Positions 1 to 64,000 of a DNA stretch of 64,000 bases are shown piece by piece; positions within the stretch are counted from its first letter, which is position 1; each line of letters starts with the position of its first letter. Position numbers and translations under genes: made by a program. The DNA comes from Mobula hypostoma (taxonomy: Eukaryota): assembly GCF_963921235.1 (NCBI RefSeq), contig NC_086097.1:136340001-136404000 (forward strand), in the 5' to 3' direction. The notes under the pieces were generated by a model, which was not told the origin of the DNA, made no database searches, and saw nothing but the letters and a program-made list of their open reading frames with translations.

Positions 1-300
1 GAACCAGAGGCCACAGTTTGAGATTAAGGGGTAGGCCATTTAGAATGGAGCTGAGGAAAAACTTTTTCACACAGAGAGCTGTGGATCTGTGGAATGCTCT
101 GCCTCAGAAGGCAGTGGAGATCAATTCTCTGGATGCTTTCAAGAAAGAGTTAGATAGAGCTTTTAAAGATAGTGGAGTCAAGGGATATGGGGAGAAGGCA
201 GGAACGGGGTACTGATTGTGGATGATCAGCCATGATCACAGTGAATGGTGGTGCTGGCTCAAAGGGCCGAATGGCCTACTCCTGCACCTATTGTCTATTG
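1..300 (+). mobile_element. CR1 LINE 3' end (ORF2 C-terminus plus 3'UTR)
   Basis: ORF 18-215 reads FRMELRKNFFTQRAVDLWNALP...FKKELD, the CR1 ORF2 C-terminus. The 3'UTR ends gggccgaatggcctactcctgcacctattgtctattg. Confidence 0.92.
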
Positions 301-746
301 ACATGCGCTCCTGCATATCACTGTTGTAATACGTGGTTATATGAGTTAATGTTGCCTTCCCGTCAGTCTGAAACAGTCTGGCCGTTCTCCTCTGACCTCT
401 CTCATTAACAAGGCATTTTTGCCCACAGAACTGCCACTCACTGGATTTTTTTGTGTTCTTGCACAATTCTCTGTAAACTCTAAACATACTTGTGTGTAAA
501 TCCAAGGAGGTCAGCGGTTTCTGAGATACATAAACCACTCCCTCTAGCAACAACAATCATTCCATGGTCAAAGTCACTTAGATCACATTTCTTTTCCTTT
601 CAGATGTTTGGTCTGAACTTCGACTGAACCTCTTAAATATGTCTGCATGATCTTATGCATTGAGTTGCTGCCGTATGATTGGCCAATTAGACATACGCAT
701 TAATGAGTAGGTGTGCAGGTGTACCTAATAAAGTGTCACTGAGTGT
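301..746 (-). mobile_element. Tc1/mariner-like DNA transposon fragment with one terminus
   Basis: Minus ORF 236-556 contains CGQKCLVNERGQRRTARLFQTDGKATLTHITTYYN, resembling a Tc1 transposase N-terminus. It ends in aggtgtacctaataaagtgtcactgagtgt, a Tc1-type terminus. A related copy lies at about 59285-60405. Confidence 0.75.
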
Positions 747-2240
747 TTGCACGTAGCCTAACAGGTAAGGCAGACAAGCTGAGGGTGTGGATTGATTCGA
801 GGGACTGGGATATTGTAACCAGAACAGAAATGTGGCTGAGAGGAGGGCAGGACTGGAAGAGCTATGTCCCAGGATACCACTACTTAAAGGCTGATTTATA
901 CTTCTGCGTCAACTTGACGCCGTAACCTACGCAAGTAGCCTACGCGCGTTGTGAGCATTTATACTTGTGCGTTGGTGTGTCTGCGTCGCTCTGCAATTCA
1001 TGTACGTCACGCATGCGCACACACCTGCCCGTGCAAGGCTTTATGGTCATGGTAGTCTTTCTCAGTGTAAACAAGAAGTGAGCATCTTTTTTCGTAAAAG
1101 CAAAATGTATCCTCCATAATTTCGGAGGTCTATAAAGTTTTATGGAAAGCATTGCAGCCAGAGTTCCTTCCCTGCCCTTCAGTCGTCCAATGGGAAGCTA
1201 TTGCAGCGTAGGATGAAATGCGATGCTACTAAGTGGACCAATCACAGCTGTTGCGTTCTGCGTTGCCACGACGCGTAGTTACATTTTGGGAGAGGTGCGC
1301 GCCAGGCTATGGCGTAGGGATCCACGTAGGCTCTGCGTAGGGTTCGTGACGACGCTGCATGTACGGCATTGATTTGATGCAGAAGTATAAATCAGTCTTT
1401 AGTGTGACGAAAGAACAGGTAAGGGGGGAAAACATTACAGCGCTGTTTAAAGAGATAGTCAAGTCTAAGGAGGATATTGGGTTGAAGTTAAAAGTAAGAA
1501 GGGGATGGTCACCTTGGTAGGGCTATATTACTGATACACCCAATAATCAGCAGGAATTTGAAGTGTAGATGTGTTGAGAAATGCACATAGTTGTGAGAAT
1601 AGTAGGGTAGTGTTAGTGGGAGATTTCAATTTCCCGGTATCAAACAGGGTCACCCACAGTGCAAAGGGCCTGGAATGGCAAAGCCTGTTCAGTGTATCCA
1701 AGACAGTTTCCTCACTCAATGCAGAGACAAACCTACACAGGAAGGAGCAGTGCTGGATCTCCTGTCAAGGGGCAAGGTGAGCCAAGTAACTGAGGTGGCA
1801 GTCGGGGCACACTTTGGGCCCGGTGATTATATATAGCAATTAGAAAAGATAAAGTCCACAGGTTAAAGTCCTGAACTGGAGCAGGGATGACTTTTGAGGG
1901 CATTAGGCAAGATCTAGTTGGGGTTAACAGGATGAATTTATTTAAAGGCAAAGGTACAAATAACAAGTAGGGGACTTGCAAAAGGGTCATTTCAAGGTGC
2001 AAGGACAGCATATTCCTGTTAGGGTAAAGGGTAGACATGCCAAGTTCAGGGAACACGGAACGTGAGATGTCGAGGCTTTGGTAATGATAAAGAAGGAAGT
2101 GCACACTGCAGTTAGTCAGTACAAGTGAATCCTTAAATGAATATAAACATTTAATACCAGTTTTAAGAGGGAAAACAGGAGGTCAGAAAGGTGTGAGATG
2201 GATTTGGTGGGCGTGGTTTGATATAATCCCAAGTGGTTCA
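747..2240 (+). mobile_element. Degenerate CR1 ORF2 endonuclease region, split by a MITE
   Basis: APE-like remnants ARSLTGKADKLRVWI..WDIVTRTEMWL (743-880) and VVLVGDFNFP (1571-1780), with many frameshifts. Confidence 0.75.
886..1400. mobile_element. Non-autonomous DNA transposon (MITE), PIF/Harbinger-like
   Basis: 27-bp TIRs: aaaggctgatttatacttctgcgtcaa (886-) and ttgatgcagaagtataaatcagtcttt (-1400), 2 mismatches. TAA/TTA context at the ends. Subterminal cctacgc/gcgtagg repeats. No coding capacity. Confidence 0.8.
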
Positions 2241-2269
2241 AAATCAGAATTGGGATCTGATACCTGGTT

Positions 2270-3100
2270 CTGACTGGCAAGACTGAGACAGGTTGGGAGA
2301 ATGGGCAAAGAAGTAGCAGATAGAATATAGGGAAGTGTAGGTAAGTGCATGGTCATTCACGTTTCTGGAAGGAATATAGGAATTAATTTCTAAATCAGAC
2401 GTGCAAAGGGACCTGGGAGTCCTCGTACAGAATTCCCTAAATGTTAACTTGCAGGTTGAGCTGATGGTAAGGAGGCAAAAATCAATGTTAGCATTCATTT
2501 TGAGAGGACTAGAGTAAAAAAGCAAAATGCTGGGGCTTTATAAGACGTTGGTCAGACCACATTTGGTGTATTGTGAGCAGTTTTGGGGCCTCTTTTGTAT
2601 GAGAAAATGTACTGGCATTTGAGAGTGTCCAGATGAGATTCACAGAAATGATTCAGGGACTGAAAGGCTTGTTACTCTGTATATAAGGTATGTTTATGGC
2701 TCTGGGCCTGTACTAACTGCAGCTTAAAACAATGAGGGGGGATTTCAATGAAACATATTGAATATTGAAAGGCCTAGATAGTGTGGATGTGGAAAGGATG
2801 CTTTCTATAGCGTGGAAGTCTAGGAGCAAGGGGTACATCCTCTGAATAGATCGACATGCATTTAGAACAGAGGTATGATGGTGAATCTGTGGTATTCATG
2901 TCACAGGCAGCTGTGAAGGCCAAGTCATAGGATACATTTAAGGAGGAGGATGGTAGGTTCTTGATTAATCAGGCCATCATTGGTGACAGGGCGAAATCAG
3001 GAGAATGTAGGTGGGAGAGATATTAAATCAGCCATTATGGAATGGTGGAGCAGACCCAATGGTCTCAATGGCCTGATTCTGCCCCTATGTCTTATGGTTT
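2270..3100 (+). mobile_element. Degenerate CR1 RT C-terminal part plus 3'UTR
   Basis: Matches the DLDRLGEWA, RDLGV and RPHLEYC regions of the intact CR1 at 7304-8824. CR1 tail ggcctgattctgcccctatgtcttatgg. Confidence 0.85.
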
Positions 3101-3221
3101 TCTGCTCTTTAGATTGTATGAGGAAAAAGAACTTTGAATGCTGAATATGTCAAAGTGCTGATTTTGACAATAACGTATTTCTCTGATTATCTAATATCAC
3201 ATATGCCTCTATGGCTTTTAA

Positions 3222-4170
3222 CTCCCAATACTGACTACCTTGCTAAGAAATGTCCACTCTCTGGTAAATAAAACCGAAGATCTCAGGGCTACGGCGCTGT
3301 ATCAGAGGGATGTCAGGACCATTTGCATCCATTGTTTCACAGAATCCTGGTTAACCCCTTCCATTCTGGATGTAGCAATTCAGATTGATGGGTTCACAAT
3401 ATACAGCCAAGATGGGACTGCTGAGTCTTCACGACTGCTTCATGATCAACTCTTCATGGTGTACAAACAGGGCAGTACTGTCCGCCAGATCTAGAACACC
3501 TCGCAAAGAAGTATTGTCCATTTTACCTGCCACGGGAGATTTCACCGATCATTTTGGTAGTGGTGTACATCCCACCACAGGCTCTAGACACAGACAAGCT
3601 CAATGCCTTTTCTGCTCGCTTTGAAACAGAGAATAAAACTACAGCCATGAGGAGCACCCGGTGACCCTGTGAACTCTGTCTCAGAGGCTGATATCAGGCT
3701 GTCTCTGAGGAAGGCAAATCCTTGCAAAGTGGTAGGCCCCAATGGAGTACCTGGTAAGGCTCTGAAAACCTTGCACCAAACAAATGGTGGGGCTGTTCAA
3801 AGACATCTTCAATCTCTCACCGCTACAGTCAAAAGATCCCACCTGCTTCAAAAGGGCAACTATTATACCAGTGCCCAAGAAGAGCAGGGTGAGCTGTACA
3901 TCCCCCTGCAACTGAATCCTCAACTTCCTAACTACAATCTGTGCGAATTGGAAATAACATCTCTACCTCGCTAGTAATCAACACTGACACCCCTCAGGGA
4001 TGTGTGCTTAGCCCACTGCTCTACTCTCCTTACACCCATGACTATATGGTTAGGCACAACTCAAATGCCATCGATAAATTTGCTGATAATACTAGCCTTC
4101 GTGGTATCCAAGACATCTTCAAGGAACAATGCCTCAAAAAGGTGGCATCCATCATTAAGGACCCATACGG
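3222..4170 (+). mobile_element. Internally deleted Rex1/Babar-type LINE (endonuclease plus RT remnants)
   Basis: NVHSLVNK..CFTESWL (APE domain), ANPCKVVGPNGVPG, and NTDTPQGCVLSPLLYSPYTHDY..KFADN (RT). Confidence 0.8.
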
Positions 4171-4206
4171 GTGCCCATAGCTACACCTTTAGTTTGGAGG
4201 TGCTAC

Positions 4207-5212
4207 ACCTGGTCCTTACCTATCACCCCACCAGCCTCCGGGTCCAACATATTATTCTCCGTAACTTCCGCCACCTCCAACGGGATCCCACCACTAGGCA
4301 CATCTTTCCCTCCGCCCCTCTCTCTGCATCCCGCAGGGCTCGCTCCCTACGCATCTCCCTTGTCCATTCGTCCCCCCCATCCCTCCCCACTGATCTCCCT
4401 CCTGGCACTTATCCGTGTAAGCGGAACAAGAGCTACACATGCCCTTACACTTCCTCCCTTACCACTATTCAGGGCCCCAAACAGTCCTTCCAGGTGAGGC
4501 AACACTTCATCTGTGAGTCGGCTGGGGTGATATACTGCGTCCGGTGCTCCCGATGCGGCCTTTTATATATTGGCAAGACCCGACGCAGACTGGGAGACCG
4601 CTTTGCTGAACATCTACGCTCTGTCCGCCAGAGAAAGCAGGATCTCCCAGTGGCCACACATTTTAATTCCACATCCCATTCCCATTCTGACATGTCTATC
4701 CACGGCCTCCTCTACTGTAAAGATGAAGCCACACTCAGGTTGGAGGAACAACACCTTATATTCCGTATGGGTAGCCTCCAACCTGATGGCATGAACATTG
4801 ACTTCTCTAACTTCCGCTAGGCCCCACCTCCCCCTCGTACCCCATCTGTTACTCATTTTTATACACACATTCTTTCTCTCACTCTCCTTTTTCTCCCTCT
4901 GTCCCTCTGAATATACCCCTTGCCCATCCTCTGGGTTCCCCCCCCCTTGTCTTTCTTCCCGGACCTCCTGTCCCATGATCCTCTCGTATCCCTTTTGCCT
5001 ATCACCTGTCCAGCTCTTGGCTCCATCCCTCCCCCTCCTGTCTTCTCCTATCATTTTTGATCTCCCCCTCCCCCTCCAACTTTCAAATCCCTTACTCACT
5101 CTTCCTTCAGTTAGTCCTGACGAAAGGTCTCGGCCTGAAACGTCGACTGCACCTCTTCCTAGAGATGCTGCCTGGCCTGCTGCATTCACCAGCAACTTTT
5201 ATGTGTGTTGCT
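4207..5212 (+). mobile_element. Penelope-like element, 5'-truncated: GIY-YIG endonuclease plus 3' terminal repeat
   Basis: LVLTYHP...PGTYPCKRNKSYTC...VIYCVRCSRCGLLYIGKTRRRLGDRFAEH...GMNIDFSNFR* (stop at 4820). Pyrimidine-rich 3'UTR, then a hammerhead-type terminal motif. Confidence 0.93.
5113..5148 (+). ncRNA. Minimal type I hammerhead ribozyme motif in Penelope terminal repeat
   Basis: agtc-CTGACGA-a-aggt(ctcg)gcct-GAAA-CGTC-gact. Stem I is agtc/gact, stem II is aggt/gcct, stem III is the palindrome ACGU, and the GUC triplet ends at 5144. Confidence 0.75.
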
Positions 5213-5412
5213 CTCAAAGCACTTCATCACAATAGATGTGAGGGCAACTGGGCAATAGTTGTTAAGGCAGCTCACTCTGCCCTTCTTGGACACTGGTATG
5301 ATTGTCTCCCTTTTGAAGCAGGTAGGAAACTCCAACTGCAGTGGTGAGAGATTGAAGATGTCCTTGGACACTCCTGCCAGTTGGTTGGTACAGGTTTTCA
5401 ATGGCCTACCAA
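5213..5412 (-). mobile_element. Rex1/Babar RT fragment
   Basis: Minus ORF contains LKTCTNQLAGVSKDIFNLS..PTCFKRETIIPVSKK..YCPVALTSIVMKCFE. Confidence 0.85.
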
Positions 5413-6299
5413 CTATACTGTTGGTTAGTTCAGTTATAGTTACAATCAAAGAGTAACCAAGCCATCGTAAAGACTATCAGGGCCACCTATCTGTGAAGCC
5501 ATGGGGGATGATGGCTGAGATTTTTAATGTCTATTTCTCAATGTTTGCTAAGGAGAATACCATGGATGCAAAGAAATAAGGGTAATAAGTAGTGAGGTCT
5601 TGGGTCATATATATATTACAAGGAAGAAGGTATTTGCAGCCTTGAAGCATTAAGGTGGGCAATACCAAAGGCCAGACCAAATTTATCCCCGGATCCTATG
5701 GGAGGCCAAAGTTGTTCTATTGTTCAAGAAGCGCATCAAGGACAGGCCACAGAAGCGCAGGCTGAAGAATCTGATCTCATTTGTAGGGAAATTACTGAAG
5801 GGAATTCTGAGGGAAAGATCTACCATCACTTGGATAGTCAAGGCCTAATCAGGAATTGTCAACATAGTTTTGTGTGATGCTGGTCATGGCTGATGAATCT
5901 TTTGGAGTTTTTCAGAGGTAGGTTAGGGGATCAATGAAGGCAGGGCATTGGCATTGGATTCGGGCAACACCGCGGCTTGAGGCCTAGTCCTTGACATCAC
6001 CAAGGCCACGCAGCTCCCCCAGCGTCAACCAATAAATCAATTCACTGGACTTGCAACATTCCACATCCCTAATGTCCAATGAGATCATGCGATAGCAAGA
6101 AAAACAACTAAGAAGACCACTCACTGTTAGACTGAGCATCTCCTTTGTACACTAATAGCTCAGACAGCATCACGGTCCACACCAAGTCCAGCTCCTTCAG
6201 CTTCTCTGCCAACGAGCAACTTGGTGATGGGATCGACCTGAAGAACTTCAAGTTCTTAATGTCCAGCAAGGTCTTGTAAAAATACATTTAAAAAAGACA

Positions 6300-6855
6300 A
6301 TATTTTCATCAACCGTGGGATTTAGTTCGAGAGCCATGAGGTAATGTGACAGCTGTATAAGACTTTTGTTAGACTGTGTTCAGTTCTGGTTGCTTCACTA
6401 CAGGAAGGATGGGGGTAATATTTGAATAGTACAGAGGAGATTTACAAGGATGTTGCCTGAATTGGAGAGTATGCCTTATGAGAATAGGTAGAGTGAACTT
6501 GGCCTTTTCTCCTTGGAGTGACAAAAGAATGATAGAGGTGTACAAGAGGATCAGAGGCATTGATCGTGTGGATAGACAGAGGCTTTTTTCCCAGGGCTGA
6601 AATGGGTATAGTTTTAAGGTGCTTGGAAGTAAGTACAGAGGGGATATCAGGCGTAAGTTTTTTTACACAGAGAGTGGTGGGTGCGTAGAATGCACTGCCA
6701 GTGACAGTGGTAGAGGTGGATACAATTGGGTCTTTTAAGAGACTCTTAGATAGGTACATAGAGCTTAGAAAAACAGAGTGCTATGCGGTAGGGAAATTCT
6801 AGGCAGTTTCTAGGCTAGGGTACATGGTCGGCACAACATTGTGGGCTCAAGGGCC
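6300..6855 (+). mobile_element. Older CR1 3' part; its tail resumes at 8914-8950
   Basis: CR1 C-terminal remnants. The 3'UTR ...gtgggctcaagggcc | tgtaatgcgctgtagatttctatg is split by the younger CR1. Confidence 0.8.
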
Positions 6856-8913
6856 ACAGAATAAATCAAGGAAGGTAGTGCACCCGTGGCTGACAAGAGA
6901 AATTAGGGATAGTATCAATTCCAAAGAAGTAGCATACAAATTAGCCAGAGAAAGTGGCTCACCTGAGGACTGGGAGAAATTCAGAGTTCAGCAGAGGAGG
7001 ACAAAGGGCTTAATTAGGAAGGGGAAAAAAGATTATGAGAGAAAACTGGCAGAGAACATAAAAACGGACTGTAAAAGCTTTTATAGATATGTAAAAAGGA
7101 AAAGACTGATAAAGAGAAATGTAGGTCCCCTGCAGACAGAAACAGGTGAATTGATTATGGGGAGCAAGGACATGGCAGACCAATTGAATAATTACTTTGG
7201 TTCTGTCTTCACTAAGGAGGACATAAATAATCTTCCAGAAATAGTAAGGGACAGAGGGTCCAGTGAGATGGAGCAACTGAGTGAAATACATGTTAGTAGG
7301 TAAGTGGTGTTAGGTAAATTGAAGGGATTGAAGGCAGATAAATCCCCAGGGCCAGATGGTCTGCATCCCAGAGTGCTTAAGGAAGTAGCCCAAGAAATAG
7401 TGGATGCATTAGTGATAATTTTTCAAAACTCGTTAGATTCTGGACTAGTTCCTGAGGATTGGAGGGTGGCTAATGTAACCCCACTTTTTAAAAAAGGAGG
7501 GAGAGAGAAACCGGGGAATTATAGGCCGGTTAGCCTAACGTCGGTGGTGGGGAAACTGCTGGAGTCAGTTATCAAGGATGTGATAACAGCACATTTGGAA
7601 AGCGGTGAAATGATCGGACAAAGTCAGCATGGATTTGTGAAAGGAAAATCATGTCTGACGAATCTCATAGAATTTTTTGAGGATGTAACTAGTAGAGTGG
7701 ATAGGGGAGAACCAGTGGATGTGGTATATTTGGATTTTCAAAAGGCTTTTGACAAGGTCCCACACAGGAGATTAGTGTGCAAACTTAAAGCACACGGTAT
7801 TGGGGGTAAGGTATTGGTGTGGGTGGAGAATTGGTTAGCAGACAGGAAGCAAAGAGTGGGAATAAACGGGACCTTTTCAGAATGGCAGGCGGTGACTAGT
7901 GGGGTACCGCAAGGCTCAGTGCTGGGACCCCAGTTGTTTACAATATATATTAATGACTTGGATGAGGGAATTAAATGCAGCATCTCCAAGTTTGCGGATG
8001 ACACGAAGCTGGGTGGCAGTGTTAGCAGTGAGGAGGATGCTAAGAGGATGCAGGGTGACTTGGATAGGTTGGGTGAGTGGGCAAACTCATGGCAGATGCA
8101 ATTTAATGTGGATAAATGTGAAGTTATCCACTTTGGTGGCAAAAATAGGAAAACAGATTATTATCTGAATGGTGGCCGATTAGGAAAAGGGGAGGTGCAA
8201 CGAGACCTGGGTGTCATTATACACCAGTCATTGAAAGTGGGCATGCAGGTACAGCAGGCGGTGAAAAAGGCGAACGGTATGCTGGCATTTATAGCGAGAG
8301 GATTCGAGTACAGGAGCAGGGAGGTACTACTGCAGTTGTACAAGGCCTTGGTGAGACCACACCTGGAGTATTGTGTGCAGTTTTGGTCCCCTAATCTGAG
8401 GAAAGACATCTTTGCCATAGAGGGAGTACAAAGAAGGTTCACCAGATTGATTCCTGGGATGGCAGGTCTTTCATATGAAGAAAGACTGGATGAACTGGGC
8501 TTGTACTCGTTGGAATTTAGAAGATTGAGGGGGGATCTGATTGAAACGTATAAGATCCTAAAGGGATTGGACAGGCTAGATGCGGGAAGATTGCTCCCGA
8601 TGTTGGGGAGGTCCAGAATGAGGGGTCACAGTTTGAGGATAGAGGGGAAGCCTTTTAGGACCGAGATTAGGAAAAACTTCTTCACACAGAGAGTGGTGAA
8701 TCTGTGGAATTCTCTGCCACAGCAAACTGTTGAGGCCGTTTCATTGGCTGTGTTTAAGAGGAAGTTAGATATGGCCCTTGTGGCTACAGGGGTCAGGGGG
8801 TATGGAGGGAAGGCTGGGTTCTGAGTTGGATGATCAGCCATGATCATAATAAATGGCGGTGCAGGCTCAAAGGGCCGAATGGCCTACTCCTGCACCTATT
8901 TTCTATGTTTCTA
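6856..8913 (+). mobile_element. Young 5'-truncated CR1 LINE
   Basis: Continuous ORF2 frame with a single stop at 7301-7303. 3'UTR ends in (tttctatg)n. Confidence 0.96.
7304..8824 (+). pseudogene. CR1 ORF2 reverse transcriptase (506-aa open segment of a truncated copy)
   Basis: KSPGPDG, NYRPVSLTS, YLDFQKAFDKV, GVPQGSVLGP, KFADDTK and RPHLEYC motifs. The in-frame upstream part is 6856-7300. The endonuclease domain is missing. Confidence 0.95.
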
Positions 8914-9569
8914 TGTAATGCGCTGTAGATTTCTATGTTTCTATGTTCTATAACACCAGTGGTTGGTCCCAGGAAAGCCGCTGCGTCTGAGTGCACTGCC
9001 ATTTTATCAGAAGTCTATACCTCCTGCTCGACGGTGGCTGTGTGAAGGTGGAATGGCACCCACGGTAGGGGTATTCGATGATGGATGTTGCCTTCTTCAG
9101 GCAGTGCCTCGAGTGGGTACTACTAACGGGTGGGGGGGAGGGATGCACTTGTAATGAATTGGGCAGAGTCCTTTACTCTCTGCATTTCTTCCTCATTTAC
9201 ATTCTGTCCACTGCTTGGGATACAAGAGGATGAAAAGATCTGATGCAGGGTTTTGACCTGAAATTCGACAATTCCTTTCTTCGCGCTGATACTGCTCGAC
9301 CTGCAGACTTCCTCAAGCAGATTGTTTGTTGATCCTATACTCATAGTTCCCACTGGTATCGTTCAATACCGAAACACTTCAGAGATGTTATAAGTGAATC
9401 TTTGAATTTTTTTCTCTGTCTACATGCGATCTTTTTCCCTCAGTCAGCTGGGAATCACTGACTTACATGACATGAAATTTGTTTGTTTTGGGGCAACAGT
9501 ATAGTGCAAAGACACAAAATTACTGTAATTTTTTTTAAATTGCAAGAAGCGGAATAACAAGGTAGTGTT

Positions 9570-9992
9570 TGTTGGAGCATTTTTTGGGGTTAGCACATAC
9601 AGCAAATAACTTCAGCAATTGCTCTCAGCCACCAGCCCTCAGATCTGAATATGAACTGTGGATTAAATCCAAAATGCAGCTCTGAACAATGGATCCCTCA
9701 GGGCAGTGAACCACAGTTAATTGGAAGACCAGCAGTGCAGATTTAAATTCATTATTTGGGTGTCTTTAGTGTGTGTATGCGAAGAGGAAGGTGTGAGGGT
9801 GGTGTGTTAGTTCAAGGGAAGTATTGTTAATATGGAACTTTAGCATATAAAATGCTGTGTTGTGTTGGGCCAAGCAGGCCTTTTACTCCAAACGGGGTCT
9901 CAATCTGATGCCTGCTCTGTCTCATTTTGTCAAATAAAGAGCTGCTTCATACCTACCAGTTCTTCTCTGCCCGTAACTTTGTTCACACAACA
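9570..9992 (+). mobile_element. Solo LTR (423 bp) with 5-bp TSD
   Basis: Begins tgttg and ends caaca. TSD gtgtt at 9565-9569 and 9993-9997. TATAAAA at 9846 and AATAAA at 9933. It interrupts a minus-strand Rex1-type 3' fragment. Confidence 0.88.
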
Positions 9993-10769
9993 GTGTTCAT
10001 GGGCTCATGGACTTCAGAAGTAGAATGGTGCAGGGAAGGAGCTGCCTTTGAATCATTGAGCGTGGGTCTTCAGCTCTTGTGCCTCCACCCTAATGGTAGT
10101 AATGAGAAGAGAGCATGCCCCAGATGATGAGGGTACTTAATGCCTCAACGTGGGATGCTGCTTTCCTGAGGCACTGTTTTCTTAAGATGGGGGGAGGTTG
10201 TATTGAAGAGGAAGCTGGCTGATGTCGTGGACTGGAGCCTCCCTGAAGTAGCTGCTTTGGTGTTCTGTCATCAGACTTTCTTCTGACAACAAGGTACCAC
10301 CTACCACATGAAAGATCCTTGTGTAAACATTTGCAGAAGAACATTAGAGTTCTTGCCAAATATTCATCCCAAAAATTAGCATAGACTAGAAACAGATTAC
10401 TTGATCATTAAACACATGGAATTGTGGATAAGGTACTGACAGACAGAGAGCCAAGTGGTAAACTGGAATCAGATAGTAGGAGTTAACAGGACTTCTTCCA
10501 AGCGCAGACAGTGAGTAATGGTATGCAACAGGATTTGCCGCTGGAATCCCAGCTGTTCATTATACTGCATACACCAATGATTTAGATGAGGAATTAAATA
10601 GCCCTAGACCACAAGCTGGGTGGGAAAGTAGATTATAAAATATATAACAAAGAATGTAAACCATGAGGAGGATGCAGAGAGGTTTCAGTGGGATTGGATG
10701 TGTTGAAGGAGAGAGGGCAGACGCTACATGGTGGCTGCAACTGATTCTGAGATTAACATATTCATTCCT

Positions 10770-11000
10770 TTCATTAGGACTATCAGCCCCTTATCTTTCC
10801 TACCCAGCTGGCTTCACCTATTGTCATCGTCGTCTGAACCCTTAGTGCCTAGGTGGCACATTGGGCCTCCACAAGGGTGCTTCAACTATCACCTTCCAGC
10901 TGTCCTTCTTCCCCTCTCCCCAGCTTTCTATTCTGGCATCTCCTACCTTCCTTTCCAGTCCTGAGGAAGGGTCTTTGTCCAAAACATCGACTGTTCATTA
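10770..11000 (+). mobile_element. Penelope 3' terminal repeat fragment (decayed hammerhead)
   Basis: ccagtcctgaggaagggtctttgtccaaaacatcgactg is homologous to 5113-5148. Confidence 0.7.
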
Positions 11001-11369
11001 GTATATTTAGAAGTTTTGTAAGCAGCCTGCAGCACATCACTGTGGCTCACAAACACCTTCTTGGACAATCCACCACACCATGGCCTTGCACCTTTTTGCC
11101 TGCCTGAACTACATATTCTCTGTAACTGTAACACTTTATTTTGCATTCTGTTATTGTTTTCTTGAACTCCTCATTGCACGATCTGATGAAATGATATGAA
11201 ATGAGGTACGCAAAACTGATTTTCACTGCATCTCTTACAATAACGAACCAAATTACCAATTTAAAGGGACAATGAGGTCATGTTGTATCTCCCTTTGACA
11301 ATCTGTTGCCATTGAACTATAATATGCATTCCTGCTTTTACTGGCAAATTGGATAATCTCACATTGACA

Positions 11370-11552
11370 CAAAAGATTCTGCAGAAGCTAGAAATCCAGA
11401 GCAATGCACACAAAATGCTGGAAGAACTCAGCAGGTCAGGCAGCTTCTGTGGAGGAAAACAAACAGTCAACATTTTGGGCCAAGACCTTCCATTAGGAGT
11501 ATCAGATGTTTATTCCCCTCCATTGATGCTGCCTGACCTGCTGAGTTCCTCC
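11370..11552. mobile_element. Two short Penelope terminal fragments in inverted orientation
   Basis: gaactcagcaggtcaggcagc (about 11424) is the reverse complement of gctgcctgacctgctgagttc (about 11528). Confidence 0.75.
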
Positions 11553-11589
11553 TACACCAACTCCTTAGCCACATTTTAAGCTGTATGAT

Positions 11590-12440
11590 CTTCCTACCTC
11601 TGTCTTCACTAGCACATGGCATGCTTGGCAATCTGGAGGTTACAACCCATCAGGCCCTGTCCTTTAACTTAGCACGTAATTCCCTGAACTCACTTTGCAG
11701 GAACTCGTCACCCATCCAACCAATGTCATTGGTACCAGTGTGGACCACGACCTCTGCTGCTCCCACCCTTCTGAGTGAACGAGCCAGAGACCTGACCACT
11801 GCGGCCTTTCTCTGCTAGATCATTCCCCCCCCCAAATCATATCCAAAGTGGTATACTTGTTTTTGAGGGGAATGGCAACAGGGGTACTCTGCACTGGCTG
11901 GTAGCCCCTTACACCCCACCCTGCCGACAGTCACATAGTTACATGTAACCTGTACCTTAGGTGTAACAACCTCCCTGTATGTCATGTCCATCGAACCCCC
12001 AGCATCCCGAATGATCCAGAGTTCATTCAATTCCAGCTTCAGCCCCTTAACATGGTCTGTTAGAAGGTGCAGCTGAATACACCTCTTGCAGCTGTAGTCA
12101 TCAGGGACACTGGCGGTCTGCTTGCCTTCCCTCATCTCGCAAGAGGGACATTCCAGAATCCCATTTGGCATCTACACTGCTCTAAATGTGCAATAAGAAA
12201 AGGAACAAAGAATAATTAATAAAAAAAAATCTACCTACGATCTTTGCCTCTCCTCGTCAAAGCCTCAACTCCCCACTCTAATGCTGACTCACTCATACAA
12301 AAGCCACTCTATCCGAACCTAACTTCTTTTTATTGGTACTTGCCAAATACCTAATTATGCACAATCAAATGTTTCCTTGGGAACGGTGACATGCAAAACG
12401 TGACAACTGCCCCGGCAAGCTTCTTTTAAACCCTCTCTCC
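11590..12440 (-). mobile_element. CR1 5' region: ORF1 (Zn-finger/leucine zipper and SGNH esterase remnants) plus 5'UTR
   Basis: ORF 11815-12171 CPSCEM..PDDYSCKRCIQLHLLTDHVKGLKLELNELWIIR. Near 11720-11760 the minus strand reads EVVVHTGTNDIG, an esterase-like motif. Confidence 0.8.
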
Positions 12441-12454
12441 CCCTAGGCAATCTG

Positions 12455-13270
12455 GTGATTCCTCAGACTGTGGCACACAAAAATATCAACTCCTGCCAGA
12501 GAAATGACTTGGATCCACTTCAGTTTGCCTCCCCTCACAATGGGTCAATAGCAGATGCTATTTCTCGCTCAATTCCAGAACATCTGGACAGTGAAGATGC
12601 ATACATCAGACTGCTTTTCATTGACTGCAGCTCAGCAGTCAACACTATCATCCCCTCAAAACTAATCAATAAGTTTCAAGTCCTTGGTCTAAATACCTTC
12701 TTGTGCAACTGGAACTTCAATATCCTCACTTACAAACCCTAGTCTGTTCAGGTTGGCAACAACATTTCCTCCACAATCTCCCTCAGCACAGGTGCTCCAC
12801 AAGGCTGAGTGCTTGGTTCCCTGCTCTACTCTCCTTACACTTGCGACAGCACTGCTCCAATGCAGTGATGATAAATCAGCATACAGGAGGGAGACTGAAA
12901 ATCTGGCTGAGCAACAACCTCTCACTCAATGTCAGCAAGGCCAAGGAGCTGATTATTCACTTCAGGAGAAAGAAGCCAGTGGACTATAAGCCAGTCCTCA
13001 CTGGGGGATCAGAAATGGAGAGTGTCAGCACCTTTAAATTTTTTGATGTTATCATTTCAGCGGATCTGTAGTGGATTCAGCTCGAAAGTGCCATTGCAAA
13101 GACCACAGCAGCCCCTCTACTTTCTTAGAAGTTTATGCAGATTTGGCATGTCATATAAAACTTTGACAAACTTCCATAGGTGTTTGGTGGAGAGTGTTTT
13201 GACTAGTTGCATCACAGCCTGGTATGGTAACATCAATGCATGTAAAAACCCACAAAAAGTAGTGGACATT
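12455..13270 (+). mobile_element. Degenerate Rex1/Babar RT fragment
   Basis: LDPLQFA..YIRLLFIDCSSAVNTIIPSKL, NNLSLNVSKAKELII, and LYFLRSLCRFGMS..ESVLTSCITAWYG. Confidence 0.85.
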
Positions 13271-14889
13271 CACGATTTTGGTGCAAAACATTGACAATTC
13301 TTTTCCTTACATAAATGATGCTCAGCCTGCTGAGCTAGCCCAGCAGATTGTTTGTTGCTGTTACAGTCTTCTTATCTGAGGAAGGAAAGGAATGCAATGT
13401 AGGTTCGTCAGACTGATTCCTGAGATGGGAGGGCTGGTACACGGAGAGAGATTAGGGTGGCTAAACAATCCTTGTTCAAGTACCTTCACCACTTCTGTTT
13501 TCACTTGCCATTTCCTTGCCAAAGCCATGTTCTTCTACACATCCACTGTAAACCGCAACAATACAAGAATGCCCTTATTCCCTGAGCATTTACAATCACA
13601 AGGGCTGGGACTAACCGTACATGTCAGCTGTCACAATCAAAAAGCTCTAGTTTGTTTGAATAAAGAACTGCAAGGTGGTTTGGATTTTTAAAATTCAGAT
13701 CTTTCTTCATTTTGTAAAAACAACCCGCTAATTATTTGTGTCAAGGTTTGACTTCTGAGGGACTTTAATTGCCTATGAAGGTGCTAATGGCGAATTGAAT
13801 TGAAGCGTTTGGGGTAGTTTCTATCAGATAGCCATCTGTCTAAAATAGTTTTGTTAACACAGCTGTATGTTTTGATCTTTAAGACTTTCTTTACAAGGAA
13901 CTTGTCAGATCCCTAACCAAAACAGGACAACTTATGCACAACCAACTATCAATATTTGAATAGTGAAAATATGAAGATCTTCTCCAGATGAATTATCATC
14001 ATTAAGTTATTATTGTTCTTCACTGAAGAAAGTCCTTTATTGCCATTTATATCCTTGCCTCTAACTAGAGCAACGTTCTCCTCTGCTGAGTGGCTCCCTG
14101 TAGCAATGTTGTATTAAGTGGGCAAATTTAAGGACTACATTGGACCACACTATTTCTGCAAGGTATTAGTCACAACAATAGACACGGTGCAGAAAAGTCA
14201 TTCAGGCCATTGCGTCATGGTCAGGTGCGGCAATCTGAATGTGCAGGATTGCAAGACTCTGTCCATTACATCGAAGACACATCCCTCGCTACCAGTGGTA
14301 GTTTCCACAGGAGGCACTGTCTCCAGAAGACAACATCCATCATCAAAGGTCACCACCATTCAGTCCATGCCATCTTCTTACTCCTAGCACTGGGCAGGAG
14401 GCACAGAAGCCTGAGGTCACCACCAGGTTCAAGAACAGCTAATTCCCTTCAACCTCTTTGCACTGAAATACTTTTTTTGTTCTAATTGTGTTCTTTCTTG
14501 TAAGCATGCAGAATTTACGTTTAATTAATGTTTTTTCTTGTGAATACTGCCTATATGGTACCATATGCCTGTGATGTAAATTAAGCTTTTCATTGTACCT
14601 GAACACATATTTACTTGTACATATGACAATAAACTCAGCTTTTCACTCTGTTTGTCCCTAATAAAAGGAGAGTCTTAACTGAACCTTTGAAAGAGCGTTC
14701 CATATAGACACATTCTTGTGTTTTCCCCACAGCCTGCGATCTTCTCCTTTTCAACTACTTATCCCATCCCCTTTCCAAAGTTGCTGTTGAATCTGTACCC
14801 ATCACACTTTCAGCTGCGTGCTCCTGATCAGAAGACCCACTGGGTAGAAGAATTTGACCATCCCATTCCCCTTCAGTTCTTCCACAAAC

Positions 14890-15672
14890 AGGAGAAAATC
14901 TGCAGATGCTGGAAGTCTGAGCAACACACACAAAATGCTGGAGGAACTCAGCAGGCCAGGCAGCATCTGCAAAAAGAGTGCAGTCGACGTTTCAGGCCGA
15001 AACCCTTCAGCAGAACTGGAGAAGAAAACCCGAGGAGTAGATTTGAAAGGTGGGGGCGGGGAGAGAGAAACACAAGGTGATGGGTGAAACCTGACGGGTG
15101 CTCCCGGTGTGGCCTCCTGTCTGTCGGTGAGACCCGATGTAGATTGGGAGACTGCTTCGCCAAGCACCTACTTGAAGGAGTAGGATCTCCCTGTAGCCAC
15201 ATATTTTAATCCCATTCTGATGGCCTCCTCCACTGTTACTTGGAGGAACAACACATTATATTCTGTCTGGGTAGTCTCCAACCTGATGGCATGAACATCA
15301 ATTTCTCAAACTTCTGGTAATGCCCCCCGACCCCTTCTCCTTCAACATTTCCCATCCCCTTTTCCCTCTCTCACCTTACCTCCTTGACCACCCATCGTCT
15401 CCCTCTGGTGCTCCTCCCCCACTTTTCTTTCTTCCATGGCCTTCTGTCTCTTTTATCAATTTAATTCCCAGCTCTTTACTTCACCCCTCCCCTTTCAGTT
15501 TTCACCTACCACCTTCTGTTTCTCTCTCCCCTCCCCACACCTTTTAAATCTACTCCTCAGCTTTTTTTTCCTCCAGTCCTGCTGAAGGGTCTCTCAGCCC
15601 AAAATGTCGGACTGTGCTCTTTACCTAGATGCTGCCTAGCCCGCTGAGTTCCTCCAGCATTTTGTGTGCGTT
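14890..15672 (+). mobile_element. Penelope-like element with inverted terminal repeat flanking a GIY-YIG remnant
   Basis: About 14915-15095 is the reverse complement of about 15495-15672. The central 15096-15320 is homologous to the GIY-YIG coding region at 4540-4820. Confidence 0.88.
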
Positions 15673-16819
15673 TCCTTTCAATTCCTTTTTGTCTATCTCC
15701 TTTTATCAGTAAGTAGTCATGACCTCAACGTGGGTCTTTGCAGGGTGTCACCTGGTAAGACTGCAATGCCTCGGTGACTGACCACTGGTAGTAGTAGTAA
15801 ATCACTTGAGTCAAGTATGATGTCCTCCTATAGGTGGCTCCTCAGGTGGCTCTAGAGCTGATCCATGATCCAGATATTCTCGTGCAGAGTGGGCAAGAGT
15901 AAATGGTGGTTGTAGTTAGTGGTTGGGTCTTTTCTTTCTCTCTGTTCTTTCCACTATTCTCCTCCCCTGTCTGGTGGCACTCCGACAACTTCCTACTTAC
16001 AGTAGGTCAATAAATTGTCTTCAACTCCATGAGCCGAGCTTTAGTCAACAGAGACTGTATCAATTGCCTGCTGGATTAATTACATCCATAAACTTTCCCG
16101 CAGCTCTCTACTTTATCACCTCTTCAGCAACTTCAATCAGCTTTTGTCAGACGTGGCCACCCTTTACAAACCCACACTGACTTTCTTTGATCACGGGAAA
16201 TTTCGAGGCAGTCAGCTACCCCATCCTTAATTATAGACCCTATAATTTCCTGACAACAGATGTTAAGTTAACTGATCTACAACTCTCTGGTTCCTCTCTG
16301 CCACCTTTCATAAATAGTGAAGTGACGTGAGCAATTTTCCAATCTAGGAATGGTTCACAAGTTGAGAGAACTTTGTCAGATTATGGCCAGGCCATCTGCA
16401 GAGTCGTGTCTAGCAACGAGTGTTTAAGCTGTAGTCACCAGCACTCAAATTGATCTAAATTACTGCTTCATGACTGTGAAACCTTGATGCAGAGGCCATT
16501 TTACTGGAGCTGTAACAACAGGATCAAATTACTTCCATTCCACTGAATTCTAGTAGTCTAATTACTCCCGAACTGCACTAACATGCCGTTGTCTACAGCA
16601 TCACTAACTGAATGCGATCTTTATAAGTAACACAGCATAAGAGTTCACTGTGTAGCCAAAACCTCCTACCCTTTGATCTAGCCGTAGCTTGAAATTTATT
16701 GATTTTCAAAGGCTACATCTTATTATGAGTCCTTAGAAGGAGAATTGGATTTCATTTCATTACTAAGCTTTCCCATTGCTGATTTTTTTCTGAAACTGGA
16801 AGGGACAGATTGCATCAAA

Positions 16820-17176
16820 CATAGCTCATAAAACATTACAACACAGTACATGCCCTTCAGCTCACAATGTTGTGCCGACCTTTTAACCTACTCCAAGGTC
16901 AATCTAACTCTTCCCTCCCACATAGCCCTCTGTTTCTCTTTCATCAATGTGCATATCTAAGAGTCCTTCATGTATCTGCCTTTACCACCATCCCAGACAG
17001 TGCATTCCACACACCCACCATTCCCTGTGTACAAAACCTACCTCTGACCTCCTGCCAATACTGTCCTCTGATCACCTTAAAGTTATTCCCTCTTGTATCG
17101 GTCATTTCCACCCAGGGAGAAGGTGCTGGCTGTCTATTCTATACATGCCTCTTATCATCTTATATACCTGTACCTC
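16820..17176 (-). mobile_element. CR1 3' fragment, host of the Tx1 insertion (continues after 19262)
   Basis: Reverse complement of a CR1 tail (gcccttcagctcacaatgttgtgccgacc) and of the C-terminal coding region. Confidence 0.75.
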
Positions 17177-19246
17177 CCTCATCTACAAACAGAAGGGGGA
17201 AAGGGAGGACACTAGGAATTGGAGGTCCATCTCCCTCCTGAATGTGGACTACAAGATCCTGTCCAAGGCTATCGCCAACAGGGTCAGGTCTACTCTAGGA
17301 TAGGTGATCCACCCAGACCAAATCTGTGCTGTACTGGGCAGGAAGATCTCGGACAGCCTTGCGCTGCTGAGGGACACCATTGCCTATGTGCAGGACAGGG
17401 GGATGAATGTCTGCCTGGTCAGCTTGGACCAGGAGAAAGCCTTCGACAGGATATCACACATGTAGATGGTGGACCTGCTCTCCAAAATGGGATTTGGGGA
17501 GGGAATCCAGAATTGGATCAGACTGCTCTACACAGACATCCGCAGTGCAGTCCAGGTCAACAGGTGGGAAACAGACAGCTTCCCCATCAGATCTGGAGTC
17601 AGGCAGGGCTGTCCCCTCTCCCCTGTCTTGTTTGTCTGCTGCATAGAACCCTTTGTCAAAGCCATCAGAAGGGATGAGGGCATAAGAGGGGTAACGCTGC
17701 CAGGCAGTGGAGGGACCCCAGTGAAAACCTCCCTGTACGTGGACGACGTCACCGTCTTCTGCTCTGATCCGAGGTCAGTTCACAGGCTGATTGGCATCTG
17801 CAAACAGTTTGAGCTGGCGTCGGGGGCCAGGGTCAACCGCACGAAGAGCGAAGTCATGCTCTTCGGCAACTGGCCCGACTGATCCAGTGACCCCTTCACC
17901 ATCAGGTCTGATCACGTGTAGGTATTGGGGATCTGGTTCGGAGGGGCCGAGGCATGCAACAAGAACTGGCAGGAGCGGACTGCCAAGGTGAAACAGAAAC
18001 TGGGACTGTGGGGAGGGCGCTCCCTGTCGATAATGGGCAAGAACCTGGTCATCAGGTGTGAGGTGCTCTCAGGGCTGCTGTACTTGGCGCAAGTGTGGCT
18101 GGTCCTCTGCTCCTACAGCTTGGAAATCACCCGAGCTGTCTTCAGGTTCATCTGGAGATCCAAGATGGAGCGGGTCAGACAGACCGTCATGCACAAGTCC
18201 CTGGACAATGGGGGCAAGAACGTCACCAATGTCGCCCTCACCCTGATGGCCAGCTTCGTGTGTGGCTGCATCAGGTTGTGTGTAGAACCCAGGTATGTGG
18301 GCACCAAGTACCACTATGTGCCCAGGTTCTACCTGTCACCCTGGTTACGAAGGATGGGTCTGGCCCCACTCTCGCACAATGCTGCAGTCAGCTGGTCGTT
18401 GCCGCCATACCTGTCCTTCGTGGGAAAGTTCTTCCACTCCAGGCAGTGGTCGGCACGTAATGTCCTGCAGGCAGAAGGACGTGATGGACACAGTGGGGTG
18501 ATTTCCTGAGCAGACCATCCAGTCCATCTAGCAAATCCCTCATCGCCAGACCTCACCAACAGGCACCAGGACCTCACCTGGCTGGCGGTGAGAGGGGCCC
18601 TCCCAGTCAGATCCCTCCTGTACGCCCAGAACGTTGTCTCCACACCCCGCTGCCCACGGGAGGACTGCAGTGAGGGGGAATCAGTGACCCACCTCTTTGC
18701 ACACTGTCAGTTCGCAGAGAAGGTGTGGAGGAGGATGGACAGGCTAGTGTCATGTTTCATCCCCAGCAGCTGCGTAACAGAGGACTCTCTGATCTATGGG
18801 CTGTTCCCGGGGATGCACACAGAGACCATCATCCGGTGCTGCTGGCAGATCATCAACTCGGTGAAAGACGCTCTTTGGTCGGCCCGAAACTTGATGATCT
18901 TCCAGCACATGGAGATGTCCGTGGGAGAATGCTGCCGACTGGCACATTCTCGGCTGCAGAAGTACGTGCTGAGGGACGCACTGAAACTTGATGCAGCCAC
19001 CGCAAAGGCCCGGTGGGTAAGGACCACGGTTTAGGGTTCTTCTCCCGCGGGAGTGGGAGGGGTCGGGTGGCGGGGAGTATACCCCTCAAGAATGATGTGG
19101 GAGGGTGAAGCAACGGATTGCCACGTGGGTGGCCAAAAGTATGGATATTTAGACACCATAAGGGAAACTAAAGGATTGAGAGTCATTGAATGGTTTATTG
19201 TATATAATTTTATTTTTGAATAAAGTATATTTTGAAATTTAAAAAA
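17177..19246 (+). mobile_element. Tx1-like (L1 clade) LINE, 5'-truncated, 16-bp TSD
   Basis: NWRSISLLNVDYKILSK, LDQEKAFDR, GVRQGCPLSP, YVDD, and a C-terminal CPREDC..ESVTHLFAHC. AATAAA plus A-tail. TSD tatatacctgtacctc at 17161-17176 and 19247-19262. Several stops. Confidence 0.93.
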
Positions 19247-19729
19247 TATATACCTGTACCTCTGACAAGTCATTCCTCATATTCCTTCATGCAGGATTGG
19301 AACACTGATTTAAAAATCCAGCTTTCTTGTTCTATTTTATTGCCTTCTGTAGACACAAAAGCTTGGGTCACAGTGTCAAATCAGGTGACCATCTGTAAAT
19401 GACAATAAGGCATAAACCTAGAACAACAGCCTTTGAATGGAGCGTTTAATGTTAAACATCTCAAAATGCTACATCAGTGTTGCCAAACCAAATCTGACAC
19501 TGATCCACATTGGGAGGGTTTAGGGCATTGGTCAAAGGTTTTGAAAGGCAACTTAAAAGCAGAGGGCCATAGTTTCATTGAGGTATACAGTATTGAAAAA
19601 GGCCCTTTGGCTCATTGTCCATGTCAAGCACCCATTTACACCAATCCTATGCTAATCTCATTTTATTCACCTGTGTTCCCATCAATTTCCCCCAGATTCA
19701 ACCAATCAGCAAAGGGCAATTACCCTACT

Positions 19730-20120
19730 AACATAAGGAGAGATGTGCTGGCCCTGGTGAGGGTACAGAGGAGGTTCACAAGAATGCTCCTGGAAATGAA
19801 AGGCTTAACAAACCAGAATGTTTGTTGTCTCTGGGCCTGTACCCGAAAGAGTCCAGACAGACACAATTTCCTTGAAACCTACCGGAGACTGGACATTGAG
19901 AGGATGGCTCTATCAGCAGGAGACTACAGCATCCGAGAACACAGCCTCAGAATAAAGGGATGCTCCTTTAGAACCTAGATGAGGAGGAGCTAATTCAGCC
20001 AATGAGTGGTAATTTGTTGTCACAGAGGGCAGTGGAGGCCAAGTCATTGGATGTATGTAAGGCAGATATTGATAGATTCTTGATTGGTAAGGTAGCTAAG
20101 GATTGCAGGGAGAAGGTAAG
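19730..20120 (+). mobile_element. Degenerate CR1 3' fragment
   Basis: RDVLALVRVQRRFTRM..HSLRIKGCSFRT. Confidence 0.8.
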
Positions 20121-20138
20121 ATTTTTTTGCACTACTTA

Positions 20139-20203
20139 CTGTACAATGCAAAAGCCTTAAGCACATACATATAGCTAGGGTGCCTAAGACTTGCACAGTA
20201 CTG
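20139..20203. mobile_element. Tiny Tc1/mariner-type MITE
   Basis: Imperfect TIRs ctgtacaatgcaaaagccttaagcac and gtgcctaagacttgcacagtactg. TA at the left flank. Confidence 0.6.
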
Positions 20204-20629
20204 TGGTAGTTTTATGTATTGCACTGTGTACTGCTGCTGCAAAATAAAACAAATTTCATAACATACGTGAGTGATGATAAACCTGATTCTGATATCAGTC
20301 TTTATTGTGGACTGAGAGAGGGAAGGAGGCAGAAAGTGGGAAGCTGTGGTTGGGAAAAGGGGAAGGGAGAGGAGAGGAGAGAGACACTCTGTAGTGATCA
20401 ATAAACTGATTGTTTGGAATCAATTGATCTTGATTCAATAATTCAATTTGTCCATGATTCAATGAACCAACTGCTCAGTATGAATGTCATCACTGGAAAG
20501 ATCAAGCAGACAAATTATTTAATGATAGATCATTGGCATCAAAGGAAGCCATTCAATCTATCATTGTCATGATGGATATCAGCACAATGGACATCATTAA
20601 CTCCGTGCATGGCTGATGTGCTACTTCCC

Positions 20630-21275
20630 ATTGTCATTTACACGAGCACGTGGTGTATGTACAAGTACAATGATCAGCCTGCTTGCAGCAGAATCGAAGG
20701 CATGGAGCATCATATAAGCAGCATTCACAGAAATTTACACCATTTTCACACGAAACAATACAATTAGAACAATAAAGCAAAGTGGTCACAGTGTTGATAA
20801 ACTGTGGTGACTGGGGTTTTGCCGGTTAGTTCAAGAATCAAATGGCTGAAGGGAAGTAGCTGTTCTTGAACCTGGTGGGTTGGGTCTTCAGGCTTTTTAG
20901 CTTTCTGCCTTATGGTAGCTGCAAAAAGATGCATGGCCCGGGTGGGAAGGGTCTTTGATAATGGGTGGTGCCTTCTTTAGGCAGAGTCTCCTATAGACTG
21001 AGGGGAGGGATGTGCCTGTGATGTATTTGACTGAATATATACTCTCTGCAGCTTCTTACACTCCTGTGCATTCAAATTGCCAGTCAGGGTACTTTCACCA
21101 GCACTTCCAGAGAAGTTTGTTAAAGTTTTTAGTGAGAGGCTGAGTTTCCTTAACTTCCTAAGAAAGTAAAGACACTAGCGTGTTTCACTTATGATGGTGT
21201 CAATGTGCTGAGTCATCCTATGTGTTAGTGCCCAGGAATTTAAAGCTGCTGACTCACTCCACTGCTGATTAACCA
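20630..21275 (-). mobile_element. Degenerate Rex1/Babar 3' fragment
   Basis: Reverse complement of the element end (gaagtagctgttcttgaacctggtgg...ggcagagtctc), as in other copies in the window. Confidence 0.7.
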
Positions 21276-21312
21276 GTGCAGAAAGGGTTTACCAGAATGC
21301 TTACTGGGTTAG

Positions 21313-21989
21313 GCAAATGACCTGATTTGGTCCAACCAAGCAGAGTTCACTGCCAAGAAGGCCCACCAGCGTCTTTACTTCCTGAGAAAACTAAAGAAAT
21401 TTGGCCTGTCCCCTAAAACCCTTACTAATTTTTATAGATGCACCGTAGAAAGCATTCTTCTAGGGTGCATCACAACCTGGTATGGAAGTTGTCCTGTCCA
21501 AGACCGAAAGAAACTGCAGAAGATCATGAACACGGCGCAGCACATCACACAAACCAATCTTCCATCCTTGGACTCACTTTACACCGCACGCTGTCGGAGC
21601 AGTGCTGCCAAGATAGTCAAGGACACGACCCACCAAACCAACACAGTTTTCATCCCTTTTCCCTCTGGGAGAAGGCTCAGGAGCTTGAAGGCTTGTACAG
21701 CCAGATTTGGGAGCATCTTCTTTCCAACTGTGATAAGACTACTGAATGGATCCTGACCCAGATCTGGGTCGTACCCTCCAAATATCCGGTCCTGCCTCTC
21801 GGTTTTTTTGCACTACCTTACTTTCCATTTTTCTATTTTCTATTTATGATTTATAATTTAAAATTTTAATCTTTACTAATTTTTACTATTCAGTATTTGT
21901 AATTCAGGGAGCAGGAAGTGCAGAATCAAATAGCGCTGTGATGATTGTACGTTCTAGTATCAATTGTTTGGCGACAATAAAGTAAAGTA
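21313..21989 (+). mobile_element. Rex1/Babar 3' fragment inserted in a CR1 remnant (CR1 continues to about 22480)
   Basis: KKAHQRLYFLRKLKKF..ESILLGCITTWYG..PSGRRLRSL. Tail aataaagtaaagta. Confidence 0.88.
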
Positions 21990-24531
21990 GAGGGTATGAG
22001 GTATAAGGAGAGGTTGGAAAAACTTGGGATGTTTTCACTGGAGCATCGGAGGCTGAATTAAGACCTGATAGAAGTTCATAAAATTATGAGTGGTGTAGGT
22101 AGGGTAGCTGCTGCCCTAAATGCCAGTGGCATAACTGGCAGAAACTAGAATGGTAGACAGTCAAATTCCTTTACCCAGGGTAGAAATGTCAAATACCAGA
22201 CGACATGCACTCAGGGTGAGAGAGGAAAAGTTGAAAGGAGATGTGTGGTACAAAGTCTTTTACACAGAGAGTGATGGATGCCTGGAAAAGGGTAACAGTC
22301 GGAGAGGTGGAAGCAGGTATGACAATGAAGCCTAAGAGGGTTTTAGATCGACATGACACTATGCTGGGAATGGAGGGATATAGACTATGTGCACTGAAGA
22401 GAATTAGTTTAATTTGGCATCATGTTTGGTGTAGACATTGTGGTCTGAGGGACCCGTCTCCGTGCTGACTGTTCTGTGTAATTCCCAGTCCTCTCAAGGC
22501 CACTCTCCGTCTCTTGACCCTAGCCCTCCAACCAGCCCACTTATCCATGCTCTTCAAAACTGGCCCCTTGACCCTCCCCAAATTCAGCACCTACCTATTG
22601 TCAGCCTTGTCCCCTCCCTGCTCCGAAACTCCAGAACAACCCCCAACCCCAAATCTCTCCACCCATTTCCCCTCCTCTAAGTTGTCCTTAAAACTAAGAC
22701 CATGGTCAATTTTTTCGTTGCCTACCTTAACACCTCCTGTCGTGGACAAGTGTCAGATTTTAATTTGGTAACGCTCCTGTAGAAACCCCTTGGGTGCCTT
22801 TGCAACAGTTGATGGTGCTATGTAAATACAAGCTGTGGTTCTGAGATTAATGCACGGCGTCAGGATTCGGAAGTTGCCAACTGATAAATTGTACTTTTTG
22901 CAGTTAAAATAGCTGGAACAATCTGAGAGAAACACACTGAAGCAAACTTTGATACTAACTTGCCACTATCAATTACAGCTACTGCAAAACAAAACAAGCC
23001 ATGGCGCTAGGTTCCTTCCTTTCCACTGAAAAGCACGCTAGCTTTCCATAATCAGATACTTCTTTAAACACTCTGCAGGAGAAACAGCGGATTGCACAAA
23101 TGGAATTTGCACAGAAAATTCTCAGCTGATTTTATTTCTTCACAGGATGTGGTATTGCCTCTTGAACCCTGGACCCCCAGCAACCCTCACTGAGAGGTAG
23201 TAATCAATTAAGTTCAAGGATGTGGTCAAAGTCTCCTTGAAGAATGTATTATCTCTATCGGCTTCTTGAGCAGAATCAGAATCGCATTTATTGTCGTTGA
23301 CTTGTATGGCATGAAACTTGCTCTTTTGTGGTAGCAGTACATTGCAAGGCATAAAATTTACCATAAGTTACAAAATTAAATAAATATTGCACAAGGATAA
23401 TGAGGTTATACTGTAATTAGTTTATGGGATATTTGGAACTATGGTGGTGGAGGGGACAATGCTGTCCCTAAAGTGTTGAGCCACAAAACAGCTGCAGAAA
23501 TTTGCAAAAGTCTTTCATGACGTTACTCAATTTCATCAAACTACTAATGAAGTATAGCTGCTGGTGTGCCATAGGAGAATCTGTGGCTCTGACATTGTTC
23601 TCATCAGTCAGCCTAGGGAGGAAGCTAGTCACCCTCATTCTGTGAAAAACCTTGGTGCATCTGGAGACAAACATAGGCCAGACCCTGCAGGAATGGCAGA
23701 ATTTCTTCCTCTGAAGGACATCGTTTGAGAGGAAGGGAGATACAGGAGTTACATCAACCCAGTGGTTGTTTCATTATTCTAGATTAATTTACTTACTTGG
23801 ATTTAATTTCCCAGCTCTCATAATAAAATAGGAACAGGAAGTCTAAAATAAAAACAGGAATTGCCAGAAACACTCAGCGGATCAGTGGAGAGAGGAGCAG
23901 TTAATGTTTCTGGTCTGAGATACATTCCCTCTACACTAGGAATATCAAATACCTATTGGGTGACCACTTGAAGAAATACCTCAGTTATTACTGCTGGGGT
24001 GACCCTGAGTTAAATTGTTTGTCACTTTAATTCCCTATCTTACTCCCATTCTGGCCTATCTCTTGACTTCTGTACTTTTATACTGAGGCTTGACAGAAGC
24101 TTTGAGGAACAACACATCACCTTCTCATCACAGGACTGGATGACTCAATATAGAATTCTCCAACTTCAGGTAACTCCATCTTACTTTATGTGTGGATCAG
24201 AACCGGTCATTTTTGCCTGCCTTCGCTTTGGCACTTTCTCTTTCATTTGTATATTCTGACCTGTTAAAGGCATGTCCCAATAGTGAGATTAGACATCACA
24301 GAGACACTTGCAACACAATACATGGACAATGGAGCTTAACTGCCCCTCAATGGCTATACCATTTCATCCTATCATGGATGTCTCCTTTCTTTCATCCACT
24401 ACCTTCCCCAACTTTTCTGCTATCTAGACATTGACTTAATCAGCAAAGGAAAGAGTTGCTTTACCCTAACTCAACCATGGCATCCAGGGTGCTTACCTGA
24501 TTAAGTCCCATTTGCCTGCATTCAGCCAATA

Positions 24532-26149
24532 CAGGTGTCCCCCGCTTTTCGAACGTTCACTTTACGAAACCTCACTGTTACGAAAGACCTACATTACTAC
24601 CCTGTTTTCGCTTTCAGAAGGAGTTTTCACTGTTATGAAAAAAAAGCGTGCGATAAAAAGTTTAGCGCTCGAAAAAAATCAGCGCACGATAAAAGGCAGC
24701 GCGCGCCCCGAGCAGCCGCTCTGCCCCGGATTCGGAACGGCATTGCTTAAACACGTGCCTGTGAGCAGCTGTTTGCGAGATGAGTTCTATGGTGTCGGAA
24801 AAGCCTAAAAGAGCTCGTAAGCATGTTACACTTAGTGTAAAACTAGATATAATTAAGCGTTTTGATCGTGGTGAACGAAGTAAGGACAAAGTGAGTTTGG
24901 CTTGTGGGAGGTGACGAAGATGATGTTGAAGAGGTTTTGGCATTCCATGACCAAGAACTGATAGATGAAGAGCTGATGCAATTGGAAGAAGAAAGGATAA
25001 CAATCAAAACCGAATGCAGTAATGAAATGAACGTAAAGCAACTGTGTGAGATTTTTGCTGCAATGATAAGTACGACTTTAATTTTGAAAGAGTACATAGG
25101 TTTAGGTGATATTTGCAGCATGGTTTGAGTGCTTACAAAGAACTGTGTGATAGAAAAATGCGCAAGGCTCAGCAGTCAAGCAAGCCTTCCACATCAGCCA
25201 CAGCAGACGACGAACCTCGACCTTCGACATCGAGGCGGGCAGTCATAGGAGAAGATGAGCTGCCTGGTCTAATGGAAACAGACAACGAGATGACACCCCA
25301 GTGTCCCACCACCCCAACACCCAGGCCGTGGACAGATACTGTACCGATTCGCAGAGAATGCAGCAGTAGCCGGGAGGCACACAGCATATCTTTAAGAAAA
25401 AAGCCGAAATAAACATGCTAATTAATTAGGTATCGCCCCACACGTAAATGTCGGCCCAGATCAAAGGCGATGCAATCGGCAATTGGCACTGATCTCGGAC
25501 GACAATTACGTGTCAGGCAGCATCTAATTAATTAGCATGTTTATTACAGCTTTTTTCTTAATGATGTGCTGGATGCCTCCCAGCTACCTCTGGACCCCTG
25601 CGTGCTTCGCGGTTCGGTATCTGTCGGCGGCCTGGAGGCTGGGGACCACTGCACCACCCCAGCCTGCGACGATTCAGTCTAACACACAATCATCAGTGTG
25701 CTTGACGCTGTCCCAACTCCGCTAAGTGATGCCACACTGTACATACATTATTTCTACTTTATATCGGCTGTGTATTTTTACGTGTTATTTGCTATGAGTT
25801 GGCAGCTTCATAGCTTAAAGGTTACTGGAGAGCGCTTGCGCCGTGTTTTTGCCAACAGTGCTTGCGTGAGATTCTCGCTACGGAGAGCAGTGCAGCAATG
25901 ATTGTAGAAAAGTATTCTACTTTATATAGGCTGCGTATTTATCATATCATTCCTGCTTTTATTATGTGTTACTGTTATTTTAGGTTTTATGTGTTATTTG
26001 GCATGATTTGGTAGGTTATTTTTGGGTCTGCGAATGCTCACAAAATTTTCCCATATAAATAAACGGTAATTGCTTCTTCGCTTTACGACATTCCAGCTTA
26101 CAAACCATTTCACAGGAATGCTCTACCTTCGGATGGCGGGGGAAACCTG
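24532..26149 (+). mobile_element. Tigger/pogo-like non-autonomous DNA transposon, copy 1
   Basis: TA TSD. TIRs caggtgtcccccgcttttcgaa and ttcggatggcgggggaaacctg. The remnant MVSEKPKRARKHVTLSVKLDIIKRFDRGER (CENP-B-type HTH) is joined to the acidic C-terminus DEDDVEEVLAFHDQELIDEELMQLEE. The DDE core is absent. Confidence 0.92.
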
Positions 26150-26162
26150 TATCTCTCAAAAC

Positions 26163-26243
26163 CAGGGGCTCCCAACCTGGGGTGCACAGAATACTTGGTT
26201 AATGGTAGGGATCCATGGCTTAAAAAAGATGGGGAGCCCCCTG
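26163..26243. mobile_element. hAT (Charlie-like) MITE, 81 bp
   Basis: TIRs caggggctcccaacct and gatggggagccccctg. 8-bp TSD ctcaaaac/ctctaaac (1 mismatch). Confidence 0.8.
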
Positions 26244-26307
26244 CTCTAAACCTTTCCTGTCTATATACCTGACCAACTGTCTTTTGAACTTTGTAGTTGT
26301 TCTGGTT

Positions 26308-27189
26308 TAACATGGCGCTACTGAAGATGTGCGACAACTTACTGGTGGTTCATTAAGCATGAAATACAATTAAACACTTTATTAATAACACTTTTTCTGT
26401 GGAAAATTGTGGTAAACGATCACTGCAAACAATAAAGCGGTGAGCAAAGGCGAGGCTGACTCCAAGATCGAGGTGTGCAGGGGGTGCAATGCAAAGTCAG
26501 AGCGAGGTTGAGGCATTTTCAAGAAGAAGTGGTCGGAGCAAGGTCAGATATGGTGGAGACAGAATCAGGGCGTGCGAAGCGGAGAAAAGTCGGAGCGGAG
26601 GAGGTTTGGAGCCTGTCCACCTGAATCGAGAGTGAGGCTTGATTGACCTAAGTGCCGGGCCGATTTGGAAAGACCAGAAATGTGGCGGCGGGGTCCAGGC
26701 CCAGAGTGCATCAATGCGACAGGGCCTGGGTTCCAGTGTGAGGGATGACCCGATGTTTGGATGATTTAAACGCTGGGCTGGATGGATTGAAAAGGCAGGG
26801 TGTCAGGACTGGAGGCGGGGGTTGGGCCAGTTCTGCTTGCTGCTCCACAACGTTTACTCTGCTCTCCACAGCTGCTCCGGCTGCTCCAGTCTTCGTGTCT
26901 GCGAGCTCCACAGCAACTTGCTCCACTGTGTGATGACCTCAGGCTGTCGGCCTGTTCCAGCTGCTCCAGCCTTCGCGTCCATGGACTCGCTTTCATTCTG
27001 AATGTTTTTGCTTGTTTTTATTGTTTGCACAATTTGTGTTTTTCTCTCTCTGTGCATTGGGTGTTTGTTAATCTTTTTTTAATATGTTCTTTTGGGTTTC
27101 TTGTTTTGTGGCTGCCTGTAAAGAGATGAGTCTCAAGGTTGTATGATTTATACATACTTTGATAATAAATGCGCTGTGAACTTTGAACA
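26308..27189 (+). mobile_element. Non-coding retroposed element (unclassified family A), apparently full-length
   Basis: Starts aacatggcgc. Shares aaattgtggtaaacgatcactgcaaaca and the tail gtggctgcctgtaa...gataataaatgcgctgtgaactttgaa with copies at 30190-32993 and 59373-60108. Confidence 0.75.
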
Positions 27190-27420
27190 GCTCTACCACT
27201 TCCTTTAGCTGTTTGCTTATCAGTTCTGATATGGGTCCCAGATCTGAAACATTAGCTTTGTTCCTCCTTCTACATATACTGCCAAGCCTGCTTGGTGTTT
27301 CCAGAAGTTTCTGTTTTTATTCTAAATCTGACTATTGCCATTGACGCTGAATTAGCCTCAAAATGCATGCATTTCTAAATGACAATAAACGAGGACTGAG
27401 TGTCCTCATAACCTAACCTA

Positions 27421-27748
27421 AAGATTTGGGGGAGTAGATTTAGGATGGAGATGAAGAGTAACTACTTTTCCCAGAGAGTGGTGAATCTGTGGAATTCTCT
27501 GCCCAATGAAACAGTGGAAGTTACCTCAGTAAATATATTTAAAGGTTGGATTGATTTTTGCATAGTTGGGGAATTAAGGGTTATGGGAAAAGGCAGGTAC
27601 CTCCATCTTACTTTATGTGTGGATCAGAACTGGTCATTTTTGCCTGGAGATGAGTCCATGGCCAGATCAGCCATGATCTCATTGAATGGTGGAGTAGGCT
27701 CAATGGGCCAGGTGGCCCACTCCTGCTCCAAGTTCTTATGTTCTTGTG
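27421..27748 (+). mobile_element. CR1 3' end carrying a 53-bp foreign segment
   Basis: NYFSQRVVNLWNSLP, plus the tail cctgctccaagttcttatgttcttgtg. Confidence 0.85.
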
Positions 27749-29334
27749 ATCTTCTTTCACCTCCTGCCAATGGATGAAACATGAATCCCATCCTTGCTCA
27801 TTTCCACTCCATCAATACCTACACCCACCCCGCCCCATCATCAGCACTGTTACTGGCATCAGGGGACATGGTATTGGAAAGGCAACAGAAGAGGAATTTG
27901 GAATGGGGCCCACCAAATGATAAAGGACAACTAACAAAAGAAACAGACAGAAGAGGAAGAAAATAATTTTTAAGGCCTACACCTAGTTTGCTCCTAGTTT
28001 ACATGCCCACTTTGTTATGGCCTGGGGATGTGCTGGTGATAAAGAGCAGTGGAAGTTGATTGAACAGGGATTCTCAAAAGAAAAAAACGTCTGGTTCAAA
28101 GATGAAAATCTGCACCTGTACTCAATTGAGTTCAGAAGGGTGGTAGGCGGTGGGGAGTGGAATCTTATTGAAACTTACTGAATACTGAAAGACCTTGCTT
28201 GGTGAGGATGTTTCCATTAGGAAGAAAGTCTAGAATCTGAGTGCATAGCCTGAGAATAAATAAAGGGACATCACTTGAAAAATGAGATGAGGAGAAATTT
28301 CTTCAGACAATGAGTGATGAATCTATAGAATTCATTGCTGCAGAGAATAGAGGCCAAGTATTCACAGCAGGCACTGATGAGTTCTTGATTGATAAGGAGA
28401 CCAAGACAGGAGAATGGAGTTGGGAAAAAAAACCCATGATAGAATGGCAGAGCAGACTCAATGGGCCAAATGGCCTAATTCTGCCTCCATAGCTTCCATT
28501 CTTATGGTCTTATGGAAAAGGTAAAATAGAGTCTTCACAACAGAACCTGGTGGGGGAGCCCTCTCAAAGACTACTCATCTCCACCTTTGCTCTGTAATTC
28601 TAAGGTTCCATACTGAATCAGTGAACATTCAAAATAACCCGTCAAGTGAGACTGCCTCTTACCTCCAGCATATTTCAACAGGACACAGAGAACTCTCCCA
28701 GAATCCTTACTTAAAAGAAATTATATATGTGCTTATAATATAATCAAAACCAGATGTCCAGAAATAAATTTAAAGGAGCTCTTTTATAATTTTGACCTCT
28801 GAAGGGTTTTGTTGACTGAAGCACTGTATCTGTCTTTAAGATTTCACACCGAAGTCCTTAATTTTCACATTGTTTTATTCTTTTCAATGTATTTATTTAT
28901 ACAAAGATACTTTGCTGAAAGCCACACAGGTTGTATGTTCTGTACAGAGAAGTCTGAAGGTCCTACAGAAACAGACTGAGACTCTGGTCCACAATGTATG
29001 TAAATGTTGGGGAATGAAGTAGGACATAGCACTTCCTGTCATTTGATTAAAAAAAAATTATCTACAGACTGAGCCTCCAGGCTTCAGTCCGCAAACATCC
29101 ATCATAAGGTCTGCACTGCACAGGACAGGTTCAGTTTCTGAGCTGTGCAGCATTAGTCGTTTGCAAAGAACATAGAAAGTACAGCATAAGAATGGGTCCT
29201 TCAGCCCACGGTGTCTGTACTGACCCTGAGTCGAAGCTAAATCTAGCTGCCTGCACATGGCCTGTACCACTCTAATCTGTTCATGTGCCTATCTAAATGT
29301 CTGCTAAACATTACTATTGTATCCACAATCAGAA

Positions 29335-29510
29335 GAGATGCTGCAGATGTTGGAAATCTTGAGCAACACACAAAAAATGCTGGAGGAACTCATTAAGTCA
29401 GGCAGCATCAATGAGGGTGAATAAACAGTCAGTGTTTCCGGCCTAGACCCTTCATCAAGTCTGGATAGGAAGGGGGAGGTAGCCAGAATAAGGTGGGGGG
29501 AGTGGAAGGA
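29335..29510 (-). mobile_element. Penelope terminal repeat fragment (decayed hammerhead)
   Basis: The reverse complement reads ccagacttgatgaagggtctaggccggaaacactgactg...gagttcctccagcatttt. Confidence 0.75.
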
Positions 29511-30899
29511 TTACTTGTACTGCATCAGAGTACAAGTGACAAAAATATACTAATAATCCTTGTTAGGGAGTATTCTGGAGCTATGTGAATATAGCAGATA
29601 TCAACTCAGACAAGTACCAGTCATCAGTTCTAAAAGCAAATTGCAAATTGCAGGCAGTAAATTGAAGTTAAAAGCACACCTTTGCAAATTGGCGATTATG
29701 AGCTGTTTGTGTATTCATCAGCCAAATGTAAAGACAATGGGGTTATGTTAATTGGCTTGCATCAAACCAAGCAACGTGGCTAGGTTATTTGTGCCATTGT
29801 GACCGAGCTGGCAGATCAAGCTGATGTTGTCACTTAGCATATCAAACATGGTCACGATTATAGCTGCAATCAATAGCTGATCTACTGCGTATTCTGGCTC
29901 GGAGGATGAAGTGTGGAGTGGCTACTGAGAACACGGGTAGTGTAGGAGATGCCATTTGGAATGTCAGAGGTACATGAATACTTACTCAGGGCATTATTTG
30001 TAGTTGTCTGACTCTATGTGAAAAACCCCTGAAAATCAAAGCCTAAGATGGGCGATAGTCCAGAAATATCTAAATTCCTACAGAAAAGGGGTACAGCAAC
30101 ATCAAGGTCTCAGTTATGGAGAGAGGAGAAGTCACTGAGTATATACTCCATAAACTTGAGGAGGTTGAACAGGGAATAGACAAAGTTGGATGGGTTGTGT
30201 TAAATTATCACCGCAAACAGTGAGGGGGCAAGCAATGGTGCGGCGAGTTGAGGGGATGAGCTGAGACGGTGTGTTGCAGAATTGTAGCAGACAGAGTGAG
30301 CCATTTGGAGAGGAGGAGTTGGGATAAAGGGGATCTGATGCCCATACAGCTGGCCCAGGTGTGAGGTTGGATCGCACTGAATGCCAAGCTGATTTGAGGG
30401 ACTTGAGAGCAGCTTCGGGCTGGGTGGCGAAATCTGGGCCTGCAGCAAGTTGCTGGGTGGCACATTCTAGGCCCCAAGCCCTTCACTGCAGCCAGGTCCA
30501 AGTGCGAGGTGTGATCTGCTGTTTAGACAATTTAAACGCTGGCCCACATTGTAGGCTAGAATGGATTTCGCTTACTCTCCGTGATGTTCACTTCTCTCTC
30601 CAGGGTGCCAGAGCCTTTCACTGTTCTGTGGTTTGGTCAATTTAAACACCATCCCAGATAGACTGAAAAAACAGGGTGTCGAGATCTGAGGTGAGAACCA
30701 ATTTCACTCGCTCCCTGTGATGGTTACTCCTCTCTCCGTGACACTGTCACTATGAAAACTACCCCGGCTGCTGTGCTCCATACCCATTAATATGATGAAC
30801 TGATAAGTGAGGCCTTGGGCCTACTCTGGGCTGCTCCGGAGTTCGGATCTGAGGACTCAATTTTGTTCAGAATGTTGATGTTTGCGACACACGCTGGTT

Positions 30900-32160
30900 G
30901 ATGGCAGATGCAATCTCAATGGCTTTCCACGCGGCTTTATACCACCTGGGCAACACAAACACCTATATCAGGATGCTGTTCATTGACTATAGCTCAGTAT
31001 TTAATACCATCTTTCCCACAATCCTGATTGAGAAGTTGTAGAATCTGGACCTCTGTAACTCCCTCTGCAACTGGATCCTCGACTTCCTAACCAGAAGACC
31101 ACAGTCTGTGTGGATGGTGACAATATCTTCTCCTCGCTGACGATCAACACTGGCGCACCTCAAGGGTGCGTGCTTAGCCCACTGCTCTACTCTCTGTATA
31201 CACAAGACTGTGTGGCTAGGCATAGCTCAAATACCATCTATAAATTTGCTGATGATACAACCATTGTTGGTAGAATCTCAGATGGAGATGAGAGGGCGTA
31301 CAGGAGTGAGATATGCCAACTAGTGGAGTGGTGTCGCAGCAACAACCTTGAATTCAACATCAGTAAGGCGAAAGAGCTGATTGTGGACTTCAGGAAGAGT
31401 AAGACGAAGGAACAGATACCAATCCTCATAGGGGGATCAGAAGTGAGCGAGCAGTTTCAAGTTCTTGGGTGTTAAGATCTCTGAGGATCTAACCTGGTCC
31501 CAACAAACTGATGTAGTCATGAAGAAGACAGGACAGTGGCTATTCTTTATTAGGAGTTTGAAGAGATTTGGTATGTCAACAAATGCACTCAAAAACTTCT
31601 ATAGTTGTTCCCGGGAGAGCATTCTGACAGGCTGCATCACTGTCTGGTATGAAGGGGGGGAGGGGGGGTGCTACTGCACAGGACCGAAAGAAGCCGCAGA
31701 GGGTTGTAAATTTAGTCGGCTCAGTCTTGGGTACTAACCTACAAAGTACCCAGGACATCTTCAGGGAGTGGTGTCTCAGTAAAGCAGCGTCCATTATTGA
31801 GGACCTCCGGCACCCAGGGCATGCCCTTTTCTCACTGTTACCATCAGGTAGGAGGTACAGAAGCCTGAAGGCACACACTCAGCGATTCAAGAACAGCTTC
31901 TTCCCCTCTGTCATCTGATTCCTAAATGGCCATTGAACCCTTGGACACTACCTCACTTTTTTAATATACAGTATTTCTACTTTTTGCACGATTTTTAATC
32001 TATTCAATATACGTATACTGTATAAAGTATGCTGAATAAGATTTACTTATTTATTATTATTTTATTTTTTTCTTCTAGATTACGTATTGCATTGAACTGC
32101 TGCTACCAAGTTAACAAATTCCACATCACATGCCGGTGATAATAAACCTGATTCTGATTC
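30900..32160 (+). mobile_element. Rex1/Babar LINE 3' half
   Basis: NTGAPQGCVLSPLLYSLYTQDC..KFADDTTIVG and PSGRRYRSLKAHTQRFKNSFFP. Tail aataaacctgattctgattc. Confidence 0.92.
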
Positions 32161-32805
32161 CTTGGCTGCACAAGTCTCGGGAAGACGACTTCCAGCCCCG
32201 CCAAACTCCTGAGATTGAGGCGCAGTCGATCCCAGCCCAAACCCCGGTTTGTGCGGATGCTGTGTCGTTTGCTACCCTGTTACAAATTAATGCCACAAAA
32301 TAACAGATAGTACACTGCATACCATTAAAGGAACTATAATCATGAATCTTAACTGAAGGGTTAGTAAAGAATAACAAAAAGAAAAGGGCCCATTCTAATT
32401 AAACAGTCAAATGTGCAAAAGTTGGAGCTCATCTTAAATTTCTCTGTCACTCATGCGCTGGGCCCTCGGTCAACATGAAAGCACAGACCATCTTCCGAAC
32501 GTCGCTCGCAATCCACCTGGAACCAACAGGTCTCCCACCAGATCGTATGCTACGACTGGTTCTCCCCAGCACCTTCTCTCTTCGTCTTCTCTTGAACAAA
32601 GGAAACCCGAAGCCCAGCTTTAGTGGCCCTCACCAGAGAAACCTCCCCCTTAATTCGACCATCCTATCTGGATGGCACACATTTCTTCTCATTTCTTATC
32701 TTCAACAATAACCCAAACGTAAGCTGAAAACAAGCAGCTCTCACAGAACAGCACAAAATGAAATACATACAGCATAACAGTAAAAATATGAACCAGAGCA
32801 TTACA
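32161..32805 (-). mobile_element. Probable solo LTR (minus strand)
   Basis: The minus strand begins TGTAATGCTCTGG at 32805, exactly where the host element resumes. Non-coding. A possible CA end is displaced to about 30883-30899 by the Rex1 insertion. No clear TSD. Confidence 0.55.
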
Positions 32806-32999
32806 TTCATTTCCATTGTTAGCATGATTTGTGTTTTTTTTCTTTCTCTTGCACATCGGGTGTTGGCCTTTTTATTTTTTCCCTTTAATTGGGTTCTTTC
32901 AGGTTTCTTGTTTTGTGGCTACCTGTAAGCAAACAAAACTCGAAATTGTATAATTTATACATTCTTTGATAATAAATGTACTTTGAATCTTTAAGACTT

Positions 33000-33830
33000 G
33001 GATCCCAGAGGAACATTGGCAGTGGTGGGTGGAAAAATCAATCAAAGCGGGAGGACGATAAAGCAGCAGTTATTCTGTCATGTATATTTCCAAGAGACAA
33101 CAAAGTGCCTGGAACCACATAGTGTACAAGCAAAAGGAAAGGGATGAATACAGAGAACAATGAGACAGTGTACAAGTAGAGTTGGACGGGTTGATAGAAC
33201 AGAACACATGCAGAGAGACAGAGAGAGAGAGAGATGGGTGAAAAACAGGCAGAACAATTAGAACAATACAAGAATGAATTAGGCAGGGATCTTGGCAGAC
33301 TGAGAGGTAAATAGGACAAGGTCCAGCAGATGGGTACTTACCGAGCAGCTGCCATGGGAATAACCAATGAAGAAGGTGATGAGGGAAATCGTGAAGCATT
33401 GGACCAGGGTATTGGCAAGTGGGGAAGTGCCCGTTAACTGGAAAGGTTATTCCCTGCACTCCCTGTCAGAATGGTACCTATAGAGACCAGGCAATGGCAG
33501 ACTCAGAACCCCAATGATCCTAGCCAGTCATACCCCCTCATCACCACCATCCACAAATCCTTCACCCCAGGGGAAAAACAAAGTGTTCTATCTGAACTGC
33601 CTTCACTTGGAGTTTTACATGGCAATGCAGAATTTTGGTGTAAGTTAGAAGAAGTGGTAGAAGTCCACAAGATGCACCGCAAAGATATTCACATATTGGT
33701 TAAAGCTAAATGCCCAAGAAATATGAGGGACAGAATGACCCCAGGGGTGCAGAATAGAACATGGGCAGCTAGTAGGAATGGCAGTAATGAGGAGAGGTAT
33801 CAGAACTTTAGTGGAGAGAGAGAGAGAGAG
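33000..33830 (+). pseudogene. Putative degenerate gag-like ORF of an LTR element/ERV
   Basis: Broken coiled-coil-like frames (KQKERDEYREQ; KQAEQLEQYKNELGRDLGRLRGK), then ORF 33471-33881 with HKSFTPGEKQSVLSELP..FWCKLEEVVEVHKMHRKDIHILVKAKCP. Confidence 0.4.
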
Positions 33831-35964
33831 AAAGAGAGGGAGGAAGAGAGAAAATATACGTATATATGCGTGAACGCGTGAGAGCAAAGTCTGTCATGTG
33901 TTCGTTAAATCTGTATTGGAAGGATGTTTGAGTTAATCCAAAAGGAAAGTTCTGTTACTAGATGTGAAATTCATTCACAGGATATCTTTTTACGAAGTAT
34001 CTAAGACATGGTGTGAATGTGTATATGTCGAAGGCCCACCCATCTATCATTTCTTTTTCTTTGTTCATTGAAATATGCTTATTCTGTACTAAATGTTTAT
34101 TCCAAGTATTTTTCAGTTCATTTGTGAAACTTCAGAAGGATGAAAAGTGCAAGGATATATTCTTGTTTTCTCTTATCTATGTTTGAAGTTTGTGTCTATT
34201 TACTTATTTGTTTTGGAATTGATATTGGAGACAGAGACCCAGATTTCACACCGGCCATGTGGAATCCAGTTTAAGGTAATAGAAATGTGAGTACCTGTAT
34301 TCTGGATATGAGATTCCCACATTCTTGAAAGAAATTGGCATTTTGGGAAATTGGTGATTCGTGTATCCTCAAATTGAGAATTTGAAAATTATGTTATTGG
34401 AAAGAGATTGGAGTGATCTGAAGGACAGTGATCTGAAAAATTGTTTTCCTTCTTAACAAGAATATTCAATTTGGAATATTTTGGAAAAAAAACTCTGCAA
34501 AGTCAAGACATAGTCAGTGTACTCCACATGAAAAGCAAATGAGTATGCAAATGTAGAATGTGCTTGAAGTGCAGCATGTGTCTGGTAAAATGCAAATGAA
34601 AGCTGACCATTGCTGACCTTAGAGAACCAGAGGGAGAAGCAGGCCAAGTGTGTCAGCCCACTAACAATCTCATTATAGGAAATTAAACAATGACCACCAA
34701 CCTCCTGATTGAAGAAGGCCTGTGAGTGAAAAGGAAAGGGAACGTGAAAACAAAGAGAACGTGACAGCAAGCCGTGAGTAAAGTTTAAGGTATAACGGTA
34801 ACTATACTTTGTAATGAAGGCTGGTTCTGGAAGTTAGTTGATTAGTTATATAGATCAGAATAAAAATATATTGGGAAAATAGAATCCGAGTTGTGGCAGA
34901 GATATCAAGTTTCACAACCTTGATGTAAAGCAGATTGAAAATGAGAAGGAATTTCACACAATGTCTGAAGGCAGTCACCCCCGCCTGAATGTGGAATGTA
35001 CACAGATGAGCTGGGCCCTTTCAGCAGTTGGACCAGTGACTGAAAGGAGAATTCGGGAGGGGTGCCACCAAAGTGAGGTGCTTGCAACCATTCCTAACCC
35101 TCCTGGAGATCAATACTATTGAAATTGTATTGAATCACTTGCTGCTACTTTTGATCTTAAGGGTATAAAAGTGTGATGTACTTTTGGGTTGTGTGCCTCT
35201 ACCAAGAGTATCTCTGTGAGAATATCTGTTTGTTGTAATGTTAAAGACTTTCACATCCAGCGTCTGTCCAGTGACTTCAATCACACTCACAACAATCCTC
35301 TTTAAAGCCTCCCGAGATGTAGCCTCCAGGAAGGAGCCTTCCAACAATTCACCATTGTGGAGTTGGAGAAGGAATAATCCGTAAAATTATAGCCAGGCCT
35401 TTAAAGATGAGGCACTCATGCACAGCAGGTGATGGAAGTTAGGAACTCTGATCTGATCTGAAAAATACCAAGTAAGAGTCTGTGAATGTGACAGCATTGC
35501 CGGGAAGGTAATGTGAAGGAGGTAATTTGTTCAGAATTCTGACAGCCAAGCTACTCATGGACTTTGACGTCTGGGCCCTCACACTCCTGTATCTTGTCCC
35601 AAAGGTAGAAGAGGGGGAAGGAAATGACCAGGGTAGCAGGCATCTGTGCTGATACTGTTGGCCATTCTGAAGCAATACACCATGAAGAGGGACTGGATGG
35701 AAGGAAATGCTAAACCTGTGACGAACTGAGCATCTATTATGAATAAAGTAGGTTTGTGAAATAAAAACAGACAATCTAGGCTGTGATCTCCACTGTTACT
35801 ACAGGATATAGAACATTACAACACAATACAGACCCTTCAGCCCACAATGTTGTGTTTACCCTACTCTAAAATCAATCTAATGCTTCCTCCTACAGAGCCC
35901 TCCATCCTTCTATCACCCATGTGTTCAGATCTGGTCACCCTGCTATAGCAGACCTGTGGACAAA

Positions 35965-38724
35965 ACCGAAAAGGGTGGATACAAGACCGAAGGTGTTGTA
36001 TTTGAATGCATGCACTATATGGAATAAGGCAGGTGAACTCGCAGCACAGTTGCCGATCGGCAAGTATGATGTTGTAGGCATCACTGAATCGTGGCTGAAA
36101 GAAGATTACAGCTGAATGTCCAAGGATACAGATTGTATCGAAGGGACAAGCAGGAAGGCAGAACGGGGTGGCGTTGCTCTGTTGGTAAAAAATGAAATCA
36201 AATCATTAGAAAGAGGTGACATCATGTTGGAAGGTGTTATTGTGGATAAAGCTAAGGAATTGCAAGGGTAAAAAGACCCTGATGGAAGTTGTATACAGAC
36301 CCCCAAACAGTAGCAAGGATGTGGCCTACAAACTATAATGGGAAATAGAAAATGTATGTCAAAAGGGCAATGTTACAATAGTCATGGGGTTTTCAATATG
36401 CAGGTAGATTGGGATTACAGGAAGGGGAATTTCTAGAGTGCCTACGGGATGACTTTTTAGAGCAGCTTGTGGTTGATTCCACTAGAGGATCAGCTATTCT
36501 GGATTGGGTGTTGTGCAATGAACTGGAATTGATGAGAGAGCTTAAGGTAAAAGAACTCTTCAGGGATAAGTGATCATAATATGATCGAATTCACCATGAA
36601 ATTTGAGAAGGAGAAACTAAAGTCAGATGTATCAGTATTACAGTGGAGTAAAGGAAATTACTGAGGCATGAGAGAGGAGCTGGCCAGAATTGATTGGAAA
36701 AGAATGCTGGCAGGGATGACAGCAGGGCAGCAACGGCTGGAATTTCTGGAAGAAATTTGGAAGGCTCGGGATACTTACATCATAAAGTGGAAGAAGTACA
36801 GTATTCTAAAGGAAAGGTGACACAAACATGGCTAACAAGAGATGTCAAAAGCCAACATAAAAACCGAAGAGAGGGCATATAATAGAACAAAAGTTAGTGG
36901 GAAGTTAGAGGATTGGAAGATTTTAAAAACCAACAGAAGGCAACTAAAAAGTCATTAAGAAGGTAAAGATGAAATATGAAAGTCAGCTGGTCGACAACAT
37001 TAAAGGGGATACCAGAAGTTTCTTCAGATACATAAAGTGTAAAAGAGAGGCAAGAGTGGAAAATGACACTGAGAGGTAGGGACGGGGGACAAGGAAATAG
37101 CGGGCGAACTGAATTTTGCTTCAGTCTTCACTGTGGAAGACACTAGCAGTATAGTGGAGTTCCAGGTGTCAGAAGTCATGAAGTGTGTGAAGTTAGCGTA
37201 ACTAGAGAGAAGGTTCTGAATGGTCTGAAGATAAATAAATCACCTGGATCAGGTGGTGTACACCTCAGAAAGAAGTGGCTGAAGGTATCATGGAAGCACT
37301 AGTAATGACCTTTCAAAAATCACTGATTCTGGAATGGTTCCAGCTGACTGGAAAATTGCAAATGTTACTCCACTCTTCAAGAAGGGAGAGAGGCAGAAGG
37401 AAGGAAACTATAGGCCAGTTAGTCTGACCTCAGTGTTGGAAGATGTTGGAGTTGATTATTAAGAATGAGGTCTCAGAGTACTTGTAGACACATGATAAAT
37501 TAGGCTGTAGTCAGCATGGTTTCCTCAAGGGAAAATAGTGTCTGACAAATCTGTTGGAATTCTTTGAAGAAATTACAAGAAAGATAGACAATTGAGAATC
37601 GGTTGGTGTTATATCCTTGGATTTTCGGAAGGCCTTTGACAACATGCCACAAATGATACTGCTAACAAACTACAAACTTATGGTATTACAGGAAAGATTC
37701 TAACATGGATAAAGCAGGGACTGATTGGCAGGAAGCAAAGAATGGGAATAAAGGGAACTTTTCCTGGCTAGCTGCTGGTGACTAGTGGTGTTCCACAGGG
37801 GTTTGTGTTGAGACCAACTCTTTTTATGTTATATGTTAATGATTTGAATGATGGAATTAATAGCTTTGTTGAAAATTTTGCAGACAATCTGAAGAAAGGT
37901 AGAGAGGCAAGTAGTTTTTAGGAAGGAGAGAGGCTACAAATGGCAGATGGAATACAGTGTCGGGAAGAATATGCTAGAAGAAGAAATGAAAGGGTTGACT
38001 AGTTTCTAAATGTCAAGAAAATACGCAAAGGGGCTTGTAAGTCCTTGTGCAGGATTCCCTAAAGGTTAATTTGCAGGTTGAGTCTGTGGTGAGGAAGGCA
38101 AATGCAATGTTAGCATTCATTTCAAGAGGACTAGAATATAAAAACAAAGATGTAATGTTGAGATTTATAAAGCACTGGTGAGGCCTCACTTGGAGTATTG
38201 TGAGCAGGTTTGGGCCCCTTATCTTAGAAAGGATGTGCTGACATTGGAGAGAGTTAAGAGGAGGGTCACAAAAATGATTCCAGGATTGAATGGCTTGTCA
38301 TATCAAGAGCATTTGATGGCTGTGGGCCTATATTCACTGGAATTCAGAATAATGAAGAATGACCTCATCAAAAACTATCGAATGGTGAAAGGTCTTGATA
38401 GAATGGTTATGGAGAGGATGTTTCCTATGGTGGGAGAGTCTAAGACCAGAGAACACAACCTCAGAATATAGGGGTGTCATTTTAGAATGGAGATGAGGAG
38501 GAATTTCTTTAGCCAGAGAGTGGTGAATCTGTGGAATTCCTTGCCTCGCACAACTGTGGAGGCCAAGTCTTTATGTATATTTAAGGCAGAGGTTGATAGA
38601 TTCTTGATTGGTCAGGGCATGAAGTGATACAGGGAGAAGGCAGGAGACTGGGGCTGAGAGGAAAATCGGAGCAGACTTGATGGGCCAAATGGCCTAATTC
38701 TGCTCTTGTATCTTATGGTCTTAT
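35965..38724 (+). mobile_element. Degenerate CR1 with near-complete ORF2 (endonuclease plus RT) and 3'UTR
   Basis: KVLYLNACTIWNK..YDVVGITESWL, RT motifs and RPHLEYCEQVWAPYL. Tail cttatggtcttat. Many stops and frameshifts. Confidence 0.92.
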
Positions 38725-39226
38725 AGGAAAGACACCATTAAGCTGGAAAGAATGCAAAAAGGATTCACAAGGTTGTTGCCAGTAATCAAAGGACTAAGTT
38801 ACGGAGAGCTACTGAGCAGGTTGGGACTTTATATATTGGAGTGTGCGAGAAGTAGGGGTGATCTCATAAAATCACAAGGGGAATGGTAGGGTGATTGCAC
38901 ACAGTCTTTTTATTGTAGAGTTGGGGCATCAAGAGCAGGGGGACATAAGCTTAAGGTGAGAGGGAAGAGATTTAATACTGACCAGGAGGGAAACTTCTTC
39001 ATGCAGAGGATGCTCCAAATATGGAATGAGCTGCTGGTGGAAGTGGTTGAGGCTGACACATTAACAATATTTGAAAGAGACTTGGATAGGTACGTGGACA
39101 GTAAACGGTTAGAAGCATATCTGTCAAGAGCAGTCCCATGGGGTTCGCTCAGACAGGAATCTTAATCAGAATGGATGGGTTGGACTGATGGACCTGTTTC
39201 TGTGCTGTATGACTCGATGATTCTAT
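38725..39226 (+). mobile_element. Older CR1 3' fragment
   Basis: GNFFMQRMLQIWNEL, plus the tail cctgtttctgtgctgtatgactcgatgattctatga. Confidence 0.8.
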
Positions 39227-39529
39227 GACCTACAACTTCAAAACTTGTTAAGGACCAAACATTTAAGGCCATTGTTAAAAACTCAACTGGGAGTTGAGGA
39301 GAAATTTCTTTACAAAGAGCAGTGAACTTGACCTATCTGAAAGAGCCATAGGGAACAACAGAGATAGGTTTAAGGATAAAACACAGGAGAGGAGTGAAAG
39401 GATACAGTAATAGGTTGGGTGCAGAGGGTTGGAGAGGAGTGGGAGGAGGTAGAGGGACAGAATGTCCTCCTGTCCAGCTATAACGCGCAACATAATTGAT
39501 CTTGGTGGGGTGTGAGATCACCAAGCAGC

Positions 39530-40758
39530 TGTGCAGCACAGCTTAATGAGGTGCTGATGGATATTTTCAATATCTCTCTGGAACAATCTATTGGCCCCTC
39601 GGTTTTCAAGGCAGCAACCATCATTCCAATGCCAAAGAAGGCAACAGTTTCCTGTCTAAATGGCTATCGTCCTGTGGCATGAATATCAACCATTATGAAG
39701 TGCCTTGAGCAGCCAGTCAAGGAGCACGTTAAAGCCTTTCTCTTGGCTACATTGGACCCTTTCCAGTTCACACCGCTCAAATCAATCCACTGATGATGCA
39801 ATAGTCTCTGCCCTTCACTCTGTTCCACATGCCCAACTTCTATTTATAGACTTCAGTCCGCTGTTTAACGCCATCAAACTCCGAAACAGGTAGGGAAAAT
39901 GTCCTCGCTGGGTCTCAATGCCTCCCTCTATAACTGGATCCTGGACTTTTTAACAGCAAGGCCACAGTCAACCCGTATAGGCTCAGCGTCTCTAGTCCCA
40001 TTAAGCCGAGCACTGGCGCTTTCCAGGACTGTGTGCTCAGCCAGCTGCTGTTCTCAGTGCTGAAGCGTGATAGTGTCGCAGGATTCAGCCCAAGCCATTT
40101 CATCATGTTTGCGGATGGGGCAACAGTGGTCGGCCTCATCAACAACAATGATGAGTCTGATGAGTCAGAGTAGAGAGAGGAAGTGGATGGGGTGAGAACA
40201 ATAACCCAAGTCTGAACGTGGTGAAGATAAAGAAAATGACTGTAGACCAGGGGTGGTGCAGATGAACCACCCCCTCTGCACCAACATGTCTCCTCTGTAG
40301 AGAGAGTTACGTAAATGCACCAAGTTCCTGGGAGTTCACATCATGGACAACCACTCCTGGCCCCTCAATATCACCTTCCTGAACAAGAAGCATGGCAGCG
40401 CCTCCACTTCCTGAGGAATTTGAGGCAAGTGAGGCTTCTCCTCCCCGCCCCCATCTTAACTACATTTTACAGACAAGAACAGTCAGGATGGGAAATGGCT
40501 TCGGAACTCCCTGCTGCATTGCATTCAAAGTGTCACCTGACAATTTGTCCTGTGCCCTACTATATTTAATTTATGCACTTCACTCTGTTTATCTATGTGT
40601 AATTCATTTGTCGATTTAGTTCTTACTTTCCCAGGTTATTGTGTTATATGTGTGTTATGCGTACTACTGTGCTTTACGCCCTGGTTTGAAGAAACATCTC
40701 GTTCAGCGGTGTGCATATAAATAGTTAAATGACAATAAAACTTGACTTGACTTGACTT
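39530..40758 (+). mobile_element. Degenerate Rex1/Babar LINE
   Basis: RT remnants (LLFIDFS..FN; FADG; QRLHFLR). Tail aataaaacttgacttgacttgactt. Confidence 0.82.
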
Positions 40759-41089
40759 ATAAACCTCAGTGGAGCATGCTTCCCTGTCCTGCAGAGATGC
40801 AGACGCACGTGGAGGATATCAGTCAGTGAGTAAAGGGTAGACAAGGGGTGAGGGGAGACATCAGGCACAGGAGCAGGAAGGTGGAACTGCGCCAGAGGCA
40901 ACAGCAGACAGGAAGGGAAGAGAAGGGAAGGCTGTCTGGCTGGCAGGCCGAGAATATTACAAACACTGGGTACTTTCTGTTTCATCGGCTATTTAAACCA
41001 AAGTATTGTATTAGAATATTGCTGTAATGACGATGGTTGTACTGCCTCAGGTTTCACCGATGCTCACCTGTATTGTTTTGTACGTCTGT

Positions 41090-41225
41090 ATTTATGTGTG
41101 TGTGTATATCTCTGTGTGCGAATGTGATTGTGTTTGTGTGTGTGTGTGCCTGTCTGTGTGCCTCTGTGTGAATGTGAGTGTGTATATGTTTGTGTGTTTG
41201 TGTGTATGTCTGCGTGTGTGTGTAT
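41090..41225. repeat. Imperfect (TG)n microsatellite, left part
   Basis: TG-rich tract visible directly. Confidence 0.95.
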
Positions 41226-41244
41226 TTTAAGGAATGTTTTAAGT

Positions 41245-41553
41245 GTGTTTTAAGGAATGCTTTAAGGAAGTGCAAGATCAGACCCGAGGACCTGGAGGAT
41301 GTTGCTGCTGACCATACCACTTGGCGACAGCTGTGCAGGGATGGGGATCGTATTCTGGAGATGGAAAGAACAACCAGAAGACAGCAGATGAGAGCCAGGA
41401 GAAACGCAGCCATGGTTGCCAACTCTGCCACATATACATGTCCCACCTGCAATAGAGCTTGTGGGTCCAGGATAGGACTGTATAGACATCAAAGATCTCG
41501 CCGTTAAAGGAATAGACGTTGTCATCGGATTTTGATGGACAACCGAAGAAGAA
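41245..41553 (+). mobile_element. RTE-clade LINE 3' end inserted in a TG microsatellite
   Basis: LEDVAADHTTWRQLC...YTCPTCNRACGSRIGLYRHQRSRR* is an RTE C-terminal Zn-finger. Short 3'UTR and (gaa)n tail. Confidence 0.88.
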
Positions 41554-41555
41554 AG

Positions 41556-41687
41556 AGTATGTGTTTGTGTGTGTGTGTGTCTGTGTGTGTATCTCTATGT
41601 GTGTGAGTGAGCATGTGTGTGTGTCTCTGAGTGTGAGTATGTGTATTTGTGTGCGTGTGTCTGTGTGTGTCTATGTGTGTGACTGAG

Positions 41688-41725
<38 letters not shown>

Positions 41726-41753
41726 TGTGTATGACAATGTTTGTGTGTGTGTG
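41556..41753. repeat. Imperfect (TG)n microsatellite, right part
   Basis: TG-rich tract including a pure run at about 41690-41723. Confidence 0.95.
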
Positions 41754-42004
41754 CAGGGTAGAGGTACAGATGAACCTCAATTTGTCTGCTCTCCATAGTC
41801 CTGGAGCTGATCTACAACAAGAAAGTCCCAGAAATGGAGAGGGGCAGTGACGTGTTACCATGTGGCTCATGCAGGACAGGAGCAGGAGGAGGTCATTCAG
41901 TAAAACCAGGGCTGATCTCATACTCTGTCCATTCAACCTCCCCAACCTTTCTCCAGATAGGTCCAAGGACAACATAGTCACTGCTCTTTCACCAATACTT
42001 TATA

Positions 42005-42310
42005 TATAGGCATCCGTTAGTCTCATGGGACCATGGATTTGCGCCTTGGAAGGTTTCCAGGGCGCAGGCCTGGGCAAGGTGGTGCGGAAGACCAGTAGTT
42101 GCCCAGCCTGCAAGTCTCCCCTCTCCACGCCACTGATGTTGTCCAAGGGAAGGGTATTAGGACCCATACAGCTTGGCACCGGTGTCGTTGCAGAGCAATG
42201 TGTGGTTAAGTGCCTTGCTCAAGGACACGACATGCTGCCTCAGCCAAGGCTCGAACTAGTAACCTTCAAATCACTAGACGAACGCCTTAACCACTTGGCC
42301 ATGTGCCAAC
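42005..42310 (-). mobile_element. tRNA-derived CORE-type SINE, copy 1
   Basis: Reverse complement of 43291-43596 over its full length. Confidence 0.9.
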
Positions 42311-43290
42311 TCGCTAGTACTACACGGGATGTATACAAGCTGTCCAAACCCTGTTACTGTTCAGACCAGGGAACTGATCTGGAACAATGCTCAGTAGTGG
42401 GGGTCTTAGACAGCCGACGACCATGGTGTGTTCTGATTGCATTTTCAATATTCTGGGAAGGGCTGCTCCACTTCAGGAGAAATTGTCTTCACAAACCTGG
42501 AGACAGGACAGGAGTTAATCTGAGGACAGCAACATCCCAGAAATGTGATCACCCAGGGAGTCTGATGAAGGAGCAAAAAAAAAGGGCACTCACTCCCCAC
42601 ACTTCCCCAACCCCCAACCCTCCAAGATAGTGCCTTGGAATCTTTCACATCCATGTGATGGAGAGGGTGAGCCCCCCACCCCCAAGTTTGCCGACTTCCC
42701 TGGGACCAGGCACCTCACGCAATGTGACCTCAGCATTGAAGAACTGAAGTAACAGCATATTTAATACTTGAAATGGATTGAGGGAGGATACAACATAAGA
42801 TGACCTTGTTCTTCCGTTGTCTGGTCTTCCTGGAAAGAATCCCACATTCCTTGATTTCAGGCTAGAATGTGAAATATTTCTTCACTGGAAGAGATTCCTA
42901 GGTAGGGATGGAGTTTGAGCTGGTCGTTCGTACAGATCACACTCCCACCACCCCCTCTGCCATCCAATCGACAGAGGGACTTCCCAGTGCCTGCTTAACA
43001 GAAGCTTGTGGTTTTGGGCTGAGACAGGGCAGGGAGGGCAAGAAAGGCAGGGTTATTGCCCAAAGAGTCCAGTAGTCCTGAGGAGATTTTCACCCTGAAC
43101 AAGGACTCATAATGAAGAAAATTAAATTGAGTTGGGAGCGACGGCAAAACATGACAGTGGGTGCGCTGGGAGTGTTTTCCACGTGTTTCCTTATGATGTA
43201 ACAAGAAGCCATTTGGGCCACCAACTCTAAACCTGTTCACGTACTAATCCCGTTCTGCACTGACTTTCCCTGCAGCCTATTCCCCAGACG

Positions 43291-43596
43291 TGTTGGCGTG
43301 TGGCCAAGTGGTTAAGGCATTCGTCTAGTGATCTGAAGGTCGCTAGTTCGAGCCTTGGCTGAGGCAGCATGTGTGTCCTTGAGCAAGGCACTTAACCACA
43401 CATTGCTCTGCGACGACACCAATGCCAAGCTGTATGGGTCCTAATGCCCTTCCCTTGGACAACATCGGTGGCATGGAGAGGGGAGACTTGCAGCATGGGA
43501 AACTGCTGGTCTTCCATACAACTTTTCCCAGGCCTGCGCCCTGGAAACCTTCCAAGGTGCAAATCCATGGTCTCATGAGACTAACGGATGCCTATA
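43291..43596 (+). mobile_element. tRNA-derived CORE-type SINE, copy 2
   Basis: A box tggccaagtgg, B box gttcgagcc, CORE-like gtccttgagcaaggcacttaacc, and tail actaacggatgcctata. Confidence 0.9.
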
Positions 43597-43619
43597 CATT
43601 CCCCAGGCACCAGCTACCC

Positions 43620-43815
43620 ACCTACACACTGGGGACAATTAACTGGTGACCAGTTAACCTACTGACCAGCATGTCTTTTGGGATGTGGGAAGAAGCTGGA
43701 GCCTTCACGCGAGAGAACGTGCAAATTCCATACAGACAGCACCCAAGGTCGGGATAGAACCGGCTCTCACGAGCGGTGAGGCAGCAGGTCTTCCAGCTGT
43801 GGATCTGTGCCACTA
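43620..43815 (-). mobile_element. Degenerate V-SINE-like element
   Basis: Reverse complement of the V-domain and tRNA head (gggatgtgggaagaagctggag..gcaaattccatacagacag..gggatagaacc). Confidence 0.65.
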
Positions 43816-44464
43816 GTAAGCAAGTGGCAGAAGGAGCCAGGACAAGCATACAGCAGAGGGTTCACGCGCAAGTGAGAATTATTGGCATCCTGACTCAGAG
43901 TATGCAACAGAAATGTGCCTTGGTATCAGGGGAAATATCGGAAGGCATTCTGCCAATGGGAGCTAGCTTCCTCCTCCGGCAATAAATTAACTCGATCTCT
44001 CCCCCCTCCAGCACCCCTACATTTAACCTTTGCATAGCTCTTCAGTCTGCAGTATCTGTCACTGTCAGTGCTCTGGTTCAGCTGCTCCAGCCCATGAAAG
44101 GGGCATTTTGCTGCTCTGCGTGAACTCTCACAGAGCTTCACAGAATCTTCCAAGACTTTCTGGCAGGGGTCGGTGTACAACCCCAGACCACTTGCCAACA
44201 GTGAGTGCCTGGTATGAAAGGAAGGGTGGCGGGGGGATCTGCAACAGCTCAGCTGCTTCCATCACTGCGTCCCACTATTCTCCGTGATGCGATGCTGAAG
44301 GAGAGCTTTCTTTGTAAATCTGCTCAAGTTGAGCAAGTACGATGAAGTGCAGGTACAATGAAAAACTGGTTGCAGCAACATCACAGGCACACAGTAACAG
44401 ACAACACATGGAACATATTATACATAAAGTGAGCAGGACAGTGATGCAAAAGCACATGCAAAAT

Positions 44465-45085
44465 AGATAGAATAGATAAATAGAAGAGCGGAGCACCAAC
44501 ACAGAGGCTGTGTACAAGAAGGGCCAGAGTCGCCTCTACTTCCTGAGGAGACTGAAGTCCTTTGGAGTATGCAGGCCTCTCCTTCACATGTTCTGCCAGT
44601 CGGTTGTCGCCAGTACAATTGTCTGTGCAGTGGTGTGCTGGGCAATGACATCAACATGGGTGATGCCAACAGGCTCAATAAACTGATTAGAAAGGCTGGC
44701 TCTGTTATAGGAGTCAAACTAGACACACTGGAGGCTGTGGTCGAACAAAGGACCCTACAGAAAATCCTGGCAATTCTGGACAATGTTTCTCACCCTCTGC
44801 ACGCCATCTTGGCTGAACAGAGGAGCACTTTTAGCAGTAGACTGAGACAACTGCGCTGCTCCAAAGAGCGCTATATGAAGTCATCCTTACCCTCGGTCAT
44901 TGGGCTCTATAATGAGTCAACCTATAGCTGGGGAAATGATGACCCCTTCCTGGTAGACTGTTTGAGATAACTTATTTTTTATTCTTTCTTACTTCTCTTT
45001 TGATATTTGTACATTTGTATACCTGTGCTTGTGTATGCTAATGTGACTGTAATTTCCACTGGGATCAATAAAGTATCTATCTATC
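44465..45085 (+). mobile_element. Rex1/Babar-related LINE 3' fragment
   Basis: KKGQSRLYFLRRLKSF; DANRLNKLIRKAGSVIG..HPLH..RLRQLRCSKERYMKSSLP. Tail aataaagtatctatctatc. Confidence 0.85.
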
Positions 45086-46429
45086 GACTACTGCAATTCC
45101 ATGGTAGTGCAAGAGGAAGTCTGTACTGTCTGTTGCTGAGGTAAGCTTTGGCTTGTGCAGGTCACCCAAGAATTGGATGATTGCAGGAGAGTAACCGTTC
45201 CTGAACCTGATGCTGTGGGACTTCAGTAGCCTCCTGTTCCCCTCTGCCACTATATTTCTGAATGGTCCACAAACCTTGAACACTATGTTACTCTCTTCAT
45301 GCACAACCTATTTATTTCCTTTATATATTTCTTATCGTACCTTAGTAATATTTTATGTATTGCACTGTGATGCTGCCACAAAACAACACGTTTCTTGTCA
45401 TACGTCAGTGAAAAAACACCTGGTTCTGAGTCAGATAGACAGTAGCAGAGAGAAGAGGGCATGATTCGGACTTTGGCAACCCTTGATCACAGATGCCACC
45501 TCCTAGATTCGGTGTCACCTCCATATGCTGATAATGATGGGAGAGGGTGTGCCCGTGATCGGCGAGTCCTGGGGTCAATACCCAGAGGCTGGCAACGTCC
45601 AGAGGGCAAAGTCCAAAGCTCAGTAAGTCCAGAGATTGAAGGTGGAAGCCCCTGGGTAAGCTTGCCTGGAGGCCCGATATCAGCAAGCCTGCGAGTCCAG
45701 GCCCAGGATTGGAGGCTGGAGACCCGAAATCTGTGAGCCTGAGAGGGCAGGCCAAGGATTGGAGGCCTGGAAGTGACTTGTCCTGTGGCTGGAGGCCAAT
45801 CTATGCGTGAAAGTGGGTGGGTGGGTGAGAAGGTGGGGAAGCTTGTTTTGCTGTTGTTGTTTTGTATTGTTTTTGTTGCTGCTGTTTGTGTTCTGCTAAA
45901 TTTTGTGGCCATACTGTGTTATACCAGAAGACCATGAAACATTGGAGCAGAATTAAGCCATTTGGCTCAACAAGTATTCTCTGCCAGGATGTGTGGCAAC
46001 ATGTGCGAGCTGCCCTCAGCACTTCCTTGGGTGTGTTGCTTGTTAACGCAAACAACACAGTTCACTGTACGTTTCAATGTACATGTGATAAATAAATCCG
46101 ATGCACGAGGCTGCGTCCTCTCCTCTCTTCATTTGCTTTCTGTTGGAACTGCCATAACTGGCCATGATCAACCAGTCGGGATACTTTGTACGGAGCAGCT
46201 GTAGAAGTTAGTTAGAGTTCCATTGTTGGACTGCACACACGTCAGCCTGAAGAGATGATCTTCCCAGATAGGGCAGAGTAGGGGCCACCACATGGGCTTG
46301 CAGCACACTGAGGAGATCTTCCTCCTGCAGACACAATCTGCCACATGTGGTGTGAGTTGCACAAGACATTGATGAGGTTGTATCTGGAGCATCGTTTTCA
46401 GCTTTGGTCTCCTTGCTCTAGGATAGATG

Positions 46430-47920
46430 CCAATAAGACCATAAGATACAGGAGCAGAATTAGGCAAATTGAGTTTGTTCCACCACTCCACTATGGCTGA
46501 AATATTATTCCTCTCAACCGCATTCTCCTGACTTCTCCGCATAACCTTTGACAAACTTACCAGTCAAGAACCTATCATAGAAAACCTATAGCACAATACA
46601 GGCCCTTCGGCCCACAAAGTTGTGCCAATCTTGTCCCTACCTTAGAAATTACTAGGCTTACCTATAGCCCTCTATTTTTCTAAGCTCCATGTACCTATCT
46701 AAAAGTCTCTTAAGAAACCCTATCGTATCCGCCTCCACCACCGTTGCTGGCAGCCCATTCCGTGTACTCACCACTCTCTGAGTAAAGAACCCCCGACATC
46801 TCCTCTGTACCTACTTCCAAGCACGTTAACCCTGTGTCCTCTTGTGGCAACCATTTCAGTCCTAGGAAAAAGCCTCTGACTATCCACATGATCAATGCCT
46901 CTCATCATCTTATACACCTCTATCAGGTCACCTCTCATCATCTGTCACTCCAAGGAGAAAAGGCCGAGTTCACTCAACCTTTTCTCATAAGACGTGCTCC
47001 CCAATCCAGGCAACATCCTTGTAAATCTCCTCTGCATCCTTTCTATGGCTTCCACATCTTTCCTGTAGTGAGGTGACTAGAACTGAGCACAGTATATCAA
47101 TCTCTGCTTTAAATATACTCAATGACTTGCCTTCCACAGCTGTCTGAAGAATGAATTCCATAGGTTCTGACCTGAGAAATTCCTCCCCATCTCTGTTCTG
47201 AAAGGACAAACCTGTGTTCTGAGGGTGTGCTCTCTGATCCTAGACTCCTCAACAATAGAAAGTATCTTCTCCAGGTCCACTCTATCTAGACCTTCCAAAA
47301 TTTGACAGGTTTCTATGAGATCTTCTCTCATTCCTCTAAAATCCAGTGAGTACAGGCCCAGAGCCATCAAACGCTCCTCATACGTTAACCCTTTCATTCC
47401 CAAGATCATTGTTGTAAATCTTCTCTGGATCCTCTCCAATGCCAGCACATTCTTTTTTAGATACGGGGCCCAAAACTGCTCACAATACTTCAAATGCAGT
47501 CTGCACATTCCCTTATAAAGCCTCAACATTACACCCTTGTTTTTATATTCTAATCCTCTCAGAATGAATGCTAACATTGCATTTGCCTTCCTTACCACCG
47601 ACTCAACCTGCAAGTTAACCTATAGAGAATGTTATACAAGGACTCTCAAGTCCCCTTACATCTCTGATTTCTGAATTAGCTCTCCATTTAGAAAATAGTC
47701 TACGCCTTTATTCCTTCTAGCAAAGTGCATGACCATACACGACCCTACGCTATCTGTCACTTTTTTACCCATTCTAAATTGTCTTAGTCCTTCTGCAGAC
47801 TCCCTGCTTTCTCAACACTACCTGCCCCTCCACCTACCTTTGTATCATCCACAAACCTGGCTACAAAGCCATCAATTGTGTCATCAAATCATTGACATAT
47901 AACATGAAAAGAAGCAGCCC
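46430..47920 (-). mobile_element. Degenerate CR1 3' half, interrupted by a second CR1
   Basis: Minus ORF 47119-47613 VRKANAMLAFI..HLKYCEQFWAPYL. The tail is at about 46435. Confidence 0.9.
46578..47094 (-). mobile_element. CR1 3' fragment nested in CR1, TSD tatca
   Basis: Same subfamily as 6300-6855. tatca occurs at 46573-46577 and 47095-47099, and the host sequence is continuous across the insertion. Confidence 0.85.
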
Positions 47921-49974
47921 CAGGTCAATCATGGTCCGAGGTTGGGATTGATCCTGGGTTGCTGGAGCTGTGTCAGTAAGATCTGCCCTTGAGCTACGTG
48001 CTGCAGTGTTGCTGCATTAATGTCAAACTTGCATTGCATTCTGATTGGCGTTGCTTCTTGATACCGCTGGGCATCATGTGTCAGACGCCAGCAATTCAGC
48101 TACAACTTGAGCACAAGCGCCTATCAACTTTGGTGATTGATTTTTGTGCCTCTGTACAATGGCAAGACACAGAGCAGAGTAGAACAGGGAACTTCCAGCA
48201 ATATGTTGATGCACTGTGCCCTCTACTGACTGCAGCCTGCAACTGGCCGGAAACATTCATCTCAGAATGGTCCCACCCAACTCCAAAACTACTGCAGACA
48301 AAATACACTCTAAGTAAACGCTGGGTGAAAACTCCAGAACTCAAGGGAGTGGGTATCTAGAGCAGATCCCATTTTCTGAGACCCGTAACTCCATAATCAA
48401 GTGAAGAACCATCTGCGGTTCGCACTATCACCTTCTCAGACAGTGACGTCCGTACAATGAGGAATGGTCTTCATAGCCACTGCAACACCCTGAACACAAT
48501 GCCCAAGGGCTGTCTGTTATTTTAGCTGCAGGGTCACTGCATTGAAGGTGAATACGTTAAACTGTTGGTTTGAAATAGTTCTGAAGGTTTTGCTGCAAAT
48601 ATATCAAATACATGCCTGCTATTTCATTAACAGTGATGTGGACATGATCCATTGTAATTGATCTTACTGGGTAAGACTAGTTTTCAATCTTGCCAAAACT
48701 GGATGGGAACCACATTTCTTTTGTCTCTCCTCAACAAACACATACTCTGTTCCAGCAGGATAATATCCAGGAACAATTATCCTGGTCCACAACTGTGCTT
48801 GCAATGTTATTATTTTATTAATTTTTCTGGCGAGGTATTGTTCCGGGCACCTGTGTCAAGTCCAGCATTTTGTTCCCCATCTTTAACTACCCTGGAGGTG
48901 ATGGGGATGAGTCCGTCTTCTTCAACCACTGCAATCCTTCATATTGGAGAGGCTCCCACATTGCCTTTGGGGAGAGAGATCCAAGATTTCCATTGAGTGA
49001 TGATGAAGAAACAGCGATATATGTCCACTTCAGGGTGCTATATGATATAGGAATCTGCAGAGGTTGGGGTTCTCCTGTGCCCACCACATTTGTCCTTCCT
49101 AATGGTTCGAGTCACAGGTTTGGGAGGTACTGTCAGAGACGTCTGGGCAATTTCTAAACTGTGCACACTACAGTCCCAGTGTTCCTGTTGTAGACACATT
49201 GAATGTTTAGGCTAGAAGTGGGATGCCAGTCGAAGGGATAGTACTGAGCTTCTTCAGTGCTGTTAGGTCTGCACTCACATAACCAAAGAGAGATAAAGGG
49301 GTAGGTATGACTTTGTCCTCCTGAACTTCTGCGCTGGCTTAGATTAGCTGAAGGAGATGGACAGGAGAGATTCTTGGGCACTTCAAAAGTTAAGGATGAG
49401 AGACCCACATAGAGAGGACAGCACAAAATGCATCAAAACATGAAAAGCAGAGACAAGAGAGCTCAGGAGCCGTGTGTTAGGCCATTGGATGTCAAGGACG
49501 GTAAACACACAGTGATGGAGGGCTCTGGTTGTTCTCATCAGAGGACTGGAAAACAATGGCTGGAGCTTATGCGTCAACAACACAAAGTCCACTCACAGTT
49601 TGGTATGGCAACTGCTCTGCCCAACGCCACAAGAAATCGCAAAGTTGTGAACACAACCTAGTCCTCATGCAAACCAGCCTCACCTCCCTCCTGACTCCAT
49701 CTACTTTTCCTGCTGCCTTGGTAAAGCAGTCAATATAGTCAAGGAGCCCTTGCACCCCAGCCATTCTCTGTTCTCTCTCTTCCCAATGGGAGGAAGACAC
49801 AAAAGCATGAGAACACACTCTACCAGGCTCATGGACAGCTTCTATCCCATTGTTATTAGACTCTTGAATGAGCCTCTTATACGCCAAAGATGAATTCATG
49901 ATCTTCTAATCTAGTTCGTCATGACTCTTGCACACTACTCCACTGCAATTTCTCTGTTACTCTAACACTATACT

Positions 49975-51720
49975 AGATCAGAAAATCTTGCCTGAGGAAC
50001 TTGTTGGAATGCCTTGAGGAGATTACAAGTAGGATAGATAAAGGGGATGCAGTAGATGTTGTATATTTGGATTTTCAGAAGGATTTTGACAAGGTGCCAT
50101 GCATGAAGCTGCTTACCAAGTTAAGAGCCCATGATATTACAGGAAAGATTCTAGCATGGTTAGAGCATTGGTTGATGGGTAGGAGGTAGTGAATGGGAAT
50201 AAGAGGATCTTTTACTGGTTGGATGCCAGTGACTAGTGGTGTTCTGCAGGGGTCAATGCTGGGACAGCTTCTTTTTATGCGGTATATCAATGATTTAGAT
50301 GACGGAATAGATGGCTTTATTCCCAAGTTTGCAGATGATACGAAGACTGGTGGAGAGGCAGGCAGTGTTGACGAAACAGGAAGGCTGCAGAAGGACTTAG
50401 ACAGATTAGGAGAATGGGCAAGAAAGTGGCAAATGAAATACAATGTTATAAAATGTATGGTCATGCACCTTGGTGGAAGAAATAAAAGTGCGGACTATTT
50501 TCTAAATGGGGAGGAAATCCAAAAATCTAAGATGCAAAGGGACTTGGGAGTCCTTGTGCCGAACACCCTAAAGTAGCAAGCTGGCTGCTGGCTGTGTGCC
50601 CAGAGACCCGAGTTCTTTGAGACAGATCTCAGAAAAAGTGACGCAACAGACTTTTAACACCATAAATCAGCGAGTTATTTGTTATGTCTCCCCTCTCGCT
50701 GTGAAATGGGGAGATCTCTTTTTCCCTTATTAGGGAGAGAGAGCCTGTGGCATGTTGAATACCGGGTGAATGAGTAGTCTTTGGGGTACTGTAAGTCTGT
50801 GTTTTTATTGATGCACGCTTGAGTGCTTGGTGGGGGGTGCTGTTACGTTTTGCTGGTGGGGAGGGGTCATTGTTTTGCTGTTGCTAATGCAGGGAAGGAG
50901 GGAACTGGGGAGACTTTTGGGGTTCTAACATTTAACTGTCATTCATTCTTTGGGGCACCCCGTGTTTTTGTGTATGTTTGCGAAGAATTTCAGGATGTAT
51001 ATTGTACACATTTCTCTGACATTAAATGTACCTATTGAAACCTAAAGGTTAACTTAGGTTGAGTCGGTGGTAAGGAAGGCAAATGCATTCATTTCAGATG
51101 GTCTAGAATATAAGAGCAGGGATATGATGCTGAGGCTTTATAAGGCACTAGTGAGGCCTCACCTTGAGTATTGTGAACAGATTTGGGCTCCTTATCTAAG
51201 AAAAGATGTGCTGGCATTGGAGAGGGTTTAGAGGAGGTTCACAAGGATGATTCTGGGAATGAAAAGGTTATCATATGAGGAATGTTTGATGGCTCTGGGT
51301 CTGTACTCACTGGAATTTAGAAGGATGAAGGGGAATCTCATTGAAACCTTTTAAATGTTGAAAGGCCTAGACAGTGTAGTTGTGGAGAGAATATTTCCCA
51401 TGATGGAGGAGTCTAGGACAAGAGGGCACATCCTCAGGATAGAGGGGCACCCATTTAAAACAAAGATGTGGAGAAATTTCTTTAGCCAGAGAGTGGTGAA
51501 TTTGTAGAATTTGTTATCACAGGCAGCTGTGAAGGCCAGGTTGTTGGGCATATTTATGGCAGAGATTGATAGGTTCTTGATTGGCCATGGCATCAAAGGT
51601 TATAGGGAGAGGGCTGGGGAGTGAGGCTGAGGAGGGGAAAATAAGATCAGTCAAGATTGAATGGCGGAGCAGACTCGATGGACCAAATGGCCTAATTCTG
51701 CTCCTATGTCTTATGGTCTA
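49975..51720 (+). mobile_element. Degenerate CR1 RT region plus 3'UTR, split by an insertion
   Basis: VDVVYLDFQKDFDKVP, GVLQGSMLG, KFADDTK. Tail ctgctcctatgtcttatggtct. Confidence 0.92.
50574..51040 (+). mobile_element. 5'-truncated non-coding retroposed element with 7-bp TSD
   Basis: TSD cctaaag at 50567-50573 and 51041-51047. T-rich 3' part and tail attaaatgtacctattgaaa. Confidence 0.8.
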
Positions 51721-51989
51721 TATTCTGCATTCTGTTTTCTTTTTACTGCCTCAGCATATGGAATCATATGTCTGAATGACACACAGAGCATTTTCCACTG
51801 TATCTTGGTACATGACAATAATAATAATAAATCTCACCTGAGGTTGGGAGAGACAGGTAAATGAAGGTAAATCTAACCTCCCCTCCACACCCCCAGCCAC
51901 CATTAATTTATTATTTCCTCAGGCACTCCTGTGGCTAGCGTCACTTCATCGACACACAATCAATCTATGCATACAGGTCATCTTATGTA

Positions 51990-53633
51990 CAGGTTTCCCC
52001 CCACCATCCGAAGGTAGAGCATTTTTATGAAACGGTTCGTAAGCCAAAATGTTGTAAAGTGAAGAAGCAATTACCATTTATTTATATGGGAAAAAATTGT
52101 GAGCATTCGCAGACCCAAAAATAACCTACCAAATCATGCCAAATAACACATAAAACCTAAAATAACAGTAACGTATAGTAAAAGCAGGAATGATATGATA
52201 AATACACAGCCTATATAAAGTAGAAATACTTTTCCACAATCATTGCTGCACTGTTCTCCGTAGTGAAAATCTCACGCAAGCGCCGTCGACAGAAAATCTC
52301 ACGCAAGCGCTGTTGGCAAAAACACGGCGCAAGCGCTGTCCAGAAACCTTTAAGCTATGAAGCTGCCAAATCATACCAAATAACACGTAAAAATACACAG
52401 CCTATATAAAGTAGAAATGATGTATGTACAGTGTAGTTTCACTTACCGGAATTGGGACAGAGCCGAGCACACTGATGGTGGTGTATTAGACTGAGTCGTC
52501 GCAGGCTGGAGTGGTGCAGTGGCCCCCATCCTCCGGGCCACCAACTGATACTGGTCCGCGAAGCATGCAGGGGTGCAGCGGTAGCCGGGAGGCACACAGC
52601 ACATCTTTAAGAAAAAAGCTGAAACAAACATGCTAATTAATTAGGTGCCGCCCGGCATGTAATTGTCGGCCCAGATCAGTGCCGATTTCCAATTGCGCCG
52701 TCTCTGATCTCGGCCAACAATTAGGTGTCAGGCGGCACCTAATTAATTAGCATGTTTATTTCGGCTTTTTTCTTAAAGATGTGTTGTGTGCCTCCCAGCT
52801 ACCGCTGCATTCTCCACGAATCAGTATCTGTCCGTGGCGTGTGGGTTGGGGTGGTGGGACACTGGGGTATCATCTGTTTCCATTAGGGCAGGCATGTCAT
52901 CTTCTATCTCTGCCCGCCTCGATGTCAAAAGTTGAGGTTCGTTGTCTGCTGTGGCTGATGTGGAAAGCTTGCTTGACTGCTGAGCCTCGCACATTTTTCA
53001 ATCACACAGTTCTTTGTAAGGACTCAAACCATCTTGCAAATATCCCCTAAACCTACGTACCCCTTCAAAATTAAAGTCGTACTTTATCATTGCAGCGAAA
53101 GTCTCACGCAGTTGCTTCATGTTCAGTTCACTACTGCATTCAGTTTCGATTTTTATCCTTTTTTCTTCCAATTGCATCAGCTCTTCATCTATCATATCTT
53201 GGTCATGGGATGCCAAAACCTCTTCAACAGCATCTTCGTCATTTTCCACAAGCCAAACTCACTTTGTCCTTACTTCGTTCACCATGATTGAAACGCTTAA
53301 TTATGTCTAGTTTTACGCTAAGCGTAACACCTTTACGAGCTCTTTTATGCTTTTCCGATACCATAGAACTCATCTTGCTAATGGCTGCTCACAGGCACGT
53401 GTTTAAGCAATGACGGCGAGAATGCTGTCCCGAATCTGGGGGAGAGCGGCTGCTCGGGGTGCACGCTGCCTTTTATCGCGCGCTGACTTTTCGCGCGCTG
53501 ATTTTTTATTGTGCGCTGCTTTTTTTTTGTTGCAGTGAAAACACCTTCTGAAAGCAAAAACAGGGTACTAATGTAGGTCTTTCGTAACAGTGAGGTTTCA
53601 TAAAGCAAACGTTCGAAAAGTGGGGGACACCTG
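51990..53633 (-). mobile_element. Tigger/pogo-like non-autonomous DNA transposon, copy 2
   Basis: Reverse complement of 24532-26149 throughout. TA TSD, same internal deletion and same fold-back. Confidence 0.92.
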
Positions 53634-53839
53634 TATTTATATTTATTGTGTTTTTTTAAATTATTGTGTTCTTTATCTCGTTGCTTTTTTATTCCTCTCC
53701 ACAGAGGCTGCCTGACCTGCTGAGTTCCTCGGGCATTTTGTGCATTACTCCGGATTTCCAGCAACTATGGAATATCCTGCATTTATGAATTGGCGAGCCC
53801 TAGTTTAGTAGGGAGGCTGGGATTATAATGATAGAGGAT

Positions 53840-54600
53840 AAGCATGGAAACAGGCTCTTCAGCCATCCCTTCTGTAGTGTCCCTCTAAACTAGTCCCATT
53901 TGTCCACATTTGGCCCATAACCCTCCAAACCTTTCCTATCCCTGTACTTATTCAAATGTCTTTTAAATGCTATTATTGTGCTGACTTCAACTGATTCCTT
54001 TGGCTACTCATTCTATGCACACATCACCCTTTTCATTAAGAAGTTACCTCTGAGAGCCCCTTAAATTTTTTCACCTCTCACTTTAAATATCCTTTCCTGG
54101 GGGGGAGAAAGGTTATGTGCATTCACCCTCATGATTTTATACACCACTATAAGGTCACCCCTCAATCTCCTGTGTTGCAAAGAATAAAATCCTGGCCAGC
54201 CCAGCCTCTCCCTGGACCTCAAACACTCAGGTTTTGGCAGTATGCTGTAAGGCTGCTCTGCAACCCTTGCCAGTTGAACAACATCTTTCTTAGGGCATTC
54301 AAAACTGTACACAATACTCCAAGTATCTCCTCACCAATGTCCTTTGCAACTGCAAAACACCACCACAAGTCCTATACTCAAGTGCCCTGACTGATGAAGG
54401 CCAGCGTGTCGTTGACCTGTGACAGTGTTTACAGAGAACTATGCTCTCGTACTCCTAGGTCCCCATGATCTCCAGCACTCACTACGGCCTCACCATTCAT
54501 GTGTCATTCTTACCCTGGTTTAACTTCCCAAAATGGAGCACTTTACACTTCTCCAAATTGAAAGCCATTTGCCAATCTTTAGCCAATTTCCCAAGCAGAG
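53840..54600 (-). mobile_element. Old CR1 3' fragment
   Basis: Minus ORF with FYSLQHRRLRGDLIVVYKIM. CR1 tail near 53845. Confidence 0.75.
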
Positions 54601-54857
54601 GTTATCCTAGTTGTCCTGCCTCTCAGTGTAATAGACTGCCCTGTTCCGATGTACCCGTGGTTATGTGTTTCCTTATTCCCTCATTCCTTTCGATTATACC
54701 ACAGCCTGGGGCTAGTAACCATACAGCATTTCTACTTGGTGACAGCAAGAGGGAGGCTTACATTTTTGTAGTACCTTCCACATACCTTTCTGTACACCAC
54801 AAAATGCTCTACAGCCATTTAAATAATTCTCACTGTTCAAAGGTTCATCTGTATACT

Positions 54858-55720
54858 GTTCAAAGTATACAAATCTGAAATTCTTCTCCAGATAGCCACG
54901 AAATCAAGAAAGAAATGAACGGCAACACAATCATCAACCCCAAAATCCCTCCTCCCTGCACGAAGAACGAACTAAGATGGACCAGGCACGATGACCCCCA
55001 ACCCCCACTCCCCCCCACACAAAAAAAACAAGAAAGATCTGCAAAAAACATAGAATATAAAAAACTGTATGACTGAAGAAAAGTCCATAGTCCATATCGA
55101 AAACGTAGAAAACCTGGGTAATGTACTCTGGGCACAACAGTAGGCATTTCCCTCTCTGTAGCAGAGTGATCTCACAGCGATCAAAAGGCATTCTCCAATC
55201 TCCATTGCTGAGTGATCTCACAGTGATCAAAAGGCATTCTCCAATCTCCATTGCTGAGTGATCTCACAGTGATCACAAGCCATTCTCCACTTTCTGTAGC
55301 AGAGTGCTCTCACAGTGATCAAAAGGCATTCTCCAATCTCCATAGCAGAGTGATCTCACAGTGATGTCATCAGGCAGCTGGCACACACCTTCTGCATTTG
55401 CCTCGATGTTTCAATTTCCCTTGTCACTTTAATCAATGAAGTGGAATCGAACACTGGCAAGCGCCCTGTCATGCAGCCTTCTTGCCACGAGATTGATGCA
55501 TGCTGCCTTTGCCTCCCGGAATCCTCTTGGAGACTTCAGAGCGTTGAAACACCCATGTGATCTCCAAATTGCAAATCACAGGCTCCAACACCTCCAGAAT
55601 CACATTCTAGATGAAAAGCAAATGTAAAAGACATAAAAGAAGTGAAATATATGGTTTCATGATCTATCCAGAAGATCTCGACCGAAGGAGCGCTGTACGC
55701 AGGTGCCATCTTGACCAGAG
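54858..55720 (-). mobile_element. Non-coding retroposed element (family A-like) with internal minisatellite
   Basis: The minus strand starts ggtcaagatggcacc and ends with a T-rich region, gtggctatctggagaagaatttcag, and tactttgaa. Confidence 0.65.
55142..55365. repeat. Minisatellite, 5 copies of a 44-46 bp unit
   Basis: Unit aggcattctccaatctccattgctgagtgatctcacagtgatcaaa, starting at 55142, 55186, 55232, 55278 and 55324. Confidence 0.93.
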
Positions 55721-56084
55721 GTTGTAGCTACCGTTGCAAGAAATTTTGTAGCCAATAACACAACCAGCTCCTGATGGTAACAATGTGTAAACGTGTGGAT
55801 GATGTGGTCTCAGTGATGTTAGTTAAGGGAGTCAGGGCAGTGGTGAGGACAAGTATTCTGTGTTGAAAAATATCATTCACATTCACTGGAGAGGACATGC
55901 AGGGCTTTATTTAACATCACACATGACCGGCGACGCAGAAGCACTCCCTCTGCACTAAAGCCAAGACACGCTCACAACCTGAAATGAGGCTTGTAGTGAC
56001 AGCATCTGTCGCCTGAACTGCAGCTGCTAATCTGTGCGGATTGGTATTTACTGTATATCTCCTCACCGTTGACAATCGCTTCAG

Positions 56085-57043
56085 GGGTGTGTGCTTAGCC
56101 CACTGCTCTACCCTTGCTACATCCATGACTGTGTGGCTAGCTATAGCTCAAATACCATCTATAAATTTGTTGATGATACCACCATTGTTGGTAGAATCTC
56201 AGATGGAGATGAGAGGGTGTACAGGAGCGAGATGTACCAGCTAGATGAGCGGTGTCGCAGCAAGAACTTTACACTCAATGTCCGTAAGACCAAAGAGTTG
56301 TTTGTGGATTTCAGGAAGAGTAAGATGAGGGAACACGAGCCAATCCTCATAGAGGGATCAGAAGTGGAGGGAGTGAGCAGTTTCAAGTTCGTGGGTGTCA
56401 AGATCTGTGAGGATCTAGCCTGGTCCCAACATATCGATGCAACTATAAAGGGAAGACAGCAGCTACATTTTATTAAGAGTTTGAGGGGATTTGGTTTGTC
56501 ACCTAAAACACTCAAAAACGTCTACAAATGTACCGTGAAGAGCATCATGACAGGCTATATCACTCTCGTATGGAGGTAGTGGGCTTCTCTACAGGATCGA
56601 AAGAAGCTACAGAAAGTGTAAAATTAGTCAGCTCAATCTTGAGTGCTCGCCTCCGAACTATCCAAGACATCTTCAAGGAGCGGTGCCTCAGAAAGGCAGT
56701 GTCCATTAATAAAGACCCCCATCGCCCATGATGCTCTTTTCTCACTGTTACCATCCGATAGGAGGTACAGAAGCCTGAAGGCACACACTCAGCGATTCAA
56801 GAACAGCTTCTTCCTGTCTGCCATCTGATTCCTAAATAGACATTGAACCTGTGAACACTACCTCACTTTTTTTAATATTGTTTCTGTTTTTGAACTATTT
56901 TTAACTTACCGAATTTAATACACATATATTTAGATGTTTAAATTTTTTTTCTATAATCATGTATTGCATTGTACTGCTGACACTGTTAACAAAATTCATG
57001 ATATATACCAGTGATATTAAACCTGATTTTGATTCTGATTCTG
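56085..57043 (+). mobile_element. Rex1/Babar LINE 3' half
   Basis: LSPLLYPCYIHDC..KFVDDTTIVG. Same subfamily as 30900-32160. Tail aaacctgattttgattctgattct. Confidence 0.92.
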
Positions 57044-57045
57044 TG

Positions 57046-58680
57046 AAACATAGAAACATAGAAAATAGGTGCAGGAGTAGGCCATTCGGCCCTTCGAGCC
57101 TGCACCGCCATTTATTATGATCATGGCTGATCATCCAACTCAGAACCCCGCCCCAGCCTTCCCTCCATACCCCCTGATCCCCGTAGCCACAAGGGCCATA
57201 TCTAACTCCCTCTTAAATATAGCCAATGAACTGGCCTCAACTGTTTCCTGTGGCAGAGAATTCCACAGATTAACCACTCTCTGTGTGAAGAAGTTTTTCC
57301 TAATCTCGGTCCTAAAAGGCTTCCCCTTTATCCTCAAACTGTGACCCCTTGTTCTGGACTTCCCCAACATCGGGAACAATCTTCCTGCATCTAGCCTGTC
57401 CAATCCCTTTAGGATTTTATACGTTTCAATCAGATCCCCCCCTCAATCTTCTAAATTCCAACGAGTACAAGCCCAGTTCATCCAGTCTTTCTTCATATGA
57501 AAGTCCTGCCATCCCAGGAATCAATCTGGTGAACCTTCTTTGTACTCCCTCTATGGCAAGGATGTCTTTCCTCAGATTAGGGGACCAATAACTGCACACA
57601 ATACTCCAGGTGTGGTCTCACCAAGGTCTTGTACAACTGCAGTAGTACCTCCCTGCTCCTGTACTCGAATCCTCTTGCTATAAATGCCAGAATACCATTC
57701 ACCTTTTTCACCGCCTGCTGTACCTGCATGCCCACTTTCAATGACTGGTGTATAATGACACCCAGGTCTCGTTGCACCTCCCCTTTTCCTAATCGGCCAC
57801 CATTCAGATAATAATCTGTTTTCCTATTTTTGCCACCAAAGTGGATAACTTCACATTTATCCACATTAAATTGCATCTGCCATGAATTTGCCCACTCACC
57901 CACCCTATCCAAGTCACTCTGCATCCTCTTAGCATCTTCCTCACAGCTAACACTGCCACCCAGCTTCGTGTCATCCGCAAACTTGGAGATCCTGCATTTA
58001 ATTCCCTCATCCAAGTCATTAATATATATTGTAAACAACTGGGGTCCCAGCACTGAGCCTTGCGGTACCCCACTAGTCACCGCCTGCCATTCTGAAAAGG
58101 TCCCATTTATTCCCACTCTTTGCTTCCTGTCTGCTAACCAATTCTCCATCCACATCAATACCTTACCCCCAATACCATGTGCTTTAAGTTTGCACACTAA
58201 TCTCCTGTGTGGGACCTTGTCAAAAGCCTTTTGAAAATCCAAATATACCACATCCACTGGTTCTCCCCTATCCACTCTACTGGTTACATCCTCAAAAAAT
58301 TCTATGAGATTCGTCAGACATGATTTTCCTTTCACAAATCCATGCTGACTTTGTCCGATCATTTCACCGCTTTCCAAATGTGCTGTTATCACATCTTTGA
58401 TAACTGACTCCAGCAGTTTCCCCACCACCAACGTTAGGCTAACCGGTCTATAATTCCCCGGTTTCTCTCTCCCTCCTTTTTTAAAAAGTGAGGTTACATT
58501 AGCCACCCTCCAATCCTCAGGAACTAGTCCAGAATCTAACGAGTTTTGAAAAATTATCACTAATGCATCCACTATTTCTTGGGCTACTTCCTTAAGCACT
58601 CTAGGATGCAGACCATCTGGCCCTGGGGATTTATCTGCCTTCAATCCCTTCAATTTACCTAACACCACTTCCCTACTAAC
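57046..58680 (-). mobile_element. Young 5'-truncated CR1 LINE, same subfamily as 6856-8913
   Basis: ORF 57577-58668 is near-identical to 7304-8824 (I count 11 aa differences in about 359). Two +1 frameshifts, at about 57589 and in the C-run at about 57436-57442. Confidence 0.96.
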
Positions 58681-59284
58681 AAGTGAAGGGCAGTGACAGA
58701 ATATTGCTGGGACTTAGTACGTCAGGATGTCCGAGCCCCAACCAAGGCTCAGTTTAACTTGAGAGGTGCTGCAGCAGAAAACTATGATAGCATCGCAGAG
58801 TGACTCTGAGCTCCTGTAAGTAATATCCTTGATAAGAGGATAAAATATTGAACGCATTGTTCACTGAACAGGAGCAGGCCGCACCAGAGGTGGGGTTTAT
58901 ACCCGGTTCCTTCCTTCCTTAGCTTATAAAAAGCAGGATTCTCATTGGTATCTCTAATGTTATTTTACCAAGTGCAGCAAAAGCTTTTCTGTAGTCTCAA
59001 CTAGTCTCTAGGCCAATTATTAGAAGTAAGGAGCGATCCCTGTAGATTATTCCAAAGAAGAAACCTTGCAAGCCTTTGCTTTCCCTACCAAGGCCCTCTT
59101 GTGGATCCACCACCCCTGCTCTTAATTAAAGGAAAGACTGACATTACCACTCCCTCCATCTGGCTAGATTCATCCTGATGGTGTCTTCCAAAAGAAGGCA
59201 CACACCCCACCAACAATTTCAAAGCAAATGCTTCCATACAAGTTTGACTCAGTGACCCATTTTATTAGTACCTCCTGTTTGTGA

Positions 59285-60405
59285 ACTTCCGCTGCTCTAA
59301 CCATCCACTTCAAACTTCGACACGTTGAGCATTCAGAGATGGTCTTCTGCGCACAACTGTTGTGTGGCTATTCAAAGATTCAAGCACATTTATTATCAAA
59401 GAGTGCATAAATTATACACCTTGCAATTTGTCTGCTTACAGGCAGCCACAAAGCAAGAAACCCAAATAACCAAATTTTAAAAAGGCCAAAAATCACTTTG
59501 CAGAGAAAGAAGGAGAAAAAACCACAAATCATGCAAACAATAGAAGCAAGCCAACAGCTTTTCTGAACCAGAATGAGTCCCAGATCCACTCCCAGAGCAG
59601 CCAGAGAATGCCCAAGCCTCAGTGCTCGATCATCACACCAGCAGGGCGAAACGCACAGCAGTCAGATCAGTTCACAGACTCGGTGCCTCAGAGAAAGGAA
59701 TGAACATTTGTGGGAGAGTGAGCAAAATCAGACAGACCATCGTGGCCATTCCTGGTACTCAGGCCTCCAGACTATCTGTGCCGGTGTTTAAATCGTCCAA
59801 GCACAGGTAGTGCCTCGTTCTAGGACCTGGACCCCGGCGCCATGATACCCTTGGGCTGCCCAGTCCAAAGTCGCTCACGATCTCACCAGAGCGGCTCAGA
59901 ACTTGGAGCAATCCAACATTGCACCTGGCTTAGGGGAATGGGTATCGAAACTCTTCCACATCGACTCTTCTCCACAATGCTCACTCAGTCTCCATCCCCA
60001 GCTCGAACACATTGCCCCTCGCAATGCCCCATCATGCTCATCCCCGGAACCAGCCTTGCCTCTGCCTACCTCCTCACTGTTTGCGGTGATAGTTTACCAC
60101 AATTTGCAGTTATTTGAGATACTGTCTCCTTCCTGTCAGCTTGAAGCAGTCTAAACAATTTCCTCTGACCGCTCTCATATCAGCAAGGAATTCTTGCCCA
60201 TTGAACGGCTGCTCATTGGACATGGTTTGCCTTTTTGCACCATTCTGTGTAAACTCCATCTCATCTGGCACCAACAATCACTCTACAGCCAAAGTCACTT
60301 GTTCCCATTCTGATGTCTGAGCAACGAGTGAACCCCTTGACCATGTCTGCATGCTTTTATGCACTGAGTTGCTGCCACATAATTAGCTATTTGCATTAAT
60401 GAGCA
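59285..60405 (-). mobile_element. Tc1-like fragment (59285-59372 plus 60109-60405) split by a family A element
   Basis: Collinear with 301-710, e.g. cttcctgtcagcttgaagcagtct..cctctgacc and tgagttgctgcc..gcattaatgag. Confidence 0.7.
59373..60108 (-). mobile_element. Family A non-coding retroposed element, 5'-truncated
   Basis: The reverse complement matches 26400-27189 at both ends. Flanked by gctatt/gttatt, a probable TSD. Confidence 0.78.
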
Positions 60406-61959
60406 GAAACAGAAGCTGGAAGAGATATTTGCTTCTGCCTCTGAGTGAGATCATGGCAGGTCTTCTACCTCAGTGAGCTTTTCTAGGATCAATCCACATC
60501 CCCTGATTCCCTGAACATCTTAAAACCTATCCATCTCTGCCCGAGTGCCTCAATGACTGAGCCCCCGCCCCCCAGCACTGCTGACTAGAAAGGTGCAAAG
60601 ATTTACCAAAATTCTCCTTGCTGTCCTGAAAGTACAGCTCTTACTTTGGGATGGTGACACTGGTTGCACACCCCACAGCCCCCACATCCACCATGCCCTG
60701 CACCAAAAGAATTTTGCCTGTTTTACCTCTTATTAATCTAAAATCCAGAGTGGAACGCTCAATGGATGGAAGCCATATCCCAGAACTCGAAGTGATGAAC
60801 TTTCCTCCAGTCCCTTTTCTACACATGGTCTGACCACGGGTCTACACAGTTGCAGTAAGTTTCTGGTACTTGTCTACTCAAATTCTCATGCACTGCTTAT
60901 TACAGTACCTGCACCTAGCTTGTCCAAGGGAATTCCGGCCACTCTGAACCCCAGCACATTTCAATCACTGATCATTGAAAGAAACAAAGAAATATTTAAA
61001 ACAAAGATGAGACAAAATTATGTTTCCTTCAGTGGATCAGGAAAATTTTCTGCAAAGGGCAATGAAAGCACAGTCTTGTGGATGTTTTTTTTGAAAGAGT
61101 TAGATAAATACTTGATAGAAACTTAAATGGGAGGGATGAGTTGAAAGGTTACCAGGATAGTTGGGAATTTAGAGGGAGGATCATAGTCAATGATCTTACT
61201 GAATGGTGGAGTTGGTACATGGGGCCAAATGGCTAACTGCTGCTTTTAATTTATATGTTTTTAAATAATTTCCACCCCTCTTTTACAATGTCTTTGTAGA
61301 AAGGTGTCCCTTGTGACACCACTTCACTAGGGATTGAGAAGAAAGTGCTGAGAGAGAGAAAGTCATGGGAGGTGCTGCTCCTCATTAAAGAGCCAGAAAA
61401 TGTTTCACTTCAGTGCCAGCCCCTTGTACTTGACTGGGATTCGTGGTTGCACACATCACAAAACATCAAGGGCTTTGCTTCAACCTCATTGTATACGTTT
61501 CCCACACATAAAAAAGACAAAATATCTATACATAAAAGCAGCCAACTCCTTCTTCTTCTTCCCAACTGAGCATCTGTCTTCCACCCAGGAATCCCAAAGG
61601 ATAATCTGTCTTGCATATGGGCCCAGGGAGGATCATTCATTCTGAATTAAATAAACCCTGAATGGTGTTGAGTAAGTATAAAGTATTAGCATAATGTTAA
61701 CATCTGTCTGCAAATCCAGTGCACAGATTCATGGTATACTTAGTGGTAATACAATGAGAGAAGTTCATCTGGCAGGACAACAGTTTGTAATCAGCAAACT
61801 CCCTTTGTAATGGACAAAGCAGGCAGCTCATTTGCTGTGTCCTGTGACTCACTGGACCAGGCTGCCCAGGTTCTATCACCTTGCGATTAGAATACAGAGT
61901 GGAACAGCACAAGAACAGGCCATTTGGCAGAAGCTAATGATGATTAATTCAACTAATCT

Positions 61960-62240
61960 GTGGCAGCACAGTGGTCACTGCTCGGGGTTCAATTCCTGAT
62001 GCTGTTTTTAAGGAGTTTGTATGTTCTCATGGGTTTCCCCTGAGTGCGCTGGTTTCCTCCCAAATTCCAGACACATATGGTTCCGGTTAATGAGTTGTAG
62101 ACATGCTATGTTGGCACTGAAACCATGGTGACACTTGCAGACTGCCCAACTCAGTCCTCGCTGATTTGATTTGATGCTATTGCATTTCACCGTGCGTTTT
62201 AATGTTTCAATGTGCATGTGACAAATAAAGATAATATTAA
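61960..62240 (+). mobile_element. V-SINE-like element
   Basis: B box ggttcaattcc, V-domain gggtttcccctgagtgcgctggtttcctccca, and tail gtgacaaataaag. Confidence 0.75.
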
Positions 62241-62984
62241 ATCTTTAACCCAATCTGCCTGAACATAGTGCATATCCCTTTGTTCTGCACATACTTCAGT
62301 GTCTATCGAGGAACCTGCAGTCTTTAGAGACTATTAATTTTGGCCAGCAGCCTGTTACTTAGTTATAATTCAAAACTCATTAGATTTGGTCATTAATCAG
62401 CTGCAAACCTATCATAGTGTTAGACAGAAGTACAAAATCCTATTTGTCCAATTTGGAATATAGAACATACAGGACAAGAACAGACCTGTTGGTCCATGAT
62501 GTCCACACTGAACATGATACCAAACCAACTTAAATCCTTTCTGCCCGTAAATAATTAATATCCCTCGATTCCCTGCATATCTGTGTGTCCAACAGCCTCT
62601 TAAACACCGCTATCGTACCTGCTGAATTGTTGTCTGTTAATGTAGCATCAATGGCACATCTCGCCCTTGTGATGAAATATCACTGAGCTGAGATTCCTTT
62701 CACTCTCCACAGTGGGGACAACACATTTGGTGCGGCTGACAGAGTGAGTGACACACAGCTCCAGTGAGCTCGTTGGAAACTAATGAGCCAATGTGAATTG
62801 TCCCCTGTGTGCAGGTAAATAGTAGAATCAGGGGGATATTGAGGGGAATGTGGGGAGAATAAGACAGGATTACTGTAGGATGTTTTCTCTTATTAGTGTA
62901 GGATTGGTGTAAATATGTAGTTCATGGTCAGCGGGCCAAAGTCCCTACCATTTGGCTTTATGAACTCTCCGAAGATGCTGTCTG

Positions 62985-63400
62985 GCCTGCCCAGTTCAAG
63001 TTCTACTTTACCAAGGTATAAATGCTATGAAAATGAGGTGTTTACAGCAGCAGCACAGTACATTAAAAACATGTTAAATTCCAATTATGTAAACTTAAAT
63101 TAGCATAAATTATTCATAATTTACACAACATGATAAACAAAAATAAACATTGATGTCAGAGCAAGTGAAGGGGACAGGAATCTGAGGTAGAATTAGGGTG
63201 TTTTCATGTTGGTTCAAGAACCAGATGGAAGCTGTGGTTGAACCTTGAGGAGTGGGCCTTCAGGTTCCTGCATGTCATGCCTGCTGACAGCATCGAGAAG
63301 AGGGCATGGGTCAGATGGGGGTCCTTAATGATGGATGTTATCTTCCTCAGTGATCACCCCTTAGAGATGTTTTCAATTGTAGGGGAGAGCTGGTCAAGTA
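62985..63400 (-). mobile_element. Old Rex1/Babar 3' fragment
   Basis: Similar to 20630-21000 (ggttcaagaacc..ttgaacct..cttcagg..gagaagagggcatgg). Confidence 0.6.
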
Positions 63401-64000
63401 CATCCCATGTTATCTGGTTTTATTACAGGCTGGATTTGGTTGGCCTTTCACCAGGTGATGTCTCTGCATCTGAAGACACACAGTTTGTGTTGGAAATGAG
63501 AGTTGTGTTCATAATTCTGATTCCTGGGAAGAGAAAATGCTCCCTTGAAGGGAGACAGAGTAGGCAAGGCCCATGCTCACTGAGAATTTAAGAACAAGAG
63601 GTAATCTTTTCGCATTGCTGGTTTCTACAAGGACAGGGCATTTGGAGAGGTCTCAGGAGAAGGAGTTGGCCAGACAGGACAGAAATAAGGGTGGATTTCT
63701 TCTCTTGGATCCTTACTGTAGCTCAGCAGGCTGGATATAATTGATCAATTATTGTGTGCTGCTGACAACACAAGGCATCAGCACACAGTCTCCAAAGTCC
63801 AAAGAATAAATTTGAAAGATTGGGTCCTATTTAGGGTTGTGAAGACAAGGTCAAATTCATGATTATGAACTGCAGCTTCTAACTCATGCTGCCTGGATTG
63901 GAGAAGATCTGGGGAGAGGTTGGAACGTTTGGGCTTGTTTACCCTGGACTGGAGGGAGCTGAACAGCAACCTAAGGCTGGCATGTGAAATTATAAGAGAC

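What the first reader, a model, noticed from the sequence alone, without database searches (positions are those of the whole stretch)
5113..5148. Intact minimal hammerhead ribozyme at the 3' end of a Penelope element
Seen: agtc-CUGACGA-a-AGGU(cucg)GCCU-GAAA-CGUC-gacu has both catalytic boxes, a 4-bp stem I, a 4-bp stem II (with one extra A after CUGACGA) and a loopless palindromic stem III (ACGU). Established: Penelope-like elements carry minimal type I hammerheads in their pseudo-LTRs, thought to cleave as dimers. Inference: this copy could self-cleave after C5144 in any + strand transcript. It sits about 300 bp downstream of an open GIY-YIG frame and is the best candidate catalytic RNA in the window.
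Basis: partly seen in the sequence, partly recalled or inferred. Interest (0 to 1): 0.7.

Follow-up and report, generated by a model that had tools for sequence, protein, structure and literature searches.

The report
Penelope retrotransposon minimal hammerhead ribozyme
The 36 bases are a real copy of the small hammerhead-ribozyme motif that Penelope-like jumping genes are known to carry in their end repeats, here in a broken, lone copy in a ray genome, so it is ordinary in kind and unlikely to cut RNA on its own.

Summary
The motif is there as described and beyond chance (0 of 1000 shuffles give core plus two stems of at least 4 bp). It lies 293 bp behind the GIY-YIG stop of a 5'-truncated Neptune/Nematis-type Penelope-like element (inverted RT scrap 4158-4199, ORF end 4209-4820, terminal repeat to about 5212); the nearest proteins come from rays. 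Related elements carry the same motif at the same place (28 of 80 loci), with changes on both sides in 7 of 7 stem pairs. It fits the published minimal PLE hammerhead consensus, extra A included (PMC4209133). But self-cleavage 'in any + strand transcript' is not supported. Published monomers do not cleave, dimers are weak, and one PLE ribozyme needed its protein. None of the other 9 relics in the window is an intact partner. This copy also has A at position 10.1, where 97-99.7% of family depth has G. No host transcript was shown. Known kind, new host instance, probably a silent relic.

The parts
5113..5148 (+). Minimal type I hammerhead motif of a Penelope-like element (min-HHR): stem I 4 bp (a fifth U.G pair possible), both catalytic boxes, extra A after A9, stem II 4 bp, loopless palindromic stem III
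   Evidence: matches the consensus in PMC4209133 Fig. S3
5144..5144 (+). C17; predicted cleavage is 3' of this base (GUC triplet); not shown to be cut
   Evidence: position by hammerhead numbering; contigs cannot show RNA ends
5125..5125 (+). Position 10.1: A in this copy, G in the family; pairs with U5136 (family majority G.U, minority G-C)
   Evidence: shares worked out: G 98.1, 96.9, 99.7, 99.6% of depth in four runs; C at 5136 only 5.9-10.1%
4821..5212 (+). 3' pseudo-LTR of the element (pyrimidine-rich stretch, hammerhead, 68-nt stretch behind the cleavage site); family 3' ends pile up at 5209-5212
   Evidence: tables 2 and 7; similarity to other window copies
4209..4820 (+). 5'-truncated ORF end: RT thumb tail, Cx2-5CxxC linker (second Cys is Ser here), GIY-YIG endonuclease with CCHH residues (Glu after YIG is Lys here), stop at 4818-4820
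4158..4199 (-). Inverted 14-codon scrap of the same element's RT (motif with GxxMG..P), the usual 5' inversion of PLE insertions
   Evidence: 14 of 14 residues identical to P0007
3851..4164 (+). Flanking unrelated LINE fragment into which the element is inserted; supplies the first part of the 'open frame'
   Evidence: matches other window LINE pieces at 31053-31272, 56081-56193, 56646-56718
10957..10993 (+). Nearest same-strand relic of a clearly recognisable hammerhead; first box intact, GAAA box broken
14982..15017 (-). Relic hammerhead in an inverted terminal-repeat copy; A6 changed to C
15575..15613 (+). Relic hammerhead behind a second GIY-YIG remnant (15099-15323); both boxes broken

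Best explanation
This is the minimal, dimer-type hammerhead motif inherited with the 3' pseudo-LTR of a Neptune/Nematis-type Penelope-like retrotransposon, in a dead-on-arrival, 5'-truncated copy in a ray genome. How the kind works (inferred from the literature and the structure): stem III has no loop, so one motif cannot close an active site. Two motifs in a tandem element transcript pair through their ACGU palindromes and swap stem I strands, so that the core of one cuts after C17 of the other. The reaction is slow and probably needs the element's own protein as a chaperone; it processes long tandem transcripts but is not needed for reverse transcription. What this copy does (inferred): most likely nothing. 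It has no RT, no upstream repeat to supply a promoter or a partner, and no intact neighbour in the window. It also carries a private G10.1-to-A change that keeps the pair but replaces the conserved metal-binding guanine. Shown: sequence, element anatomy, covariation among relatives, family majority bases. Inferred: dimer mechanism, protein dependence, silence of this copy. My odds: some cleavage in vitro as an engineered tandem dimer at high Mg2+ about 0.45; as a monomer about 0.03; measurable cleavage of a transcript of this locus in vivo about 0.07.
For: Exact motif and chance test. GIY-YIG plus linker, and full-length relatives with RT motifs; 116 of 158 fetched relatives match a linker-plus-GIY-YIG pattern. 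28 of 80 related metagenome loci have a min-HHR 87-150 nt (one 403 nt) behind the endonuclease on the sense strand, against 6 hits in the other 529 kb, 4 of them inverted copies of the same motif. Picked by core only, 35 matches against 0.12 per shuffle, with 180 of 196 cells paired against 38%. On an ungapped alignment 7 of 7 stem pairs show a change on both sides, 0 of 500 shuffles reach this, and slid controls are 5-50% paired against 92%. The published consensus includes the extra base and the palindrome; monomers were inactive and dimers weak (PMC4209133). Protein-assisted cleavage, with uncut RNA as the main template (PMC11167929). The copy runs 68 nt past the cleavage site, and family 3' ends pile at 5209-5212, so its template RNA was uncut or rejoined. 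1 of 10 window copies is intact.
Against: No cleavage was measured, so activity is neither shown nor excluded. All 13 core positions are intact, and A-U at 10.1/11.1 occurs in 3 of the 56 published motifs (my reading of Fig. S3), so the private change may be mild. Family sequence is abundant in two runs guessed to be RNA (3583 and 3907 contigs laid), so partners in trans may exist. A partner upstream of window position 1 cannot be excluded. The covariation comes from distant (36-49% identical) elements and is dominated by one family; within the ray family only one-sided changes were visible. The clade (Neptune or Nematis) was not resolved by a tree.
Confidence: 0.88

Rival explanations
1. One reading: this copy is a working ribozyme that cuts any + strand transcript after C5144, alone or with a partner in trans drawn from the many family transcripts.
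For: Core intact, stems paired, GUC site; family sequence plentiful in two runs guessed to be RNA; the palindrome allows pairing between molecules.
Against: Monomers inactive and dimers weak in vitro (PMC4209133). 8 of 9 Xenopus dimer elements gave no cleavage product (bioRxiv 10.64898/2026.07.22.740005). The predicted monomer fold buries G5-G8 against 5141-5144 (probability 0.97-0.98 for the 36-mer) and stem I falls to 0.04 within the whole terminal repeat. The active swapped dimer scores -10.7 against -28.3 kcal/mol for the best dimer, though the model ignores core contacts. No intact cis partner; G10.1 is missing.
Confidence: 0.07
2. The motif's job in this family is not cleavage: it is a structured signal (dimerisation or protein-binding site near the reverse-transcription start) or a passenger, and the hammerhead boxes are kept for folding.
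For: Catalytic mutants did not affect insertion in vitro, and no RNA ends were found at the site in Anolis (PMC11167929). Naiad elements thrive without canonical hammerheads (PMC8557442 passages). Genomic copies span the site. This concerns the family's use of the motif and can hold together with the best explanation's identification.
Against: Both boxes, the extra base and U16.1-H17 are kept across very distant elements, and C3G/G8C rescue shows real ribozyme chemistry in the Anolis element. The alignment was selected on the boxes, so their invariance there is not independent.
Confidence: 0.2
3. Chance resemblance to a hammerhead inside a repeat.
For: Boxes alone occur by chance (47 of 100 shuffles); no Rfam hit; folding z-score -1.13.
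Against: 0 of 1000 shuffles with both stems of at least 4 bp; same motif at the same place in 28 of 80 related loci, with covarying stems.
Confidence: 0.01
4. A non-LTR retrozyme (tandem, non-coding, circular-RNA-forming unit) or a host-domesticated ribozyme conserved at this locus.
For: Retrozymes derive from PLE terminal repeats and were found in the one chondrichthyan sampled (bioRxiv 10.64898/2026.07.22.740005).
Against: Single copy attached to endonuclease coding sequence, not tandem; no listed contig bridges the 3' junction in four runs (listing is cut); no host exon among 300 of 454 frames scanned.
Confidence: 0.03

Closest known systems
Minimal hammerheads (min-HHR) of metazoan Penelope-like elements (Cervera and De la Pena 2014, PMC4209133; read parts 1-2 of 4 and supplement parts 1-2 of 3)
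   Same: Type I, both boxes, one extra base between 9 and 10.1, short stems, U-rich 5' flank, loopless CG palindrome, place in the 3' PLTR of a truncated element. The main family among the related loci matches the printed Acropora digitifera Neptune motif letter for letter over stems and core.
   Different: Host is a ray; none of the 56 motifs listed in Fig. S3 is from a cartilaginous fish. Pair 10.1/11.1 is A-U here and G.U in the family majority, not the consensus G-C. Stem II is at the short end (4 bp).
Poseidon element PAc of Anolis carolinensis and its protein-assisted hammerhead (Frangieh et al. 2024, PMC11167929; read parts 1-2 of 4)
   Same: GIY-YIG PLE with a hammerhead in the terminal repeat; genomic copies span the cleavage site and end at fixed points behind it, with an optional tail.
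   Different: Other clade (the ray element has the Cx2-5CxxC linker); PAc is full-length and active in vitro, whereas this copy has no RT.
Neptune/Nematis clades of EN+ PLEs (Craig et al. 2021, PMC8557442; passages read)
   Same: C-terminal GIY-YIG with CCHH residues, Cx2-5CxxC linker, inverted 5'-truncated piece next to the insertion, tail at one end only in neighbouring copies.
   Different: This copy is a 1.05-kb remnant with a Cys-to-Ser change in the linker; no (TA)n target is seen; no tree was made to choose between Neptune and Nematis.
Non-LTR retrozymes (bioRxiv 10.64898/2026.07.22.740005; read parts 1 and 3 of 5 and passages)
   Same: Type I hammerhead derived from PLE terminal repeats.
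   Different: Retrozymes are tandem non-coding units with a hammerhead in each; this is a solo motif still joined to coding sequence.

Membership tests
PLE minimal hammerhead (min-HHR) | Core boxes CUGANGA and GAAA with U16.1-H17 | tested here: met
PLE minimal hammerhead (min-HHR) | One unpaired base between positions 9 and 10.1 | tested here: met
   A5124; A in all 28 distinct motifs; listed as conserved in PMC4209133
PLE minimal hammerhead (min-HHR) | Helix I and helix II paired, with compensatory changes among families | tested here: met
   (7 of 7 pairs with a change on both sides); the 4 loci with a 5-bp stem II were left out of the ungapped alignment
PLE minimal hammerhead (min-HHR) | Palindromic positions 15.2/16.2 with no loop III | tested here: met
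   A5140 C5141 G5142 U5143; CG in 20 of 28 distinct motifs
PLE minimal hammerhead (min-HHR) | Typical (not obligatory) G10.1-C11.1 pair | tested here: not met
   A-U here; family majority G.U. Not in the published search descriptor, and A-U occurs in 3 of 56 published motifs, so this marks a variant copy and does not exclude membership
PLE minimal hammerhead (min-HHR) | Lies in the pseudo-LTR of a PLE, sense strand | tested here: met
   293 bp behind the GIY-YIG stop
PLE minimal hammerhead (min-HHR) | Self-cleavage as a dimer or with protein help | not testable with these tools
   needs in vitro assay; only contigs, no raw RNA reads, were offered
EN+ Penelope-like element, Neptune/Nematis type | C-terminal GIY-YIG endonuclease with CCHH residues | tested here: met
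   PF01541; C106, C109, H128, H144 conserved in alignment A3
EN+ Penelope-like element, Neptune/Nematis type | Cx2-5CxxC linker between RT and endonuclease | tested here: met
   intact in close relatives; in this copy the second Cys is Ser
EN+ Penelope-like element, Neptune/Nematis type | Telomerase-like RT in one ORF with the endonuclease | tested here: inconclusive
   present in relatives; in this copy only an inverted 14-codon scrap; no RT tree made
Functional (autonomous) PLE copy | Full ORF between two pseudo-LTRs, or tandem arrangement | tested here: not met
   5'-truncated at about 4209, single terminal repeat
Non-LTR retrozyme | Tandem units each with a complete hammerhead | tested here: not met
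   1 intact motif in 64 kb, no tandem unit
Canonical type I hammerhead as curated in Rfam | Score against an Rfam hammerhead model | tested here: not met
   no hammerhead family among 7 matches at E up to 10

The most novel reading that the evidence does not exclude
The ray genome carries this motif at very high copy number (10 relics in 64 kb, 1 intact; summed contig depth about 100 times that of the flanking LINE). Family transcripts could therefore act as partners in trans, so that scattered intact copies such as this one cut host read-through or intronic RNAs after C17 when the element's protein is present: a genome-wide, concentration-dependent RNA-cutting network. The natural G.U, G-C and A-U variants at 10.1/11.1 would make the long-open question of what PLE hammerheads do in vivo testable from one cyclic-phosphate sequencing run.
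Probability: 0.05. Interest if true: 0.7.

Novelty: new member of a known kind. Interest (0 to 1): 0.2.

Why it matters
As a single copy it matters little: the kind has been described since 2014 and this copy is a truncated relic. What remains of use is the family. The in vivo role of PLE hammerheads is still open (PMC8557442 passages; PMC11167929), and a vertebrate with a very large number of copies and natural core and stem variants is a sensitive place to look for cleavage products. I found no description of this ray family in the library searched, but most subscription papers are not held, and the closed supplements of the 2026 retrozyme preprint may list it.

Tried and rejected
Rfam scan of the window: no hammerhead family. 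No whole genome is held, so copies could not be counted directly. A tail pattern found 0 matches in viral contigs and 0 in metagenome contigs; the protein alignment found no relative in viral contigs and could not be run on genome contigs. Sequencing runs: no RNA holder listed; all runs were contigs, so RNA ends, strand and level could not be seen. No listed contig bridged the 3' junction, but the list is cut. A step in depth at 5145, which would mark copies starting at the cleavage site, is not evident at 11-base bins. CpG-type variants in the palindrome and at C17 were rarer in the two runs guessed to be RNA (1.7-4.4%) than in the DNA runs (5.6-11.6%); set aside because contigs drop rare variants. 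Whether G8 or other core G/C positions decay cannot be read fully: 16 rows are not shown, among them one C>T and two G>A places of run X1. Host exons: 300 of 454 stop-free frames outside repeats were scanned; 1 Pfam hit (ALKBH8_N at 40315-40566, which I recall as a LINE C-terminal motif). The rod-like monomer fold was weighed as evidence against this copy and given little weight: most related natural motifs fold the same way, and the rod helix has 1 of 6 pairs with a change on both sides against 3 of 3 for stem I. No target-site duplication was found (longest shared word 6 nt). Luense et al. (dimer cleavage of PLE hammerheads) is not held; I saw only its title and a review's summary. No measurement of an A10.1-U11.1 variant turned up.

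Full report
OBSERVATION. The sequence at 5113-5148 is exactly as reported. By hammerhead numbering, C3-A9 is 5117-5123, an extra A lies at 5124, stem II pairs 5125-5128 with 5133-5136, G12-A15.1 is 5137-5140, 15.2/16.2 are C5141/G5142, U16.1 is 5143 and C17 is 5144. Stem I pairs 5113-5116 with 5145-5148, and a fifth U.G pair is possible. The two boxes alone are not beyond chance (47 of 100 shuffles match). A descriptor that also asks for stems finds this one site in the window, 5 of 1000 shuffles at stems of at least 3 bp and 0 of 1000 at 4 bp. Folding energy is ordinary (z -1.13), and Rfam lists no hammerhead family at E up to 10; I attribute this to the missing loop III and loop contacts (inference).

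THE ELEMENT. The frame upstream holds a GIY-YIG domain (PF01541, E 4.7e-05), and its stop at 4820 is 293 bp before the motif. Its closest proteins are from Mobula hypostoma (91%) and Hypanus sabinus (70-82%), so the window most likely comes from a myliobatiform ray (inference). Those relatives carry RT motifs, a CKRNKCYTC linker and the CCHH endonuclease. Of 6266 representatives at E up to 0.001 the best 150 were listed; the long ones have RT motifs plus linker plus GIY-YIG, and 116 of all 158 fetched proteins match the linker-plus-GIY-YIG pattern. The linker marks the Neptune and Nematis clades (PMC8557442, passages); I made no tree to choose between them. In the window only 4209-4817 is PLE coding sequence. 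In front of it lies an inverted 14-codon scrap of the RT (4199-4158), and in front of that an unrelated LINE. The copy has Ser for the second linker Cys and Lys for the Glu after YIG, both at least 90% conserved in alignment A3. Family 3' ends pile up at 5209-5212. The unit is thus a 1.05-kb, 5'-truncated, partly inverted insertion with one terminal repeat, the common form of PLE copies (PMC8557442 Fig. 2 legend).

RELATED ELEMENTS. A min-HHR lies on the sense strand 87-150 nt (one 403 nt) behind the projected ORF end in 28 of 80 loci; 66 of the 80 have at least 300 nt downstream. The other 529 kb give 6 hits: four inverted copies of the same motif, one same-strand copy and one different hammerhead. 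Picked by core alone, there are 35 matches against 0.12 per shuffle, and 180 of 196 stem cells pair, against 38% in shuffles. On an ungapped alignment of the window copy with 31 of the 35 (4 with a longer stem II left out), all 7 pairs of stems I and II show a change on both sides, 92.3% of cells pair, 0 of 500 shuffles reach any measure, and slid controls reach 5-50%. One family dominates, so the number of independent events is small; its motif matches the Acropora digitifera Neptune motif printed in PMC4209133 Fig. S3.

THE RAY FAMILY. The window holds 10 hammerhead-derived copies, plus three tail-only pieces; only this one has both boxes. Contigs of four runs were laid on 5030-5340: 33,256 and 49,116 contigs from two DNA runs, and 3583 and 3907 from two runs guessed to be RNA. 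Summed depth over the hammerhead is about 100 times that over the flanking LINE; the tool warns that this is no copy number. If the window is typical, 10 relics per 64 kb in a 2.2-4.0 Gb batoid genome (sizes from bioRxiv 10.64898/2026.10.27.761883, passages) would mean a few hundred thousand (rough inference from one window). Position 5125 is G in 96.9-99.7% of depth, so the A is peculiar to this copy or a small subgroup; 5136 is mostly T (C 5.9-10.1%), so the family's first stem II pair is G.U and this copy's is A-U. All 28 descriptor hits among the related loci have G there. The other listed variants inside the motif are CpG-type changes at 5.6-15.6% in the DNA runs. For run X1 every A or T variant of at least 5% is among the rows shown, and none is in the core; one C>T and two G>A places are not shown. 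G10.1 binds a divalent ion through N7 (PMC6795133 and PMC6961537, passages), and removing that N7 costs about 30-fold. Adenine keeps an N7, even a U-U mismatch is tolerated (PMC3088659, passages), and A-U occurs in 3 of 56 published PLE motifs (my reading). I expect a milder loss of rate, but found no measurement.

HOW IT WORKS. Without loop III one motif cannot close stem III. In a dimer the two palindromes pair and the stem I strands swap, so the core of one copy cuts the site of the other (model in PMC4209133; my swapped structure nests without crossings). Cleavage after C5144 therefore needs a second, intact copy. None exists on either strand of the window; upstream of position 1 is unknown. 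In the published tests a single min-HHR did not cleave and dimers or trimers cleaved weakly. The Anolis PLE ribozyme cleaved only with the element's protein, catalytic mutants still supported insertion, and no RNA-seq reads began or ended at the site (PMC11167929). Eight of nine Xenopus dimer elements gave no product (bioRxiv 10.64898/2026.07.22.740005). In line with this, the present copy extends 68 nt beyond C17, so its template RNA was uncut or rejoined. Nearest-neighbour folding favours a rod that buries G5-G8 (0.97-0.98 in the 36-mer) and loses stem I in the full terminal repeat (0.04); the active dimer scores -10.7 against -28.3 kcal/mol. These models ignore core contacts, and relatives fold the same way, so this is weak evidence. 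I found no sign of a host transcript: no exon among 300 of 454 frames scanned. The best reading is a correctly inherited but probably silent ribozyme motif. Against that reading: the core is fully intact, family RNA may be abundant enough to pair in trans, and nothing here measures cleavage.

COMPARISON AND NOVELTY. It meets the tested defining features of the PLE min-HHR class. It lacks the typical but not obligatory G10.1-C11.1 pair, and activity could not be tested. It is not a retrozyme (no tandem units) and not part of an autonomous copy. No cartilaginous fish is among the 56 motifs of PMC4209133 Fig. S3, and searches for a description of this ray family found none. The 2026 preprint reports PLEs and retrozymes across vertebrates including one chondrichthyan, and its supplements, which I could not see, may cover such motifs; Luense et al. 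was not available. Earlier notes of this scan (44 fit the words in this genome, 8 shown) reach the same reading. They are unchecked AI notes and not independent support; one (e1-7790562) offers an insertion starting at the cleavage site as a lead that I did not test.

VERDICT. Observation confirmed; interpretation partly supported; new member of a known kind; interest 0.2. The boldest reading not excluded, trans-acting cleavage of host RNAs by a very large family, has probability about 0.05 and would deserve about 0.7.

Noticed in passing
window 14905-15672: Fold-back PLE insertion: inverted terminal-repeat copy with a tail extension (about 15068-14905, minus strand) next to a truncated GIY-YIG remnant and terminal repeat without the tail (15099-15672, plus strand); both hammerheads broken.
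   Followed up: partly
window 14982-15017 (-) and 15575-15613 (+): Both copies share the same core change, A6 to C. A natural A6C hammerhead cleaved at under 0.1 per minute (PMC3088659 passage). No A>C at 5120 reached 5% in run X1, so it is not common among close copies.
   Followed up: partly
window 11389-11552: Short fold-back made only of terminal-repeat pieces; it explains the spurious Rfam Plastid-psbJ-4 and MIR2275 matches.
   Followed up: yes
window 4158-4210: At the 5' junction the inverted RT scrap overlaps the flanking LINE by about 7 nt, and a 9-nt word occurs at both 4180-4188 and 4202-4210, which suggests microhomology-guided template switching.
   Followed up: partly
proteins P0003, P0005, P0007, P0010: Predicted ray proteins named as kinase-domain, mucin-2, chitinase-domain and neuromedin-U receptor isoforms contain this element's coding sequence: annotation carry-over or exonisation.
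   Followed up: no
window 6803-8824 (+) and 57577-58713 (-): Two long open frames of a LINE reverse transcriptase (506 aa with PF00078, E 4.2e-34; and a closely similar 378-aa frame), CR1-like by my recall.
   Followed up: no
window 52609-52776: Long inverted repeat that scores 49.7 bits against mir-7131 (gathering score 74); more likely the termini of a small DNA transposon than a microRNA.
   Followed up: no
L028:2030 (minus strand): A different hammerhead with a 6-bp stem I, no extra base after A9 and a longer palindromic stem III, near a related endonuclease.
   Followed up: no
L020, L021, L036, L055, L056: Related loci with a second intact hammerhead: inverted in four, and on the same strand 1.67 kb behind the endonuclease in L056.
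   Followed up: no
window 33438-33881 (+): 147-aa open frame outside the masked repeats, with no Pfam match.
   Followed up: no
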